Source: a virus
Length of the DNA stretch: 64,000 bases
Reading direction: 5' to 3' (one strand)
IMG/VR virus record: IMGVR_UViG_3300032893_000008
Coordinates: 55,224 to 119,223 of that record
The notes beneath the pieces were generated by a model that saw only the letters and a list, made by a program, of their open reading frames with translations, was not told the origin of the DNA and searched no databases. Position numbers and translations under genes: made by a program. Below, piece after piece: positions 1 to 64,000 of this stretch (position 1 is its first letter; the number at the start of each line of letters is the position of its first letter).

Positions 1-392
1 TCGTCGAGGAACCAGATGCCTCGACCAGTGGTAGGCAGAAGCCCCGGGCGCCCGTGGACGGTAACGCGCTCGCCGTCGACGGTGACGTTCTCGCCCAGGC
101 CCGCAAGATCGGGAGCTTCCAGGAACTGGAGATTGCAATCCCGAGTCGCTACCGAAGCTTCGATGATCTCAGCAATCTTCTTCGCGGCCTGAGCCGGAAC
201 TTCAGACTTGCCGATACCGGCGGGTCCAACCATGACAATCGGACGGCAGATGATGGGTTCGCGATCAAATGCCTTGGTCTTGGGATTCCACCCCATCTGC
301 GCCAGGTGGCGCTCGACAATCAGATCGATGATCTGACTGGCGGACAGGTGGATCATGGAGGAGCGGGCATCTTTTTTCGTCTTCTCGGGCAC
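1..392 (-). CDS. AAA+ (MoxR-like) ATPase, N-terminal part, runs off the window edge
   Basis: Not in ORF track; hand translation from GTG at 392 (SD AGGAG upstream): MPEKTKKDARSS...IVMVGPAGIGKSE (Walker A)...APDLAGL...GIWFLD(E) (Walker B). Confidence 0.8.
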   Translation of the reverse strand, partial: MPEKTKKDARSSMIHLSASQIIDLIVERHLAQMGWNPKTKAFDREPIICRPIVMVGPAGIGKSEVPAQAAKKIAEIIEASVATRDCNLQFLEAPDLAGLGENVTVDGERVTVHGRPGLLPTTGRGIWFLD

Positions 393-413
393 TTGAAATC
401 TCCTATCGCGGGC

Positions 414-442
414 ATCCTACCAAGGGGGAAGCGCCCGGTCAA
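414..442 (-). promoter_or_regulatory. sigma70-type promoter for the AAA ATPase
   Basis: TTGACC-17bp-TAGGAT with extended TG. Confidence 0.6.
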
Positions 443-1569
443 GCAATTTTACGGCGCAGCTCTTCCAGGGGCTCGCCGAAGAGGTCGAGAAGGAGGCGCC
501 GGAATTCTGGCGTTCCATTCGAATTGTTGTGGAGGATATTCGAAAAAGCAGACACCGAACGCCCTAGATATGCGGCGAGCGTGCCATGGGTAGACGGCAA
601 TCCTTTCTCCCTGGCAAGCTGGAAAATCCGGAACTTTGACGCCCGGCCGCGGGCGCGAACACGGGGAACGGACCGAGATGATTTCGACGTAAAAACCAAT
701 CCGGAATTTGCCAACTCTTCAGAGACGATGGCGTATATTTCCGGATTCATCAGATCGATGGCGGTATCAGCAACGTCATCGAAACTTACGTGAGTGGTAA
801 GATTGATGTCCGTCAGACGGTTGCGGAGGAGAGAAGACAGCTCCTCGCTGCTTCGGACCTTCACGGCGCCACTGGGATCAAGCACCTTGGACTGAAGCGT
901 TCTCTTCAGATCCTTGTTCATACCACCCAAGGCTTCATGAAACTTCCCGATCGCTTCATCGATAGGCATCCCGGGGGAGATCGAATCGATCAGATTCTGG
1001 ATCGTATTCCGGTATCCATCGATATCGACCACGTGCCCGCCGTGACGGGCGGCTGTGTAACTTCGGGATAGCGAGATGAACTTCCGGCGAAGATGGATGT
1101 ATACGAGAGTAGACTCTTTCGCGCACCCCTCCCCGTGGCGAAGATTCTTCTGGATCCAACGGAGCTGCTGAAGGACGAAAATACGACCGTCCTGAATCAG
1201 GTCCTCAACGGACTTGCCGAGACGGCCGATCGAAGCACGAGGATCCAAGGTGGAGCAACTGTTTCCTCCGGCCCAGTAGCGAAGGACGTGATCGTTGATC
1301 ATCTTCTTGATCATCGGATCGTATTTACGAATCTGATCATCCGTTACTAGCTCCGGATTCCCTTTCACTCTCGACTTCGGAGTGTAGGTTTTACCCGGCT
1401 GGAGATGCCCCCACCGTCGCCCGGACTTGATGTCCGATACCATGGGTTGCTGGATGTTGTAACGCTTAGCGATGACCCGCTGCGGGTCTGTGGAACGGAG
1501 GATCTCCAGCGCTTGCTCTTCCGTCAGCTTTTTGCGACGAATGGGGACGTTCTCTTCCATGTGGGGCAC
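439..1569 (-). CDS. Putative sigma-factor-like transcription regulator (HTH + sigma region-2-like + XRE-like HTH); true start possibly ATG 1560
   Basis: N-term KLTEEQALEI..QRVIAKRYNIQQPMVSDIKSGRRW HTH; SVEDLIQDGRIFVL resembles sigma region 2.2; C-term LAAYLGRSVSAFSNIL HTH. Confidence 0.5.
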   Translation of the reverse strand: MPHMEENVPIRRKKLTEEQALEILRSTDPQRVIAKRYNIQQPMVSDIKSGRRWGHLQPGKTYTPKSRVKGNPELVTDDQIRKYDPMIKKMINDHVLRYWAGGNSCSTLDPRASIGRLGKSVEDLIQDGRIFVLQQLRWIQKNLRHGEGCAKESTLVYIHLRRKFISLSRSYTAARHGGHVVDIDGYRNTIQNLIDSISPGMPIDEAIGKFHEALGGMNKDLKRTLQSKVLDPSGAVKVRSSEELSSLLRNRLTDINLTTHVSFDDVADTAIDLMNPEIYAIVSEELANSGLVFTSKSSRSVPRVRARGRASKFRIFQLAREKGLPSTHGTLAAYLGRSVSAFSNILHNNSNGTPEFRRLLLDLFGEPLEELRRKIA

Positions 1570-1598
1570 ATGATACCAGAGTATCGGATCGATGTCAA
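1570..1598 (-). promoter_or_regulatory. sigma70-type promoter
   Basis: TTGACA-17bp-TATCAT with extended TG. Confidence 0.7.
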
Positions 1599-1599
1599 G

Positions 1600-3048
1600 T
1601 CACTTTTCGACCACAGCTACTGGCGCGATCTCTTCGAACCATTCCTTGCGCGCATCGCCATGGCGCTTCAAGTGCTGAGCCTGGGGCACATCGATCTGAT
1701 AGTCAATAACCAGGACTTCGTTCTTACGGCCTTCCACTCGCCGAAGGCCACGGCCAAGGTTCTGCATCACCAACCCCTTGGAAGCACCGCCGGCGAGCAG
1801 CATCAAGACATCGACCGGGAGGATATCGGTTCCCTCTCCGATCACAGAAGTTCCGATCAGACATCGAATTTTACCAGCGTTAAAGTCTCGCACGGCTTCG
1901 GAAGGATCCACCCAAGGAGCACCTTCTTCCTGGGCCTTCTCCTTCGCGCGCACGAAGACCGAGCCCTCGATCCGCGATTGAAGTTCGTGACCGTGCTCAC
2001 GTTCCTTAACCAGGATTAACACCTGCTTACCGGCTTTCAGCACGGCCTTCGCCTGAGCAACCACGAGCTTGTTGAGGTAGTCATTTCTGATCACGTGCTC
2101 CTGGAAGGACTTAATCAGGTTCGCCGGCGCGGCGGTCGAGGAGGTGGTGATCCGATAAAGCATGAACCGAGGAGTAGCCAGGAAGCCATCCCTGATGCCC
2201 TCCTGGACGGTGTAGGTATCGATGACCGGGAACGTCGCAGCTTCGATCGCCAAGTCAGCTCCATCGGCCCGGAAGGGAGTAGCGGTAAAGCCGAATCGGT
2301 AGAAGGCGTTGGGAACGAAATCATAGCAGATCTGAGAAACGGTAGCGCAGGGCAAATGATGACACTCATCGAAGATGAGCACCTGACGGTCATCCCAATC
2401 TTTCGGGGTGGAATTCAGGATACTCGGCGCACAAGCGATGGTGATATCACGGATCTTCTTCTTACCGTCCCCATACTGAGATACCCGCGCCGGACCGAAA
2501 AACATCTCGAAACGACGAACGGTCTGCTTCAAGATCGACGTGTTGGGCACCACGAGGAGAGACTTTAGCCCCAATCGCTGAAGAAGCTTCATGATGACGA
2601 CGGTCTTACCAGTGCCGGTGGCAGACTCGATGGTTCCCTGGCCGGCAGCCAGGCAGCGCTCAAACTGACGCGTCTGGTAGTAACGCATCTCCGGCGGGGC
2701 CTGCTCCATCCGGAACCCAGGACCTTGCCGCGGCCGCACCCGAATGTCCTCAACCATCGGAGCCTGAAGCTTTTCACGGACACGATCGAGCAATCCCGTT
2801 GGAAACACCAACGAATCCCCGTCCATGGACGCAAGCGCTACGTGCTGCTGCGCCTGGAGTTGCGCGATGCGCATCGCGAAGTAGTCCGCACCACCGCCAT
2901 AAGCTCGCCTGGCGGCACGCTGCGCCTGTCGGATCTGATAAGATACTGACTTGTCGGTGTAGGTGAGTTCCTTGATGACCTTCGCGGCTTCTTCAGGCGA
3001 GATCCCGCTCACGGTAGACTTGGAATATCCGACACGGATGATGGCCAC
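1600..3048 (-). CDS. Superfamily 2 DNA helicase (UvsW/XPB-like)
   Basis: Q motif MRYYQ, SATGTGKT, DECHH, TATPFRAD, GEGTD, QNLGRGLR. Confidence 0.9.
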   Translation of the reverse strand: MAIIRVGYSKSTVSGISPEEAAKVIKELTYTDKSVSYQIRQAQRAARRAYGGGADYFAMRIAQLQAQQHVALASMDGDSLVFPTGLLDRVREKLQAPMVEDIRVRPRQGPGFRMEQAPPEMRYYQTRQFERCLAAGQGTIESATGTGKTVVIMKLLQRLGLKSLLVVPNTSILKQTVRRFEMFFGPARVSQYGDGKKKIRDITIACAPSILNSTPKDWDDRQVLIFDECHHLPCATVSQICYDFVPNAFYRFGFTATPFRADGADLAIEAATFPVIDTYTVQEGIRDGFLATPRFMLYRITTSSTAAPANLIKSFQEHVIRNDYLNKLVVAQAKAVLKAGKQVLILVKEREHGHELQSRIEGSVFVRAKEKAQEEGAPWVDPSEAVRDFNAGKIRCLIGTSVIGEGTDILPVDVLMLLAGGASKGLVMQNLGRGLRRVEGRKNEVLVIDYQIDVPQAQHLKRHGDARKEWFEEIAPVAVVEK

Positions 3049-3095
3049 GGGGATATTCTACCCAAACCGAAAACCGTTCAATCGGTATAATTCGA

Positions 3096-3296
3096 GTGAT
3101 GCCCGTCGATTTCCACGCCTACGCCTTCAATCAGCACGAAGTAAAGAGCCACGATACCGCGTGCAACGTCTGCCTGACGTATTGCGGCTTGCGAATTGCA
3201 GACGCCGCCATTCTGGAAGCCATCAGCGCCGGACACCCGAAGTGCCAGGGGTGCGAAGCCATGAAGCCGAAGACGGAGAAAAAGACTGATGAGTAA
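3096..3296 (+). CDS. Small Cys/His-rich (Zn-binding) protein
   Basis: CNVC..YC..CQGC; GGTATAAT 7 nt upstream; overlaps next start. Confidence 0.55.
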   Translation: MMPVDFHAYAFNQHEVKSHDTACNVCLTYCGLRIADAAILEAISAGHPKCQGCEAMKPKTEKKTDE

Positions 3297-4464
3297 TTTC
3301 TCTCCCGATCAGCAGATCGCCTACGACGGCATTCTACAGTGGGCGAAGGATCCAAATTCATCCCAGACCGCGGCGCTTACTGGTTTTGCCGGCTGCGGCA
3401 AAACCTTCGTCGTCGCTAGCTTGGCTACTTCAGGAAACGTCCATTACTGCACCCCTACCGCCCAAGCGGCTTCGGTCCTCAATCGGATGCTCCCCAACGG
3501 CGGAGCTACTACTGCCCATCGTTTCCTCCGGGAATACAAGAAGCCGCCGGCCATCTCTAAGGAGAATACCCTAGCCGATCCTTTCGAGGAACAGAAATGG
3601 GAATATCGGGTAAAGCATTACTCTGAGTTCACGAGCCTGGACCTGATCGTCGCAGATGAAGCGAGCATGCTGTCCACGGACATCTGCCAAGAACTCCGCG
3701 ATACCCGCCGTAAGGTTCTATTCGTTGGCGATCCGGCACAGCTTGGCCCTATTAATCGCGAAGAGATGCCGGCGGAACTGAAGAATCCCACCTGGCACCT
3801 CAGTAAGCTCCACCGGGTGATGGAAACCCATCCGCTACGCAAACTCGGCGAAGCCGCTCGGTCGAAGTTCCTGTCCGAGTTGAAGAATTTTGCCGAACCC
3901 GGAAAGATCATTTTCATCGATCGTGATCGCCTAAAATCCGTCGTTAAGCTGATGTGGAAGGACCTAGCGCCAGAACAGCTGGAATCTCGGATCTTTATCG
4001 CCGACACCAATGAACTAAGGGTGATGGTCAACAAGCTCGTTCGCCAGGTCCTGTTCGGTGACACGACGAACGATCCCGTCCCTGGCGATCGTATTGTCTT
4101 CCTCAAGAACGAGCGAAGAACCCGAATCTACAACGGCATGCGTGGAACCGTGATTTCCGTAAACAAAGTTTACGGCGACCAGCTCCTGATCGAAGTCCAA
4201 CCAGACTACGACTCCCAGGGGGTGCTACGCACGCGGGTAGAACGCTCCCAGTTCAACAATCCGAAGAAGATCCCGTGGGACCAGGGGCAGGCTAGCTTGG
4301 CCGACTACGCTTACGCTTCAACTTGTCACAAAGCCCAGGGGGATCAGTTCGAAACAGTGGTGACGCTCGCTGAACCAGGGCGCTTCAAGTCTACTCCCGA
4401 GACCCTGAGTTGGTCCTATACGGCCATCTCTCGTGCCCAGGAGAAGCTGGTAATTCTGGTATGA
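3289..4464 (+). CDS. Superfamily 1B helicase (Dda/RecD-like)
   Basis: GFAGCGKT, DEASM, GDPAQLGP, YASTCHKAQG, YTAISRA. Confidence 0.9.
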   Translation: MSNFSPDQQIAYDGILQWAKDPNSSQTAALTGFAGCGKTFVVASLATSGNVHYCTPTAQAASVLNRMLPNGGATTAHRFLREYKKPPAISKENTLADPFEEQKWEYRVKHYSEFTSLDLIVADEASMLSTDICQELRDTRRKVLFVGDPAQLGPINREEMPAELKNPTWHLSKLHRVMETHPLRKLGEAARSKFLSELKNFAEPGKIIFIDRDRLKSVVKLMWKDLAPEQLESRIFIADTNELRVMVNKLVRQVLFGDTTNDPVPGDRIVFLKNERRTRIYNGMRGTVISVNKVYGDQLLIEVQPDYDSQGVLRTRVERSQFNNPKKIPWDQGQASLADYAYASTCHKAQGDQFETVVTLAEPGRFKSTPETLSWSYTAISRAQEKLVILV

Positions 4465-4471
4465 AAGAAAT

Positions 4472-5170
4472 TTGCGTCACACGTTGTCACCACTGTGTCA
4501 CATCAATGTTCCCGGGGTCGCTCTAATGAAATCAAGTATTTACAAGCCCCATGTCCGTATATATAGATTAGATAATAATTCAACCGAAAGAACCAGGGTG
4601 TGGAGGCTGCGGAAGAAGGCAGAGAGGGAATCCCTGGAAGCGGAAAAGGCAGTCATGGAAGAAAAAGAGAAAATCTGGAACCAGGCTATTATCGATCTAC
4701 GGAAGACTTTCCGTGAGGATCGGAAGCGGGAGCATCTTTTCAACCACCTGGTAGCTTTCTTTCAGACCCTCAAGGAGGGCTCATGGGAACTGGAGGAGGT
4801 ATCAGCTGCAGGGAAAAAGAGGGAGGTGGTCGGGGTCTTCTATGTAAACTGGATCGGTGGTAAAACCAGCAATAAGGCTAAGCGATATCTCCAACGCGTG
4901 GAGATGGAATGGACTAGCGCCATCGCCTATGTCTGGGGCACTTTCAAGACCGCTGATGTCGAATCTCGTCCTGTTACGCCATCTGTGACGGAAGAGGCGG
5001 AAGAAGAAGAGGAAGATGTCGACTTGATCGAACTGGAGCAGTTTCGAAAGGAACACGAGCAATCGGAACGGGAGCGGTTGCGCCGCCTGGAAGCGCTGGA
5101 GGCCAGCGGTATCATCAGTGACGATCAGCGCCGCTGGTTGACTGAGCTACGGGAAAAGTTCACGAAATGA
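4472..5170 (+). CDS. Hypothetical replication-module protein (initiator/helicase-loader candidate)
   Basis: Long ORF between Dda and DnaB-like genes, ATGA-coupled to the helicase; start uncertain. Confidence 0.5.
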   Translation: MRHTLSPLCHINVPGVALMKSSIYKPHVRIYRLDNNSTERTRVWRLRKKAERESLEAEKAVMEEKEKIWNQAIIDLRKTFREDRKREHLFNHLVAFFQTLKEGSWELEEVSAAGKKREVVGVFYVNWIGGKTSNKAKRYLQRVEMEWTSAIAYVWGTFKTADVESRPVTPSVTEEAEEEEEDVDLIELEQFRKEHEQSERERLRRLEALEASGIISDDQRRWLTELREKFTK

Positions 5171-6405
5171 CCGGACTCACTAATACCCAGAAGCTCATCG
5201 ATCATGTCGCTAACGGTCTCTCGGCCCTGACCGGCCAGCCGAAGGCGGAGATCGTGGCTATTCTGGATTATCGCGTAGATCTCCAGAAACGTCAAGGCGT
5301 TAGCTTTGCGCATGAGCTGAAGCTTCTCTCTGGGGGAAACGAAGAAGCCAAAACCCTCTGGGAGAAAATCCGCGGCGGCTCGCTGGGCGCCCTGGGAGAG
5401 CAGGGAGCGATTGAGTTGCGCTTCCAGAAGAACTACATGGAGCCTAGGCTTAAGGCCCTGGAGTTCAAGGAGCTGGAGAAGACGCTGGAGCAGCCATCGG
5501 AAGAAGCGCTCGTCGAGGCCCAGAAAGCTTTCGAACAGTCCCTCGACTTGCGAGCCAAGCTAGCTCCCCTTCCCCTTCTGGTAACTCCTGGAGTCGCCGC
5601 TTTGGCGCGCTTGGTTCCGGGGGAGCTTCATCTTTGGGGCGCTGAAACGAAGCACGGCAAAACGACAAATTGCGCCGGCATTCACGAACCCCTGGTTAAC
5701 CAAGGGCTTAAGACTGCACATATCACGATCGAGGAGGCTGAGGATACCTTCCGCCTCCGCGTGGCGTGCCTGACCGAAGGGATCGACGTAACGCACGTCG
5801 GTGCGGGGAAACTACCTCAAGACGCCGTGGACCGCATCAAGGTCCGCGTAGCGCAGCAGAGGCCCTTTCTACGAGTGATCGCCGGCCCTAGCTTCGGCCG
5901 GCCGGACATCTTTGCTCAGGCGCTGGAATCCTTCAAGGACGGTGGCTATACGATCATCACTTTCGACTACATCTCCAAAGCGATCACGTCCAACTCGGAA
6001 GGGCAAAACCGAGCGGAGCAGGAAAAAATCATGATCGCGTGTGAAAAATTTGTTAAATGTGGCATCCCCATGGTAGTCTTCGGTCAGTTGCGCAAGTTCG
6101 ATCCGAAAGTGAAGTCGGAAGGTGTAGGTGAGCGTTTCCGCGGAAACCGATCGCTGCATCTTCTGGCAGACAATACGATCGAGATGCGAGCCTATAAGAA
6201 AGCAGGTGTTACTCGTTGGAAACGTTGCAATACCCGGTGGGAAGATAATCGTTTGTCAATTTGCTGGACGCAACTTGTTAATGGTCGGCATCAGGACATT
6301 CCCGAAACAGAAGCGAACCAGCGGATTGCAGACATGGTTCAACGAAAAGCTGATGAAGAAGCCGGCAATCTCTCTGACCTCTCTAAGTCCCTAAACGATG
6401 ACTGA
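5167..6405 (+). CDS. DnaB-like (SF4) replicative helicase, divergent
   Basis: GAETKHGKT Walker A, ITIEE, ITFDYI, VVFGQL. Confidence 0.75.
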   Translation: MTGLTNTQKLIDHVANGLSALTGQPKAEIVAILDYRVDLQKRQGVSFAHELKLLSGGNEEAKTLWEKIRGGSLGALGEQGAIELRFQKNYMEPRLKALEFKELEKTLEQPSEEALVEAQKAFEQSLDLRAKLAPLPLLVTPGVAALARLVPGELHLWGAETKHGKTTNCAGIHEPLVNQGLKTAHITIEEAEDTFRLRVACLTEGIDVTHVGAGKLPQDAVDRIKVRVAQQRPFLRVIAGPSFGRPDIFAQALESFKDGGYTIITFDYISKAITSNSEGQNRAEQEKIMIACEKFVKCGIPMVVFGQLRKFDPKVKSEGVGERFRGNRSLHLLADNTIEMRAYKKAGVTRWKRCNTRWEDNRLSICWTQLVNGRHQDIPETEANQRIADMVQRKADEEAGNLSDLSKSLNDD

Positions 6406-7327
6406 CCTAAACATCGAAAACTGGGTATACACCCTATTCAACAAAGGAGAGTTTACGGCCGCCGGCGACCGCGAGGAGGATATGGGCCCCTGGTGTCGCA
6501 AGCCCGGCAGTGGCATCATCCCCGTAGAGAGCCTTCTGAAGATTCAGCCGGCGAAGTTCTGCATCAATCCTTTGCGTAAGGGAGCGCCCACCAGGAGTGA
6601 CGCCAACCTGACTGCCCATCGGTCGTTCTTGATCGAGATCGACAAAGATGCTGACGGTAACTTGATGAGCGAGGCGGACCAGGAGCGCTACATCGAAGAC
6701 CTCGGACTCCCCTGGTCTGCTCGTGTGTGGACTGGGGGTAAGTCTCTCCACCACCTTATCACCCTGTCGGAGGATCTAACTGCGGAGCAATCGGATGCGC
6801 TACGAGACCGAATTTTTGGCACAGACATCCACAATCGTGGACCTATCCCGATTTGCGATTTTGGAGTGCGCCTGAAGTGCCAGGTGGCTCGCGTTCCGTT
6901 TCACGTTCGTAACGACGGAAAGTATCACGAGCAATTGCAGCGGCTTACGGGTCTTCGGGGGCGCGTTAAGTTCTCGGACTTGAATGATTGGTTGACCTCT
7001 AAGGGGTTCCCCTGGGTTCCGCCGAAGCCCAAGGTGCATCACCACTCCAAGAAGGACGCAGCTCGGCGCCTCCTAGATGATCCAGACGGTTTTCACCTCA
7101 AGCTCCCGCTATCCGGAAAGATCCAACAGCTTTTGAATGAAGGTTCAGTGTCCGGCGAGTCCAACAACCGCATGGCGCGTGTAGCCATGGGGATGGCGAG
7201 CAAGGGCTGGAACGAGGAAGAGATGTTCGAGGCCCTTCGAGAAAATTTCATCTCCCAGTCCGATGTTGAGATCTCCCGTGCCATCCGGGGCGCTCTTCGC
7301 AAACAGGCCGAGCAGGACGGCGAGTAA
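6398..7327 (+). CDS. Primase (AEP/PrimPol-like) with C-terminal helical domain
   Basis: LIEIDKD acidic motif, WTGGKSLH motif, VARVP; adjacent to helicase. Confidence 0.7.
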   Translation: MTDLNIENWVYTLFNKGEFTAAGDREEDMGPWCRKPGSGIIPVESLLKIQPAKFCINPLRKGAPTRSDANLTAHRSFLIEIDKDADGNLMSEADQERYIEDLGLPWSARVWTGGKSLHHLITLSEDLTAEQSDALRDRIFGTDIHNRGPIPICDFGVRLKCQVARVPFHVRNDGKYHEQLQRLTGLRGRVKFSDLNDWLTSKGFPWVPPKPKVHHHSKKDAARRLLDDPDGFHLKLPLSGKIQQLLNEGSVSGESNNRMARVAMGMASKGWNEEEMFEALRENFISQSDVEISRAIRGALRKQAEQDGE

Positions 7328-7372
7328 ACCCCGTCCGGAGCTGGAAAATCGACTTCTGGTAGAATACGCCTT

Positions 7373-7606
7373 GTGTTTAAGAAAGGCGATATCGTCAGAA
7401 TTACGACCCAGAACGCTACCTTGTGGCCTTACTACGGCCAGAAGGGAGAGGTCAGCCGGCCGTCATACAGCGAAGCCAAAAGCGGGACCGTTTATGAGGT
7501 CGAAGTTAAAGACCCCAAGAACGGTCGGGTCGGTCTTCTCCTGGATGAAACAGAAATGGTCCTCTGGAATGGGCTCGATGAAGCGATGAAGGCGAGTAAT
7601 GGGTAA
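7373..7606 (+). CDS. Small SH3/KOW-like protein with C-terminal NGLDEAM motif
   Basis: MFKKGDIVRI..GQKGEV..YEVEV; GGTAGAAT 7 nt upstream. Confidence 0.7.
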   Translation: MFKKGDIVRITTQNATLWPYYGQKGEVSRPSYSEAKSGTVYEVEVKDPKNGRVGLLLDETEMVLWNGLDEAMKASNG

Positions 7607-8453
7607 GAAAGTCTGGTGCGAGTTTCACAAAATTGAGCATGACCTCGATTTAGTTGAAAGATTCGCAGCAAAAACGGGCGAAAAGAAAGGTGTTTGTCCG
7701 ATCACGGCTGCTACAGAAGTCCAGACGGGTGCTTACATTCTTGAGCCTGAATACGCTATCGTCCACAAATCAGCGACTGAAGCCCGCTGGCCCCAGAACG
7801 TTGATCTCTTGATCACCAAGCTCCCCGCCACCGAGAAGGAAGGCTACACCCAAGGGTTGGTAGCTTTCATCGCCGGCCAGACGTTCAAGCAGATGAACCC
7901 GAACTCCCTCGCCTTTGTGATCGTATCGAGCTACAAGGAACAGAAGGAACGCCCCTACCTGATCGTGGAGATCTTCAAGTCCGCGGGCTTCCAGTTCATC
8001 GACACGATTATCTGGGAGAAAAACAAATACACTCCCACCCAAGGCGGTAAGCGCCTTAACAACGTCTACGATTTCGTCTTCCTCTTCGCCAAGGGTGACA
8101 ACTATCACCTGGATCGTGAGGCGATTGCATACCTCCGTCGTGATGGGCACGGAGAATACCTGTGCGCCGGCAACGTATGGCGCATCAAGGTCGACGAAAA
8201 AGATTCGGTTCCTCAGGAACTCGCAGAAGTGGCGATCAAGCTATCGAATCTGCTGCCGAATTCCACGATCGTAGATCCGTTCATGGACACCGGCGCGGTG
8301 CTACGAGCAGCACTTCACACTCAACACTCGTTCTGGGGATGCGAGTCTAGTCCCCTCAAGTTCAAGAGGTGCCAGAAAGTAGTGCGTGACTACCGCACTG
8401 CTCTCTTGGCCGGCAAAGACCCCGAATCGATTCTCAACGGAGAGACAGCGTGA
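7599..8453 (+). CDS. N6/N4 DNA methyltransferase-fold protein with degenerate catalytic motifs
   Basis: DTIIWEK, YDFVFLFAK, GNVWRI, PQELAE..IKLS, VDPFMDTG; motif IV reads TKLPA rather than TSPPY. Confidence 0.75.
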   Translation: MGKKVWCEFHKIEHDLDLVERFAAKTGEKKGVCPITAATEVQTGAYILEPEYAIVHKSATEARWPQNVDLLITKLPATEKEGYTQGLVAFIAGQTFKQMNPNSLAFVIVSSYKEQKERPYLIVEIFKSAGFQFIDTIIWEKNKYTPTQGGKRLNNVYDFVFLFAKGDNYHLDREAIAYLRRDGHGEYLCAGNVWRIKVDEKDSVPQELAEVAIKLSNLLPNSTIVDPFMDTGAVLRAALHTQHSFWGCESSPLKFKRCQKVVRDYRTALLAGKDPESILNGETA

Positions 8454-10183
8454 ACGGATTCTCGATCAAGGCAAAAGGCAAGGAAATTCGTCTCAAGGGC
8501 CCTGCCCTTAACGATGCCATTCTTCAGACGATGCACACCCTATCCCAGATCGTCGGTTCGACGCTCGGGCCGGGCGGTAACGTCGTGCTCCTGGAGCGCA
8601 TTGGACTGCCGCCTCTGATCACTAAGGACGGCGTCACGGTAGCGTCGAACGTCGCCTTCAAGGACGCAACGCAATACGTCCTCGGCGAGGCAGCGAAGGA
8701 AGCTTCGCTCCGCACGAACGTCGAGGCTGGCGACGGCACGACGACCGTCATCGTCCTGGCGGAAGCCCTGACCCGCTACGGCCTAGAGTATCTTTCCAAG
8801 CATCCCAACAAATCGCCGCAGGAAATCTGCCGCGAACTGGATGCAGTTGTTGAGAAGTGCGTGGCTCGACTACAGAAGGCGGCGAAGAAGGTCACCACCA
8901 AGCAAGATCTGCACAAGGTTGCACTGGTCTCGGCGAACTTCGATGAGTCGATCGCCGGCGCCGTCATCGAGGCGCTCGATCAGGTTGGTAACGACGGCAC
9001 GATCATCACCGAAGAAGGTTCTAGCCGGCACACGACAGTCGAGATGCAGGAAGGCTTCCCGGTTCGCAAGGGCCTAAGCACTTTCGGCGCTGTCCAGGAG
9101 ATTTTCATCAACGATCCCCAGGCGCAGGAATGCGTCCTGCAGAACCCGATGGTCCTGCTTTACGACGGTGATCTGACGGATCCCATCAACCTCGCGAATT
9201 ACCTGCAGAAGTGTTACACGAAGATGATGGAGGAGAAGCAGTCCGCTAGTCCGATCATCGTCGTAGCTCACAAGTTTTCTCCCCAGGTGCTTCGCCTGAT
9301 GGCCGAGAACTTCGCGGTCAACCGCGCGCAGATCATCCCCATGGAGACCATGGCTTCGGCGCAGCCGATGTCGCGACATCACTTCCTGCACGACATGGCG
9401 GCCTATCTCGGCGCCGACGTTCTGGATCCGATCGCCCATCAGCTCGATGTCTCTACGCCCGAAGCGCTCGGTGGTTGCGGCCGCGCTCGCATCGGACGCT
9501 ACCAGTCGGTGCTTTTCGACCCCCTGGATGGCACCGAGCCCCTAGTGGAAAAGCGCATTACCGAGCTGAAGGGCCAGCTGGAGAACGCAGAGTCAGAATA
9601 CGACGCCGAGATCATCAAGGAGCGCATCGGCCATCTCCTGGGTGGTATCGCTACGATTTACGTAGGCGGCTCTTCTGATCTAGAGATCAAAGAAAAGAAG
9701 CACCGTATCGAGGACGCTATTTGCGCCACTCGTTCCGCGGTCGAGCAGGGGATCGTCCCCGGCGGCGGCGCCATGTTTCTGGCACTCGCCGATAGCCTCC
9801 TGGACGAATCCTTCGTTACCGAAGTGGAATCGAGTGACATTCTCGTTCAGGCGCTTCAGATTCCTTTCCAGCGGATTCTTCTCAACGTAGGGGAATCCCG
9901 GCAGAAAATCGAAGAAGCGACCCAGAAAATCATTGATTCCAGGAATAGAATGGGAGTCCCGAAGCTCGTCTACGACGCGCTTCATCACACCTATGCCAAG
10001 CCCTTCAAGGCCGGCATCGTGGATCCCGTGAAAGTAACAGTCGCAACGCTTCAGAATGCGATGTCGATCGCTCAGATGCTTTTCACCCTGGGCGGTGCGG
10101 TCATTCTCCCGCGCGATCTGGAAGAGGAACGCCAGGCGGAGCTGCAGGCCCAGGCAGTGGCAGCCCAGATGCAGGGCGCATGA
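8450..10183 (+). CDS. groEL: Phage chaperonin (GroEL-like)
   Basis: TLGPGG, ITKDGVTVA, AGDGTTT, RIEDAICAT, GIVPGGG, GIVDPVKV. Confidence 0.95.
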   Translation: MNGFSIKAKGKEIRLKGPALNDAILQTMHTLSQIVGSTLGPGGNVVLLERIGLPPLITKDGVTVASNVAFKDATQYVLGEAAKEASLRTNVEAGDGTTTVIVLAEALTRYGLEYLSKHPNKSPQEICRELDAVVEKCVARLQKAAKKVTTKQDLHKVALVSANFDESIAGAVIEALDQVGNDGTIITEEGSSRHTTVEMQEGFPVRKGLSTFGAVQEIFINDPQAQECVLQNPMVLLYDGDLTDPINLANYLQKCYTKMMEEKQSASPIIVVAHKFSPQVLRLMAENFAVNRAQIIPMETMASAQPMSRHHFLHDMAAYLGADVLDPIAHQLDVSTPEALGGCGRARIGRYQSVLFDPLDGTEPLVEKRITELKGQLENAESEYDAEIIKERIGHLLGGIATIYVGGSSDLEIKEKKHRIEDAICATRSAVEQGIVPGGGAMFLALADSLLDESFVTEVESSDILVQALQIPFQRILLNVGESRQKIEEATQKIIDSRNRMGVPKLVYDALHHTYAKPFKAGIVDPVKVTVATLQNAMSIAQMLFTLGGAVILPRDLEEERQAELQAQAVAAQMQGA

Positions 10184-10557
10184 TCATCTGGGTGCCGTTC
10201 TCGATGGCGGTCGCCGAAGACGGCACCGCTTCGATCGCCGGCATTCCGGTAGAGCATCTGATTCGAGAATTCTCGGTCCAGGTCGATAACGACAAATTCG
10301 AAGCTAAGTTCCGATTGGATGAGGATAATTCCAAGGTTTCTATCCCGGAGAAATGGGCTAACATCTGGCGCCGCCTGGAAGATCGGACGGCTCCGGATGA
10401 GGAGCCTATCATCCGGATCAGAAACGCGCGATATATTTACGCGAATGTGGACACTTGGACGATTTGCGTAGATCACGAGTCGGAAATTGCTGTTCCGGAT
10501 GGAATCACAGTCGCCCTGAACTCGCTTTCGGCTGACGCGGTAAAATCTAAGGCATGA
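10180..10557 (+). CDS. Hypothetical protein
   Basis: ATGA-coupled in operon. Confidence 0.55.
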   Translation: MIIWVPFSMAVAEDGTASIAGIPVEHLIREFSVQVDNDKFEAKFRLDEDNSKVSIPEKWANIWRRLEDRTAPDEEPIIRIRNARYIYANVDTWTICVDHESEIAVPDGITVALNSLSADAVKSKA

Positions 10558-10760
10558 AGTCAAAGCCAAAGACTCGTGATTCTGAAACGAGAGAAGTCTA
10601 TGAAATCGTCAAGCGCCCGGGGAAAGCAGCATTCCTCTTCCGTATCCCTTCGCACACTCTCCGCCTGCGCAAGGATGGAAATGGTGTGGTCCAGGTGATC
10701 GGGGGCGAAGTAGTAGCTCGTCTGGACTGGGAAGAGCTTGCCGTGATCAAGAGGGGCTAA
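10554..10760 (+). CDS. Hypothetical protein
   Basis: ATGA-coupled in operon. Confidence 0.5.
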   Translation: MKSKPKTRDSETREVYEIVKRPGKAAFLFRIPSHTLRLRKDGNGVVQVIGGEVVARLDWEELAVIKRG

Positions 10761-10761
10761 C

Positions 10762-11778
10762 GTGAAAGACCTATTCCTCAAAGTCCTCGGCCTTGTCTTC
10801 AAAAACTTCGTCCACGTCGTTCTGGGGGTCCTACTCCTGATCATCGCTGCTCTCGGCTACTCGATGTTCAAGCAGCACCAAGCGCTTACGAAAGCTAAGA
10901 ACGACCTGGTGGGGCAGAAGGATGCCTACCAGCAGCTCTCGTCGACCTACGCCAAGCTGGAGACCGACTACGTCTCCGAGAAGTCCCTGGCAGAGCAGGC
11001 GAAGAAGAATTGGCAGAACGAGCTGGCCGAGAACAAGAAGCTGAAGGATCAGCTCCGCGGGCTCGCAAGCGCTACGTTCTCAGTGTCGCAGACCCCGGTC
11101 GTTGGCGCTCCCGACAAGCTCGTCCCCGGGCCAGACGGCTACCTCTACCAGGAGATCACCTACCAGGACGCCAAGGGCAAGCAGGGCCCGCCGACAGGCT
11201 TCGTGAAGGTCGCCAACCAGACTGGCGTGGTGACGTCGAAGCTCTTTGACCACGACATCCAGATCGAGACTGCGATCGCCGTCGACCCCAAGTCGGGCAA
11301 GGTGGAAGTCTTCTCCAAGGGCTATTACGTGCTTCGGGAGCCCTCCCTGGCCGATACCGACCCCTCCAGCGGGAAGACGAGCTGGAAAGACGTGCGCTAC
11401 CCCCTGAACATCACCGGCGGGTCTCTTGTCTACTCCCCTGGTGCTCCGCCGGCCGCTGCCAGCTACCCCAGTCGTTTCCTGGTGGCTCCGCATCTTAACG
11501 CTGGCGTTTTCGCAGCGCTCACAACGGACCAGGGAGTCGAGGAGGGTGCTCACGTAGACGTCACCTGGCTCGGCTATGGTCGCACCAAGAACGACCTAGA
11601 CTTCAAGTTCGTCGGTCTGGGAACCGACTTCAACAAGAACTATGGCGATGTATCCTTTGTGCCAGTCTCGTATCGCGTTCCGTTCATCCCGCTGATCTCC
11701 AATCTGTGGGTCTCCCCTACGATCGGCCTGGACGTCGGCGGCAAGGCTTTCGGACTTACTGTAGAGGGCACGCTGTAA
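10762..11778 (+). CDS. Membrane-anchored coiled-coil protein with beta-rich C-terminus (spanin-like candidate)
   Basis: N-terminal TM helix, coiled coil, amphipathic beta strands at C-terminus. Confidence 0.5.
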   Translation: MKDLFLKVLGLVFKNFVHVVLGVLLLIIAALGYSMFKQHQALTKAKNDLVGQKDAYQQLSSTYAKLETDYVSEKSLAEQAKKNWQNELAENKKLKDQLRGLASATFSVSQTPVVGAPDKLVPGPDGYLYQEITYQDAKGKQGPPTGFVKVANQTGVVTSKLFDHDIQIETAIAVDPKSGKVEVFSKGYYVLREPSLADTDPSSGKTSWKDVRYPLNITGGSLVYSPGAPPAAASYPSRFLVAPHLNAGVFAALTTDQGVEEGAHVDVTWLGYGRTKNDLDFKFVGLGTDFNKNYGDVSFVPVSYRVPFIPLISNLWVSPTIGLDVGGKAFGLTVEGTL

Positions 11779-11779
11779 C

Positions 11780-12121
11780 ATGCCCCGCTATACCTACCGA
11801 CACGACGATCCGGATCACGTAATCGAGCTGAACCGCAAGGTGGCCGAGCGCGATCTGCCGGCGAAGTGTCCGCTCTGCAAGAAACCGATGGAGCGCTCCC
11901 TGGCTACGGTAGCACCCCCTACCGTCTTGGAGCGGGTAGACCAGCACCGCAACGTAAAGCAGCGCCAGAACAACGCTGAACGCGTTCGGAAGCGCGCCAA
12001 GAAGTTCTTCATCGAGAACGAAATGCCCAACCTCGTAGGGGAGCATGGCTTGGAACAGGCAAAACGCGCCGGCTGGGTTAAAAAAGACGGTAAGATGGTT
12101 AAGGTCGGCGACCTGAAGTGA
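11780..12121 (+). CDS. FmdB-like zinc-ribbon protein
   Basis: MPRYTY...KCPLCKKPMER; first CxxC replaced by HDDPDH. Confidence 0.6.
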   Translation: MPRYTYRHDDPDHVIELNRKVAERDLPAKCPLCKKPMERSLATVAPPTVLERVDQHRNVKQRQNNAERVRKRAKKFFIENEMPNLVGEHGLEQAKRAGWVKKDGKMVKVGDLK

Positions 12122-12300
12122 ACGATCTAGAAAGACAGCGAAAGAAACGCGAGCGTAGAGCGGCCTTGGCTAGGGATGAAGTCCCTGAAGGGTGCACCTC
12201 GACTACGTTCATTTGCCCGGATTGCTCAGGCGTGATGATGCTCATCTTCGATGAAGACCGTAAGCTCCTGAAGACGATCGACCTGAGGAAAGAAACTTGA
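12118..12300 (+). CDS. Small Cys-containing protein
   Basis: CPDC; coupled to neighbours. Confidence 0.45.
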   Translation: MNDLERQRKKRERRAALARDEVPEGCTSTTFICPDCSGVMMLIFDEDRKLLKTIDLRKET

Positions 12301-14210
12301 AATTCAAGTCCTTCTACGCTGAGAATTTCATCACCTTCCCGGTCATCGAGCTGGAGTTTGATTCCAGTGATCGCGGGCTGACGCTCGTCGACGGCTGGAA
12401 CCACGACCAGGGGCAGGCTAACGGCGCCGGCAAGTCAGTGCTCTTCAACTCGATCGCGTTCGCGGTCTACGGGAAGACTGCTACGGACGTGAACCTCGCG
12501 GATCTGGTCCCGGAATGGGGTGGCACCCTCAAGACCGTCGTGATGGTAGAGACGGCTGCCGGAATGCTCATCATCGAGCGCACGCGCAAGCCGAATGCAG
12601 TCAAGCTCTTCGTCAACAACGTCGAGTTCAAAGGCACCGCAGAATCCGTCGAGAAACGCATCCTGGAACTGGTAGGGCTCACCTTCGAACAGTTTCTCCA
12701 GGTGGCCTACTTCTACCAGGGGGCTCGGGATCGGTTCGTCGACGTCAACGACACGGCCAAGAAGTCGTTCCTGGCTTCCGTCCTGGGACTCGACAAATGT
12801 GAAATCGCCTACACCAAGGCTCACGAGAAGCTGAAGACCGCTGAGTCCGCAAAAGCGACCCTCGATGGTAAGGTTTCGACGCTCAAGAGCGTGCTCCAGG
12901 GGCAGCAGGCTGCTCACGAGAACGCTCTACGAACCCTGGATGCATTCATAGAGGCTCGGCCGGCGAAGGAAGCTGAGATACGCGGGCGCTACGCTTCGGA
13001 TGACAAGGAAACGCAGCTCCAGAAGCGTCTGGAAGCCGCCGAAGCGGCCAAGAAGGTCGCCGAAGGCGAAGCTGAGGAAGCATTGAAGATTGTCCTCCCC
13101 GATCGAGCCAAGCTCGTTGAGCAGCAGGAGCTTGGCATTAAGGCCGGCCAGATGGTCGCGCGCCTACGGGCAGAGATCGAGTCGTCAGAGCGTGAGCTGC
13201 GAACTTTGCGCAGGGACCAGGAGAAACTCGGCGGCACTTCCGCGGCGCCGGCGAATTGCTATGCCTGTGGACAAGCCCTGCCGCAGGATCCGTCCGCGCA
13301 CGAACGTATCCACAAGGAGATCGAGGCTAAGAAAGCGGAAATCGAGACCGTTACCGCCAAGATCGTCGAGAACCAGGGGAAGCTAGCCAAGGCTGAAACG
13401 CTTGCGCGGAAGTGCGATGGCGCTCGCCAGCAAATCACCGATCTGAATGCCCAGATCGCCGTGATTCAGAACAAGAGTTTCCAGGTTCAGCTGAAGATTC
13501 AGGAAGTGAACGCAGCAAAAGCAGCTCTCGCCGGCGTGGAGCAGCTGAAGGCGCAGCGCGAACAGGCCATGAAGAACGAGCTGGCTAGCCTGAACGATCG
13601 CGAAGAATCCCTGATCGATCAGTCTTCGGCCGCTGGCGCGATGGCGGCAACGACTCAAAACAAGCTCGATGAAGCTTCGACGCAGCTGAACAAGGCCAAG
13701 GACGAGATTGCCTATCTGCAGGAAACCAAACGAATCTTCTCCCCAATTGGACTCCGGGCGCACGTCGTCGATGGCGTCGTTTCCGAGCTGAACGAACGGA
13801 TTGAGCACTACCTGAGCGAACTGTTTTCGGGCCAGATGCGATTCCACTACGACCTGGACGAATCCGGGAAGCTGATCGGCAAGCTTTTCTTCGCCGGCCG
13901 TGAGCGATCGTCCCTAGCTACGCTCTCCGGTGGTCAGCGGCAGCGTGTGCGACTTGCGGTCGATCTGGCACTCTCCGACGTCGTAGCCAACCGTCTGGCC
14001 GTGAAGACGAATGTGATGTTCCTGGACGAGGTTACGGACGGCATGGATTCCATCGGGCGTGAAGGTCTAATGGCGATCTTGAGCGAGCTAGAGCGAAGTC
14101 GAGATGCTATTTTTGTGGCCGATCACGAATCGGAGTTCAAGTCTCGGTTTTCTCGAAGCATTTGGCTTGAACTGAAAAAAGGGCAAACGTCGATGTCCCG
14201 TGGGGTATGA
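12297..14210 (+). CDS. SbcC/Rad50-like ATPase (recombination nuclease subunit)
   Basis: ANGAGKS, coiled coil with CYAC zinc hook, LSGGQ, FLDE, H-loop ADH. Confidence 0.92.
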   Translation: MKFKSFYAENFITFPVIELEFDSSDRGLTLVDGWNHDQGQANGAGKSVLFNSIAFAVYGKTATDVNLADLVPEWGGTLKTVVMVETAAGMLIIERTRKPNAVKLFVNNVEFKGTAESVEKRILELVGLTFEQFLQVAYFYQGARDRFVDVNDTAKKSFLASVLGLDKCEIAYTKAHEKLKTAESAKATLDGKVSTLKSVLQGQQAAHENALRTLDAFIEARPAKEAEIRGRYASDDKETQLQKRLEAAEAAKKVAEGEAEEALKIVLPDRAKLVEQQELGIKAGQMVARLRAEIESSERELRTLRRDQEKLGGTSAAPANCYACGQALPQDPSAHERIHKEIEAKKAEIETVTAKIVENQGKLAKAETLARKCDGARQQITDLNAQIAVIQNKSFQVQLKIQEVNAAKAALAGVEQLKAQREQAMKNELASLNDREESLIDQSSAAGAMAATTQNKLDEASTQLNKAKDEIAYLQETKRIFSPIGLRAHVVDGVVSELNERIEHYLSELFSGQMRFHYDLDESGKLIGKLFFAGRERSSLATLSGGQRQRVRLAVDLALSDVVANRLAVKTNVMFLDEVTDGMDSIGREGLMAILSELERSRDAIFVADHESEFKSRFSRSIWLELKKGQTSMSRGV

Positions 14211-14217
14211 TCTAGTT

Positions 14218-14811
14218 ATGCGCATCCTCGCTCTGGACCCAGCCACCACCACAGGATGGGCTCTGTTCGACGGCTCCTCGATCTCTGAAGTAGGATTCAT
14301 CACTTTCTCCCCCGTGGCCGCTGGCTACTCTGGCACCTCCGAAGGACTACGCCTCCTGGAAGCTCATCGCTGGCTCGACAAGATGATTGTAAAATGGAAG
14401 CCGGATCTGATTGTCGCTGAAGGTTTTTTTGCTTCAGGGCGCTTCACAAACGGATCCAACGTGAACCACGAGATCCGCGGTATCTTCAAGATGACCGCAG
14501 CTTGCTTGGAAAAGCAATACGTCGTTACCGGCCCATCGGAGTGGAAGAGGAAGCTTTGCGGCCGCACCACGCCGACGAAGGCTGAGAAGAAGCTCTACGG
14601 GAAAGCGAACGCCAAGAAGATGGTCACAGTCAAGGCCCTGGAAGCCCGCGGCTTCAAGTTCCCGGAGAAGGTGCGCTCAGCCAAGGGGAACATGGTGAAA
14701 TGGAAGTTCGATATTTCCGATGCGCTCGGCATCCTCGTGGCCGAACTGGATGCTCGTGCTATCGATTTTCAGATTCATCCCGACCTGTTTCAGGTCGAGC
14801 CCAAGTCCTAA
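14218..14811 (+). CDS. RuvC-like Holliday junction resolvase
   Basis: MRILALDPATTTGWA, IVAEG, PSEWKR, DISDALGI; ATG 6 nt after GGTATGAT. Confidence 0.8.
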   Translation: MRILALDPATTTGWALFDGSSISEVGFITFSPVAAGYSGTSEGLRLLEAHRWLDKMIVKWKPDLIVAEGFFASGRFTNGSNVNHEIRGIFKMTAACLEKQYVVTGPSEWKRKLCGRTTPTKAEKKLYGKANAKKMVTVKALEARGFKFPEKVRSAKGNMVKWKFDISDALGILVAELDARAIDFQIHPDLFQVEPKS

Positions 14812-14832
14812 ATTGTTGAGGTCCCGCTCATC

Positions 14833-16806
14833 GTGAAAGCCGCCTTCGGTAATCAAGCCGCTGAATTTGTCTATGTTCGCACCTACGCCCGCTGGATGGA
14901 AGAGAAGGGCCGGCGAGAAACCTGGGAAGAGACCGTCGATCGTTACGTGACCTTCATCAAGGAAGAGCGTGGCGAGAAGATTCCGGAGAAAGTCCTTCGG
15001 AAGATCCGCGAGAAGATGCTAGCTTTCGAGGTGGTCCCCAGCATGCGTGCCCTCCATGCCGCCGGTGAAGCAGCTCGCATCGACAACACCACGATTTTCA
15101 ACTGCTCTTTCTCTGCGGTTGACCACCAGGATGCGTTCGCGGAAGCGCTCTACATCTTGATGTGCGGCACTGGCTATGGCTTTTCGGTGGAGAAACGTTA
15201 TGTCGAGAAGCTCCCGGTAGTCCCAGTGATGACCTCCGCGTCCATGGGGACGTTCGTGATCGAGGACTCTCGCCGCGGATGGGCGGACTCGGTCAAAGCT
15301 CTCGTCAACGCGCTCTACGCCGGCGCTGACCAGGCGATGGACTACTCGAAAATTCGCCCCCTGGGCGCTCGCCTGAAGACCATGGGAGGACGTGCCTCAG
15401 GGCCGGCGCCGCTGATTAAGCTCCACGAGTTCATGCGGACGGTCTTCTCCAAGGCTCAAGGGCGCAAGCTCACCTCTCTGGAAGTCCACGACGTGATGAA
15501 CATGATCGCTGAGGTCGTGGTCGTCGGTGGTGTGCGCCGCTCTAGCCAGATCTCCTTGTCTGACCTGGATGACCAGGCGATGCGGGATGCGAAGACCGGT
15601 AGCTACCCCTACTACCGTGGAATGGCCAACAATTCGGCAGTTTACCATGAGAAGCCTGACATGATTCAGTTCATGCGGGAATGGACTGCTCTCGCCGCTT
15701 CCGGCACCGGCGAGCGCGGTATCTTCAACCTCACGGCAGTTGAGAAGTGCGCTCCGCGCCGACGCAATACCGATCTGATCATCGGAAGTAACCCCTGTGG
15801 AGAGATCCAGCTTCGTTCGCGTCAGTTTTGTAACCTTTCGGAGATCGTGGCACGCCCCGATGATGATGTTGACTCGCTCCTCGACAAGGTCGAGACGGCC
15901 ACGTGGATCGGAGTGATTCAGTCTACGTTCACGCACTTCCCCTATCTCTCGGAAGAATGGCGGAAGAACTGCGAAGAGGAGCGCCTCCTGGGCGTCTCGA
16001 TCACGGGCCAGATGGACGCCTGGAATCTCCTCACGCCTCAGGTGCTACAGGCCATGAAGTCGCGTTACCTTAAAGTAATGCGCAAGGCATGCAAGATCAT
16101 GGGGGTCCCGGTGTCTGCCGCCGGCACGTGCGGGAAGCCTTCTGGGACTGCCTCCCAGGTCCTGAGCTGCCCGTCCGGCGCCCATCCCTGGTATGCGCCC
16201 TATTTCTTGCGCCGTTATCGCCTGGACGCTTCCGATCCACTGCTCAAGCTGCTCCGGACGGCCGGCGTAGAGGTTTCGCCGGAGAATAACCAGCGGAAGT
16301 CCGACTGGGCGAAGGCCGCGAAAGCTGATGCTGAAGGTCGTGCGGACGACGTTCTCAAGTACTGCAAGATTTACCGCCGCGGGGAAGAGTGGTCCGAGGA
16401 TAAGGTCCTCACCTGGGTTGTAGCCTTTCCGGTCAAGGCGCCTGAGGGAGCGATCACTCGCAAGGACGTTTCGGTGATCGACCAGCTGGAGCATTACAAG
16501 AAGATGCAGACGAATTGGTGTGAGCACAACCAATCGATTACCGTCTACGTGAAGCCAGAAGAGTGGCTGAAGGCTGGCACCTGGGTCTACGAGAATTGGG
16601 ATATCGTGAACGGAATCAGCTTCCTGCCCGAAGATGGTGGCGTTTACGAGCAGATGCCCTACGAAGAGATCACGAAGGACGCATACGAAATCGCCACTGG
16701 GGAATTCCCGCAGATCGATTTCGGCTCTTTGGCGCTCTTTGAGCGAGACGATCAGACTACGGGATCGAAGGAATTTGCTTGCGTATCAGGAGCTTGTGAA
16801 ATCTAA
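14833..16806 (+). CDS. nrdJ: Class II (B12-dependent) ribonucleotide reductase
   Basis: RTYARW..RRETWEETVDR, FNC, GGVRRS, NPCGEI, FCNLSE, KPSGT, C-terminal CVSGAC; no beta subunit nearby. Confidence 0.9.
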   Translation: MKAAFGNQAAEFVYVRTYARWMEEKGRRETWEETVDRYVTFIKEERGEKIPEKVLRKIREKMLAFEVVPSMRALHAAGEAARIDNTTIFNCSFSAVDHQDAFAEALYILMCGTGYGFSVEKRYVEKLPVVPVMTSASMGTFVIEDSRRGWADSVKALVNALYAGADQAMDYSKIRPLGARLKTMGGRASGPAPLIKLHEFMRTVFSKAQGRKLTSLEVHDVMNMIAEVVVVGGVRRSSQISLSDLDDQAMRDAKTGSYPYYRGMANNSAVYHEKPDMIQFMREWTALAASGTGERGIFNLTAVEKCAPRRRNTDLIIGSNPCGEIQLRSRQFCNLSEIVARPDDDVDSLLDKVETATWIGVIQSTFTHFPYLSEEWRKNCEEERLLGVSITGQMDAWNLLTPQVLQAMKSRYLKVMRKACKIMGVPVSAAGTCGKPSGTASQVLSCPSGAHPWYAPYFLRRYRLDASDPLLKLLRTAGVEVSPENNQRKSDWAKAAKADAEGRADDVLKYCKIYRRGEEWSEDKVLTWVVAFPVKAPEGAITRKDVSVIDQLEHYKKMQTNWCEHNQSITVYVKPEEWLKAGTWVYENWDIVNGISFLPEDGGVYEQMPYEEITKDAYEIATGEFPQIDFGSLALFERDDQTTGSKEFACVSGACEI

Positions 16807-16809
16807 TAT

Positions 16810-16930
16810 GGCGTGGAGTCATAGGGGACGATAAATAGGTGTCGTCGACGGCCCGGCCCTCACCGGGATTGCGCACCGTCGACAGCCCGTTTCCGAGGAG
16901 ACCAGTAGGTTCAAGTCCTACGCCGCGCCA
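16810..16930 (+). ncRNA. tRNA-like RNA with expanded anticodon domain (121 nt)
   Basis: Acceptor GGCGTGG/CCGCGCC-A; T arm GTAGG-TTCAAGT-CCTAC; short D-like hairpin; variable-arm hairpin; no canonical 7-nt anticodon loop. Confidence 0.6.
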
Positions 16931-16966
16931 CCCCTAAAACTTCATGCCTTGCGGTATTATCAGGGC

Positions 16967-17041
16967 ATGAACGCAGAAGTCGAAAACGGCCCCCTGGAAG
17001 GGCTTAACACTGTTGGCGAAGCCCTGGAGAAAAAGGAATGA
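16967..17041 (+). CDS. Leaderless 24-aa mini-ORF coupled to downstream lipoprotein
   Basis: GCGGTATTAT-6nt-ATG; MNAEVENGPLEGLNTVGEALEKKE; ATGA overlap. Confidence 0.4.
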   Translation: MNAEVENGPLEGLNTVGEALEKKE

Positions 17042-17301
17042 AGAAGTTCCTCCTAGCCTCTTTTTTGCTCGCGGTAACTGCTTTCGCTTGCGGCAGCGTC
17101 GATGACGATGATCAGCCTCTCGGACCGATCCCGGTGATCGACTTTGCTCCGAGCGCTACCCCGTCAGTATCGCCGAGTCCGAGCCCCACCGAAACCGAGG
17201 AACCTACTCCTTCACCGAGCCCGTCTCCGACGTGTTCGTCCGATGACGATAACGATCACCACCATCACCACCACGGGGATGAAGATGAAGCTAGTCATTG
17301 A
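17038..17301 (+). CDS. Small lipoprotein with Pro/Ser/Thr linker and poly-His acidic tail
   Basis: Signal peptide MKKFLL..AFAC lipobox; DNDHHHHHHGDEDE. Confidence 0.65.
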   Translation: MKKFLLASFLLAVTAFACGSVDDDDQPLGPIPVIDFAPSATPSVSPSPSPTETEEPTPSPSPSPTCSSDDDNDHHHHHHGDEDEASH

Positions 17302-17866
17302 TGTCGACGGTGTTCTCGCCGATTTTGTGCTTGGGATCACCAAGAAGATGTCCGAGATGAACTCCAACGTCAAGCCGTTCCCGACGTCTGAGCAGAAGTC
17401 GTGGGACTTCCGAGAGCTGCCGCCCGGGCTCCTCAAGGAGGCATTCGCCGAAGCTGCGGTGGACAACGCATACAGCTTCAATGCGGACCTCGAATCCCTA
17501 ATCACCGAAGAGGAAGCGCGCCGGCTCACCCGTCTGTCACTGGACCACGAGGTCTACTTCGCCACGAATCGCCCCGGCGGGATGGAAGCTCTTCGCGGGA
17601 CGAAGAGATTCCTCGATCGGATCGGCATGATCCATCCGAACGTCGTGATTACCGCCAAGAAGGGCGAGTTCGCAGCCGCGATCGGCGCCACGCACCTCAT
17701 CGATGACAAGGCCGGCAATGCCGTCTACGCGAAGTATCATTCGCCGTCAACGGAGGTCTTTCTGATCGATCGCCCCTACAACCGATTTGACCAGACCGTC
17801 GTCGGCACCAAGGTGAATCGCATCATGACCTTCAGCGAGTTTCTGGACGCCGTCGAAAAGTCGTGA
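17279..17866 (+). CDS. HAD-family 5'(3')-deoxyribonucleotidase-like
   Basis: DVDGVLADF, ATNR, K, LIDDK, RPYN. Confidence 0.8.
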   Translation: MKMKLVIDVDGVLADFVLGITKKMSEMNSNVKPFPTSEQKSWDFRELPPGLLKEAFAEAAVDNAYSFNADLESLITEEEARRLTRLSLDHEVYFATNRPGGMEALRGTKRFLDRIGMIHPNVVITAKKGEFAAAIGATHLIDDKAGNAVYAKYHSPSTEVFLIDRPYNRFDQTVVGTKVNRIMTFSEFLDAVEKS

Positions 17867-17975
17867 AGATACCGACCTACGAAAAATTCGCGGAGTTCCT
17901 ACCACTCCTAGTGTGGGTTGGGATCTTCTCTGCGATGATCGTCGCTCTATATTTCGGCTGCCGCTGAGGAGAGAT

Positions 17976-18530
17976 ATGTCCGACACACCGAAGCAGAATC
18001 CCAAGGAAGCTGCCGGCGGGGTCAAGGTCCCACTGCACCTTTGCCCCGATACCGTCAAGATCGCCGGCGCGATGGCCTTCCTGGAAGGCGCCACGAAGTA
18101 TGGCGCGCACAACTGGCGAGCCGCGGGAATCATGGCTTCCACTTACAAATCCGCCATGGAGCGACATATGATCTCCTGGTGGAACGGCGAGGACATCGAT
18201 CCGGACTCGGGCCTTCCGCACCTCTGGAAGCTTCTGGCGTGCGTGGCGGTCTTGATCGACGCCTCGATGCTGAACAAGATCACCGATGATCGGCCGCCGA
18301 TGTCGCCTCTGCCGGAGCTAATGAAGGCCCTGGAACCAGCGATCGCCGCCATCAAGGCGAAAAACGCCGACAAGAATCCGCGCCACTGGTCGATCGCTGA
18401 TTCGGAAGGTATGCCGAAGTTGCCGGAGGCAATCCTCGGCAAGAAGGCCGGAATTCCGGGAGCGCACGAAGTGAACCCGGGGATGTGGGTAGCGGACAAA
18501 TCTACAAGTATCTTCAAGCAGGAGAAGTGA
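17976..18530 (+). CDS. dATP/dGTP diphosphohydrolase-like (DUF5664 type)
   Basis: NPKEA..KVPLHL..GATKYGAHNWR..RHM..WWNGEDIDPDSGLPHL; SD GAGGAG. Confidence 0.85.
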   Translation: MSDTPKQNPKEAAGGVKVPLHLCPDTVKIAGAMAFLEGATKYGAHNWRAAGIMASTYKSAMERHMISWWNGEDIDPDSGLPHLWKLLACVAVLIDASMLNKITDDRPPMSPLPELMKALEPAIAAIKAKNADKNPRHWSIADSEGMPKLPEAILGKKAGIPGAHEVNPGMWVADKSTSIFKQEK

Positions 18531-18531
18531 G

Positions 18532-18699
18532 ATGAACAGACGATTTTTGATTGGCGCTACGGTTTTCATCGCTGGAGTTAGCGTTATTTTCACCGTAGCT
18601 GACCTCTTCGCCGGCAACTTCTTCCTCGCGGGGCTCTGGCTTATTGTCAGCGCTCTGAACGCTAGAAACCTTCTCGCTCTCCTCACGACCAAGGACTAA
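18532..18699 (+). CDS. 55-aa two-TM membrane protein
   Basis: Hand-translated MNRRFLIGATVFIAGVSVIF...; fills the gap exactly. Confidence 0.5.
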   Translation: MNRRFLIGATVFIAGVSVIFTVADLFAGNFFLAGLWLIVSALNARNLLALLTTKD

Positions 18700-18701
18700 G
18701 A

Positions 18702-19547
18702 ATGGCCTACGGCGCGAAAGTCATCCTCGATTCGATCTCGGAAGCCGGCGTCCGCCTCACCACGATGGAGGTGACCATCCCTCGCATCGTCCTGCCGGAG
18801 TTCAACACCCACCGGATGCTATCCCGGAATTCGGCGTCCAGTCGAGCGATCCCGGTCAAGAAGATGATCGAGCGCGTCAAGGCTGATCCTTTCATCCCCC
18901 AGCGCTGGGGCCGCAACGAGAAGGGCATGCAGGCCAATCAGGAGCTGAAGACGCCGGAAGAGATCAAGCTGGCGACGGATATCTGGCTCATGGCTCGTGA
19001 TGAAGCGATCAAATACGTCGAAATGCTCGTGGACGAGAACGGTATCAACATCCACAAGCAGCTCGCGAATCGCCTCCTGGAGCCCTGGATGTGGCAGACC
19101 ATCATCGTCACGGCTACGGAATGGGAGAACATGCGTGGCCTTCGGGTATCGCCCGAGGCACAGCCGGATTTCGAGATCGCTGCCCGGATGCTCTTCGAAG
19201 CCTATGATGCGAGTAGCCCCAAGTGGTTAGACGTAGGTGAATGGCACCTTCCTTACGTGGAAGGCGTCGACAAGGACTCTATGTTGTGGGACGGGGTCTC
19301 TCAAGAGAAGTTGATCAAGATTTCCGCCGCTCGATGCGCGAGAGTGTCCTATCTCACCCACGACGGCAGGCGAGATCCGACCGAAGACGTGAAGCTCTAC
19401 GATCGCCTCCTCGCTGGCCCGCACCTCTCCCCTCTGGAGCACCCCGCCCAGGCCCTGGCCAATCCAATCCAGGTGGGTAATTTCACTGGTTGGATGCAGG
19501 CCCGGAAGATGATCCCCGGGGAAGCGATTCATAGGGGGAAGAAATGA
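18702..19547 (+). CDS. thyX: Flavin-dependent thymidylate synthase (phage type)
   Basis: EFNTHRMLSRNSASSRAIP, ARCARVSYL, HLSPLEH. Confidence 0.85.
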   Translation: MAYGAKVILDSISEAGVRLTTMEVTIPRIVLPEFNTHRMLSRNSASSRAIPVKKMIERVKADPFIPQRWGRNEKGMQANQELKTPEEIKLATDIWLMARDEAIKYVEMLVDENGINIHKQLANRLLEPWMWQTIIVTATEWENMRGLRVSPEAQPDFEIAARMLFEAYDASSPKWLDVGEWHLPYVEGVDKDSMLWDGVSQEKLIKISAARCARVSYLTHDGRRDPTEDVKLYDRLLAGPHLSPLEHPAQALANPIQVGNFTGWMQARKMIPGEAIHRGKK

Positions 19548-20149
19548 AGCATCCGTTCAATGACGAAATGACCGGCTGGGACTGGCTCTTTAACTCGATC
19601 CTGTGCCGGCTCTTCAAGTATCGCGATATCGTCAAGACCGAAGAGAGCGAAGAGAGTATTGGCAATGGAGTTGCCTTGTATCATTCGGGGCCTACGCTCT
19701 ACCTGCGCCGTTTCTACCTCTGGTCCAAGGGGAACAAGGAAGACGGCTACAAAGGAGCGATCTTCCTTCACAACATCCGACGGTCTGACAACGATCGCCA
19801 TATGCACGATCACCCCTGGGATTTCACGAGCTACGTTCTCGCTGGCGGCTACTATGAGCAGCTCCCGGGGGCTGAAGTCGTAGACCTGGCGGGTAACGTT
19901 AGTAAGCCCGGGCGCAAAGTCTACCCCGGCATGGAACTGCATAACCCCGCCGAACACCTTCACAAAGTCGAACTTTGGCGCAATCCCGATGGAAGTCCGA
20001 TGCGCGCCTGGACGATCGTCAAGGCCGGACCCGCTCGCCGCATTTGGGGCTTCCAGACCGAGGAAGGGTGGGTCGACTACAAGACCTACTTGGGGATCCC
20101 TCAGGAAACCCCCGAGACGAACGGCGAAGACATCATCCCGAAGACCTAA
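19544..20149 (+). CDS. Cupin-fold protein
   Basis: FLHNI..SD.DRHMHDHPWDFTSYVLAGGYYE, HKVEL, WGF. Confidence 0.7.
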   Translation: MKHPFNDEMTGWDWLFNSILCRLFKYRDIVKTEESEESIGNGVALYHSGPTLYLRRFYLWSKGNKEDGYKGAIFLHNIRRSDNDRHMHDHPWDFTSYVLAGGYYEQLPGAEVVDLAGNVSKPGRKVYPGMELHNPAEHLHKVELWRNPDGSPMRAWTIVKAGPARRIWGFQTEEGWVDYKTYLGIPQETPETNGEDIIPKT

Positions 20150-20200
20150 AACTCTCACGCTGCGGTATCATCTAGACAACAACGAACCAGGAGAAAAGCC

Positions 20201-20518
20201 ATGGGCCGTCCCAAGAAGAGCGAAGTCCCCCAGACGTTCATCGATGCCACGAACACCATGACCACGGAGGAACTCCGCAACGAGATCCTCAAGGCCAGTG
20301 CCAACGTCGACGAGATCGAGGAGGCTCGTGAGAACGACGGGAAGTTCCAGGTCCTCAAGGAGACCTACACTGACGCTGCCGCCGGCTATCGCGACGGCAT
20401 CAACGCCGAGAAGGCGAAGGCCGCCTACGCCAAGCTCGTCCTCAAGAACCGCGGCCAAACGGTCGCGGCGTCGAACATCACCAAGCCGACCACCGCGAAG
20501 GTCGCCCAGAAGTCGTGA
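20201..20518 (+). CDS. Hypothetical helical protein
   Basis: SD AGGAG; GCGGTATCAT promoter-like element at ~20162. Confidence 0.65.
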   Translation: MGRPKKSEVPQTFIDATNTMTTEELRNEILKASANVDEIEEARENDGKFQVLKETYTDAAAGYRDGINAEKAKAAYAKLVLKNRGQTVAASNITKPTTAKVAQKS

Positions 20519-20727
20519 GCGCGAAGCCCTATACAGCAGAGGTCCGAAAGTTCAAGGCCATTTGGGGAATCGGGCCTCTGCTGCGGCGTTACTCTTCGCC
20601 GAGCCTGATCTGGCTGGAGCTGAACACTGGAGCTGAACTCAAAGAAGTGGCAGGCATCGTGCCACAGCACATCACCGACACCCTAACGATCAAGGTCGAA
20701 AGAGAGAGCAATGAAGAACAATCCTGA
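20515..20727 (+). CDS. Hypothetical protein
   Basis: GTGA-coupled. Confidence 0.45.
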   Translation: MSAKPYTAEVRKFKAIWGIGPLLRRYSSPSLIWLELNTGAELKEVAGIVPQHITDTLTIKVERESNEEQS

Positions 20728-20959
20728 TCCCATCGTCGCTGCGTTCACCGCCTGGGACAACCATCGCCAGGACTGCAAGGCCACCATCCTCGATAACGAC
20801 AAGGAAGCCGGCGAGGGCGCGAAGCGCAAGGTCAACCATCCCTGCGTATACGACGGGGACAAGTGCGAACGAGGCATGAAGCTCTACAACACCTGGCGCC
20901 GCGCGATCGGTGCCGTCCCTTCGGAACCCAAGGTCCGCAGCACCAGCACGGAGATCTGA
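20711..20959 (+). CDS. Hypothetical protein
   Basis: Operon context. Confidence 0.5.
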   Translation: MKNNPDPIVAAFTAWDNHRQDCKATILDNDKEAGEGAKRKVNHPCVYDGDKCERGMKLYNTWRRAIGAVPSEPKVRSTSTEI

Positions 20960-20960
20960 T

Positions 20961-21263
20961 ATGCCCACTGGCGGAACTTCCAAGACTCGTAGGGGCGTAA
21001 TGCCCGGCACTCGCAACCGTAACGTCGCTCGCAATTCGCAGAAGACGACCTTTCGGTGCGGTCACCGCGGCCTCGGCGCCTTTTGTCACCGCTGCGAGCA
21101 GGCCAAGGTCCTCACCGCGAACGCCGAGAAGGGTGTCATCGTGATCTACGACCGCAAGACCAAGCCGAAGAAGCCGGTGGTCCAGAAGGCGACGACGGAA
21201 GACGTTCGCGCTATGCGCGCCGAAGCTGCCCGACTCCTGAAGCCGGCGGCAAACAAGACTTGA
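20961..21263 (+). CDS. Basic Zn-finger-like protein
   Basis: CGH..FCHRC; SD GGAG. Confidence 0.55.
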   Translation: MPTGGTSKTRRGVMPGTRNRNVARNSQKTTFRCGHRGLGAFCHRCEQAKVLTANAEKGVIVIYDRKTKPKKPVVQKATTEDVRAMRAEAARLLKPAANKT

Positions 21264-21294
21264 CTTTCGGGGTGAAACCCGGTAAGAAAGCTTC

Positions 21295-21480
21295 ATGGAA
21301 AAGAAGCCTCTCTACAAGTCAAAGTCTGACGTCCGTCCGGAATGCATCGCGGAGGTCCTGAACAAGTTCTACGAGGAGGGTTACCATCTCAAGGAAATCG
21401 TTCAGGACAACTTCGAATACTACGGGGAAGTCGAGCGATACCGCACTTACACCATCCTCGTGGTTCTGGGAACTGTGTGA
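21295..21480 (+). CDS. Hypothetical protein
   Basis: TTGACT-17-TAAGAA-6nt-ATG upstream. Confidence 0.5.
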   Translation: MEKKPLYKSKSDVRPECIAEVLNKFYEEGYHLKEIVQDNFEYYGEVERYRTYTILVVLGTV

Positions 21481-22298
21481 CGGACCCGATCATCCTGTTC
21501 CGCTCCGAAGGATTGGAAGCCGAAGGCGAGCTTGAGGCAGCGAGGAAGCATTTCGCCGTCATTGACTCGCGCTTGGATATCCATCGCAACGAACTGGTGA
21601 TCGGGCGCTACTCGGTCTATCCCTACTACCAGGAGCTGGAAAAGGACGTAATCCGCAAGGGCGCCAAGCTAGTGAACTCTTACCGAGAGCACCTATACGT
21701 CGCTGACGTGATGTCTTGGGCCCTAGATCTCGACGAGATGACGCCAATGACCTGGCGTCATCCATCAGAAGCCCCGCGAGATTGCGCGTTCGTCCTCAAG
21801 GGCAAGACGTATTCTAAGAAATTCCTTTGGGACACGCATATGTTCGCGCCCGATTTTCGGCAGGCCATGGAGGTCTACTGCCGGCTCCAGGATGATGCGC
21901 TGATTGGTAGCGAGGGCATCTATCTCCGCCGTTACGTCCCGCTCCGCCAACTGGACGTCGGTCCGCACGGACTCCCGATCTCGGAAGAGTATCGCTTCTT
22001 CGTTCTGTATGGCCAAGTCGTGAGCGCTGGCTTCTACTGGTCGAGCTACCCCCACTTGGTGACCTCCGAGATTACGCCAGCGACAGTGCCGAAGGACTTC
22101 CTGGAAGAGGCGATCTCACGCGTGGAGGATAGAGTTTCCTTCTTCACCATGGATGTAGCCCGGACCGAGAAGGGTGATTGGATCGTCGTAGAGCTGAATG
22201 ATGGCCAGATGAGCGGCCTCAGCGAGAACGACCCCGACACTTTCTACCGTCGCCTTCGGGAAGTGCTCGTCGTTGAAAACGAGCCAGGCCCGGATTAG
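21477..22298 (+). CDS. ATP-grasp domain protein (R2K/DUF4343-like)
   Basis: FVLKG..SKK..W, EEYRFF, FFTMDVA..G.WIVVELNDGQMSG. Confidence 0.8.
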   Translation: MTDPIILFRSEGLEAEGELEAARKHFAVIDSRLDIHRNELVIGRYSVYPYYQELEKDVIRKGAKLVNSYREHLYVADVMSWALDLDEMTPMTWRHPSEAPRDCAFVLKGKTYSKKFLWDTHMFAPDFRQAMEVYCRLQDDALIGSEGIYLRRYVPLRQLDVGPHGLPISEEYRFFVLYGQVVSAGFYWSSYPHLVTSEITPATVPKDFLEEAISRVEDRVSFFTMDVARTEKGDWIVVELNDGQMSGLSENDPDTFYRRLREVLVVENEPGPD

Positions 22299-22762
22299 GG
22301 CCAGAACTTCGCTTCGTCGGTGCGTCGGGCCTTCAAGCCCGCGGACTCCGTGAGCACGCCGTTCACTCGGACTTTGTCCCACTTCAGGAAGTCCGTTCGG
22401 ATCTCACTGTTGCTCGCGCCGGCGTTGATGGCCCTGAGCAGAGAGCTAGCACTAAAGCCAAACACACCGATGTTGAAGATGAAACTCACCAAGGAATCGA
22501 ACTGGTCCTGAGTGATCGCCGCAGTTACTAGGTCCTTCACAGCGTTCTCCGCCGGCACCAGATCGAGCGCCAGGAGCGCATCGGCCTGAGCCTGGGTAAG
22601 GCCGGCGCCGAAAAGCGCCATGAGCGCTGGCACAGCACGATCCTCGGCCGTGATCAGATGCCCGACGCCGATGGTGTCCAGGCCAGCCTGGTCCTTGTAG
22701 ATCGTCAGGACACAGTCTTCGTAGCCTCGGATTCTAGCGATGCCAGCCGCCGAGGTCTTCAT
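22295..22762 (-). CDS. Phage lysozyme (GH24) endolysin
   Basis: YE-x8-D-x5-TIGVGH, QFDSLVSFIFNIG, GLKARR..E. Confidence 0.9.
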   Translation of the reverse strand: MKTSAAGIARIRGYEDCVLTIYKDQAGLDTIGVGHLITAEDRAVPALMALFGAGLTQAQADALLALDLVPAENAVKDLVTAAITQDQFDSLVSFIFNIGVFGFSASSLLRAINAGASNSEIRTDFLKWDKVRVNGVLTESAGLKARRTDEAKFWP

Positions 22763-25590
22763 TACTGAGCCCCGTGAACGTGGAAATGCACCACTAGCGC
22801 ATCTACGGCGGGATTCTGCACCGCTCCTGCCATATTCACGATGACGATTTCAAAATACCCCGTAGTCTTATTTGCACTGTTTACGTTTGCGACGTAAGCA
22901 GCGGCGTTGTATTGCGCGGTCACGACCGGAGCGTAATTGGCATTCGTCATGGGGGTCGGGAAAGTGATACGAATCGCGGTGCCATTAATCGTGGCGGTGC
23001 AATTGAAGCCATCATCTACTGAAACACCGCCGCCGCCGTTGGTGGTTACGGTTCCCCAAGATTTGGGGATATTCTTAGCACGCAACTCATTTACGGACGG
23101 TGCAGTGCTATTAGCCGGATTAGAGTAGGTGCCGGCAGAATCAATCTTGAAGCTACCATCGGTGCATTCCAGGCCGCGCTGCGGACTACCGACCGCAGCT
23201 ACGTCTACGTTACCCGCCCAGGTATTGGGCGTAACGGCTGCTCCAGCGCCGGAGGTGGATGGAGTGTAAAAGTTACCAAAAGTCTGCGTGAGCGAGTTGC
23301 GGAAGAAGGTGTTGTTCTGAATGACAGCTGCAGTGCCCGCAGTCTTGGTGGCACTCAGACGGATCATATCGGCAGTGCCGGTATAGGAGCTAGTATCTTC
23401 CTGGTTTCCGGAGATGTCGTTCTCGATGAACGAAGCGGTGATACCGCCGGCGTTTGCGGTGATGTCGATTTTGATGTAGCACGGTGAAGCTCCGCCGCCG
23501 GCAACTGTCTCAAAGACGTTGTCGCAGATCTGGTTGGCTTGCACTGTCCCAGTGGAAGTAAAGGTCTCAACGAAGCTAACGCCGTAAGGAAGGCCCGCGG
23601 ACTCCCTGATCCGGATTCGGTTTCTCCGGATGGAGTTCCCGCTAGATTTGTGGAGGCGAATTGCGTGTGTAGTTCCTACACCAGCGTTGTCCGTGAGCTG
23701 GATGACGTTGTCCAGGACTTTGCACTTGGAGGCGCTATTGGAAATCGATACCGCGACCGATTGCGTGGTGGCACTGGACTGGGTGATCCCGAGATTGGAC
23801 AGCTCGCATGAAGCTGCATTCAGTTCGATAACTGCATCACCAGCGATCGCGCCAGTGATAAGCGTTGAATCCGGACCTTCACCAACGATACGAATTTTGG
23901 CGGTCGAGACCTGAATTTTAGAAGCGAAGGTGTAAGTTCCTCGTTTGACGAAGATCGTGCCACCGGACGGCAAAGCCGCTAGAGCGCTAGTGAAAACCGC
24001 CTGGGTGGTTCCATTGTAGTCTCCGGAGGAGCTTACGCCGTCACCAATTGTTACGGACGACAGCCGGCCAGCGAGCGCGGTAGCGACGTCGGACAGGAGC
24101 TTGTCGGTCAAGGCGTAGCCTACGATCCGATGCTCGCTGTCCTTCATCAAGAAGCCATCACGTGTGTAGCACTGCCCCGTAGGCGTGCCCCAACGGCTAC
24201 CAAGCCACCAGACGTTCGTGTTGAACGCTACGTTCGCTGCAGGGCCAGCGGTGACGGTGTAGGCACCCTTGGAATAGACCCCCTGGGCGTTACCGGTGGC
24301 GCCAGCGTAGGCTGAGACTAGTTCAACCGATACCGCGAGCGCGGCGGTTGTAAGGGCGCCACCGCCGCCCGCGCCACCGGGGGCATCGTAAAAATCCAGG
24401 ATGCGGACATAGCGGTGAATGCCGTCGACGTCCTTTTTGATCCAATCGCCGCGGCCAGCGGCCGAGGTCGTGTCGGATTCCAGACCAGCGAACGAGCCGC
24501 CGAGGACGTTACCGTTGACGAAGGTTGCGCCATTAGACCAAGCGAGTGTATCACTTGCCCCCGGAAAGGGGAGGTTGCGCATCTGAGTGACGTAAGCAAC
24601 ATCGCCGGCGTTCAGGGTGGCCGAGCTAGCCTTTATCGTGAAGAAGTAGGGCCCATCTACCGAACGCACTTCAAGATCATCCGTCCAAGTGAGCGTATTG
24701 CCGGCGCCGTTCCATTGGAACTCGCCCGTGCCCGTTTTAGACGTCAGAATCGAGCCCACGGAGTCCGAGAAGAGATCGGACAGCGAGCCAGACCCCGTGG
24801 AACCACCCTCAAACCACTTTGCGCCAGGGCCCTGCAGCTCAGCCAGGCGGGACATTACAGCGTTCGCCCAGGTCTTGAAGTTCTGGATGGCTTTGTCAGA
24901 TCCCCGGAAAGGGTTGGCGGTCGGATCCGTGGTCGTTAGGGTAATCCCGTGATCCGTGCGCCCTTGGGGCCAGCCGTAGCGATAAGTCGCATCGGGGGAG
25001 GTGCCGCCGGTGCCTAGACGGAACATCAGGTTGCGACAGTCCGTAATCGAAGTCACGACGCCATTGGCGTCCACGACGACCTTGGCGATCGGGACCTTGC
25101 CGGCCGTGAAGCCGACGGTGTTGACGGAAGCGATCACCGTGAGGTTAGTGACGGTGTCGATCGTCTCCTTAAATTCCTCACCAGTGCCGTCTGCTCCACC
25201 GGCTTCGTCCCAGATAGCGCGCGTATCGCTTCCACCGGTGGAAGTTGACTGGTCCAGTTCGATGAAATTCGTCTGACTCGGGGTCAGAGCAACCGTTTGC
25301 TGTGGCTCAGAGCCTGATGCCACGAAGAATCCACCAGCTCCACCTACCGATTCTGGGTGAAACATCATGGAGTTAGCGATGTTTACCAAGACAGACGAGA
25401 CCTTCTTGGTCACGTAAGTATCTGGCGATGGGATGTCGAAACCGCTGACAATCAGGGGAGACGAAGCTCCCGTAAGAAATTGGTCTACGAACTGCGACCA
25501 GTCCGCATTACCAAAAGCATCGAAGTTGAGGGCATCTGGGAGATCCAGACGCTCCCCGGAAATGAGTCGAACTCGTTGCAGAACGGACAT
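22762..25590 (-). CDS. Tail fibre/tailspike with beta-helix domain
   Basis: Baseplate-attachment-type N-terminus; GGTIFVKRGTY..IVGEG pectin-lyase-like start; lower-GC C-terminal half. Confidence 0.75.
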   Translation of the reverse strand: MSVLQRVRLISGERLDLPDALNFDAFGNADWSQFVDQFLTGASSPLIVSGFDIPSPDTYVTKKVSSVLVNIANSMMFHPESVGGAGGFFVASGSEPQQTVALTPSQTNFIELDQSTSTGGSDTRAIWDEAGGADGTGEEFKETIDTVTNLTVIASVNTVGFTAGKVPIAKVVVDANGVVTSITDCRNLMFRLGTGGTSPDATYRYGWPQGRTDHGITLTTTDPTANPFRGSDKAIQNFKTWANAVMSRLAELQGPGAKWFEGGSTGSGSLSDLFSDSVGSILTSKTGTGEFQWNGAGNTLTWTDDLEVRSVDGPYFFTIKASSATLNAGDVAYVTQMRNLPFPGASDTLAWSNGATFVNGNVLGGSFAGLESDTTSAAGRGDWIKKDVDGIHRYVRILDFYDAPGGAGGGGALTTAALAVSVELVSAYAGATGNAQGVYSKGAYTVTAGPAANVAFNTNVWWLGSRWGTPTGQCYTRDGFLMKDSEHRIVGYALTDKLLSDVATALAGRLSSVTIGDGVSSSGDYNGTTQAVFTSALAALPSGGTIFVKRGTYTFASKIQVSTAKIRIVGEGPDSTLITGAIAGDAVIELNAASCELSNLGITQSSATTQSVAVSISNSASKCKVLDNVIQLTDNAGVGTTHAIRLHKSSGNSIRRNRIRIRESAGLPYGVSFVETFTSTGTVQANQICDNVFETVAGGGASPCYIKIDITANAGGITASFIENDISGNQEDTSSYTGTADMIRLSATKTAGTAAVIQNNTFFRNSLTQTFGNFYTPSTSGAGAAVTPNTWAGNVDVAAVGSPQRGLECTDGSFKIDSAGTYSNPANSTAPSVNELRAKNIPKSWGTVTTNGGGGVSVDDGFNCTATINGTAIRITFPTPMTNANYAPVVTAQYNAAAYVANVNSANKTTGYFEIVIVNMAGAVQNPAVDALVVHFHVHGAQ

Positions 25591-25596
25591 GTGCGG

Positions 25597-25604
25597 ATTT
25601 TACC
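25597..25604 (-). promoter_or_regulatory. GGTAAAAT putative late promoter
   Basis: 6 nt upstream of tail fibre ATG; same motif recurs before other virion genes. Confidence 0.6.
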
Positions 25605-25639
25605 AGGATCAGTCCCCGGGGACGCGGTAGAATCACTAC

Positions 25640-26254
25640 GTGTCCACCCATGTCTATTTGCCGAAAAGTCAGCCTCCCGGAATCGGCTGGTGTGGTCCTA
25701 CGTCCCTTGCGAATGCCCTGGCGATCTATGGGATCCCAACCACCCCGGAGGAGTGCGCCGGCGCCTGCCAGGCACCCGGACCTGATCAGGGCGTTACCGA
25801 CGACGACCTGGCTAGGGGGCTAAAGAAGTTCGGCTTTAGGGCAAACAAGAAGACCGCTACCAAGAAGTCGGAATTTCAAAGGATTTTCAAGTGGGTGCGT
25901 AAGCAGACTGACACCGGAAAGCTCGTGCTGTGCACCATCAACGGGAATTACGCTACCTGTCACATCGTTCTGATCATGCGAGTGGTTCGCGGGGGCGTTC
26001 AGGTGTGGGATCCTCACGACAACGAATCGAAGGTAATTAGTCGTCGCAATCTTTTTCAAGCCTGGTGGAACATCACCGATCCTAAGGATAGAGAGATGGA
26101 GACTCTTACCGGAGTGGCGCTCATAGCCATGAGTCCGCGAAGCAAACTCGCCCGTCGAGCGGTCGAAGTTCGAACCAATCTACTGAATCCTCCCAAGGGG
26201 AAGCTTCCTACCGAGAAAGCGCCCTACATCGAAGAAAAGCACGAGAATCCATGA
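25640..26254 (+). CDS. C39-like cysteine peptidase
   Basis: WCGPTSLA, HIVLI, VWDP catalytic triad. Confidence 0.7.
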   Translation: MSTHVYLPKSQPPGIGWCGPTSLANALAIYGIPTTPEECAGACQAPGPDQGVTDDDLARGLKKFGFRANKKTATKKSEFQRIFKWVRKQTDTGKLVLCTINGNYATCHIVLIMRVVRGGVQVWDPHDNESKVISRRNLFQAWWNITDPKDREMETLTGVALIAMSPRSKLARRAVEVRTNLLNPPKGKLPTEKAPYIEEKHENP

Positions 26255-26607
26255 ATCCGAAAACGGTTAAGTTTTTCCGCGCCCTCCTGGCGGTGATTTC
26301 CGCTCTCCTGATGTTCCAGTGGGGCATGTCCTTTGTATTCCTGATCATGATCCGGGCTGATGACTTCCGAATCTTCAGCTCCTTGGCGCTATGCGTGTTC
26401 TTCTACTTCGTTCTGCTCCTCCAGATTAGCGCGATTCACCGTCTGGAGAATGCAGGCCGGCCGCCGGCGGCAGTCGAACCTGAGCCGTTAGAACCGCCGG
26501 AAATCCACTGTCCACCGCACAAATGGGAATACGATGAGGGTAAAAAGTTCATGCGCTGTAGCGTTTGCCGGCGCCGGCCGAACTACGTAGGACGCAAGGA
26601 CGAATGA
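26251..26607 (+). CDS. Two-TM membrane protein with C-terminal Zn-finger
   Basis: Two hydrophobic helices; CPPHKW..CSVC. Confidence 0.6.
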   Translation: MNPKTVKFFRALLAVISALLMFQWGMSFVFLIMIRADDFRIFSSLALCVFFYFVLLLQISAIHRLENAGRPPAAVEPEPLEPPEIHCPPHKWEYDEGKKFMRCSVCRRRPNYVGRKDE

Positions 26608-27071
26608 TCTCGATCCCCATTGAGGAGCTGTTCGGTGACCAACTGCTAAAGCTTCCGCCCGATGAGCACTGGGTAGCGCACGGAAAAGATGGCCAGATCA
26701 GTATAGTGGCGGAAAAAATCGTCACCGGTCTGGACGTGGCCATGGACATCCTCGATGAACTAGAGGGGCGCAGCCCAGAACCCAGGGGAACTAGCGCGAA
26801 GTTTAGCTACAACCTATACGTCTCTAGCCCCGCTATACAGCCGAGTTCACGTCCAAAGCGGGATTCGAAAACTTGTAAGCCGGCGCCTGCACGAGGAATC
26901 GCACGACAACGCCTACAGCGGTGGCGGCGACGATCAGGTCTTCCAACGCTTGGCGAGCAGTTGCGAGCCCAGTCACATATGCTGCGTAGCTCGTCCCGTC
27001 TTGTTTTACCTTCGGCGCCCCGAGCCCTCGCACGTAGTGGATCGATGCACTTACCGCGTGGTCGAATTTGA
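26604..27071 (+). CDS. Small protein with TGLDVAM motif; 3' extension overlaps the antisense baseplate gene
   Basis: ATGA-coupled; IVTGLDVAMDILDEL at codons ~39-53. Confidence 0.5.
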   Translation: MISIPIEELFGDQLLKLPPDEHWVAHGKDGQISIVAEKIVTGLDVAMDILDELEGRSPEPRGTSAKFSYNLYVSSPAIQPSSRPKRDSKTCKPAPARGIARQRLQRWRRRSGLPTLGEQLRAQSHMLRSSSRLVLPSAPRALARSGSMHLPRGRI

Positions 27072-28194
27072 AGACGTAGCTCGGATCGATGACGAGGTTG
27101 CCGGAGTTGGGCGCCGTAAGGTATCGAATAGGCCCTTCTTCGTTGGTATGCCCATAGTCGAGCACGAAATAGCCAGCGGTCGCTGGCCAGCTTGCCGGTA
27201 GCGGATTGACCAGGATGTTCGATAGGACCGTGCCTTTCGAGATCTTCCCGATGATAGTGGTCTTCAGGCTAGAGATCGAGTATTTCGCGTTACGGTCGAA
27301 GACATAGCCCGCCCCGATGGTGCCAGACGAATCCTTATTGAAGTGCAGCGCTCCCTTCAATTTCCGGGTAACTACCGCCGGCGAGGAAGGGAGTAGAACT
27401 ACCAGCTCTTCGTTGTTGACTTCATAGAGCACTGCCGGGCGAGACAAAGAATTGATGGTCTGCTTGCCGGTCGGGAAGGTGAAAGCCGCGGCCGCAGTTC
27501 CACCGGTAATTTCTACCGAACCAGTGGCACCGATAACCGAACTCGCGACATTCACAAACTGAACCAGGGACGTCGGGTCCGTTTGAACGCGCGCCGCTAG
27601 CTCGCCGTTCGGAAACTGACGGTTCATGGCATCTGCGACTTCCTGGGCCTTCGCGTTCGTAACGTCGAGGTAATCCGCAGTCTTGACGTAAAACGTAAGA
27701 TCACGGAGTTCATCCGTCGTTATCGTCAGTGTCTGACCATCCACGAGAGGGTAGGGTTCGGGAAAGAAAGATTCCACGTTCGCACTGACCGCCAGGGGGC
27801 CATACCAGATAGCTAGCAGCGCCTGGAGCGCCTGGCGAATCTGCTTGGGAACGTAGGACATTACGGGGATCAGACTGCGATAGTCAGGATCCTTCATCCC
27901 TACGCCCGCTGGTCGGCGCACACCGACGCTCGCACCTAGGCGATTCAAGTATTGCAGCTCGGCAGTCTCTACGTAGAGCTGTTTCTTCACCTGAGCCGTG
28001 AGATCTTCGACGCGGCAATCTCCTTGCCCGAACGCCACCAATAGCCCGCCTATGTTTGTGTTGGTGGTCGGTTTGTATGCCTCCGGCACCATACGAGTAA
28101 GTTTCTGGTAGGACTCGTTGTTGTATGGGCAAGGTTCAACCACTACCGCCGGCGCGATCTCGGGATCTTGCAGAAGGGTGTAGGTAGTAGCCAT
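26833..28194 (-). CDS. Baseplate wedge subunit
   Basis: LYVETAELQYLNRLG..GVRRP..MKDPDYR gpI-like motif; position after baseplate J. Confidence 0.7.
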   Translation of the reverse strand: MATTYTLLQDPEIAPAVVVEPCPYNNESYQKLTRMVPEAYKPTTNTNIGGLLVAFGQGDCRVEDLTAQVKKQLYVETAELQYLNRLGASVGVRRPAGVGMKDPDYRSLIPVMSYVPKQIRQALQALLAIWYGPLAVSANVESFFPEPYPLVDGQTLTITTDELRDLTFYVKTADYLDVTNAKAQEVADAMNRQFPNGELAARVQTDPTSLVQFVNVASSVIGATGSVEITGGTAAAAFTFPTGKQTINSLSRPAVLYEVNNEELVVLLPSSPAVVTRKLKGALHFNKDSSGTIGAGYVFDRNAKYSISSLKTTIIGKISKGTVLSNILVNPLPASWPATAGYFVLDYGHTNEEGPIRYLTAPNSGNLVIDPSYVFKFDHAVSASIHYVRGLGAPKVKQDGTSYAAYVTGLATARQALEDLIVAATAVGVVVRFLVQAPAYKFSNPALDVNSAV

Positions 28195-29765
28195 TAGGTG
28201 ATATTGAATCCGTAGTAGTTCAGGAACTTGTTCTGGGCTGCGCCGGAATCAAGGAAGTCAGCGATTCCAATGTAGGTAAAGGCTTCGTAGCCAGTGGCCA
28301 CATTGTAGTCGATCACTACTGTATTGTTCACAACACCTACGATTCGTGTTCCTCCGTAAAAAGCTTTGATCCTATCACCGTTGTTAACGGTGGCCGGAGC
28401 GCTCTGGACAACCGTTCCGTTCAGGGGCGTCAGGCTGAAGTAGGTTACTAGATAGAGTGTGCCCGCTCCGGATCCCGGGCCAAATTGTAGATTGATGAAG
28501 TTATTTGTAGAGTTCCCGCGGAAGTAGGGACCAAAGTAACTACCACCTTGTAGGTTGTCTACCGTGATGGTGAAAGCACCATTACCGGATCCGCTATCTT
28601 CTTGCACCATAGCAGCGTTATTGGTCTCGGAAGATGGAGCCACTAGCTCATTGGACGATACGTTCCAGGTGCCGCCGTAGCCAGAATTTATGTCCCAAGT
28701 GCCAGTGCCGAATTGCGCCGGTGTGCCGAATATGCTACCGTCAGCGCGAGTGAACGTGTCGCCGAATTCCGCGTTAGCGAAGTTCTTTTGCAGCCAATCA
28801 TCGAAAGTGACGCCAGCGATACCGCCGCCGCCGGCCCAAATGCCCGTGTGGGTCCCGGTGTTGTTTGCGGTTTCGTGAAGAACGAAAGCGAGCGTGCCAT
28901 TCACCCAAACCGCGATTACGTCGTCGCTATCGGTGTAAGCTTCATAGATCGTATCAGCCGTGCTTGTATGAGCAAAATCTGAAGTTAGTTTAGTAAAAGT
29001 GCCCGCTACGCGCTTCCACACCGATACATTGCCGGCGAATTGGTAGATACCGATGAAATTTTGATCATCTACGCCGCGGATGATCCACATCCAGTTATCG
29101 GTCCCCGGAGTCTGTGGATTGCCGTTTCGAACGCGCCATTTGCCGTTGTTGTTGCCGGTATCCGCTGTCAAGGTGACGTCTCCGGCAGCTACACCCTGCC
29201 CGAGTCCTTTATGACCGCTCACTGATAGGACATCCCAGTCGAGCGATGAGCCGCCGGATGCCACCCATGGCTGGCCACTATCCGCATTACCCACGCCCCC
29301 GCCAACCGGGCGGCTGACGTTATCATAGAAATACGTTGTAGCATTGAAGATAGTGCCAATGCCTGCACTGAACCGAGAGGGCAGTCCCAGACCATAGATG
29401 GTGAAATCAAGACTTCCGATGCCGCCGGCGAATCGAGACGACAGTCCTCGCCCATGGAGCAATTGCGGACTACCCTCGATCGTTTCTCCAGTGACGGACT
29501 TGACATTGTAGACCGTCAGAGAATAGGGATACCCATCGATATGGACCTTATTGACAGTTAGCTGGACCACATAAGGATTGACAGTCTCAACTGAAATCGC
29601 CACCGGTTCTTGCGGATGCAAAGATGCTTGAGAAATCACATAATTGGCAGGATTCAAGGCATCGTCGGTGTCGGCGGGATTCTGTTGAACGACAGGCTCA
29701 CTGAAACACACCACAACCTTGTTGGGTCGGCGAGAGTGCGCTATCACCTTTACAACCGAAAACAC
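28194..29765 (-). CDS. Virion protein with Ig-like and lectin-like repeats
   Basis: VCFSEPV..ALNPANY Ig-like; duplicated D.F.R.D..G..W modules. Confidence 0.55.
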   Translation of the reverse strand: MFSVVKVIAHSRRPNKVVVCFSEPVVQQNPADTDDALNPANYVISQASLHPQEPVAISVETVNPYVVQLTVNKVHIDGYPYSLTVYNVKSVTGETIEGSPQLLHGRGLSSRFAGGIGSLDFTIYGLGLPSRFSAGIGTIFNATTYFYDNVSRPVGGGVGNADSGQPWVASGGSSLDWDVLSVSGHKGLGQGVAAGDVTLTADTGNNNGKWRVRNGNPQTPGTDNWMWIIRGVDDQNFIGIYQFAGNVSVWKRVAGTFTKLTSDFAHTSTADTIYEAYTDSDDVIAVWVNGTLAFVLHETANNTGTHTGIWAGGGGIAGVTFDDWLQKNFANAEFGDTFTRADGSIFGTPAQFGTGTWDINSGYGGTWNVSSNELVAPSSETNNAAMVQEDSGSGNGAFTITVDNLQGGSYFGPYFRGNSTNNFINLQFGPGSGAGTLYLVTYFSLTPLNGTVVQSAPATVNNGDRIKAFYGGTRIVGVVNNTVVIDYNVATGYEAFTYIGIADFLDSGAAQNKFLNYYGFNIT

Positions 29766-29778
29766 CAGCTAAATCCTT

Positions 29779-30195
29779 TTAAAATTTGAAGATTCGATTT
29801 GCGCCGTTGTCTAGCGTAACGTTAATGTCTCCGCCGTTCGGCGTAACCGGAAGGCCGGCATAGTCGTCGTGATAGGAGATCAGTGCACTAGTGCCGGCGA
29901 CGCCAGTGTCAACGTAAAATACGATTGCTCCGCAGGCCGGTCCGGCGGCTACCGAGGTAAAAGTGAAATCGCTAGCGTCGAAGACGCCCCCAGTGGTAGT
30001 CTTACCACTCAAGTTGGGGCTGAAAGCCACGCGATCCCCGGCGGAAATGTCGCTCAGGAACTGATGAGTTGCAGCATTGACAACGTAATGACCGCCGCCA
30101 GTGAGCACCAGGACGGCTTTAACGTTGACTGCCCGAAGGTCGATTTGACCGTCCAGAAAAAGTTCGCGGGTTTTATCGTAAGCTTGTGCGGCCAT
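29779..30195 (-). CDS. Small tail/virion structural protein
   Basis: LSGKT..GVFDASD.TF..LPVTPNGGDI; GGTAAAAT upstream. Confidence 0.65.
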   Translation of the reverse strand: MAAQAYDKTRELFLDGQIDLRAVNVKAVLVLTGGGHYVVNAATHQFLSDISAGDRVAFSPNLSGKTTTGGVFDASDFTFTSVAAGPACGAIVFYVDTGVAGTSALISYHDDYAGLPVTPNGGDINVTLDNGANRIFKF

Positions 30196-30209
30196 GGGGG
30201 TATTTTACC

Positions 30210-33200
30210 TTACGTGACGGTGATATCGGATTCAAGTGCGATCGCTTTTTCGTTGTCGTGAATAACGATACGCTCCGTGGTGGGGGAAGGATAGACCATC
30301 GCTACCGACTGAACGCCAGCGATCTGCTGAATCCGGGAGATGATCTCCGAGATGATGACGTCGTCTCCGACGCCCAAACTAGCGATGTAGCCCAGAATCG
30401 CAGACTTGATCGTCTGGCTTAGGGTATTGGTGGATAGGCCGGTTACAGGTTTGACGGCGACCGAGATTGCCACACGACGAATTTCCGGCGGTAGCGCTTC
30501 GATCTGGACACCAGCGGCCTTAACGCCAGGGAAGTTGACCTGGTCAGGATCGTAGCCGTCCATCACTCGATGAACCCGCTGAAGCAGGCCCGTCCAGTAT
30601 TTGTAGCCGTCAACACCCACCTGATCCGCAATTGGAAATCCCAGTTTGTTCCGGGCGATGAGCTGAGTGCCGTTAGCGGCAGCAAATCGATCAGCATCAT
30701 CCGTTCCGGTGATCCACAGTAGGCTTTCCGTCGGATCGTTGTAGTTGGGGGTAACCATATTTACGGTGCGATAAGTAGAATAGGGCGTTCCCTCCAGGAC
30801 TAGGAAGCTAGCGGCATTGGAGCCAAGCGTGATGCTGGGATTCAACGTTGTAGTCGAATTGGAGACGTAAACGAATTGATCCCCGCTTGTGCTATCCCGC
30901 CCATGGCCCTCGATGGTCCATCGCCCCTGCCAGGGCTGCGGGAACCAGGTGGGCGAAGGAAGTGCCTCGATCGAGACTTGATCGCTAGACATGGCAGAAT
31001 TCGGGCCCCAAAATTGCAAGAGTCCGCCGGCGCCACTGACGACCGTCCGAATCTCGCCCAAGAAATCACCAGAGCCAACAGGGTCATCCACGAGATTGGC
31101 GGGGCCATCATCGATCGCCGCCGAGTTCTCAACAACGAAAGAGGTGTCGTCGACCTCCACTACCCGGAAACGTCCGACGTTGCGGGAATCGAAACCACCG
31201 GAAGAGCCGGAGGCAACATCAACCCAGAAGCCAGGCTTGATGCCACGGGTGGCGAATTTAGGGTCCTTAGTGCCACCACCGAGGTAGCGGAAGCGCGTGA
31301 ATCGAGAATTGAGCTTCTCCACTAGAATGGGCTGAGTGCCATCCGCTCTGAGGTTCGGATGATAGAAGAACGGCGTCTTGGCGACCATATCCGTAGCGCC
31401 AGGGGTGATGCCGACTTCGTTCGTCGCTTCGGGGTTGATGACCGTGATCACGGTCGGCGTTACTGCCGTTACCAAGAACGTCCCGCGGTTAGCGGCCGCG
31501 AAGGCAGTGCCGGATACCTTGAGTTCGTCACCTACCACCGCTGGCGAAAAATCGGAAACGCCGGCGGTGCGTGAATAGGTAGCCGTGCCATCAACGTTGG
31601 CAACAACTGAGAAAGTGCTCGCGCCGACATTCAGAGTCGGACGATCACCCAAAGTCATGCGCTTGTAAGGATTCGTGCCACCCGGGGTTGAGACCGCTAC
31701 GACCGTATTGTAGTCGTAAGTGTTGATTTCTTTTGCCCCAAAACGATTTTCCAGCTTGACAATTTGCCCCCGATGGAATCCATAGCTCGTCGACGCAGGG
31801 AGCGTTACGCGAGTGGAAAGCACATCGATGCCAGCTACTTTCGTAATGGCTGCGGTAATTGCGTTACCGTAACCGCCGGTGACGAAAATCGAACCCGCCG
31901 ATCCCACCTGGAGAGAGGCGATCTGCACTGATTCCGCATCATTGGAACGCTGAATCAGTGCCACTTCGCTGAGGCCCGAAATGGACTTTTTGTTCAGGTG
32001 ATCCACGACGTTCTTAGCGTGCACGGGAATCAGCTTGAAATATTCACCAACCGTAGCATCTTTGTTGGGCGCTGTGCCGAAATCGTAGATCACGCCCCCG
32101 TCCAGGACCTGCTGCTCGGTCAGCTGACGCTTGAGCGTGAAACTGGGCGGTCCGGGACTGGCGAAGGAGTCAATCCAGTTCTCACCATCCACCAGTGAAG
32201 CGTAGACAGCGTTGATGGCGGCATCGTCCCGGCTACTCTTTGCGATAACGCCAGAACCATCGTTGAGCGTGCCAAATGGATCCTGGGTCGTGAGAACGGC
32301 TTCGATGATCGCAGAAGATTGAGGGCCATTGTTTACTGCAGCGACTACGTCTGCAGCGGTATTCTGAGCTAGGGGGTAAATTACCAGGGCACTGGCGATG
32401 CCAAGCGCGAGCGGGCCTTCGTTTACTGGAGATCCGTTATTCAAGATCGTGATAGACGTAGGCGTTACGTTCGTGATGAGGAAGGTTCCGTTGTTGTCAG
32501 GCGAAAAGTTAGCGGAATTGATGGTAGCGATGTCGCCAACAACTACACCAGAAGCTACGAAGTCGGGGGTGACGTCACCGCCACCGGTATTGCCCCAATC
32601 ATAAGTGACAGAAGAGCCGAAGGAAGTGATATTGAACGTCGTGAGCGCTGTCCAAGCGCCGGTGCGAGCGGCGCCGGATCCAAAGGTCACTAGAACAATC
32701 ACATCCACTTCTTCGCTGGAATACGTGCTGACGCTAGTCGAGACGCTCTGACTGGGCGCCGTTGGATAATCGTAACCGATTCCGATGCTATTACCGTTAG
32801 GTCCGAAGGTCGTTGCGTGATAGCAGATAGCGTTCTTGGAGCCGGTTGGGTTGAGAACTTGGTGCGCTCGGAACCAAACCTTGTAGTCAGCGAAGTCGTG
32901 GGTATTCCACACGGAATCGGCGAACGTGGTGACGGTTGCTGCATCCAGATCTTTACCGGAGAACGTAGTGGAGCTGGCGGACGTAGTTTGACCGTTTCGC
33001 ACCAGAGGGATGTTGAAGGTCTTCTCTACTTCATCACCATCCACGACCAGGACGAGATTATCCGACTGGTCAAAATCGAACGGATAGAACTGAGCGTAGA
33101 GATCTCCGACTTCCAGGGGGGCGAGCACTTCTGGCGCCACTACTCGACTAGAGCCCAAGGCGGTATAGACGTTGTCACGTAGGGTCAAAACCGTAGGCGT

Positions 33201-36044
33201 GCCGGGATCTTGGCCCCGGACAAACATCCGGACGGAGTTGTTATTGCTCGGAAGGTGCGAGGAACCGGTGCGGTTGAAGTATTTCACCCACTGGTTGGGC
33301 GTGGACACATCCGACGGCGACGGGTAGCCCACATTACGAGCGGAGTCGGTTAGCGTCAGGAATGGCGCGGCCGCGTCGTTCGTGGTGATCGATCCCTTGC
33401 CGATATCCACCGGGAAGCCAAGCTCGGAAGCAGACTCGACGGCGGCAATGGATGGCGCCTGGTTAGTAGCGGATGCGTTCGAAAAATCAAGACGATCGGT
33501 GGCTGACCACTCTACAGAGACAGGCACCTGGATGGATCCACCAGATGCGTAACGATTGGTGGTAATCATTACGCCTATCGAAGAAGCGGTAGTGATAGCG
33601 GTAGCGGTAGCGCCCGTGATCGCATCGTTTATTTGCTGTGCGGCGGAGGAAATCAACGTGCCGGCATTATCAGCGAAAGCAACCTTCTGCGGAACTACCG
33701 TAGAGCTGAACGCCTGGATGTCGATATTTTCCAGAACGTTGAAGACGGCCACTCCACCGTTGGCGTTCTCGACTTCGAACCACGTGCCGGCGCCACCAAC
33801 ATTAATGACCCGGAAGATACCTTCATTCGCGGCAGCTTGGCGTGCTACGACTACGTAATCGCCAACAACGAGATTGTTGAAGACCTTGTCCGTCGCTGCC
33901 GTGCCGGCAGTATCCGTATAGCGCCAGACGTCGCCAGCGGTGTTGGAAGTTGTGATCTGGGTAACGCCTGGCTTGAGAGGCACTGAACGCACAACGGCCG
34001 TGCCGTCGACGACGATGTAGATGGCCGCTGGTCGTGCACCAGGGCCGGCGGCTAGATTGAAGTTTCCGTCATTGTCAACATCGAGTGCAAGGAGGCTACC
34101 GCGGGTAAGAGCCGTGCCGGCCGAAAGCTTGTCGTTCGCGACGAGAGGCGATGCCAGTTCGATCTGACCAGAAAAGCGGTTCAGGGCGTATTCGGATGCC
34201 TTGCCTACTTGAGCGGTAGTATCCCATCCCTGGGCGGTAGCCAAATTGCCGCCGCCATCTGCTACGGGGATAACGTGAATCTTGGAATCGGGAGAAGTTA
34301 GGATATCCGACGTCAGGACAAGCCGATCGCCATCCGCAGCGAATTTCGCACCGCTAATCGCTTGATTCAGGACAGTAACCCACTGGGCGACCGAAGCAGT
34401 ATTGATTGTAACGCCCAGGTCCAAGAAGGACTCGACGTCCGTGAGGGTGACGTAGGAAGCGCCGTTGAAAGACACTTCCAGGGAGTTCGTGCCGACACGG
34501 ATCCAGAGACGAGGCTTGCCGTTTACGTCAACCGTAAGCACCGAAGGATCCGTAATGCCGGACCACGTATCGATATCGCCCGTTTCAGAGCGAGCTGTAG
34601 CGCCGTCCTTGGACAGGAGGACATCGTTGAGGTAGAGTTTGAGGGTGTCGGCCTCGTCTGTCGGGAAGCTAAGGATGTCATTCGCCCCACCGACGACCAC
34701 CTGGATACTCTCGTCCTCTTTGCCGGCCGGGAAGATAACCACCTGGCTCTGGCCATTCGCAGTGCGCGCACTGATGACTGCGGACTTGGAGTTGATCGCT
34801 TCAGCAACCTCGATCGCGGTCGCTGCAGACGGCACGCTAAAATCCGCCGAATCAAGCGCTACAGTCGTAGCAATGCCATTTACCTTGACAGTAAGGATGC
34901 CACCGGTCGTAAAGTCGAACGGCTGGGACTTAGTGCTCGTAACCTGGGCCCGGATAACAGGGTAGTTACCGAGCTGAAAGAAGGTTTCAGTCCCTGCGGC
35001 CGCATCGATGAGGCTTTCTTCACCGGTGCCGGCGTAGGACGGCTCGAAACCAGTGCCGTCATCAACGAAGAGCTGTCCGTAGTCACCCGGTTTAGTAGGT
35101 TGCACCAGACTGGCAGAAACGACGCGCTTGTTGTCATCCGGATCAAAAAGTCCGAGGATTGCCGACAGAATCGAGTTAGGCGTGCCTTTGGAAAGCCCCT
35201 GGACATGGTCTTTGATACGTTGCCGGAGGGCGTCATCGGTCTCAACATCCTTGGCGTTATTGAACTTCGCGGCGTTAGTAACGGTAGCGCCAGCGAAAGG
35301 GATGCTAGAGAACTGACTAATGTAGCCGAGTGGTGCGTTACCGGTCGTGCCGGGGACGTCGCACTGCACCAAGATGTTGTCAAGGTGGTCTTCACCGTCA
35401 AGGAGGACTGCATCCACCTGGGTAGTGAACGACACAGCTGGACTGGAGTTGCTGGCTGGAATCTGCACCTTGGAGCCGCGGGGAACGGTCCGGTTACCCC
35501 CCTGGGCCTTGATCACGGTCTCATTGACGTTGTGGTTATTCGCCAGAGGGGCGGTCAAGGTGATCGTGCTGAAAGCTGCCCCCGGAGCCACGGAGGCAAT
35601 GGTGAACGGCCCCTCAGCATTGTTGGTGCCGCGGCCGATGTAGATCTGGTTGCCGTTAGCGAAACCAGTGGTGGAGTTGACTTTCAGGACTAGATCGCCG
35701 GCGATCGGCGGGTTAGAGCCGACGTAGACATTCGTGAACACCTTCGTGAAGGAAGAGTCACTTACCCGAATAAATCCACTGGCATTTGTGGCCGGCTGGG
35801 GGGCATCATCCAGGCCGAACTGGTGCGCGACCTTTACCAGGTCTGTCCCGGTGGCGAAGTCGACGGAAGCGTCGTCCAGGAGCTGAACGAGAGCAGCCAT
35901 CTGCTCGTAGTCGTTCTGGGCCGCCGCTTCGAGCATCGTTAGGATGACCGAGCCTTTGTGCATGTCGTTCACGCCGGTGATAGCCATCACCTTGCGGATC
36001 ATTGCACCGAGAAGTTCGCTGTAGGATTTGACCTGGACCGCCAT
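30210..36044 (-). CDS. Very large baseplate J-like (wedge) protein, 1944 aa
   Basis: ATGTDL..A..FGL, ETDDALRQRI, GTPNSI, C-terminal KAAGVQIE..LGVGDDVIISEII..I.GV. Confidence 0.85.
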   Translation of the reverse strand: MAVQVKSYSELLGAMIRKVMAITGVNDMHKGSVILTMLEAAAQNDYEQMAALVQLLDDASVDFATGTDLVKVAHQFGLDDAPQPATNASGFIRVSDSSFTKVFTNVYVGSNPPIAGDLVLKVNSTTGFANGNQIYIGRGTNNAEGPFTIASVAPGAAFSTITLTAPLANNHNVNETVIKAQGGNRTVPRGSKVQIPASNSSPAVSFTTQVDAVLLDGEDHLDNILVQCDVPGTTGNAPLGYISQFSSIPFAGATVTNAAKFNNAKDVETDDALRQRIKDHVQGLSKGTPNSILSAILGLFDPDDNKRVVSASLVQPTKPGDYGQLFVDDGTGFEPSYAGTGEESLIDAAAGTETFFQLGNYPVIRAQVTSTKSQPFDFTTGGILTVKVNGIATTVALDSADFSVPSAATAIEVAEAINSKSAVISARTANGQSQVVIFPAGKEDESIQVVVGGANDILSFPTDEADTLKLYLNDVLLSKDGATARSETGDIDTWSGITDPSVLTVDVNGKPRLWIRVGTNSLEVSFNGASYVTLTDVESFLDLGVTINTASVAQWVTVLNQAISGAKFAADGDRLVLTSDILTSPDSKIHVIPVADGGGNLATAQGWDTTAQVGKASEYALNRFSGQIELASPLVANDKLSAGTALTRGSLLALDVDNDGNFNLAAGPGARPAAIYIVVDGTAVVRSVPLKPGVTQITTSNTAGDVWRYTDTAGTAATDKVFNNLVVGDYVVVARQAAANEGIFRVINVGGAGTWFEVENANGGVAVFNVLENIDIQAFSSTVVPQKVAFADNAGTLISSAAQQINDAITGATATAITTASSIGVMITTNRYASGGSIQVPVSVEWSATDRLDFSNASATNQAPSIAAVESASELGFPVDIGKGSITTNDAAAPFLTLTDSARNVGYPSPSDVSTPNQWVKYFNRTGSSHLPSNNNSVRMFVRGQDPGTPTVLTLRDNVYTALGSSRVVAPEVLAPLEVGDLYAQFYPFDFDQSDNLVLVVDGDEVEKTFNIPLVRNGQTTSASSTTFSGKDLDAATVTTFADSVWNTHDFADYKVWFRAHQVLNPTGSKNAICYHATTFGPNGNSIGIGYDYPTAPSQSVSTSVSTYSSEEVDVIVLVTFGSGAARTGAWTALTTFNITSFGSSVTYDWGNTGGGDVTPDFVASGVVVGDIATINSANFSPDNNGTFLITNVTPTSITILNNGSPVNEGPLALGIASALVIYPLAQNTAADVVAAVNNGPQSSAIIEAVLTTQDPFGTLNDGSGVIAKSSRDDAAINAVYASLVDGENWIDSFASPGPPSFTLKRQLTEQQVLDGGVIYDFGTAPNKDATVGEYFKLIPVHAKNVVDHLNKKSISGLSEVALIQRSNDAESVQIASLQVGSAGSIFVTGGYGNAITAAITKVAGIDVLSTRVTLPASTSYGFHRGQIVKLENRFGAKEINTYDYNTVVAVSTPGGTNPYKRMTLGDRPTLNVGASTFSVVANVDGTATYSRTAGVSDFSPAVVGDELKVSGTAFAAANRGTFLVTAVTPTVITVINPEATNEVGITPGATDMVAKTPFFYHPNLRADGTQPILVEKLNSRFTRFRYLGGGTKDPKFATRGIKPGFWVDVASGSSGGFDSRNVGRFRVVEVDDTSFVVENSAAIDDGPANLVDDPVGSGDFLGEIRTVVSGAGGLLQFWGPNSAMSSDQVSIEALPSPTWFPQPWQGRWTIEGHGRDSTSGDQFVYVSNSTTTLNPSITLGSNAASFLVLEGTPYSTYRTVNMVTPNYNDPTESLLWITGTDDADRFAAANGTQLIARNKLGFPIADQVGVDGYKYWTGLLQRVHRVMDGYDPDQVNFPGVKAAGVQIEALPPEIRRVAISVAVKPVTGLSTNTLSQTIKSAILGYIASLGVGDDVIISEIISRIQQIAGVQSVAMVYPSPTTERIVIHDNEKAIALESDITVT

Positions 36045-36049
36045 GACCG

Positions 36050-38521
36050 TTATTGTAGCGTAAACGAGAGGGGAATGATGTCCGAACCGCTCGCAACCTT
36101 CACGGTCATGTTCAGGCGGACTGCATCAGCATCGAAAGTGATGGTCATGCTCGGGATTGATTCGAATCGATCGTCCGAAAGGATCGAGTTCTCGATGATC
36201 GACCGGATCGTGTTCCCGGATCGTTCAACCGTCCCGACTTGCAACCCAAGCCCCTTATCCTGGTGATGCAGCAATGACCCCTTTTCGATCGTAAGTCCTA
36301 GTTTTACCGCTTGAATTGCGTTCGTCACTCCCGTAGCGAGCTGGAAGTCACCAGAGGCGCTCAGGGCGATGTCGAAATTCGGTGTCAAGAGAAGATCCAC
36401 CCCCATGGCTTTCTGTTGACGATTGAGCCGCTGGGTCGCCGGGATGACGCGAGTATCCGGAACGGCATCCCCTGGTCGTTTGCCGGGCGTCGGAATCACG
36501 ATCATTTTCGAGGAGTTAACGGTGTTGGGCGCATACCCCTTTGCTTTGGCATTCTTACTGACCGTGTAATTCCCGAGATCGGGATTCCCGTCCACCTGGA
36601 TCGACCAAGATCCCGACGGGAGCTTGCGAATCCCAGTAACATATCGATGAGAAGCCGGCATCGTCAGGGACGAGATGAAAATTTCCTGTCCGACGAAAAA
36701 CTGGCCGGCATTTGCTACCAGGAAACTGTTGCCAGAACCACTGGAGGAGAGGAAGACTTCGAAGCCAGTCTCGTCGATGTAGGGCGGCTGCAGGCCATTC
36801 GCGATCGCGATTTCCAGCCAGCGGTCCGGGCTGCCGAGGTAGGTAGCAGCCAGACTTTCCAGAGTGCCACCGGCCGGGAAGGGCACCGGGAACCCTGTGC
36901 TAGAGGAAATGATGGAGACGTCAGGGTTGTTAGCATTGGACTGTGCCCGAAGGAATGGATCGCTCGTCCTGACGCCAGCGAGATCCCGCGTGGCCGAAAG
37001 GGTGTCGGTGACCGCCACCAGGGAGGAAAGCTGCTGGAGCGTCAGGTAGTCTTCGGGCTCCGGATCACGAAGCTTTGGTCCCGGGGTGCGGCCACTGATT
37101 GCGTCGACCGTGGCGTCGTTGAGTCCCAGGAAGTCCGAGAACGCATCCCGGGCGGCTTCAAATCGAGCGCGCATCGCATCCAGGTCGCCAACAGTAAGTT
37201 GTGACGCTTTCGTGAGAGCATTCGAAACTACGGCCTGTTCGTCCGCAGACAAGTGAATCCGGGAGATCGGAATCTGACCCAAAAGATCGACCATACGCAA
37301 ACGCTGTTCCAGGGTGCGTAGCGGATTGGAGAAGTCTCGCGCCTGTTGATTGGCGTAGTTGTTGGAGTTCGGGTCGCCCGCTACCGGCTGTCTCGTGGGG
37401 TTCGTAGCGTCGCTGACGCTCGTAGTCAAGACTCCGATCAGCGTAGGATCTCCTGTAGCTTCTGCAAGCTGCAGGAGGGAATCCCTCAGCTCATTGCCCT
37501 TGAGGGCCACTAGCCCCGTGGGCCCGTCGATATCCGCCCAGGACTGGATCACGCCATTGATGCCTTTGATCAACAGAGTGGCGGAGTTGACGGCGCCGAT
37601 GAGGTTGTCGAAGTCTGCGATCGCACTTCGAAGAACGTCCTGCGCGGCCGCGATCGTAGATCGCGCCGCCAAGAGAGCGTTCATTGCTTTCGTCAGTTCG
37701 CTCGGCGAAGGAGAGCCGCTGAAGCCCGTAGCCGATACGCCCCTCAGACCCTGCGAATGAGCGAGATCCCACGCCTTCAGGCTGATGCGGTAGCGGGTAA
37801 TGTGCGGATCGTTGGCGTCTTTGGTGGTGTCGAACGTCTGGGGTGTGACGCCGTAGTTAACGCCATTTTTGCGATCCAGAAAGACCAGGCGAGCTAGGCG
37901 TGAATCAACATCCCCGTCAACGCTACGCTTCATCTCCGCATAAGCAACGAGGTAGTTCAGGAAATCATTGATCTTTTTGTGACCAAGTTCCTCTAGGTCC
38001 GCGTTTGCGATACCGCTTAGTAGTTCTGGCGACAGCCCCGGGATCTGTGCGCCCGCGCGAATGGTAGTTCCGAGGGCGCCGAGGGTGTTGACGAGCGCGC
38101 TCGATGCCGAAAGGAGTCCGGGGTAGCTGAATTGATTCTGCGGAGACAAAGACCGGAGGTCCTGGTTCGTTACCACTTGGGAAGAGAGGACTTTAGCCTT
38201 CCGGGCGGATACGCCGAAGGTGCCGCTGATTGCGATTTGACGGAAAACTACGCCATTATTCTCCTCCACGATTCCGTCGGAAGAGGCCGTATTGGATATG
38301 GCAAACGGAATAGAAACCTGGACCGACTGCGGATTGACCGGGAGAACAAATTCAGAAAAATCAGGATGTTCGTTGGTAATGTCTATTTCGCCGGTCTCTG
38401 GGTCAGCCATGACGACCTTAAACGAATAGAGCCCGCCGGCGTTCAGATCCCAAGTGTCCGTCGGAGCTGAATACAGCTTCCGCGGTAGTTTCTCGGGTGA
38501 CGTGAACTTAGCGACCGACAT
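36050..38521 (-). CDS. Baseplate fusion: tube-initiator-like + LysM-like + gp25-like
   Basis: FVLPVNPQSV N-terminus; GGTLESLAATYLGSPDRWLEIAIANGL; NAIQAVKL..EKGSLLHH..G. Confidence 0.65.
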   Translation of the reverse strand: MSVAKFTSPEKLPRKLYSAPTDTWDLNAGGLYSFKVVMADPETGEIDITNEHPDFSEFVLPVNPQSVQVSIPFAISNTASSDGIVEENNGVVFRQIAISGTFGVSARKAKVLSSQVVTNQDLRSLSPQNQFSYPGLLSASSALVNTLGALGTTIRAGAQIPGLSPELLSGIANADLEELGHKKINDFLNYLVAYAEMKRSVDGDVDSRLARLVFLDRKNGVNYGVTPQTFDTTKDANDPHITRYRISLKAWDLAHSQGLRGVSATGFSGSPSPSELTKAMNALLAARSTIAAAQDVLRSAIADFDNLIGAVNSATLLIKGINGVIQSWADIDGPTGLVALKGNELRDSLLQLAEATGDPTLIGVLTTSVSDATNPTRQPVAGDPNSNNYANQQARDFSNPLRTLEQRLRMVDLLGQIPISRIHLSADEQAVVSNALTKASQLTVGDLDAMRARFEAARDAFSDFLGLNDATVDAISGRTPGPKLRDPEPEDYLTLQQLSSLVAVTDTLSATRDLAGVRTSDPFLRAQSNANNPDVSIISSSTGFPVPFPAGGTLESLAATYLGSPDRWLEIAIANGLQPPYIDETGFEVFLSSSGSGNSFLVANAGQFFVGQEIFISSLTMPASHRYVTGIRKLPSGSWSIQVDGNPDLGNYTVSKNAKAKGYAPNTVNSSKMIVIPTPGKRPGDAVPDTRVIPATQRLNRQQKAMGVDLLLTPNFDIALSASGDFQLATGVTNAIQAVKLGLTIEKGSLLHHQDKGLGLQVGTVERSGNTIRSIIENSILSDDRFESIPSMTITFDADAVRLNMTVKVASGSDIIPLSFTLQ

Positions 38522-38542
38522 ACGGTAATTTTACCCCGAGGG

Positions 38543-39643
38543 TTACGGACCCTTCTCAGTGAACGCTTTCTGGGAGAAGAGAGTGGGCACCTGGGTAGCG
38601 GCAGTTGTGCAGGCCAGGGCGGCAGCCACGAAGCCTGGCTTAAGAACCCCCAAAGGGGCTCCTACCGAAACAGCAGCTAGCGCCTGGAAAGCAGCCCCGA
38701 GGCTGTTGAGGAACGTAGTCAAGAAGATAGAGAGCTGATTTCCCAACACCAGCGGTTCCTTGCAGTTCGGGCCGCCCACAAGAATTGGGGAATGCGCCTC
38801 CTGGAGGATCACCTTACCGTTAGCCCGGATCCGGATGGTTTTGTCGCTACGGGCGATGATGATTGAGTCGGGATCCGATTGCCCATCCGCGAGGGTAATC
38901 GTGCTGTCGTCCGGAGAGATCGTGATGTGCTGGTCCAAGCGGTCGATAACGGTTATGCGACCAGTCTTGTCGAACTTGAGGATCGAGCCGGCTTTTGGGT
39001 TCGTCAGGTTGCCTTTGGCATCCTTAACCCCTTGCATCATCACCGTGAATTCACCGTCCTTGTTGATGTTCCAGCGGAGGCCGTTGAATTCGCCCAGGAG
39101 TCGCTGGCCATCTTCCTGCTTCGCGCCAGGGAGGAGGGTAGGGAGTTTCTTCATGTCCGCATCACGAGTGCCGGAGTTGCCGGCGCCCTTGAATTCTGGG
39201 ACTGGCGAAGAGGCGATCTTGGATTTCAGGTCAGGATGCTGAACGCACGCCACGATGACCGGCTGGTCTTTGCGGCCGTTCAGACATGCCACCAACACCC
39301 AAGCGCCCACTTGGATGTCTGCGTTCTTCCGAAAGATCGCTTTCGGATCGGCATTGGTGTTCAGAACGGTTTCCTGGAAGTTGTTCGTCGATCCAAAAGG
39401 ATCGATCGCACGCACGTTCCGGTAGGTGACGAGAGCACGCCGGCTCTCGCTCACGACAACATCGTATTCGACGTGCTGCCCGGAAAGATTGCCGGGGGGA
39501 GTTTCATCCACGTAATGAATCTTGACGATCTGCCCGATCTGCAGTGACGTCATCGTGCGCTGGCTTACGTCAGCACTGCCTTTCACCGAGACCCGTAGAT
39601 TCGAGTCTACGACAGTGCCATCTTCAAGAAATCCACCACCCAT
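38543..39643 (-). CDS. Baseplate central spike (gpV/gp5 OB-fold)
   Basis: VGAWVLVACLNGRKDQPVIV OB motif, beta repeats, EPLVLGN. Confidence 0.7.
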   Translation of the reverse strand: MGGGFLEDGTVVDSNLRVSVKGSADVSQRTMTSLQIGQIVKIHYVDETPPGNLSGQHVEYDVVVSESRRALVTYRNVRAIDPFGSTNNFQETVLNTNADPKAIFRKNADIQVGAWVLVACLNGRKDQPVIVACVQHPDLKSKIASSPVPEFKGAGNSGTRDADMKKLPTLLPGAKQEDGQRLLGEFNGLRWNINKDGEFTVMMQGVKDAKGNLTNPKAGSILKFDKTGRITVIDRLDQHITISPDDSTITLADGQSDPDSIIIARSDKTIRIRANGKVILQEAHSPILVGGPNCKEPLVLGNQLSIFLTTFLNSLGAAFQALAAVSVGAPLGVLKPGFVAAALACTTAATQVPTLFSQKAFTEKGP

Positions 39644-41421
39644 TAGGTCCCCCGGGAAACAGGATAGAGGGAGGAGGTGTTCTTGGTATAGAGCGGCTGT
39701 TCGTCGACCGTTTGGCCGCGGACAGTAGCGACCGTCGTCCGGAAAGTCTTCAGTCCTTCCGGAGACACGGAGTAAGAATGCGTGTAGGTCTGGATATGGT
39801 GCAGTTCGTGGGAGCCGTCATCGCGAACGATCTCCAGGTTGTCACCGATCCCGATCGGTTCTTCGATTCCATGCATGTGGAACGTCCCAGTCTCCAGAAG
39901 ATGCGCGCGGAGCCACCAGTCCGCCTGGATCTGAGTCCATTCCGGAACGTAGCTGATGTCATTAGCGTGCGCGCTTGCGGGCCCGATTCCGCTGAAACGA
40001 AAATATTTCTGGAGTGCCTTCGGATCATCACCAGTGACGCCCTGCTCTAGAGCGGCGCCCAGCTGGCCTGACCAACGGATATCTGCACTGGTTTGGGGCA
40101 GCATTGCGTTCACGCCATGCCTGGCAACGGAGAGGTTGTCAACCGCGAAGTTTCCCATCAGAGTCTGGAAGACGATGTTGTCTGCTCCACCGGATTGGGC
40201 AATACCGTTACCGAAAAGCTGCAGATAGTTGCATCGCATCTCGTCCGAACGACCGATATCTTCAGAGATGATGAAGCTCTCCGGCACCTGGAACCGAGGA
40301 ATCGAGGTGAAGGTAGTGACGGGAACGCCTTTCAGTTCCGACGCGGCTTTCGTGGACGTGTAGGGGATTTGCCGGATGACGATCGTTGGCTGTAGCGTAT
40401 CGCCAGCGGCATCTGGTCGAAGCTCCACGAACATCTCGTTCATGGTGGGGTTCGAATAGGTCTTCAGGATAGACCAGGTGGTGAACTTGTTTCCTGTGTC
40501 GACCTGGATAAACTGCAGACCGGGGAGATCGGATAGCTCGGGCGTAGTCGATCCGTCGACGTAGGTCGCGCGACCGATGTGTCGCTGCAGGAAGCCGTTG
40601 ATCGATCCGGAGGTTGAAGCGTTCCCCTTAAAAAAAGACGTAATCGCGCCCGGCATGAGGAATACTTTGTTGGGGGTCGTTGCATCCGCAATGGGAGTCA
40701 GGCGATCACGATTAAGCGTCCCCATGAACGCATTCAGAAGCTTGTGAGCGTTCTCGCCCGGGGTCGAATGAAAATCGACTAAAGCGTCCAGGGTGGGATA
40801 CAGTGTGGCGAACTGATCCTTCAGGTTCTCGGCCATAACAGGATTGAAGTAGATGTCCGTTTCGAAGAACTTGCCGAAGTCCTCACCACTGATCACGTAG
40901 CGAGTCGTTTTTGCGCCGTTGGCTGCAGTCTGGCGCTGAACTCTGACGCTCGTAACGACGCCCCAGGTCTTGAAGCCAGACTTGACGCTGTTGTCGCCCG
41001 TGCGATTCGGTGAGCGGTTCATCCAGATCAGGACATGATCCCCTGGATGCAGGAGGGCATGGTAGTTCTTGCGGGGAGCTAGGGTCATCTCCCAGGATCC
41101 GGAAGCTCGCTCTTTGGTCTTCGTAACGCTACAGCTAAGAATATCGCCAGCGACCGGAAGGACGTTCGTTTCGAGAGCGGCATTCACGTCACCGTCGTGC
41201 AGGATCCCGGGGATCGAGATGTCGACCGTCTTTGCGACAGGTTGGGCACGAGGTCCGGGCTTAAGGTGCAGATCCGGATTCGATACCTGTCCGGTGACCT
41301 TGTCGAAAGTCGTGATCGCGCCCGTGATGGTATCGCGAATCTTGAAGGCGAAGAATTGCGCATAACAATCAGGCGCATAGCTGCGCTTCCAGTTGCTATT
41401 GATTTTGGCGTAAGGAATCAT
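39643..41421 (-). CDS. Baseplate hub protein
   Basis: CSVTKT..SGSWEMTL, ISGEDFG, NEMFVE; position after tape measure. Confidence 0.65.
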   Translation of the reverse strand: MIPYAKINSNWKRSYAPDCYAQFFAFKIRDTITGAITTFDKVTGQVSNPDLHLKPGPRAQPVAKTVDISIPGILHDGDVNAALETNVLPVAGDILSCSVTKTKERASGSWEMTLAPRKNYHALLHPGDHVLIWMNRSPNRTGDNSVKSGFKTWGVVTSVRVQRQTAANGAKTTRYVISGEDFGKFFETDIYFNPVMAENLKDQFATLYPTLDALVDFHSTPGENAHKLLNAFMGTLNRDRLTPIADATTPNKVFLMPGAITSFFKGNASTSGSINGFLQRHIGRATYVDGSTTPELSDLPGLQFIQVDTGNKFTTWSILKTYSNPTMNEMFVELRPDAAGDTLQPTIVIRQIPYTSTKAASELKGVPVTTFTSIPRFQVPESFIISEDIGRSDEMRCNYLQLFGNGIAQSGGADNIVFQTLMGNFAVDNLSVARHGVNAMLPQTSADIRWSGQLGAALEQGVTGDDPKALQKYFRFSGIGPASAHANDISYVPEWTQIQADWWLRAHLLETGTFHMHGIEEPIGIGDNLEIVRDDGSHELHHIQTYTHSYSVSPEGLKTFRTTVATVRGQTVDEQPLYTKNTSSLYPVSRGT

Positions 41422-43814
41422 TAGTGATGAGCCAAGACGTCGAGAGACTCACGAGCGCTAGGCGCGCGGTTCTTGTAGTTCGCTGCCTCGGAGATAGGAA
41501 CCTGCGCTCCGCCCACCTGGACTTCGTAACCGCCTTCACCGGCCCGACCTTTGATGATCGCATCGGTGACCATCTTGAGACCACCGTTGGCCCAGTCTTT
41601 CATGGCCTGGTTCAGAACCATGATCCCCTGGTTAGCGAGCCCCGAGGCGAGGAGTTCGGTATTCGTGAGCTGATTCAGGAAAACGTCCATATCCTTGATC
41701 CGCTGATCACGCGCTTCGAAGTCAACGCCGCCCTCAGGGATACGACCTTCACCGCGCATGAACCCCCGACGCAAGCCGGTCGTCTGTAGGACATCCTGGA
41801 GCGTGCCTTCGCGAGACATGATGAGCCGGTTGACACGCGGATCCGCACTACCCGGAACGCTCGCGAAAGCGCCACTGATAGCCTGGCCGGTCGCCATAGC
41901 GAAGTTCTGGATGTCAGCCATCGATCCACCCATGCGGCCGCCGCCGCGGGAGGCTTCTTCCGCAACGATCCGCTGGAACTCAGGATTGGACCATTGGCTG
42001 GGGTCATAACGACCGAAAAGGAGCACCAAGCGGGATCTCGTGCCGGGGTCGACATGTCCGAAGAACCGGTCAACGATACGCTGGGCGGTCATCATGTTCA
42101 TCAAGCCCTGTAGACCGGTGCGCTGGTTAAGTTCGCCCATGATCGTATTCATGCCACCTTGGGCGACGTCCGCCGCACGACCAGGGCCAACGCCCGACAT
42201 ACCCTGCGCAATGCGCATGGCCTGTTCGAAGATACCGGTCCCGGCGGCACCGCCGAAACCGCCGGCGCGATACGCCATGGAGGTGATCGCATCCACTTGG
42301 CGCTTGCCGATCTCAGAGTTGTCGTTACCGCGGGCAACAGCTCGCGACATCAGATCTTCCAATTCTTGCTGGGCGTTACCGACATCGCCGTGCATGAGCC
42401 GTTGGATCTGAGCTTGCTGGAATTCAGCGCCGATGCCACTACGGCCCATCCTCAACATGCTCGGGAGATTCGCCCGTCCGAAGGGAGCCATGCCCATAAG
42501 ACCACCGAGCATCTCCTCCTCACCGAAGCCATACCGGGCCGTCATCGGCATCAGCTGTCCGGTGGACATGCCGATCATGTCCATCGAGGAGAGCCCAAAC
42601 GCTGAACGGAAGCCGAGGCGGCTCTGCGCTCTCTCCAGGCCGAGATTACCGGACATGATGTCGATTTTATTGATGCCGGATAGACCCTGAAGAGCCTGCA
42701 ACGTTGCTTCAGCTGCCTTACTCTCGTAGGGCGCACCGCCCTGCATATAACTCAGGAAGTCCATGCCGAAGCCAGAAACCGCCGCTCCAGCTCCACCGAT
42801 TAGCGCTCCTGGAACGGCACCAACACCACCGAAGATACTACCGCCGGCGGCACCACCAGCGGCCCCAATGCCTACCTTACCGGCCTGCTGCAGCACGGCA
42901 TTGAGGTAAGCGTTACTGCCTACAACACCGGCGCGAGCGCGCATGCCCGGGTTCAACGTCACCAGGATGTCTTCCGCGTTCATGCGGAGTCCCGCCTGGA
43001 GGGTCGCGGTATTGAGATCCTGAACTTTTGCGGCTTGACCAATGGCCAGACCAGTGCTACCGAGAGCACGATCCATGACATCCATCACCTTCTTGATCAC
43101 GCCGGCCGTGAGGAGGCCAGCGAGCGCGGCCGCGATCGGATCGGCCCCGCCCCCGCCCCCGCCCCCGCCGGCGGCCTGGATGATGGACTCCTTGATGCGG
43201 GTTCGATCCTCCATCTCCCGCTGAGCAGCGCTAGCCCGGCCGATGTCACCAGCTGCAACTGCTTCCTCGCGCTCCTTCTTGAGGCGCCCAAGGATGTTCG
43301 TCGTGGAGTCCAGCTCGGTCTTGAACTTGTTGAGTGCCAGGAGGGTAGCCTTGGACTCCGAATCCTCAGCACCGCTCAGACCCTTGATACGCTCTGACAG
43401 GAACTCGCTTGCCCCACGGCCACCCGTCATCATCAGAATGTGCTTCTCGCGCTCGCTCATCCCACGCTGGGACATCGCCATGGACAGAGCGGGATCGTCT
43501 TGCCGGAAACGCTGATAGGCGTCACGACTATCTACCGGATCGTTCGGAACGCCACCCGGCGATACGGTGCGACCAAAGATGTCGCGGATGCCCGGGCCGG
43601 CGCCGCGCATCGACGTGCCGGGGGAAGAGGTGACGTTCAGACCTTGATTTCCACCGCCAGTGCCGGCCAGGGGGCCAATAAGTTCGACACTCGCTGGAAT
43701 CCGGATTCCCTGCTGAACTACCTGCTGCAGGCGAGCCATTAGCCCCTGGAAATCCTTAAGGATACCCTCGACATCGGCGACGAACTTCAGCTCGAATTTG
43801 TGACTTCCGGGCAT
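41421..43814 (-). CDS. Tape measure protein (putative)
   Basis: Gly/Ala/Met-rich helical protein after chaperone genes, before hub. Confidence 0.65.
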   Translation of the reverse strand: MPGSHKFELKFVADVEGILKDFQGLMARLQQVVQQGIRIPASVELIGPLAGTGGGNQGLNVTSSPGTSMRGAGPGIRDIFGRTVSPGGVPNDPVDSRDAYQRFRQDDPALSMAMSQRGMSEREKHILMMTGGRGASEFLSERIKGLSGAEDSESKATLLALNKFKTELDSTTNILGRLKKEREEAVAAGDIGRASAAQREMEDRTRIKESIIQAAGGGGGGGGADPIAAALAGLLTAGVIKKVMDVMDRALGSTGLAIGQAAKVQDLNTATLQAGLRMNAEDILVTLNPGMRARAGVVGSNAYLNAVLQQAGKVGIGAAGGAAGGSIFGGVGAVPGALIGGAGAAVSGFGMDFLSYMQGGAPYESKAAEATLQALQGLSGINKIDIMSGNLGLERAQSRLGFRSAFGLSSMDMIGMSTGQLMPMTARYGFGEEEMLGGLMGMAPFGRANLPSMLRMGRSGIGAEFQQAQIQRLMHGDVGNAQQELEDLMSRAVARGNDNSEIGKRQVDAITSMAYRAGGFGGAAGTGIFEQAMRIAQGMSGVGPGRAADVAQGGMNTIMGELNQRTGLQGLMNMMTAQRIVDRFFGHVDPGTRSRLVLLFGRYDPSQWSNPEFQRIVAEEASRGGGRMGGSMADIQNFAMATGQAISGAFASVPGSADPRVNRLIMSREGTLQDVLQTTGLRRGFMRGEGRIPEGGVDFEARDQRIKDMDVFLNQLTNTELLASGLANQGIMVLNQAMKDWANGGLKMVTDAIIKGRAGEGGYEVQVGGAQVPISEAANYKNRAPSARESLDVLAHH

Positions 43815-43817
43815 CTC

Positions 43818-44294
43818 TTAGTCCTTCATGTCGAACTTGTGGTGGATGCCGCGTCCCATGGCCAGGATGTCGTCGACTTCGTGCTCTTCGGCGTGCTTTT
43901 CCAGGGCTTCTTCGATCTCGCCCTCGACTTTAGCCTGCTGGTCCTTCGGGATCAACTTTTCCCCGAATTTTTCGGCCATTTTGTCGGCCCAGTCATCGTC
44001 TTCTTGGGCGATCTTCTGCTGTTCCTTCACTTTCTTGAAGGCTTCAGGATTCGATCGGTAGGAGACGTCCAGGTATTCCACGACCAACTCTTCCAGGCTA
44101 TAGTCCAGGAGCAGGGGATCCCGGTAGGGTCGATTGTAACGGATACACCACCAGGAGCGCAGGAAACGCTCCAGGTCGTTCTCCGTCTTGATCTTGGTCT
44201 GGGCGGACTTCATGACCCGAGAATAGACGTTGTCGAACGACAGCTTGGTCGTTGGACGAGCGACCGTCAGGACTCGGGTATCGGAATAGTCCAT
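43818..44294 (-). CDS. Tail assembly chaperone-like
   Basis: WWCIRYNRPYRDPLLLDYSLEEL; precedes tape measure. Confidence 0.6.
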   Translation of the reverse strand: MDYSDTRVLTVARPTTKLSFDNVYSRVMKSAQTKIKTENDLERFLRSWWCIRYNRPYRDPLLLDYSLEELVVEYLDVSYRSNPEAFKKVKEQQKIAQEDDDWADKMAEKFGEKLIPKDQQAKVEGEIEEALEKHAEEHEVDDILAMGRGIHHKFDMKD

Positions 44295-44297
44295 GTA

Positions 44298-44561
44298 TTA
44301 CTTACGGTTATACTTACCTAGGACGTGCTTTTTCTTGCGATTTGCGACTTTCTTGGTCACTTTTACTCGACCAGAAAACTTGACGCTAGTAGGCATCAGC
44401 TCGATTGTAGCCCGCGCTACGTCATTGGCTGAAATCGTTAGGCTAACACTGGTCACGAGCGGCACTTTCTTGCCGTCGATCCATAGTTCAGCTCTCGCTC
44501 CGGTCAATACCTTACCGGAACGCAGACCTCGATCCTTTATACGAATGTGAGTGCTTTTCAC
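44298..44561 (-). CDS. Hypothetical basic protein
   Basis: Coupled between the two chaperone-like genes. Confidence 0.5.
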   Translation of the reverse strand: MKSTHIRIKDRGLRSGKVLTGARAELWIDGKKVPLVTSVSLTISANDVARATIELMPTSVKFSGRVKVTKKVANRKKKHVLGKYNRK

Positions 44562-45016
44562 GACGCCCCCGGCGCTTCCGAGGGTTCCTCGGATTCCTCG
44601 ATCGCCGGCTTCGGGGGCTCGTCCGGTCCCCAGACCTCAAGGCGGAAGTCAGCTTCGGCCTGCATGCATTCCGCGAAGATAGCGGAAATCACGTTCAGGT
44701 CCATGAGGGTCTTGCCGGGGACTCCCTCTTCCGGCAGGAAGGAATTGATCCACCAGGCGGGTGCCTTGGTGATGCGCACGTAGAGCTGAGACAGCACGTA
44801 GTGCAGCGTCTGGGTGGCCGGCCGGATCTCCTTGAGTCCCTGGTTCATACGGGCTTCGACGAGGTCTGCCTCTGCCCGCTGGCCGAGGTTCAGGACGCGC
44901 CGGCACGTGAAGGACCCGTGGGACGTCTGCTTGGTGACTTCACCGACTACGTTGATCGTGAAAGTGTGTTCGTTGGGGGGTAGCTTGTCGCTAGTCTGAG
45001 TCTTGGGCGTAGGCAT
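44558..45016 (-). CDS. Tail assembly chaperone-like
   Basis: GSFTCRR..L..ITKAPAWW; GGTAAAAT upstream. Confidence 0.6.
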   Translation of the reverse strand: MPTPKTQTSDKLPPNEHTFTINVVGEVTKQTSHGSFTCRRVLNLGQRAEADLVEARMNQGLKEIRPATQTLHYVLSQLYVRITKAPAWWINSFLPEEGVPGKTLMDLNVISAIFAECMQAEADFRLEVWGPDEPPKPAIEESEEPSEAPGAS

Positions 45017-45041
45017 GCCCAGATTTTACCAGGAAGCGTTT

Positions 45042-45491
45042 TTAGGCGCCGTAGCGCCCACTCATGATCGGAATCATCGAGAGGACGAAGAAATTGAAGC
45101 TCGCATGGACGAAGATCGGAGCCCAGAGCCCCAGTCGGCGGTAGAGATAGCCCAGAACTGCCCCCATCGCGATCGCCTCGAAAACCTGCGGAAGATGGCC
45201 TGGTCCATTCAGGAGGTGTGCCAGGCCGAAGAGGAGGGAGGAGAGCGCTAAAGCGACGTTGTCGGAAAGCTTAAGGACTTTCGTGAAAAGCAAGTCCATG
45301 ACCAGATAGCGAAAAATCGCTTCCTCTGCGCATCCAACCTCCAAGTCGTCCAGGGCGCTCCAGAATAGGAACTCAACTACATCGTTATGATTTTCAACGA
45401 CTTTTCCGATCGAGGCAGCGAAAGTGCCTAGCAGAAGGGCGGACCAGAAGCCCGTAAGGATCACGATACCAGTGGTAACGAGGCGCTTCAT
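45042..45491 (-). CDS. CPBP/Abi (CAAX-like) intramembrane metalloprotease
   Basis: EEAIFR, FGLAH, HASFN. Confidence 0.85.
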   Translation of the reverse strand: MKRLVTTGIVILTGFWSALLLGTFAASIGKVVENHNDVVEFLFWSALDDLEVGCAEEAIFRYLVMDLLFTKVLKLSDNVALALSSLLFGLAHLLNGPGHLPQVFEAIAMGAVLGYLYRRLGLWAPIFVHASFNFFVLSMIPIMSGRYGA

Positions 45492-45505
45492 GTTCCCCCC
45501 CCTGG

Positions 45506-45898
45506 TTACTTCAGGGTGCCTTCCACCGTGCTCTTCCAGGCGTCATAGATCTCCTGAGCGAGAGCGAGAGCGTCGTCGCGCTGCTTCACGGTCTCCTCCT
45601 GCCGCCGGTGGCAATCCGCCAGGAGCTTGCGGACGCCTTCGTAGGCGAGCTTGTGCTCGTGCAGCTTCGCCTGGAGGCTGGCGATGAATCGCGCGTTCAC
45701 GGCCGTGACCGGATCGGCCTGCCGGCGAGCGTATTTGAGCTGCCCCTTCAGGGCCTTGTTCTCGTTACGCAGGAGCTGCAGTTCGGTCGGGCTATTCGCC
45801 TCCCGACGGAAAAGATAGTAGGTGCCTGCAGCGAGGGAGCCTGCATACACAATCAGGCCGAAGATGAACGAGAGAGAAACGTAATCGACGAAGTTCAT
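45506..45898 (-). CDS. TM + coiled-coil protein
   Basis: N-terminal TM then heptads. Confidence 0.55.
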   Translation of the reverse strand: MNFVDYVSLSFIFGLIVYAGSLAAGTYYLFRREANSPTELQLLRNENKALKGQLKYARRQADPVTAVNARFIASLQAKLHEHKLAYEGVRKLLADCHRRQEETVKQRDDALALAQEIYDAWKSTVEGTLK

Positions 45899-46242
45899 TT
45901 GGTCCTCTTCACTCTTACCGTCACGGACTTGCCGGCGTTGAGCATCTTGGTGATTGCGTCCTTGGTCCCGCGGGATTCTCCATCCCAGAAAGCGATCATC
46001 TCGTCTGCCGCTGCCGCGATTTTGCTATTTCGCACCAGAGGGGCGTGGTTCCCGAACAGCTCGTAGTCCGGTAGGAAGGCTTCGACCTGTAGTCCGTCCT
46101 TGCGCGCCTGATCGGCCGCCCAGGAGTCGACTCCCGCGGCCCCGCCAGACACGATGATAGTGTCTGGCGTGAGCGCGTGGACGAATGCCCGGACTTGCTC
46201 TTCGTCCGGGTATCCGCGGCTACCTACGATCGCGAGCCTCAC
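45895..46242 (-). CDS. SLOG-family (YspA/DprA-like) nucleotide-binding protein
   Basis: AIVGSR, IVSGGAAGVDSWA, RNSKI, AFWDGESRGT. Confidence 0.85.
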   Translation of the reverse strand: MRLAIVGSRGYPDEEQVRAFVHALTPDTIIVSGGAAGVDSWAADQARKDGLQVEAFLPDYELFGNHAPLVRNSKIAAAADEMIAFWDGESRGTKDAITKMLNAGKSVTVRVKRTK

Positions 46243-46841
46243 TTCGAACCCGGGGCGTAGTTCGCGTGGATCCCGCGCATGCCTTCGACCGTCAGATCGT
46301 GAACGGGCAAGGTAGGCGCTTCCATGATGGTCGACGGCGTCGGCGTCGAGACTGGCAGCGTGATCGGACCGGTGAGGTTGTAGAACTTGAAGTCGGTCCG
46401 AACGGGACCGGCGAGCACGCTACCATCGCCTGCGAAGTAGGTCGTGAAGACCGACAGCTTGGCCGTCGTCTCGACTGCCGAACCCTTGTAGACGCTCGTG
46501 ACGTAGAGCCCGTCGATGCCCGTCCAGACGTTCTCGATCTTGGAATCGATCACGACCTTGTCCTCCATGGCCAGGCCGAGCGCGCCCCAGTAGCTCACTC
46601 CGGCGCCGTCCTGCATGATCCAGATCGGGTAGTCGTCGACCGTCGTGGTCTGCAGATTCCCGCCGGGATCCTTGCCGGTGACGTCGATCGAGGCCAGGTA
46701 GGCGCCACCAACGACGGGCGAGACGTTGGAGACCCCCGACTTGGTCTTCTCGCAGCCGATCGTGACGGCGAGAGTGAGGAGGAGAACGAAGAAGGCGATG
46801 AGGACGCGTGCGGAACTGCGTGCGAAGATGTTTCCGGTCAT
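46239..46841 (-). CDS. Putative lipoprotein
   Basis: Hydrophobic signal ending TIGC; SD-like AAGGG. Confidence 0.6.
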   Translation of the reverse strand: MTGNIFARSSARVLIAFFVLLLTLAVTIGCEKTKSGVSNVSPVVGGAYLASIDVTGKDPGGNLQTTTVDDYPIWIMQDGAGVSYWGALGLAMEDKVVIDSKIENVWTGIDGLYVTSVYKGSAVETTAKLSVFTTYFAGDGSVLAGPVRTDFKFYNLTGPITLPVSTPTPSTIMEAPTLPVHDLTVEGMRGIHANYAPGSK

Positions 46842-46881
46842 GTGTTTCCCTTTCTGTAGGGGATAATACCCCCGTGATTCA

Positions 46882-46931
46882 GTTTTAGCACCATGATAGA
46901 AGCTTGACAAGCTTTTTCTTCATGGTAAAGT
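46882..46931. promoter_or_regulatory. Back-to-back sigma70 promoters sharing one -35 palindrome
   Basis: AAGCTTG-A-CAAGCTT (46900-46914); + TTGACA-16-TAAAGT; - TTGTCA-17-TAAAAC. Confidence 0.6.
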
Positions 46932-46937
46932 TGGGAC

Positions 46938-47084
46938 GTCCGAAGCGCCTCCGAGGAGAGGGACTTCCCTGAGCCGTATTGGGCCTATAAGGACGAGCGG
47001 GGTAGGGGGCGGAGGGTTGGTTGGCGAATGCATCCCGTGCAAACGGGGGAGCAACAAGCACCACGTGTAGGAGGCGCTTCGGAC
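46938..47084 (+). ncRNA. Candidate structured ncRNA of unknown class (~147 nt)
   Basis: Perfect 15-bp terminal stem GTCCGAAGCGCCTCC/GGAGGCGCTTCGGAC starting at predicted +1; internal GCAA-tetraloop hairpin; no credible ORF. Confidence 0.65.
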
Positions 47085-47167
47085 TAGTAGCGCTTGTGAC
47101 TGCCGAACCAGTAGTCCAGGATCAGCAGCACGATCACGCACCAGAAGAAAAACCAGCCGAATTTCAT
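47084..47167 (-). CDS. 27-aa hydrophobic peptide
   Basis: MKFGWFFFWCVIVLLILDYWFGSHKRY; ATGA-coupled to upstream protease. Confidence 0.45.
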   Translation of the reverse strand: MKFGWFFFWCVIVLLILDYWFGSHKRY

Positions 47168-47646
47168 GCGTTTTCTCGCAGCCTACGGGTGCACTCTCGA
47201 CAGAATCGCCCGAATGATACGTTCACCGGGCACATGAGACAGAACGGATCGGGATGATGCTTCAGCCCGCGGACGTGCCCTAGCTCGTGGCGTAGCACCC
47301 ATCGAGCCATGATGTTCTTGAAGGGTCCGAACAGACTGAGCCCACGCCACGAGAGCGTTACTACCGAGTTGGCGGTATCGAACTGCCACTGGGGATAGGT
47401 CCAGCCTCGTTCGCGATACGTTCCTTGCTTTACGATGACGATCTGGTCGTAGTTGCGGCAAAATTCAACGACTTCGCCTACGTCTCGATGTGGAAGGTGA
47501 ACTACAGCTACGGAATCAAATCCCATGCTGAGCGGAGCATCATTCGCGACGTTGACGTTCTCGATCGACGGCAAGTCGTCGTTGAGCCCGGTGGTATAGA
47601 CAACGATTAGCCTCACGGTAGCAGCCTCGCGAAAGTGCGAAGGCAT
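47164..47646 (-). CDS. Zinc metalloprotease (metzincin-like)
   Basis: HELGHVRGLKH, CLM Met-turn, FCREC; true start likely ~47616. Confidence 0.75.
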   Translation of the reverse strand: MPSHFREAATVRLIVVYTTGLNDDLPSIENVNVANDAPLSMGFDSVAVVHLPHRDVGEVVEFCRNYDQIVIVKQGTYRERGWTYPQWQFDTANSVVTLSWRGLSLFGPFKNIMARWVLRHELGHVRGLKHHPDPFCLMCPVNVSFGRFCRECTRRLRENA

Positions 47647-48179
47647 TCAACCGTCCAGTAGCGATCGGCTGGATAATCCGAGACGCAGCCGTCAGTGTCG
47701 ACCTCGTGCTTGTAACAGGCGCCGTAGAAAGAGTTACCGGACTCGTCGTCCGAATCCCAGTTCTGTCGGATACTTGCCACTTTTTTCTTGAGCTTCTCGA
47801 TCTCTTCCGGATCCTCTTCACCGGATCCCTCGACGTAGTCCTTAAGGAATTCCTCCGCCAGTCGGGCATCGAAGGTCCTGGACTCACCAGTCCGGATCTT
47901 GGAAGCTACGTAGTGATAGTCCGTCGGGTTGTCCTTCAGGTATCGAATCCAGGGAAGCGGATCATTATTTGAAACGTTCAGGATCGCGTCCCCAACATCA
48001 CCTGACACAATGATCGTATGCGGGAGAAGGGTCACCCAGAAGAGGTAGATGCCCGTGCCCGGTTCACGGATAAGCCAGGAGCGCACCTCGCCTTCGGTTA
48101 CTTTCGGTTCCAGGACGTGATTTTTGAAAGCTTCCTCGGCGAAGTGCTTGACGTTTTCGAGGCGCGGAGTCATGATCAC
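47613..48179 (-). CDS. Hypothetical phage protein
   Basis: EPGTG..IVSGDVGD..YVASKI. Confidence 0.6.
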   Translation of the reverse strand: MIMTPRLENVKHFAEEAFKNHVLEPKVTEGEVRSWLIREPGTGIYLFWVTLLPHTIIVSGDVGDAILNVSNNDPLPWIRYLKDNPTDYHYVASKIRTGESRTFDARLAEEFLKDYVEGSGEEDPEEIEKLKKKVASIRQNWDSDDESGNSFYGACYKHEVDTDGCVSDYPADRYWTVECLRTFARLLP

Positions 48180-48493
48180 TCCTCTTCGAAGCTGATAGGT
48201 GTCGTGGAAACCATTCTCTGGGTGTGCTTCTCCAGGAGTTCGTCCATCTGCTCGGGCGTGAAGGGCTTGGCGTTGTAGCCGAACGGCGGGTAGTTCGCGG
48301 GGTTATAGCCCGCATCGAAGAATTCCTGAAGCGTAGGTCCGAGATCCGCTTCGACCGCTTCGTCTTCGAAGAGCTTCATCAGGGTCGAACGAGGGATATT
48401 CACCTCATTCGGAAAGCCCGCGAGGCGAATCGTAAGAGTATCGCTCGGGACGTCGACTTCCAGTTCGTAGCCTTTGTGGGTAGCCTTGCTCAT
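48176..48493 (-). CDS. Hypothetical protein
   Basis: Coupled in operon; ATG 48493. Confidence 0.55.
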   Translation of the reverse strand: MSKATHKGYELEVDVPSDTLTIRLAGFPNEVNIPRSTLMKLFEDEAVEADLGPTLQEFFDAGYNPANYPPFGYNAKPFTPEQMDELLEKHTQRMVSTTPISFEEE

Positions 48494-49119
48494 AGTTCCA
48501 CCACGATCGGAGGGTTGATGGGGCTGTAGTGCACGTCGCACGTCGAAGCGTTCACGAAAATATGGCCGTTCTCGGGGTGCTGCCAGATGCCGTAAGACTC
48601 ATGGATGTGGCCGAAAACGTGCAGCTTGAGGTCCTTCAGTTCCGTGAGCCGGCTCGAAAGGGACTTGGAGCCTACTCGCTCGCCTCGCTGAACCAGGTCC
48701 ATGATATCGAGCGGCGGTCCGTGGGTAATCAGCACCTGGGTGTCGTTCGGGATCTTGGCCCACTGTTCGGCCAGGCGCGCTTCATTGCCCATGAAGGCCC
48801 AGTCACCGAACTCAGCCGACCACGGGGAACCCCAGAACTTGACACCCTCGATTTCGATGCCGGAGTCTTCCAAGTAGGTCACGTCCGAGAGGATCAGGCG
48901 AGCTTGATCGGGGTGATTCTGGAAGAGGAAATCGTGATTGCCGGCGATGACGATTTTGTGCTTATGGGGAAGCGCAGCCATCCAGGAGTTGAAGTCCCGG
49001 ATCGCATTCGGCTGCCCGTGGTTGGAGAAATCACCGGCGTGGATTAGCACGTCCCCGTCAGGGACTTCCACTCGACGATGGAACTGATGCGTGTCGGAGA
49101 TGCAGACGATCTTCACCAA
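48490..49119 (-). CDS. Calcineurin-like metallophosphoesterase
   Basis: SDTH, AGDFS, AGNHD, THGPP, GHIHE. Confidence 0.9.
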   Translation of the reverse strand: MVKIVCISDTHQFHRRVEVPDGDVLIHAGDFSNHGQPNAIRDFNSWMAALPHKHKIVIAGNHDFLFQNHPDQARLILSDVTYLEDSGIEIEGVKFWGSPWSAEFGDWAFMGNEARLAEQWAKIPNDTQVLITHGPPLDIMDLVQRGERVGSKSLSSRLTELKDLKLHVFGHIHESYGIWQHPENGHIFVNASTCDVHYSPINPPIVVEL

Positions 49120-49352
49120 GACTCCGAGGTTTTCTTCTCAGTGATTTTCTGGCTGATGGAGAGCGTAACCGCGGCCTCATGGAGCAGGGCGGCGAGTTTT
49201 ATCAAATTGGCGGGTTTGGAAGAAGAGAGTCGGAGGATGCCACCAAAGCTGGTCAAAAGAACGGAAGGCTCGGGAGTTCCTCCCGGGGAGATAAACATCC
49301 CGGCCTGAATCAGCTCGTCGACATCGATTTCGGTCTTCACGGGAGTAACCAT
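49113..49352 (-). CDS. Hypothetical protein
   Basis: GCGGTATCAT-6nt-ATG. Confidence 0.55.
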   Translation of the reverse strand: MVTPVKTEIDVDELIQAGMFISPGGTPEPSVLLTSFGGILRLSSSKPANLIKLAALLHEAAVTLSISQKITEKKTSESW

Positions 49353-49380
49353 GCCCTGATGATACCGCCGCCGGCGAGTT

Positions 49381-49884
49381 TTACTTGTAATGGTAGGCGT
49401 CCGCTTTCGCCCAGACTTCTGTAGCTTGATGGTAGGGGTCCCAAGCTACCCTTAGTTCGGGGTGCTCATGGCAGTAGAGATGCCCTAGCTCATGGACTAG
49501 CGTGCGTTCCCATTCTTTATCCTGTAAGTTCTCGTCCTTCCAGGAAACTCGAATGTCCCGAACATCTACCGCTACGACGCCCATGACAACTTTCTCTATC
49601 CATTCAATTGTAGGAGCCCAGGGATCTTTCGGATAGAGGATAGTGAACCAATCGGGAACGAAGCGAAAGTCGTATTGCGCCAAGAGCTGATCGGAGAGTC
49701 CCCAGAAGGCTTGAGCAGATCGGAATTTCGCAAGCAGCTCATCGTAGTAGGGCGTGCTACCGCAAAGCGCTACCTCCACAGAATGCCCGATACCTAGATC
49801 AACTACGATAGACGCTGGCGAAGTAAGCTTAGGAAGGAAAGCTCTAGCTACGAAAACATGAAGATTGTAGAGAAATCGGCGCAC
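49381..49884 (-). CDS. HExxH metallopeptidase-like protein
   Basis: TLVHELGH; GGTAGAAT-6nt-GTG. Confidence 0.6.
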   Translation of the reverse strand: MRRFLYNLHVFVARAFLPKLTSPASIVVDLGIGHSVEVALCGSTPYYDELLAKFRSAQAFWGLSDQLLAQYDFRFVPDWFTILYPKDPWAPTIEWIEKVVMGVVAVDVRDIRVSWKDENLQDKEWERTLVHELGHLYCHEHPELRVAWDPYHQATEVWAKADAYHYK

Positions 49885-49901
49885 GCCGATATTCTACCCG
49901 A

Positions 49902-50339
49902 TTACGTGAGCGGCGGAATGGCCGGCGCTCTCTCATCCCACCAAGCGATTCCGATGAAAGTCCAGGTTTCGGAGCCCATACCGCGGGCCGAAACACGACC
50001 AGAGCGCCGAGTCATCTGGGCTCGATCTACGTAGAGGATCGTGGCGTCGGTCAAGCGATCACGGATCTCGATCGTGCAATATGGCTGCCGCATGGCGTTC
50101 AGGACCGTCGGAAACAGGCGCGATAGCGTCGGAGAGCCGTTGGGAATTCGCAAACCAGAGGCCACGACTTGGACTGAAATCTGGCCGGGGGTCAGCTCAG
50201 CCGGGAGCGAATTGTCGATTTCTCTCAATGGCTTAAACTCGCTTTCGATCGAGTAGGAGACGTCCGTCGCGAAAACGACGAGGTCGCCGTTCAGTTTCAG
50301 GATCGCGCGAGCGCCAGTTAGGACCTTGGGAGTAGCCAC
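49902..50339 (-). CDS. Tail tube-like protein (paralog 2)
   Basis: MATPKVLTGARAILKLNG..VFATDVSY..IEIRDRLTD mirrors 54100-54597. Confidence 0.7.
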   Translation of the reverse strand: MATPKVLTGARAILKLNGDLVVFATDVSYSIESEFKPLREIDNSLPAELTPGQISVQVVASGLRIPNGSPTLSRLFPTVLNAMRQPYCTIEIRDRLTDATILYVDRAQMTRRSGRVSARGMGSETWTFIGIAWWDERAPAIPPLT

Positions 50340-50389
50340 GGGGTCAATTTTACCTGGACTTTGTCCGTTGGGGATGGTAGGATCACGGT

Positions 50390-50638
50390 ATGCTGCTCGC
50401 CGAAGGCGATATCGTCAGATACATCGGAAAGGGCTACGACCGACCCGCACCTCGTTTCCCCAATTCAAATGATCGCGGAGTAGTCACCAGAGTCTACAAG
50501 GACAAAGCTTACGGAAGAGACATGGCTGTAGTGCTTTGGGAACGCTCTTCTGAAGGTATCCTCAATAAGCTCCTCCAATCGAACCTTCGCCGCATTACCG
50601 GCCTGGACGTCGCGATGGAAGTCCTGGACGAACTATGA
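50390..50638 (+). CDS. Small SH3-like protein, C-terminal TGLDVAM motif
   Basis: EGDIVRY..GVVTRV..VVLW; GGTAGGAT-6nt-ATG. Confidence 0.7.
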   Translation: MLLAEGDIVRYIGKGYDRPAPRFPNSNDRGVVTRVYKDKAYGRDMAVVLWERSSEGILNKLLQSNLRRITGLDVAMEVLDEL

Positions 50639-50922
50639 TCAGGGTCAGGAAGCCGGCAGGAGAACTCGAATTCGGGACCTTGGTGAGGATCAACAACCCC
50701 GGTTACGTCGAATATGGGGAGATCGCGGAAATCATTGGAATTTCCCGCCCATCGGCGGTTGCGGTTGATGATCACCTGAGATACGGAGTGCGTTTCAGGA
50801 GCAAAAGCGAGCTTTGGTATGATTCCGAGCTACTCGCGCCTCTAAACGGCCTAGACATCGCCATGATGACCCTAGACTCTCTCGCGCAGCAGGACGTCCA
50901 GAACGTCGAAGATGACGTCTAA
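50635..50922 (+). CDS. Small SH3-like protein, C-terminal NGLDIAM motif
   Basis: FGTLVRI..GEIAEI..YGVRF..WY..ELL. Confidence 0.7.
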   Translation: MIRVRKPAGELEFGTLVRINNPGYVEYGEIAEIIGISRPSAVAVDDHLRYGVRFRSKSELWYDSELLAPLNGLDIAMMTLDSLAQQDVQNVEDDV

Positions 50923-51156
50923 CGGGTTCCGGATGGCCAGGTCTTCTATCCTGACCCAATGGATCGCCTGACAGCGCCCGGGCAGGGTGCAATACCCGCA
51001 TGAATCGAACTTGATCCGAACGACCCCCATGGAACCCTCCCTAGGCTCCGCAGCTACGACTACGCCGTAATGGCCGGCGGACCAGGACTTCTTACCATCC
51101 TGGGTCTTCAAGTCATCCCGGACCCGAGTCCGGCAGCCGATGGGAAAAAGATCCAT
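50872..51156 (-). CDS. Small SH3-like protein, C-terminal NPLDVIF motif
   Basis: FPIGCRTRV..GVVV..VRIKFD..WVRIEDL; GCTAAAAT-6nt-ATG. Confidence 0.7.
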   Translation of the reverse strand: MDLFPIGCRTRVRDDLKTQDGKKSWSAGHYGVVVAAEPREGSMGVVRIKFDSCGYCTLPGRCQAIHWVRIEDLAIRNPLDVIFDVLDVLLRERV

Positions 51157-51205
51157 GCTTGAATTTTAGCTTGACGGGGATCGCTCCGGGCGGTAATATC
51201 AGATC

Positions 51206-51736
51206 ATGAGCTACGAAAACGCCCCCGCCACGAAGCTCCTCGCCACGCACTGCGCGGCCTGCTCCCGCCCGCTGGTCGATGCGATCTCGGTCGAAGTCGG
51301 CGTCGGTCCCGAGTGCCGCAAGAAGTATGGCCTCCCGGATACCCTGGACGAGGCCACGCGCGCCGAAGCCAACAAGATCGTCTACCAGATCGCCATGGAG
51401 CAGGACTCCTTCGAAGCCCTCCTCGGCGCCATGAAGCTCAAGGTCCTCGGGTGCCACAAGATGGCGGATCGCGTCATCGAGCGCCTCGCGACCGTCAAGA
51501 TCAGCGAAGCCGACGGCAAGGTCTACGTCGACTCGCCCTACAACGAAGCCGCGCTCCCCGCCTGGCGCCGCGTGCCCGGCCGGTCCATGACCAAGGACGC
51601 GAACGGGAAGTGGACGACGCCGTCCTTCCCGGCCAGCTCCAAGCGCGCGATTCTCGACGTCCTCAACACCTACTACGCTGGCGCGCTCGCCGTTGGTCCC
51701 AAGGGCCCGTTCGTGGTCGGAAAGGCGGCAGCGTGA
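51206..51736 (+). CDS. DUF6011-like Zn-finger protein
   Basis: CAACSRPLVDAISVEVGVGPECRK; TTGACG-17-TAATAT-6nt-ATG. Confidence 0.7.
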   Translation: MSYENAPATKLLATHCAACSRPLVDAISVEVGVGPECRKKYGLPDTLDEATRAEANKIVYQIAMEQDSFEALLGAMKLKVLGCHKMADRVIERLATVKISEADGKVYVDSPYNEAALPAWRRVPGRSMTKDANGKWTTPSFPASSKRAILDVLNTYYAGALAVGPKGPFVVGKAAA

Positions 51737-51939
51737 ACACCTGTAGCCGCTGTGGAGAGGAATTCTGGGACGCCGAGGGCGACCCGAACGGCGACCACGT
51801 CGACGTCAAAGAGTGCGTGAGGCACCTGAAGGAGTCGAACGACGCTCTGAAGACACAGATCGAAAACCTGGAAACGCGCTTCAAACGCGTGGTCAGTCGT
51901 CACAACCTCGATGACTCCAAATACGGAAGGGGCTGGTAG
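51733..51939 (+). CDS. Zn-finger/coiled-coil small protein
   Basis: CSRC..H..C; GTGA-coupled. Confidence 0.55.
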   Translation: MNTCSRCGEEFWDAEGDPNGDHVDVKECVRHLKESNDALKTQIENLETRFKRVVSRHNLDDSKYGRGW

Positions 51940-52224
51940 ATGAACACCAACTGGACCGCCCTCGGCGCCGCCAAGGCCAAGGCCATGCGGAAGCAGTATC
52001 GGGCGAACTTCGTCCCCAAGCTCATCGTCGAAATGTGGGATGGCACGCCCTACGTCTACTTCGAAGATGATCCGGAGCATCATTTCTCCGCGGAACAGGA
52101 GCGCCTGGACAGGGATTCCAAGCGCATCGACGGCGATCTGCTCCGGGATGACTGCGACTTGACCACCGTTCATGACCAGGATGAAAACTGGCACATGGTC
52201 ATCGACTTCGGGAAGCCTCAATGA
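51940..52224 (+). CDS. Hypothetical protein
   Basis: Operon context. Confidence 0.5.
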   Translation: MNTNWTALGAAKAKAMRKQYRANFVPKLIVEMWDGTPYVYFEDDPEHHFSAEQERLDRDSKRIDGDLLRDDCDLTTVHDQDENWHMVIDFGKPQ

Positions 52225-52418
52225 TGACGATGTGGAAAGCCGAGAATGGGGACTGGACGCTGACGCGCGCCGAGAAGCCGATGTGTTTCAAGTGCTCCAC
52301 CGCCAAAGCGAATGACGGCGAGCCCGTCAAGCCGGCGCGGATGGAGTTCGTCGACGCCCAGAAAACCGAAGCGAAGTGCACGGGATGCGGTAAGGTGTTC
52401 TACCGAGAGGTCGCGTAA
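52221..52418 (+). CDS. Zinc-ribbon protein
   Basis: CFKC..CTGC. Confidence 0.55.
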   Translation: MMTMWKAENGDWTLTRAEKPMCFKCSTAKANDGEPVKPARMEFVDAQKTEAKCTGCGKVFYREVA

Positions 52419-52490
52419 CTCCCGAGGCACGAATCGAACGTGCGTCTGCCGGTTCAAAGCCGGCGGTCCTAGCCACTGAACGACTCGGAA
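52419..52490 (-). tRNA. tRNA-Gln(UUG)
   Basis: Full cloverleaf: GCCGG-CTTTGAA-CCGGC; GCACG-TTCGATT-CGTGC; no encoded CCA. Confidence 0.9.
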
Positions 52491-52561
52491 CTAGCGAGGA
52501 AGGGGTCGAACCTTCACTTTCGCGCTCAGAACGCGACGTGCTACCGCTACACTACCCGCCA
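52491..52561 (-). tRNA. tRNA-Gln(CUG)
   Basis: TCGCG-TTCTGAG-CGCGA; GAAGG-TTCGACC-CCTTC. Confidence 0.88.
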
Positions 52562-52634
52562 TGGCTTCGTAGGGAATCGCACCCTCTTCCCCGGTTTAAA
52601 AGACCGGTGCTCATCTGACTAAAGCTTCGAAGCC
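52562..52634 (-). tRNA. tRNA-Lys(UUU), atypical
   Basis: CCGGT-CTTTTAA-ACCGG; T-loop TGCGATT, A at position 8, D-loop lacks GG. Confidence 0.75.
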
Positions 52635-52636
52635 GA

Positions 52637-52707
52637 TCTGGGTGGCGAGAATCGAACTCGCTCTTTCGGGTTCCAGGCCCGGAATGCAACCACTACACCA
52701 CACCCAG
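52637..52707 (-). tRNA. tRNA-Pro(UGG)
   Basis: CTGGGTG/CACCCAG-A; loop CCTGGAA (C33); GCGAG-TTCGATT-CTCGC. Confidence 0.82.
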
Positions 52708-52728
52708 TAAACTACACGAACCGCGCGC

Positions 52729-52893
52729 TTAGCGCCGCGGCTGTTTGGGTCGAGGTGGTTGCTGTCGAGGTGGTTGCTGTCGAAGGAGCTTCCAAGCGCG
52801 CTTCGGGAGATAGCGACGAGCTTCCGACACTTCCAGAGAACCGCTCTGGAAGGTGTAGAGTGCGAAAGCTTGCTTGGGCGTCAAGTAGATCAT
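52729..52893 (-). CDS. 54-aa basic peptide upstream of tRNA array
   Basis: MIYLTPKQAFALYTF...LRQQPPRQQPPRPKQPRR; 15-bp tandem repeat is in frame. Confidence 0.4.
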   Translation of the reverse strand: MIYLTPKQAFALYTFQSGSLEVSEARRYLPKRAWKLLRQQPPRQQPPRPKQPRR

Positions 52894-53020
52894 CTCGGTA
52901 AAATCCCCGGGCGGTTTGCGCCGCCCGGGGCCGGTGTTTGAACGCTTCTCGTCTTTGGGTGCTGCTCGTAGCGGGCTCTAGATCCTCTACGCCAGGATTA
53001 TACCGCGTCCTCCTAGGAGT

Positions 53021-53572
53021 TCAAGGCGTGATGCGACGAAAATTTATCGAGGTCGAGACGATCCGATGGAGGTCTTCTGGGGATACCGAATGCTCATCCA
53101 GATCGCCGAACTCCTTCGGAAACAGCTCCTGCAAATAGAACCAGACCACCTGGGAGCAGATAGCGCCCTGCTCGATCGGGTCGTGGAACCGCAGCCCCAT
53201 CTTGGCAGCCAGGATCTTCATCGCGATCCCGAGCAACTCGAAATAGCCGTAGGTCACGCCCTCGAAACGTTCCTGCGCCTTGGCTAAGGCAGCATCGACC
53301 GCTGGCGCATTCGCCATGGGCTGCCACAGTTCCGTAGGCACTACAGCAGGGTTGGAATACTCGCGCCAGGTGCGGAAGTCCGTGCCGCCGGCGTTTGCCT
53401 CCATCAGATAGACCCGATCCATGAAGACGTCCGTGATTACGAAGGTGTGCGACCACTTCGACTTCGTAAACCAACGGATAATCTTAGAGATCTGGGAATG
53501 GTTATTGGTAGCGAAGCCGATGACACCTCGCTTCCGGATCACTTCTTTGCCATTCAACGTTACGATAGCCAT
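53021..53572 (-). CDS. Permuted papain-like NlpC/P60 (YiiX/YebB-like) enzyme
   Basis: IRWFTKSKWSH..., ICSQVV, VSPEDL; SD AGGAGG. Confidence 0.8.
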   Translation of the reverse strand: MAIVTLNGKEVIRKRGVIGFATNNHSQISKIIRWFTKSKWSHTFVITDVFMDRVYLMEANAGGTDFRTWREYSNPAVVPTELWQPMANAPAVDAALAKAQERFEGVTYGYFELLGIAMKILAAKMGLRFHDPIEQGAICSQVVWFYLQELFPKEFGDLDEHSVSPEDLHRIVSTSINFRRITP

Positions 53573-53582
53573 GGTGCCTCCT

Positions 53583-53622
53583 TAAAACAGCAGGGACTAC
53601 CTCAGCGAAGAGGCAGTCCCTG
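53583..53622 (-). terminator. Intrinsic terminator
   Basis: CAGGGACTGCCTC-TTCGCT-GAGGTAGTCCCTG then CTGTTTT. Confidence 0.6.
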
Positions 53623-53645
53623 GTATCCGTCCATCCCGAACGGTT

Positions 53646-54086
53646 TTAGGTCTTGGCAAAGATACCAGACTGGTAGGTCATCCACCAGTCGGTGCCGTCG
53701 CACTGGAGGGTGATCGTATCACCCACGACTGCAGTGCCCTGGGTGTTCACGAGTGACCCTGTGCTGGCAGTCGAAGTGAGCGCCGTCCCGGTAGCGGAGG
53801 TCTTCGCATGCATTACGGCCGTGGCATCGCCGGGGAGAATGGTCATCCCGGTCGAAGCGTTACCGCACACGAACGTGAACTTCAGACCAGCTTCGGCCGG
53901 CGGAAGCGTGAACTGCTGGTTGCCGGAGCCCTTCTTGGCGATGAAAACGCCACCGGACTGAGCCGCACCGAGAACCAGGTCGGCAGTGCCACCCACGGGG
54001 GACGGGCCCTTATAGCCGGAACCGAAAACGGCCGGCTTGGGCATACCGGGCGGGAGAGAAGGACCGTGCTGATCGAGAAGGAACAT
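53646..54086 (-). CDS. Virion decoration/structural protein (putative)
   Basis: FTLPPAEAGLKFTF..GDTITLQCDGTDW; follows tail tube. Confidence 0.55.
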   Translation of the reverse strand: MFLLDQHGPSLPPGMPKPAVFGSGYKGPSPVGGTADLVLGAAQSGGVFIAKKGSGNQQFTLPPAEAGLKFTFVCGNASTGMTILPGDATAVMHAKTSATGTALTSTASTGSLVNTQGTAVVGDTITLQCDGTDWWMTYQSGIFAKT

Positions 54087-54099
54087 GTTTCTACCTCAG

Positions 54100-54597
54100 T
54101 TAGATAGCGGCTTCGTTGTTGGGGGGCGTAGTGCCAGGGGCGCTCGACTCGGCCTGCGGGCCGGTGTCGGAATCCTCAGCGATGATGCCGACGAAGTTCC
54201 ACGCTTCGGAGAGCATGTCGCGAGCACCCATGGTGCCCGAGCGCTCCGTCATGCGGGCGCGGCTAACGAGGACGACGACTTCGTCCGTCGCGCGATCGAT
54301 CACTTCGATCGAAAGCTCTTCCTTGTTGATGATGTCCTGGACGCGAGGAAAAATCGCGATACCAGGGGCCGCCGGGGAGTTACCCGTGCCGCCTTTGCCG
54401 GTGAAACGCATCGTGCCAGCTGTCAGCGTGACGTCCAGGCCCAGGGGCTCGTGGCGAGCGACCGAGTAGCGCCCCAGAACGTTAACCGCTCCGTGCGGAA
54501 CAGCGATACGGTAGCCGACGTTGGTTGCGAAAGCGACGATTTTCCCATTAATGCGAAAAATCGCGCGAGCACCGGTCATTATCTTGGGCACGGCCAT
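54100..54597 (-). CDS. Tail tube protein
   Basis: Downstream of sheath; TGARAIFRING..AFATNV; SD AAGGA. Confidence 0.75.
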   Translation of the reverse strand: MAVPKIMTGARAIFRINGKIVAFATNVGYRIAVPHGAVNVLGRYSVARHEPLGLDVTLTAGTMRFTGKGGTGNSPAAPGIAIFPRVQDIINKEELSIEVIDRATDEVVVLVSRARMTERSGTMGARDMLSEAWNFVGIIAEDSDTGPQAESSAPGTTPPNNEAAI

Positions 54598-54598
54598 G

Positions 54599-54748
54599 TT
54601 ATTGATTTCCTTTAGTTTTCGTCAAACGTTGCCCGAGACGAATCTTACTCACATACTGGTGAGTGATTCCGAATACTGAACGCTCAGACGAGCCCACATA
54701 GACTTTGCCGTCCTTCTTATTGGCAATGATGTAGACTCCAGTGGTCAC
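54599..54748 (-). pseudogene. Internally deleted GIY-YIG homing endonuclease remnant (49 aa)
   Basis: MTTGVYIIANKKDGKVYVGSS joined directly to HTH-like end FGITHQYVSKIRLGQR; GGTAGGAT-6nt-GTG. Confidence 0.6.
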
Positions 54749-54776
54749 TCTTCTATCCTACCTGGTGATCCTTCGG

Positions 54777-55175
54777 TTAGCCGCCCACGCCAGCGGTCAC
54801 GGGCATAGCGCCCTTGGTGCCGGACCCAACGCCGGCGATGTCGGAACCTCCGACTGCGGAGCGAGCGGCGCCAGTGATTCCACCACCAGTGGCGGGAGCA
54901 GCGGGCTTCGCGGCCGCGGCCGGGCTCGCGGGAGCGGGCGTAGGAGCGGGGGTCGGAGCGGCAGCGGCAGCAGCGCCGTTAGCCTTCTTGACCTTTTCTT
55001 CCTCTTCAGCGATGGACTTACGAACCCCCTGGAACTTGGCCATAGCCATCTCCAGGAAGCGAGGGTCCGCTAGCTCAACTTTGGTGATGAGCGTGCGATG
55101 CTCACTCTCCGGGAGTTCCCCCTTGCGGAGGAGTCCGTCGATCTGTTCGATTAGCTTCTTCTTGATGTCTGCCAT
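54777..55175 (-). CDS. Hypothetical protein with Ala/Pro/Gly-rich tail
   Basis: SD AGGA; directly after sheath. Confidence 0.6.
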   Translation of the reverse strand: MADIKKKLIEQIDGLLRKGELPESEHRTLITKVELADPRFLEMAMAKFQGVRKSIAEEEEKVKKANGAAAAAAPTPAPTPAPASPAAAAKPAAPATGGGITGAARSAVGGSDIAGVGSGTKGAMPVTAGVGG

Positions 55176-55188
55176 GGATCAGGTTTCC

Positions 55189-57942
55189 TTACGCCGTCGC
55201 CCGGATGTTGTCGAGCACGATGCTCGGCAGGATGAAGTCCACGCTCTGAGCGGGCGTGATCACGATATCGACCGTCATCACGTTACCATCGAGGCGCACG
55301 ACGAGGTTCTTGAAGCCCAGCCCTTCATTGGTGTCGTCACCGACAAGCAGGCCGGCATCCTTCGCCGCCTGGGAGAACTGGATGACTGCGTTCTTGACCG
55401 CGACCGGAGTAGCCGTGACCGAGGACACACCAACGAACAGGTTTTCGAGGACCTGGCGAAGGTTGTAGGCGTAGGTGTCCGCGGCGTAGAGCGTCGAAAT
55501 ACGGTTGTAGACGAAGGAGTTATCCTTGCCGTAGGTCGTATTACCGACGACGATCCGGAAACCACCCGACTGCGGCTGTTCACCGAAGAGCAGGCCGTTC
55601 GCGATCGCATCATCGCCATCCGTAGCGGGATCGAAGTCCGCGTGCGAGAGACCGGAGACGTTGATGGACTTGTGGGTCATCGGTTCGCCGATAGACGCAC
55701 CGGCCTGCATGCCGGCGGCGATGCAAGCAAAGCCCCAGGGCTGGACGTAATCGAGCGTTCCGTCGGTCTTCAGGATCTTGACGTCCTGGATGGCGAGCGA
55801 TACGCGCTCGGAAGCGAGATTGTTGGACTTGACCTTCGAATCGGCGTAAGTGCCCTTATAGGACGCGTAGCCGTTGCGCTCGGAGCGGTTCTTGGTGTTC
55901 GACATCAGGAGCACGTGGCTCTTGAGGCCGGCGTTGATAGCGTCCACCGTGTAGGTCGAGCTGGGATCGGTCAGGGAGTCGAGGATGTCCGCGGTAGCGT
56001 CGCGCGAGAAGAGCGGGACGACGGAGTTGACGCGGACCTTCTGCATCGCATCGAGACCGGCCTGCACGGCAGCTGCAGTCGAACCACCAAGCGCACCACC
56101 GGAGAGGAACACCGGAGTCGTCGTCGCCGTCGGAAGACCGGCGAACGAAGAGCGAGTCAGACCCACGAGCTGGCTGGCGTCGTAGAACGACTGGACGTCG
56201 TAGGAGTCCTTCTTGATGCGACCGGGCTTGTCGGTGGCGATCGCGCAAGCGATACCGATCGCAGTCACGCGATCGAGGATCGAGGGCGGGAGCTGGCCGT
56301 AGAGCGCGTTCGCGACGACACAGGAGTAACCGGTCTGCGAGTTGATGTAGGTAGCGAGGTCGTTCAGGGTCTTGAAATCCGACAGACGCAGGCTCAGGTC
56401 CGACGCCGAGCCGCCGGCATGGGTCGTCGTGAGCTGGGTCGCGGAGATCGTGAGCGTGCAGGTCGTGGCAACGCAGCCCACCAGGAGCGCGAACGCACCA
56501 CCGACGGTCCCGGAGGACTCGGTGAGGTTGTCCGACTGACGGTTAACCGTCAGAGAGACGCTCGGTTCAGCGGAGGAGACGTTCAGGATCGGGATCGAAG
56601 CGACAGAAGCGAAACCCTTGAAGACCTGGACATCCGTCTGGGCCGCGATATCGGCCGGAGCGACCGTGACCGGGGAACCAGTGATCTTCGTAGCGGTGAT
56701 CGAAGACGCGCTCGCAGCCGTCACGCGCCAGGCGCCGACGTTTTGGAGCGCACCGCCGGCGATCGGGGAGCCCGGACGCACCCAGAGCATATCGCCTGCG
56801 GCCGGGACGGCAGCGTAAGCACTGGAAGTCGCGAACACACCCGAAGAACCGCTGACGGTCACGCCGATCGTGGATCCATCGGTGACCGAAGTCGCCGAGA
56901 GAACGCCGCGGTCGACGCCGCCGAACATCGTTTCGTCGATCGAGACCGCGGCCGCGCCGTCGTAGATCTCCAGGCTGGAGCCTTCGCCCGCGGGCGTAGA
57001 GGTCGCGACCGAGAGGACGATCGGGGAGTAGCAGACGACGTCACTCGTAGCGGCGATGTCGGTCGCAGCGACGTTCGCGCAGGCGACCGAAGGATCGCCG
57101 AGCTTGACGGCCGTAATCGTGTTGGAAGTGACAGCCGTAACGAGGTAGCCACCGGCGTTAGCGCTGGCGCCGCCGACGATCGCGGATCCGAGCGGGATGT
57201 GAAGCGTATCACCGACGGTCGGGTTCACGGCCCAGGTGGGGGTCGTGTTGGAAATCGTGATCGTAACGACGTTACCAACCGAGGAGATCGCGATCTTGGT
57301 TCCGTCCGCTACACGACCAGCGTCGATGATGCCACGGTCGGTGCCGCCGGTCGCCGAGAGCCCGGAGAGGCCGTTGAGGGCCGATCGCACGGTAGCGGGC
57401 GTAGCGTCCGCGAGCTGGGCAGTCGAAACTTCGGCCAGACCGTCGACGCGCGCCTTGAAGGTAGACGCGGACGTGGAATCGGGCATCCAGTTGAAGGTAA
57501 GGGAGAACTTCGCTTCCGAAGCGGCAGCGTCAACCGAGAAGTTGATCAGGTTCTCAGCAACGCCGTAGTTCAGGGACTTGAGAGTGCCGTAGCTCGACGG
57601 CAGAGTGCCGCTAGCCTGGGTGGAAGCGTTGGTTTTGTAGATGAAGAGCTGCTGAGCGCCGTTAGCGATACGCGCATCAGCGGAGGGATTGAAGAGGATG
57701 CTAGCCGCATCGACGATCGGGCCCGACTTGTAGGTCGAGACGATCTCGGAGAACTGCTCGGGCGTGAAAGAGTTGCCCTTGACGTCGACCGCCGAACCGG
57801 GGGCGCCACCTTCGGCTTCACCGACGATACCGACGATACCGGCAGGAGCGAGCTGGAAACCACCGGAAAGCGAGACAGTCGTCTTGCTGTAAGCGCCGGG
57901 CTTACGAAGGGTTGCACCGTTGAAATTGATCGAGATCGCCAT
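55189..57942 (-). CDS. Contractile tail sheath protein (917 aa, with inserted domains)
   Basis: FNGATLRKPGAYS..GIVGEAEGG; FLSGGALG; EPMTHK; IVVGNTTY; PAQSVDFI. Confidence 0.9.
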   Translation of the reverse strand: MAISINFNGATLRKPGAYSKTTVSLSGGFQLAPAGIVGIVGEAEGGAPGSAVDVKGNSFTPEQFSEIVSTYKSGPIVDAASILFNPSADARIANGAQQLFIYKTNASTQASGTLPSSYGTLKSLNYGVAENLINFSVDAAASEAKFSLTFNWMPDSTSASTFKARVDGLAEVSTAQLADATPATVRSALNGLSGLSATGGTDRGIIDAGRVADGTKIAISSVGNVVTITISNTTPTWAVNPTVGDTLHIPLGSAIVGGASANAGGYLVTAVTSNTITAVKLGDPSVACANVAATDIAATSDVVCYSPIVLSVATSTPAGEGSSLEIYDGAAAVSIDETMFGGVDRGVLSATSVTDGSTIGVTVSGSSGVFATSSAYAAVPAAGDMLWVRPGSPIAGGALQNVGAWRVTAASASSITATKITGSPVTVAPADIAAQTDVQVFKGFASVASIPILNVSSAEPSVSLTVNRQSDNLTESSGTVGGAFALLVGCVATTCTLTISATQLTTTHAGGSASDLSLRLSDFKTLNDLATYINSQTGYSCVVANALYGQLPPSILDRVTAIGIACAIATDKPGRIKKDSYDVQSFYDASQLVGLTRSSFAGLPTATTTPVFLSGGALGGSTAAAVQAGLDAMQKVRVNSVVPLFSRDATADILDSLTDPSSTYTVDAINAGLKSHVLLMSNTKNRSERNGYASYKGTYADSKVKSNNLASERVSLAIQDVKILKTDGTLDYVQPWGFACIAAGMQAGASIGEPMTHKSINVSGLSHADFDPATDGDDAIANGLLFGEQPQSGGFRIVVGNTTYGKDNSFVYNRISTLYAADTYAYNLRQVLENLFVGVSSVTATPVAVKNAVIQFSQAAKDAGLLVGDDTNEGLGFKNLVVRLDGNVMTVDIVITPAQSVDFILPSIVLDNIRATA

Positions 57943-57989
57943 CGTTTTCCTCAGTCCGGATGGATTTTACCAGTCCCCGGATCGCATTC

Positions 57990-58295
57990 TTAGGTCCCGA
58001 AATAAGCTCGCAAGGCCGCGTCATAGCGGCGAGCCGGCTCCTCGGCGGAAAGCCCCTGACTGGACATGTAAGCACGCAGGGTTTCCATGTGATGAGTTTT
58101 CAGCCGCGGATCATCCGCAGACTTGACCATGAACCAAGTGGAGAACTTCATCTTGGGTTCGATGGCAATTTCATTACGGCTGGCGCGACGAACGGGAGCG
58201 GCCACAACCTCCACTACTTCAGGAGCTTCCGAAGCGACTTCCTCGACTTCAGCCGGGATTTCCTTGACTTCAGTTTTCGACTTCCTGGGCGGCAT
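57990..58295 (-). CDS. Hypothetical virion-module protein
   Basis: GGTAGACT-6nt-ATG. Confidence 0.55.
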   Translation of the reverse strand: MPPRKSKTEVKEIPAEVEEVASEAPEVVEVVAAPVRRASRNEIAIEPKMKFSTWFMVKSADDPRLKTHHMETLRAYMSSQGLSAEEPARRYDAALRAYFGT

Positions 58296-58325
58296 GTCCA
58301 GAGTCTACCAGGTGTTACACCGGCT

Positions 58326-59231
58326 TCAGGGGTCTTCTTCGGTGATCTGGACGCCATTAGGGTCCCTGGTCACGAGCTGGATGCCGGCGGGAGTAGTAGC
58401 CCAGGGTTCCGTCCACTCCACCGAGACCTGCGCGGAATATCGATACCAGCGGGAATAAACGTTATTTGGTAGGAACTTAGAGTCCTTATTGAACTCAGAA
58501 CCTGAGAACGTCTGGAGCTGGATGCCGTATTTTTCCATGTCCAGCTTGAAGCGGAAAAAGATCCACTGGACTAGGTAGTAGATCCACAAGACCACCTGGT
58601 AGTCCTGGTCGGCGTGAATACCTAGGTCGACGTGCGCTAGGGAGCGGGAGCTAGCCCCGCGGAGTTGCTCGTTTACTTGCCCGGGGCCGGCCTTGATGTA
58701 GAACTTCGAGGAATCGACATGCCCGCCAACGAGCTGAATGGCGACCGAATCGCTAGTCACCGGAGAAACGATGAGGTATTCCTCGCCTTTGGCGTCGACT
58801 ACAACTTGACCTACGTAAACGTCCGTAAGATCAATCTTTTTCGGGACGGTAATCACGCCTACATCGCCGGCCTCGACGTAGCTCTTCGGAACGAAGGTAG
58901 GCACTACCATCGGCTGATCGACCAGGTTGTCGACCATCGTCGCCTGATCAGACAGCGCGGCCGCTTCTACGCGCTCCTGCTCCTGAGCGAGATGGATCGA
59001 GATACAGGGCCATTTCGCGTTCTGAAGTCCCCAGGAAAGCACGACCGGGACGTCAGTATCCAGGAGCCAGCGTTTTACGCGATCGATCTCCCGCTGGCCA
59101 TAGATTTTTTCCATGTGAGGAGCGAGCCAGGTCTCAAAGATCTGGTCCAGAACCTCAATGTTAGCCCGCAGATAGTCGATCCCGAGGGTTACGAATCCTT
59201 GGATCTCAGCGTCGAGCGAAATAGCCCCCAT
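58326..59231 (-). CDS. Tail completion/neck protein (putative)
   Basis: WPCISIHLAQEQE; position upstream of sheath. Confidence 0.55.
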   Translation of the reverse strand: MGAISLDAEIQGFVTLGIDYLRANIEVLDQIFETWLAPHMEKIYGQREIDRVKRWLLDTDVPVVLSWGLQNAKWPCISIHLAQEQERVEAAALSDQATMVDNLVDQPMVVPTFVPKSYVEAGDVGVITVPKKIDLTDVYVGQVVVDAKGEEYLIVSPVTSDSVAIQLVGGHVDSSKFYIKAGPGQVNEQLRGASSRSLAHVDLGIHADQDYQVVLWIYYLVQWIFFRFKLDMEKYGIQLQTFSGSEFNKDSKFLPNNVYSRWYRYSAQVSVEWTEPWATTPAGIQLVTRDPNGVQITEEDP

Positions 59232-59238
59232 GGCCGAA

Positions 59239-59508
59239 TTATAGCATCGTCATCGCGACATCCAGGGGATTCAGGCGTTTGAACCGGAGGATCTCTTTCT
59301 TGGTGAACCAGGTATCCTCTTCGGATCCATTGGCGTGAATCAAGTGGATTTTCGCGTAATCCAGATTCCCATCCGCACCAAAAGAGATGTCCACGATCTC
59401 CGTTGCAGTGCAGATGCAACCATTAAGGAGCACGTAGGGCGATTTGCTTAGACCCTCTTTGAAGGCCATGAAGATATTCACAGGTGGTTCGATGAGGTCT
59501 ATAACCAT
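59239..59508 (-). CDS. Small beta-rich protein, C-terminal NPLDVAM motif
   Basis: ATG 59508; ends RLNPLDVAMTML*. Confidence 0.6.
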   Translation of the reverse strand: MVIDLIEPPVNIFMAFKEGLSKSPYVLLNGCICTATEIVDISFGADGNLDYAKIHLIHANGSEEDTWFTKKEILRFKRLNPLDVAMTML

Positions 59509-59732
59509 ACGACGTTTCCACAGGTGCAGTGCTCTTCCGAGGCGGTGCAGACCGGACATCGGTCGCCCCTCTGGACCGTGATCGGACTGAATGTGTCCGG
59601 CACTGGGATTTTTCTTTGAATCTTCTGAGCGTTGTTCTTGGATAGAGAGTTCTGACCGTGCTTCTTGTGAGGTTTGCAATGCCCGCATCCTGCCCGCTGA
59701 TGCCGCGGTTTTCCGTGTTTGAAGTTGCTCAA
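59499..59732 (-). CDS. Small Cys/His-rich basic protein
   Basis: CGHCKPHK, CPVC..HCTC. Confidence 0.55.
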   Translation of the reverse strand: MSNFKHGKPRHQRAGCGHCKPHKKHGQNSLSKNNAQKIQRKIPVPDTFSPITVQRGDRCPVCTASEEHCTCGNVVWL

Positions 59733-60478
59733 CCGAAGAATTCCTTAACGATTTGGCCTAGTTGCTCATCCGCCCATCTTTCAAGATCCGGGAAGATATT
59801 CGCTCCCTCGAACCCAGGATGCTTCCAGTGGGTGTTAGGATCCTGCTTCTCGCTAGCCACCCGGAAGATGAAGTAAGCCGAGGAGATGGGCGATTCATCC
59901 TTGTCGGCGCCCTTGTATTCCCGGATCCGAGTCAGGCCCTTCAGGGCCGGATGGATCTCGCCCGTGTAGCGCTCGACGGTCGTGAATTTGCCGGTCTGTT
60001 TGGACTGTTCAGCCTTGACCTGCTTGAACTTACGCTCGTCGACGATGTTCTTGATGGCAGCCACCATGTCGGGCGCTCCACCCGGACCGGAGGTCTTGGG
60101 CAACATCATCTCTTCGCCAACATTCTGGCGGAGGGGAATGACGGTGTAGCGATGGCCGTCCTTAGCGACCTTGGACTTCGGTCCCTGGGCGAGCTTGGGT
60201 AGCATCGGGAAGGGCGGGAAGCCCTCTTCCCACTTCTCGGCTTCCTCAGCTAGGGAGACTACGAACACCCCCGGCCCTTCCTGGGATAGCTGTAGAGCAT
60301 CGATGTATTGCTGCCGAGTCGAGTGCAAGCGGTCCTGAGTCATCTCAACCGCTCGATTGTAGGCCAATTCCGACATCTTGGCTGCTGTAGCCACCAGGCC
60401 ATCTACGACTTCAGCGCCAAGCCCCTGAAGCTGAATACCGAGTTCATCGAGCTTCGCCTTGACGCTGATGTCCGCCAC
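59729..60478 (-). CDS. Neck/head-tail connector protein (putative)
   Basis: LHSTRQQY, FRVAS..WKHPGF; GGTAAAAT upstream. Confidence 0.6.
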   Translation of the reverse strand: MADISVKAKLDELGIQLQGLGAEVVDGLVATAAKMSELAYNRAVEMTQDRLHSTRQQYIDALQLSQEGPGVFVVSLAEEAEKWEEGFPPFPMLPKLAQGPKSKVAKDGHRYTVIPLRQNVGEEMMLPKTSGPGGAPDMVAAIKNIVDERKFKQVKAEQSKQTGKFTTVERYTGEIHPALKGLTRIREYKGADKDESPISSAYFIFRVASEKQDPNTHWKHPGFEGANIFPDLERWADEQLGQIVKEFFG

Positions 60479-60526
60479 TTCTAAATTTTACCAGGGGGGT
60501 GAGTGTTTTAGGGAGTATCATTCCCT

Positions 60527-61153
60527 ATGGAGGTAACAATGCAGACCGTCGAACAGCTGAATCCTGACGCTTTCATACCCATTCCTCTCGATTTCGTAGC
60601 CATATCTTCTCCGGCGACGGATGCTTTGATGGGGGCTATCGAAGTGCTACCGACTCTCTCGCTGACGGATGGTCCATTCATCGCCGGCGGCGCTATCGTG
60701 CGAGCGCTCCTGGGCAAGACCGAGGTCTCGGACATCGACGTTTTCTGCTGCTCTTCCAAGCAGTTCGCCGACGTCATCGAGTTCCTCGGTGACAAGTCGG
60801 AGCCGGACGTCAATCCGCAACCCCCAAGCATGGGCGGGGGCGACCCTTCGATCGTGAATTTCAGCATCAACGGCCTGAAGATCCAGGTGATCGATGCTGA
60901 AGTGCGCGCAGTTCCGGGTTCGAAGCCGGTGGATATCCTCCTCGGATTCGACATCACGGCCGCGATGGTCGCTACGGACGGCAAAAACCTACTCGTCAAC
61001 GAAGCAGCAGCCTGGGCGATTTCGAACCGAGTGATCGTCCTCAACAAGTCGTCCCAGCGCAAGGCCCCCCTGGAAGTGCGCCCGCACCTCGATAATGACG
61101 AAGAGCGAGTGGCGAAGTATACCGCACTCCTGGAGGTGGCTAGTGGCTCGTAA
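60527..61153 (+). CDS. Nucleotidyltransferase (CCA/poly(A) polymerase head-like)
   Basis: FIAGGAIV, SDIDVF, IQVI, FDIT, RVAKY. Confidence 0.7.
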   Translation: MEVTMQTVEQLNPDAFIPIPLDFVAISSPATDALMGAIEVLPTLSLTDGPFIAGGAIVRALLGKTEVSDIDVFCCSSKQFADVIEFLGDKSEPDVNPQPPSMGGGDPSIVNFSINGLKIQVIDAEVRAVPGSKPVDILLGFDITAAMVATDGKNLLVNEAAAWAISNRVIVLNKSSQRKAPLEVRPHLDNDEERVAKYTALLEVASGS

Positions 61154-61340
61154 GCTTGCCTATCCCAAGCATTTCTTTCCATTCGATTCTTTCCCGTTCT
61201 TTTTCTGGCTTCCGAGGAAGGAAGAGACGCCCGCCGAGCGCGGCGCCCGAATCAATGGTGACGGCGTGCCACGGACCTACGCGAGCGATTACGCCGAGGA
61301 TCACGAGCGCCACAAGCACACTGGCACCTGATTTTTCTTC

Positions 61341-61369
61341 TTGACTACCCCTACTAGGGGTGCTACAAC
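61341..61369 (+). promoter_or_regulatory. sigma70 promoter with palindrome in spacer
   Basis: TTGACT-ACCCCTA-C-TAGGGGT-GC-TACAAC, 6 nt before ATG. Confidence 0.55.
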
Positions 61370-61375
61370 GGAGTC

Positions 61376-62407
61376 ATGAAGAAGAACACGAATCCCGATC
61401 CCGTCACCTACGTCGTCTCCGCCGCCAAGGGCACCCGCGGGGGCATCACCGCTCTCTTCCTGGTCAAATCTCGCACTATCGTCGGTGCGCGTGCGGAAGC
61501 CAAAGCCCGTCTCGACCGTTCCGGCGTGGTTTATCGCCGGTTTGATGTCGTGCCCGAAAACGAGTCGTCGAAGACGCCCGAGCAGCGCGCGGCCAATCGC
61601 GTCGCTTTCGGCGTTCCGGGCGACGACTGGTTCATCGACGAGGACGACGAGCTGCACGCCAAGCTGGGCGTCAGCAGCGACCGCCTCACCAACTGCCCGG
61701 AGCCGGGGCGCACTTTCGCCATCGGCGACAAGCTCTACGACGGCAAGACCGTCACGAAGGTCTTCAAGAGCGGCAAGTTCTACGAGGTCTCCTGGACCTA
61801 CAAACGGAACAAGGCGTATTCCGCGGAGCTGGAAACAGTCACCGAGAACGTCCTCCGCGCCTGGTATGAACTCTACCCGATGGAATCTTTCCCCAAGGAG
61901 GCGCCGATCAACGGGGACAATTTCATCGCCCGGATCTCCCAGAGCATGCAGTCCAGTCTCGATATCGCCTGGAACATGGTGCTTCGGGACGGCGTGAACA
62001 TGAATCCCGACTACCAGCGGGGATCTGTCTGGGGGCTGGAGGACAAGGTCAAACTGATCGAGTCTCTCTTCCAGCACCGTGAGATCGGGACGTTCGTCTT
62101 CCGGCGGCTTGGCATGGAAGGATGGAAGAATGGCGTCAGCTACGAGATCGTCGACGGCAAACAGCGCCTGGAGGCGATCGTCGACTTCCGCCTCGGGAAA
62201 TTCAAGGTCTACGGCCGCTACTACCACGAGATGAATCCCGAGGACCTTCACACGCTTCGCAACAACATGTTCCGCTACTCGGTCATCAACGAGGACGTTC
62301 CGCTCAAGAAGATCATCGAGATGTTCGTGCTCCTCAACACGACTGGCAAGCCCATGGACCCGGCGGTCATCGAGAAGGCGAAGGAAATGCTCAAGGAGCT
62401 GCCGTGA
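61376..62407 (+). CDS. DUF262 (ParB-like) domain protein with N-terminal extension
   Basis: PDYQRGSVW, LIESL, IVDGKQRL, FVLLNTTGKP. Confidence 0.85.
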   Translation: MKKNTNPDPVTYVVSAAKGTRGGITALFLVKSRTIVGARAEAKARLDRSGVVYRRFDVVPENESSKTPEQRAANRVAFGVPGDDWFIDEDDELHAKLGVSSDRLTNCPEPGRTFAIGDKLYDGKTVTKVFKSGKFYEVSWTYKRNKAYSAELETVTENVLRAWYELYPMESFPKEAPINGDNFIARISQSMQSSLDIAWNMVLRDGVNMNPDYQRGSVWGLEDKVKLIESLFQHREIGTFVFRRLGMEGWKNGVSYEIVDGKQRLEAIVDFRLGKFKVYGRYYHEMNPEDLHTLRNNMFRYSVINEDVPLKKIIEMFVLLNTTGKPMDPAVIEKAKEMLKELP

Positions 62408-62724
62408 TTCTTCAGAAAAACGATGGCGGGCGCGCAGCAGCTGGCTACTCAGGCACTACCGGGGATTGCGTGACGCGAGCGATCGCGATCGCTACCGGGA
62501 AGCCGTATCAGGAGATCTACGACGCCCTGAACGACCTGGCCAAGAACGAACGGCGCGGCCGGCGGCGCGGCGGCGCACGCGGTAAGGGAATCTCCAGCGC
62601 CCGCGGCGGAGTTTACCGCCAGACCTACGACCGTTATCTCAAGTCCATGGGCCGGGTCTTCACGCCCACGATGGAGATCGGCACGAGATGCGTCTACGGC
62701 TACTACGCCAAGGCGGAAAAATGA
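62404..62724 (+). CDS. Papain/C39-like protein, apparently internally truncated
   Basis: NDGGR..GDCVTRAIAIATG..Y; ends GTRCVYGYY with no His after the Cys. Confidence 0.55.
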   Translation: MILQKNDGGRAAAGYSGTTGDCVTRAIAIATGKPYQEIYDALNDLAKNERRGRRRGGARGKGISSARGGVYRQTYDRYLKSMGRVFTPTMEIGTRCVYGYYAKAEK

Positions 62725-62960
62725 AGGTCAGCGAACTCATCGAACACCTCAAGACGCTCGATCCCGAAGCAACGGTTTACCACGATGTCGTGTTCGGCTA
62801 CGACGGTGATCAGGCACCCGAGGAGCTGACCCTCGACGACGTCCGGACCGGTGAAGTGGTGCACTTCAGCCGTAGTCCGAATCTCTTCGTGGACGACGAT
62901 CCGCAGCATCGAACCGGCCATTCCAAGGCGAAGAACCGCGTGAAGGCAGTGCTGCTGTAG
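62721..62960 (+). CDS. Hypothetical phage protein
   Basis: MKVSELIEHLKTLDPEATV common phage N-terminus. Confidence 0.65.
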   Translation: MKVSELIEHLKTLDPEATVYHDVVFGYDGDQAPEELTLDDVRTGEVVHFSRSPNLFVDDDPQHRTGHSKAKNRVKAVLL

Positions 62961-63272
62961 TTAAACCTTACGTTTCCATTCGATACAGGGGCAATCGTAT
63001 TCGGCGCAGGCCGTCCTGGAATTGGTATACCAGTTCGGCATCGAGTGCTTCTCGGACGAATGATTGCAGTTCGCGCACTCGTTGGAGACCATCACGCCAG
63101 CGGTGGGCATCGGGGAGAACCAGATAGCGTCCTCGGCCAAGCGCATTCTCGCTTCGTCGGCTTCACGCTTGGCTACGATCGCTTTGTCGCGCTTCACGCG
63201 AGCGAAGTAGCCGCAGGTGCATCCGTAGTCCAGAAGGTGCTTGTTGCCGCACTCACACTTGACGTCGGACAT
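62961..63272 (-). CDS. Cys-rich Zn-binding protein
   Basis: CECG, CTCG, CANCNH..H, C..CPC. Confidence 0.6.
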   Translation of the reverse strand: MSDVKCECGNKHLLDYGCTCGYFARVKRDKAIVAKREADEARMRLAEDAIWFSPMPTAGVMVSNECANCNHSSEKHSMPNWYTNSRTACAEYDCPCIEWKRKV

Positions 63273-63275
63273 GTC

Positions 63276-64000
63276 TCACCTCTTTGGAGTGTGACCCGCA
63301 GCTTCAAGCGCTCGACGGGCCTCCGACTGGATCATCGCCGGCTCCGCTTTCTCCCAATGCTCCGGCTTCCTATCGGGAAAAGCTTCTTTTAGCGCTCGGT
63401 GCACTTCGTGCATCTCGACGCCATGTTCCTTCGCCACCGGAGTAAGCGCTCGGTTTAGCTTAGGGTGAGGGTGCGAGGCGGCGGCGCGGCGGACGTTGGG
63501 ATGCTGGTCCCCTAGCGCTCGATCCAGGTGGGCGGAGGTGGCGTTCGGGTGCGAGGCAGCGGCCTCGCGGACGTAGGGATCCGCGTCCTCTAGCGTTCGA
63601 TCTAGATTGGCGGAGGTGGCGTTCGGGTGCGAGGCAGCGGCCTCGCGGACGTAGGGATGCGGGTCCCCTAGCGCTCGATCCAGGTGGGCGGAGGTGGCGT
63701 TCGGGTGCAAGGCGGCGGCACCGCGGACGTAGGGATGCTCATCCCCTAGCGCTCGATCCAGGTGGGCGGAGGTGGCGTTCGGGTGCAAGGCGGCGGCCTC
63801 GCGGACGGAGTAGTCCGCGTCCCCTAGCGCTCGGTCCAGGTGGGCGGAGGTAGCGTTCGGGTGCGAGGCAGCGGCATGGCGGACGGAGAGATCCGCGTCC
63901 CCTAGCGCTCGGTCCAGATGCGCGGAGGTGGGGTGCGGGTGCCGAGCGGCGGCCTCGCGGACGGAGTAGTCCGCGTCCCCTAGCGCTCGGTCCAGGTGGG
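63276..64000 (-). CDS. HEAT/LRV-like 24-aa repeat protein, C-terminal part (start beyond window)
   Basis: Repeated HPNATSAHLDRALGDxxxxVRxAAA. Confidence 0.8.
   Translation of the reverse strand, partial: HLDRALGDADYSVREAAARHPHPTSAHLDRALGDADLSVRHAAASHPNATSAHLDRALGDADYSVREAAALHPNATSAHLDRALGDEHPYVRGAAALHPNATSAHLDRALGDPHPYVREAAASHPNATSANLDRTLEDADPYVREAAASHPNATSAHLDRALGDQHPNVRRAAASHPHPKLNRALTPVAKEHGVEMHEVHRALKEAFPDRKPEHWEKAEPAMIQSEARRALEAAGHTPKR
63465..64000 (-). repeat. ~72-bp tandem coding repeat, about 7 units
   Basis: Recurrent CCCCTAGCGCTCG(A/G)TCCAGGTGGGCGGAGGTGGCGTTCGGGTGC. Confidence 0.85.

Follow-up and report, generated by a model that had tools for sequence, protein, structure and literature searches.

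A non-coding gap of 243 nt lies between the gene of a 27-aa hydrophobic peptide and a lipoprotein-like gene in the window, which is the whole stretch of 64,000 nt analysed here and belongs to the record of an uncultivated large phage from a wetland sample, 119,223 bp long and 72% complete, the gene absences given below being those of this record. The gap is enclosed by an unbroken block of minus-strand genes (26833-50339), largely tail genes, in which the gene junctions are tight or overlapping except at the gap itself. Both flanking genes are located on the minus strand, which agrees with the preliminary description of this DNA, where a candidate RNA had been proposed to run against the surrounding genes.

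The peptide ORF MKFGWFFFWCVIVLLILDYWFGSHKRY (47084..47167, minus strand) possesses a gene-like coding score (+0.226) and a Kyte-Doolittle maximum of 1.97 in a 19-aa window. Its ATG and the upstream gene's TGA overlap as ATGA, and its TAG stop codon (47084-47086) shares its last base with one arm of an inverted repeat; no family match was obtained for the peptide, nor any toxin family among those searched. Next to it, the gene at 47164..47646 (minus strand) encodes a 160-aa zincin-like protein with an HELGH motif, which displayed weak matches to Peptidase_M10 and M54 below the curated cut-offs and has a homologue, P0002, of 47% identity. On the other side of the gap, a 200-aa protein (46239..46841, minus strand) bears an N-terminal hydrophobic signal-like segment and a Cys, and is termed lipoprotein-like by eye only, no family having been found for it in Pfam, PHROGs or NCBIfam; its start ATG (46839-46841) is situated 97 nt beyond the repeat.

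Coding potential of the gap

The gap scores as non-coding in all six frames: codon log-odds range from -0.17 to -0.45, while genes average +0.21, and scores as low as these occur in 0 to 1.5% of 327 real-gene windows. The presence of a tRNA with the anticodon CUA prompted the idea that the gap is translated, in which case an amber-suppressor tRNA would read through the peptide's TAG to give a 109-aa product joined to the lipoprotein-like start by an ATGA overlap, and the stem formed by the repeat would act as a read-through stimulator. With TAG read as Q, the frame is indeed open through two TAGs up to a TGA overlapping the next ATG; stop codons are, however, scarce by chance on a C-rich strand. 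Moreover, the extension itself scores as non-coding (-0.17, a value reached or undercut by 1.5% of the real-gene windows), its GC3 is 0.55 compared with 0.67 +/- 0.07 in genes, TAG is the ordinary stop in 13 of the 103 ORFs of at least 100 aa, and recoding raises the coding content only from 105,324 to 106,542 bases. Recoding of TAG as Q was ruled out by these codon statistics, and translation of the gap is accordingly considered very improbable.

The inverted repeat

Within the gap, a perfect 15-bp inverted repeat, GTCCGAAGCGCCTCC / GGAGGCGCTTCGGAC, is constituted by a 5' arm at 46938-46952 and a 3' arm at 47070-47084 on the plus strand, which are separated by 117 nt and would pair as a closing stem (P1), and the perfect stem announced in the preliminary description was thereby found base for base. 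Perfect inverted repeats of at least 15 nt with a loop of 20-400 nt number two in the 119,223-bp genome and zero in ten mononucleotide shuffles, while about 0.04 per genome are expected by arithmetic under equal base frequencies; the repeat exceeds chance. Among the 22 genome gaps of at least 90 nt, a perfect repeat longer than 10 bp is harbored by only two, namely the studied gap and a terminator locus, and the genome's other 15-bp repeat is a canonical intrinsic terminator with TGTTTTTCT directly after the repeat. At the studied repeat, no intrinsic terminator was reported by the terminator scan, T-runs are absent from the flanks on both strands, and no U-tract follows the arm on either strand. 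A 14-bp repeat at genome positions 1790-2020 was dropped, as it sits within a plausible 128-aa gene.

The predicted promoter region

Immediately before the repeat, a sigma70-type promoter with an extended -10 element is predicted at 46904..46931 on the plus strand, with a consensus match of 10/12 in addition to the TG. It is composed of the -35 hexamer TTGACA (46904-46909), a 16-nt spacer, the TG at 46923-46924 and the -10 hexamer TAAAGT (46926-46931), and six bases separate the -10 from the stem, which places the predicted +1 at about 46938, the first stem base. When both strands of the 119 kb were scanned, this predicted promoter was one of five strict sites and one of 15 relaxed sites, and so both the coincidence of the predicted +1 with the stem, as first described, and a rank among the best sigma70-type sites of the genome are supported. 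Three of the other four strict sites directly precede ORFs and the fourth precedes the tRNA cluster, so the strict promoter-like sites look functional in this phage. Among the strong promoter-like sites followed up, the only other one that lacks a downstream ORF of at least 40 aa stands before a tRNA cluster, hence before stable RNA.

The -35 hexamer is overlaid by a perfect 7-1-7 palindrome, AAGCTTGACAAGCTT (46900..46914), which is nested in a looser palindrome made up of CCATGA (46891-46896) and TCATGG (46920-46925). No second copy exists in the genome, where the closest other sites carry three mismatches, and the palindrome is weak evidence when taken alone, since about seven 7-1-7 palindromes are expected by chance in 119 kb (arithmetic). 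This palindrome is possibly an operator, or a -35 region common to back-to-back promoters. A weak candidate promoter directed toward the lipoprotein-like gene was discerned by eye at 46882..46910 on the minus strand, consisting of TTGTCA (46910-46905), a 17-nt spacer with a TG, and TAAAAC (46887-46882), and it would share the palindromic -35 region with the plus-strand promoter; the promoter scan did not report it because its -10 lacks the final T.

One may ask whether the promoter-like site and the repeat are unrelated leftovers of a lost gene or of a module recombination junction, without a dedicated function. The locus occurs once, with no conservation shown, its core is indistinguishable from shuffles as described below, and the genes around it are poorly conserved accessory ones, all of which would suit such remnants; however, a perfect 15-bp repeat is rarely expected in a genome of this size, and a near-perfect extended -10 promoter starting exactly at the repeat would be an unlikely coincidence, which makes this explanation rather unlikely.

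Folding and composition of the core

The 117-nt core between the arms (46953..47069) is G-rich on the plus strand, where its GC skew of 0.33 belongs to the top 0.9% of 117-nt windows. The full 147 nt fold better than shuffles on the plus strand (z -3.7 to -4.1) and on the minus strand (z -3.7 to -3.8), whereas the inner 117 nt alone gave z scores of +0.72 and +0.94, respectively, with 230/300 and 249/300 shuffles folding at least as well. As the inner z scores are positive, the folding signal is that of the closing stem only and is equal on both strands, and the structured core of the preliminary description was not upheld.

On the minus-strand mRNA the stem has the same stability and so does not discriminate between the strands; the functional molecule could be that mRNA. 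The repeat would then close a C-rich, poorly structured 117-nt loop after the peptide stop and would either direct the processing or stability of the mRNA between the cistrons, or load Rho at a C-rich, G-poor site and so attenuate read-through into the lipoprotein-like gene and the tail genes; the G-richness of the plus strand would be a mere complement, and the plus-strand promoter would be separate or incidental. The significance of the stem on that strand, the strong C bias of the core, and a core slightly less structured than shuffles, in keeping with the low structure expected of Rho loading sites, are consistent with this proposal, as is the position of the gap as the sole sizeable one in a tight operon; translation could also remodel the stem, since the stop codon abuts it. 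Nevertheless, the position of the predicted +1 on the first stem base is left unexplained, the U-tract is absent, unlike in the intrinsic terminator used elsewhere in the phage, the 15-bp helix is shorter than classical RNase III sites tend to be, and comparative support is lacking, so that a function on the minus strand appears doubtful.

Some properties are confined to the plus strand. The MFE of the 147 nt is -67.2 there versus -55.9 on the minus strand, and three G-U pairs of a predicted inner helix are possible on the plus strand only. Two short motifs of the preliminary description were located, namely AGGG-ACTT-CCCT at 46959-46970 and the hairpin CCCGT-GCAA-ACGGG with its GNRA-type loop at 47034-47047 (plus strand), the latter being present in both the MFE and the centroid folds with its significance unproven. 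The G-rich run GGGGTAGGGGGCGGAGGGTTGGTTGG (46999..47024, plus strand) comprises three tracts of at least three G together with GG tracts, and its G4Hunter score of 2.16 is the third highest in the genome. It had been called G-quadruplex-capable, a designation that is weak at best: the high score and two-tier patterns stand, but no canonical motif (four tracts of at least three G, loops of 1-7 nt) exists at the locus, the genome's canonical motifs being elsewhere.

A stand-alone, early, end-clamped RNA of about 147 nt that acts in trans, its G- and GGA-rich core titrating a host or phage protein or forming a G-rich tertiary motif, would fit the promoter, the +1 on the stem and the non-coding evidence, and would accommodate the G-U pairs and lower MFE of the plus strand, the high-scoring G-run and the lack of any match to an Rfam family, tRNA or tmRNA. 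Protein sponges of the CsrB/RsmZ type are small RNAs with several GGA motifs and a strong promoter, which is the arrangement predicted here; unlike in CsrB/RsmZ, however, the GGA count is, by a rough estimate, about what a G content of 40% predicts, the GGA motifs lie outside hairpin loops in the predicted fold, and Rfam returned no match. The trans-acting RNA is further disfavored by a core that folds no better than shuffles, by the absence of a canonical G-quadruplex motif, by the failure to find a homologue or paralogue in any collection searched, by the lack of a TROVE or reverse transcriptase partner gene in the record, and by complementary matches elsewhere in the phage genome that do not exceed 12 nt, the chance level; it is regarded as unlikely. 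Quite unlikely, too, is the reading in which the locus encodes the first example seen of a new class of early RNAs in phages: a molecule of about 147 nt with ends locked by the 15-bp helix and a loosely structured G-/GGA-rich core, which host polymerase would transcribe against the late-gene block and which would act in trans by titrating a host RNA-binding protein or nuclease as a sponge or decoy, or would adopt a non-canonical G-rich tertiary motif. No specific support was found for the sponge or decoy, ribozyme or scaffold roles suggested at first.

Searches for related sequences

Searching the window against Rfam 15 yielded only four tRNA matches, all away from the locus, and with E values up to 10 the sole match in 46800-47250 was a chance one to mir-6715 (15.3 bits versus a gathering score of 82). 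ARAGORN detected three tRNAs in the window, all at 52419-52707, and the view that the candidate is neither tRNA nor tmRNA is in line with these results. The 119-kb record was found to contain no gene for a reverse transcriptase (RVT_1), a TROVE/Ro protein, a resolvase or an integrase/tyrosine recombinase.

No second copy of the locus was found in the genome; across the genome and the metagenome contig L002, a single-sequence covariance model (R1) recovered only the locus itself, and the same model gave nothing in Myxococcus phage Mx1. Comparison of the locus and the surrounding 6 kb with 50,697 phage records by blastn revealed no match at the locus. The sole blastn match from these queries was the phosphoesterase gene of a Tunturiibacter phage. 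Among viral contigs, no relative was reached from the zincin-like, lipoprotein-like, tape-measure-like, P0002 or DNA polymerase protein anchors or from an alignment (A2) of a 592-aa tail protein, and exact DNA patterns gave 0 matches for the G-run and 0 for the two stem arms with their gap. Metagenome contigs searched with an alignment (A1) yielded one contig, L002 (1,166 bp), with a zincin homologue of 41% identity, downstream of which other genes and no comparable gap are found; genome contigs searched with A1 and A2 gave nothing. A syntenic locus was not found across the viral, metagenome and genome contig collections.

Closer relatives were revealed by protein searches and were seen as proteins only, where P0002 and P0005 come from a JGI contig of 167,639 bp, P0006 from an NCBI/Logan contig of 86,840 bp and P0004 from a contig of 3,413 bp. 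The only cultured relative is Myxococcus phage Mx1, with 24.8% identity over the 592-aa tail protein, and blastn of the locus against Mx1 gave chance fragments only, the best of them falling at the start of a coding region (MKKLDKK) and another representing an ordinary promoter. The reading as a new phage RNA is consequently based on a single sequence, no homologue for covariation having emerged from the collections searched. Among sequencing runs, the locus was encountered in one DNA run (X1), which may be the one the record derives from, and in no RNA run, and one Logan contig of X1 spans the stretch without a single difference or joint; as assembled contigs cannot show rare inverted forms, this result is silent on inversion and on expression.

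These searches also bear on the idea that the locus operates at the DNA level, as an R-loop-type origin, an invertible segment, a protein-binding inverted repeat or a MITE-like insertion. The origins oriF and oriG of phage T4 consist of a promoter and a downstream element that forms a persistent R-loop, and an A+T-rich unwinding element is needed (PMC3016281). In comparison with what is described there, the locus likewise presents a predicted promoter without a gene, set among genes that may be late, and the phage encodes T4-like proteins of replication and recombination (UvsX-like, Dda-like and SbcC-like); non-template G clusters follow the promoter, with 42-43% G over the first 150 nt and 23% after; perfect inverted repeats also flank a short segment. 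In contrast with those origins, the A+T-rich unwinding element is absent and the region is G+C-rich (0.62-0.64, in surroundings of roughly 0.5-0.65). Furthermore, the cumulative GC skew has no turning point here, 35 comparable G-cluster motifs occur in the genome, and no match to a resolvase or tyrosine recombinase, of the kind that an inverton would use, was found in the record. The possibility raised in the preliminary description that the repeat marks the ends of a MITE-like element was not borne out either, as the locus occurs once in the genome, its exact arms match nothing in the viral collection, and the flanks ...GGGAC and TAGTA... share no direct repeat, hence no target-site duplication. 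An element acting as DNA is decidedly unlikely.

Comparison with known RNA systems

Long helices that pair the 5' and 3' ends of an RNA with its own promoter are a feature of the bacterial Y RNA YrlA, 6S RNA and the retron msr-msd, and the predicted RNA would resemble them in this respect; unlike in these RNAs, no central-bubble rod, tRNA-like module or long msd hairpin is present in the predicted folds. The 15-bp repeat flanks the core in the manner of the a1/a2 repeats of retrons, which is a resemblance only, as no RVT_1 is encoded in the record and no plus-strand gene lies downstream. For YrlA, neither a TROVE gene in the record nor a match to a Y RNA family was found.

Lambda-like phages and Bacillus prophages are well-known carriers of cis-antisense switches, which to our knowledge have scarcely been charted in large environmental phages. 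The OOP RNA of lambda is a short RNA that is transcribed from a strong constitutive promoter opposite an operon, overlaps the 3' end of a coding region, ends at an intrinsic terminator and forms a duplex with the mRNA that leads to cleavage. The RNA predicted here would similarly be a short one from a strong promoter opposite an operon, and would differ from OOP in overlapping a spacer and in having no terminator found. Among the type I antitoxins of Bacillus prophages, SR4/bsrG and RatA/txpA are further examples of RNAs with 3' overlap. [quoted passage not shown] As in SR6/yonT, the RNA predicted at the present locus would have its own strong promoter, would converge on a small hydrophobic-peptide gene and would lie between cistrons of a phage mRNA. 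The locus departs from the prophage antitoxin systems in that the peptide gene lacks its own promoter and the RNA may share only a single base with the ORF; neither a terminator nor sequence similarity was detected, and the phage is a large one of lytic type rather than a prophage.

A proposed cis-antisense RNA

The best reading of the locus, to which we assign a probability of roughly 0.35, is that of an early small RNA with clamped ends that is cis-antisense to the spacer between the peptide and lipoprotein-like genes. It builds on the repeat, the promoter match, the non-coding status of the gap and the gene layout, from which the firing of the promoter, the RNA ends and the mechanism are predicted. 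The gap would be a non-coding control region, in which a host-type sigma70 promoter would fire a short plus-strand RNA head-on against about 23 kb of minus-strand genes. The transcript would start at the 15-bp helix, its 5' end pairing with the sequence 132 nt downstream, and the resulting molecule of about 147 nt, clamped at both ends, may be shielded from end-dependent nucleases.

Such an RNA would pair perfectly with the spacer that begins at the peptide stop and separates the two cistrons on the polycistronic mRNA of the minus strand, and it is this complementarity that makes antisense action in cis the most likely mode. Pairing with the spacer may bring about double-strand-specific cleavage or, together with convergent transcription, may limit read-through, by which the expression of the hydrophobic peptide and of the downstream lipoprotein-like gene would be uncoupled or tuned.

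The stop codon of a small hydrophobic peptide gene abuts the repeat, which counts for the antisense reading. Of the features of type I systems with 3' overlap, the small hydrophobic peptide gene is represented by the 27-aa ORF with its gene-like codon score; the RNA expected from the predicted promoter would be complementary to the message directly 3' of the stop, up to a presumed RNA end. Several observations count against it. No plus-strand terminator follows the stem, so the 3' end of the RNA is a presumed one; an RNA ending at 47084 would overlap the peptide ORF by one base only; the peptide gene lacks a promoter and is ATGA-coupled to its upstream neighbor, unlike most type I toxins; and the zincin locus of L002 is followed by other genes, without such a gap. 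In addition, the sigma70 consensus promoter suggests early expression, and the antisense RNA and its target might not coexist, since the opposing tail-gene block may be late.

Implications

The locus is a single unreplicated candidate, and its value is that of a well-defined target with an exact promoter, +1 and helix. If the RNA is real, it would be a promoter-driven small RNA directed head-on within a block of tail and accessory genes, in a little-known lineage of large phages to which Myxococcus phage Mx1 is distantly related, and it may control the expression of a hydrophobic peptide and a lipoprotein-like gene.

Inverted Repeat and Predicted Promoter

The arms of the element, located at 46938-46952 and 47070-47084, are complementary over the full 15 bp and enclose 117 nt. 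Two perfect inverted repeats of at least 15 nt with a 20-400 nt loop exist in the whole genome, the element included, against none in ten shuffled genomes and about 0.04 per genome calculated for equal base frequencies; among the 22 gaps of at least 90 nt, only those that hold these two repeats have perfect arms of more than 10 bp. The other 15-bp repeat is a canonical intrinsic terminator on the minus strand (genome 27768-27821; 7768-7821 of L005, a stretch of the record), which lies between two minus-strand genes and comprises an unusually long perfect stem, a 24-nt loop and then TGTTTTTCT. Downstream of the element's repeat, a T-run is absent on both strands.

A predicted plus-strand promoter at 46904-46931, composed of TTGACA, a 16-nt spacer and TG-n-TAAAGT, matches at 10 of 12 positions, and its -10 lies six bases from 46938; therefore, the predicted start coincides with the first stem base, as the preliminary description had proposed. 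As observations, both the repeat and the predicted promoter are real and exceed chance. Across both strands of the 119 kb, the strict promoter pattern occurs five times; of the remaining four sites, three lie immediately ahead of ORFs, and the one at genome 21435 precedes a tRNA cluster, for which it is read as the promoter. A relaxed scan returned 15 sites, six of them with an ORF of at least 40 aa beginning 4-9 nt past the -10, a spacing which suggests leaderless mRNAs from which phage early genes would be expressed. Examples of sigma70-type promoter-like sites with a close start codon are window 51171 (+), 54625 (-) and 1598 (-), and start codons 4-9 nt after the -10 are also seen at genome 3358 (+) and 46838 (-).

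No gene was found behind the element's promoter; within 200 nt the plus strand offers a single ORF of at least 40 aa, a 78-aa TTG frame that is antisense to the neighbouring genes and extends into them. The promoter occupies the gap portion closest to the lipoprotein-like gene (46239-46841) and is directed away from it, toward the 27-aa hydrophobic peptide gene (47084-47167). Its -35 falls within a perfect 15-bp palindrome, whose opposite strand offers, by eye and uncalled by the promoter scan, TTGTCA-17-TGnTAAAAC, which could serve the lipoprotein-like gene as a weak promoter placed back to back with the first.

Fold and Composition of the Core

All sequence features listed in the preliminary description were recovered at the coordinates it gave, and its by-eye impression of no resemblance to tRNA or tmRNA agrees with ARAGORN, which finds neither at the locus. 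The claim of a structured core did not survive: the 147-nt molecule folds with a z of about -4 on either strand, and the inner 117 nt gives +0.72 (+) and +0.94 (-), so that the thermodynamic signal stems from the closing stem only and the small hairpins, that with the GNRA loop among them, do not go beyond chance level for G+C-rich sequence. The quadruplex claim did not survive either: the G-run lacks a fourth G3 tract, although its G4Hunter score still ranks third in the genome. Canonical quadruplex motifs are found elsewhere, and the strongest G4-type motif of the genome, CCCCGCCCCCGCCCCCGCCCCC (window 43145-43166 (-), G4Hunter -3.04), encodes a poly-Gly run in a 797-aa tape-measure-like protein. 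The GC skew of the core, 0.33, belongs to the top 0.9% of windows. An element of the minus-strand mRNA, for instance a C-rich site for Rho loading or for processing that is closed off by the stem, itself equally stable on that strand, is rather unlikely.

Rfam at gathering thresholds gave no match for the element in the window or the remaining genome, and with E up to 10 the locus returned a chance microRNA match only. That the element is a novel type of RNA acting in trans is judged fairly improbable; a single sequence does not allow a new class to be claimed. The record (72% complete) contains no detectable gene for a reverse transcriptase, a TROVE/Ro protein, a resolvase or a tyrosine recombinase, a result that speaks against a retron, a Ro-Y RNA pair of the phage and a phage-encoded inverton.

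A function at the DNA level is quite improbable. The arms as ends of a MITE are unsupported, because neither covariance model nor k-mers disclosed a second copy in the genome, 2.9 million viral contigs contained no exact-arm match and no flanking direct repeat was found. As a T4-type R-loop origin, the element, with a G+C of 0.62-0.64, lacks the A+T-rich unwinding element that defines such origins (PMC3016281).

Coding Status and tRNA Genes

With a codon log-odds model trained on 60 ORFs of at least 200 aa, real 80-codon windows scored +0.21 on average (5th percentile +0.03) and wrong frames -0.38. All six frames of 46842-47084 scored between -0.17 and -0.45, with a GC3 of 0.55-0.57 versus 0.67 +/- 0.07 in genes, and the flanking 27-aa ORF (+0.23) and lipoprotein-like gene (+0.32) are gene-like; the gap is non-coding. 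The 27-aa ORF stops at TAG, and were TAG read as Q, its frame would cross the whole element and end where its stop overlaps the start of the next gene as ATGA. The genome does encode an amber-suppressor tRNA with anticodon CUA (genome 20871-20948, L005:871-948, minus strand; ARAGORN label 'Pyl', Rfam tRNA 57.7 bits), located in the tRNA cluster behind the TG-extended sigma70-type promoter at genome 21435. Read-through coding was nevertheless rejected, as very improbable, because the extension scores as non-coding, TAG terminates 13 of 103 long ORFs and its recoding raises coding density almost not at all.

In the same operon, 168 nt between tRNA-Met and the suppressor tRNA (L005:949-1116 (-)) have no Rfam match and fold with an MFE of -72.8 (z -2.68; 2 of 200 shuffles equally good), and may represent a further stable RNA or else a degenerate pair of tRNAs. 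Two tRNA-like genes carry long insertions, at 1431-1534 (+) of L004, another stretch of the record, and at L005:1193-1291 (-); one of them matches the Rfam tRNA model over 104 nt, whereas the other is tRNA-like with an additional hairpin in its D region and is uncalled by ARAGORN, and introns or odd tRNAs are possible.

Gene Neighborhood and Relatives

Every convincing gene in 26833-50339 lies on the minus strand, with mostly tight or overlapping junctions, in keeping with the proposal that the element is transcribed against its surroundings. Read along the minus strand, the gap is directly preceded by a zincin-like gene and the peptide gene, joined by ATGA coupling; the zincin-like protein has an HELGH motif and matches M10 and M54 weakly. 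The TAG of the peptide gene ends on the very base with which the stem arm begins; the 243-nt gap, the lipoprotein-like gene, a SLOG/YspA-like gene (PF10686, E 2.3e-09), a CPBP/Rce1-like intramembrane protease gene (PF02517, E 6.7e-18) and the tail genes follow. This accessory cluster upstream of the tail genes (window 45045-46242 and 47164-47646, minus strand), including the zincin-like, SLOG/YspA-like and CPBP/Rce1-like genes, could serve anti-defence or superinfection exclusion. A second HELGH protein is encoded at 49381-49884.

The linear IMG/VR record (119,223 bp, estimated 72% complete), of which the window spans bases 55224-119223, encodes portal, large terminase, family-A-type DNA polymerase, several helicases, UvsX-like, SbcC-like, GroEL and ribonucleotide reductase proteins and many tRNAs. 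The sole sequencing run listed with the locus is a wetland metagenome, possibly the source of the record, and the run search listed no RNA run. Protein searches disclosed relatives at 43-49% identity on contigs of 167,639, 86,840 and 3,413 bp; among cultured phages the sole relative is Myxococcus phage Mx1, 24.8% identical across a 592-aa tail-region protein, in which neither blastn nor the covariance model found a counterpart of the locus. Scans of viral, genome and metagenome collections, for which six proteins or alignments and two DNA patterns served as anchors, yielded no syntenic locus; all they recovered was one non-syntenic contig of 1,166 bp that encodes a zincin homologue. That the element has no function is fairly improbable, its repeat and promoter exceeding chance.

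Proposed Function

A stand-alone non-coding RNA is plausible, and the simplest reading, given tentatively a probability of roughly one in three, is a cis-antisense regulatory RNA. The host polymerase would produce it from the plus-strand promoter; the RNA would begin at a base-paired 5' end, and its full complementarity to the intercistronic spacer in the polycistronic mRNA that runs the other way would make it a regulator in cis. Lambda OOP is one likeness for such an RNA. Another is SR6 of prophage SPbeta, which is located between two cistrons and overlaps a small toxin gene at the gene's 3' end (PMC5848175). The element is probably a small RNA of the phage, antisense or regulatory, which is a known kind.
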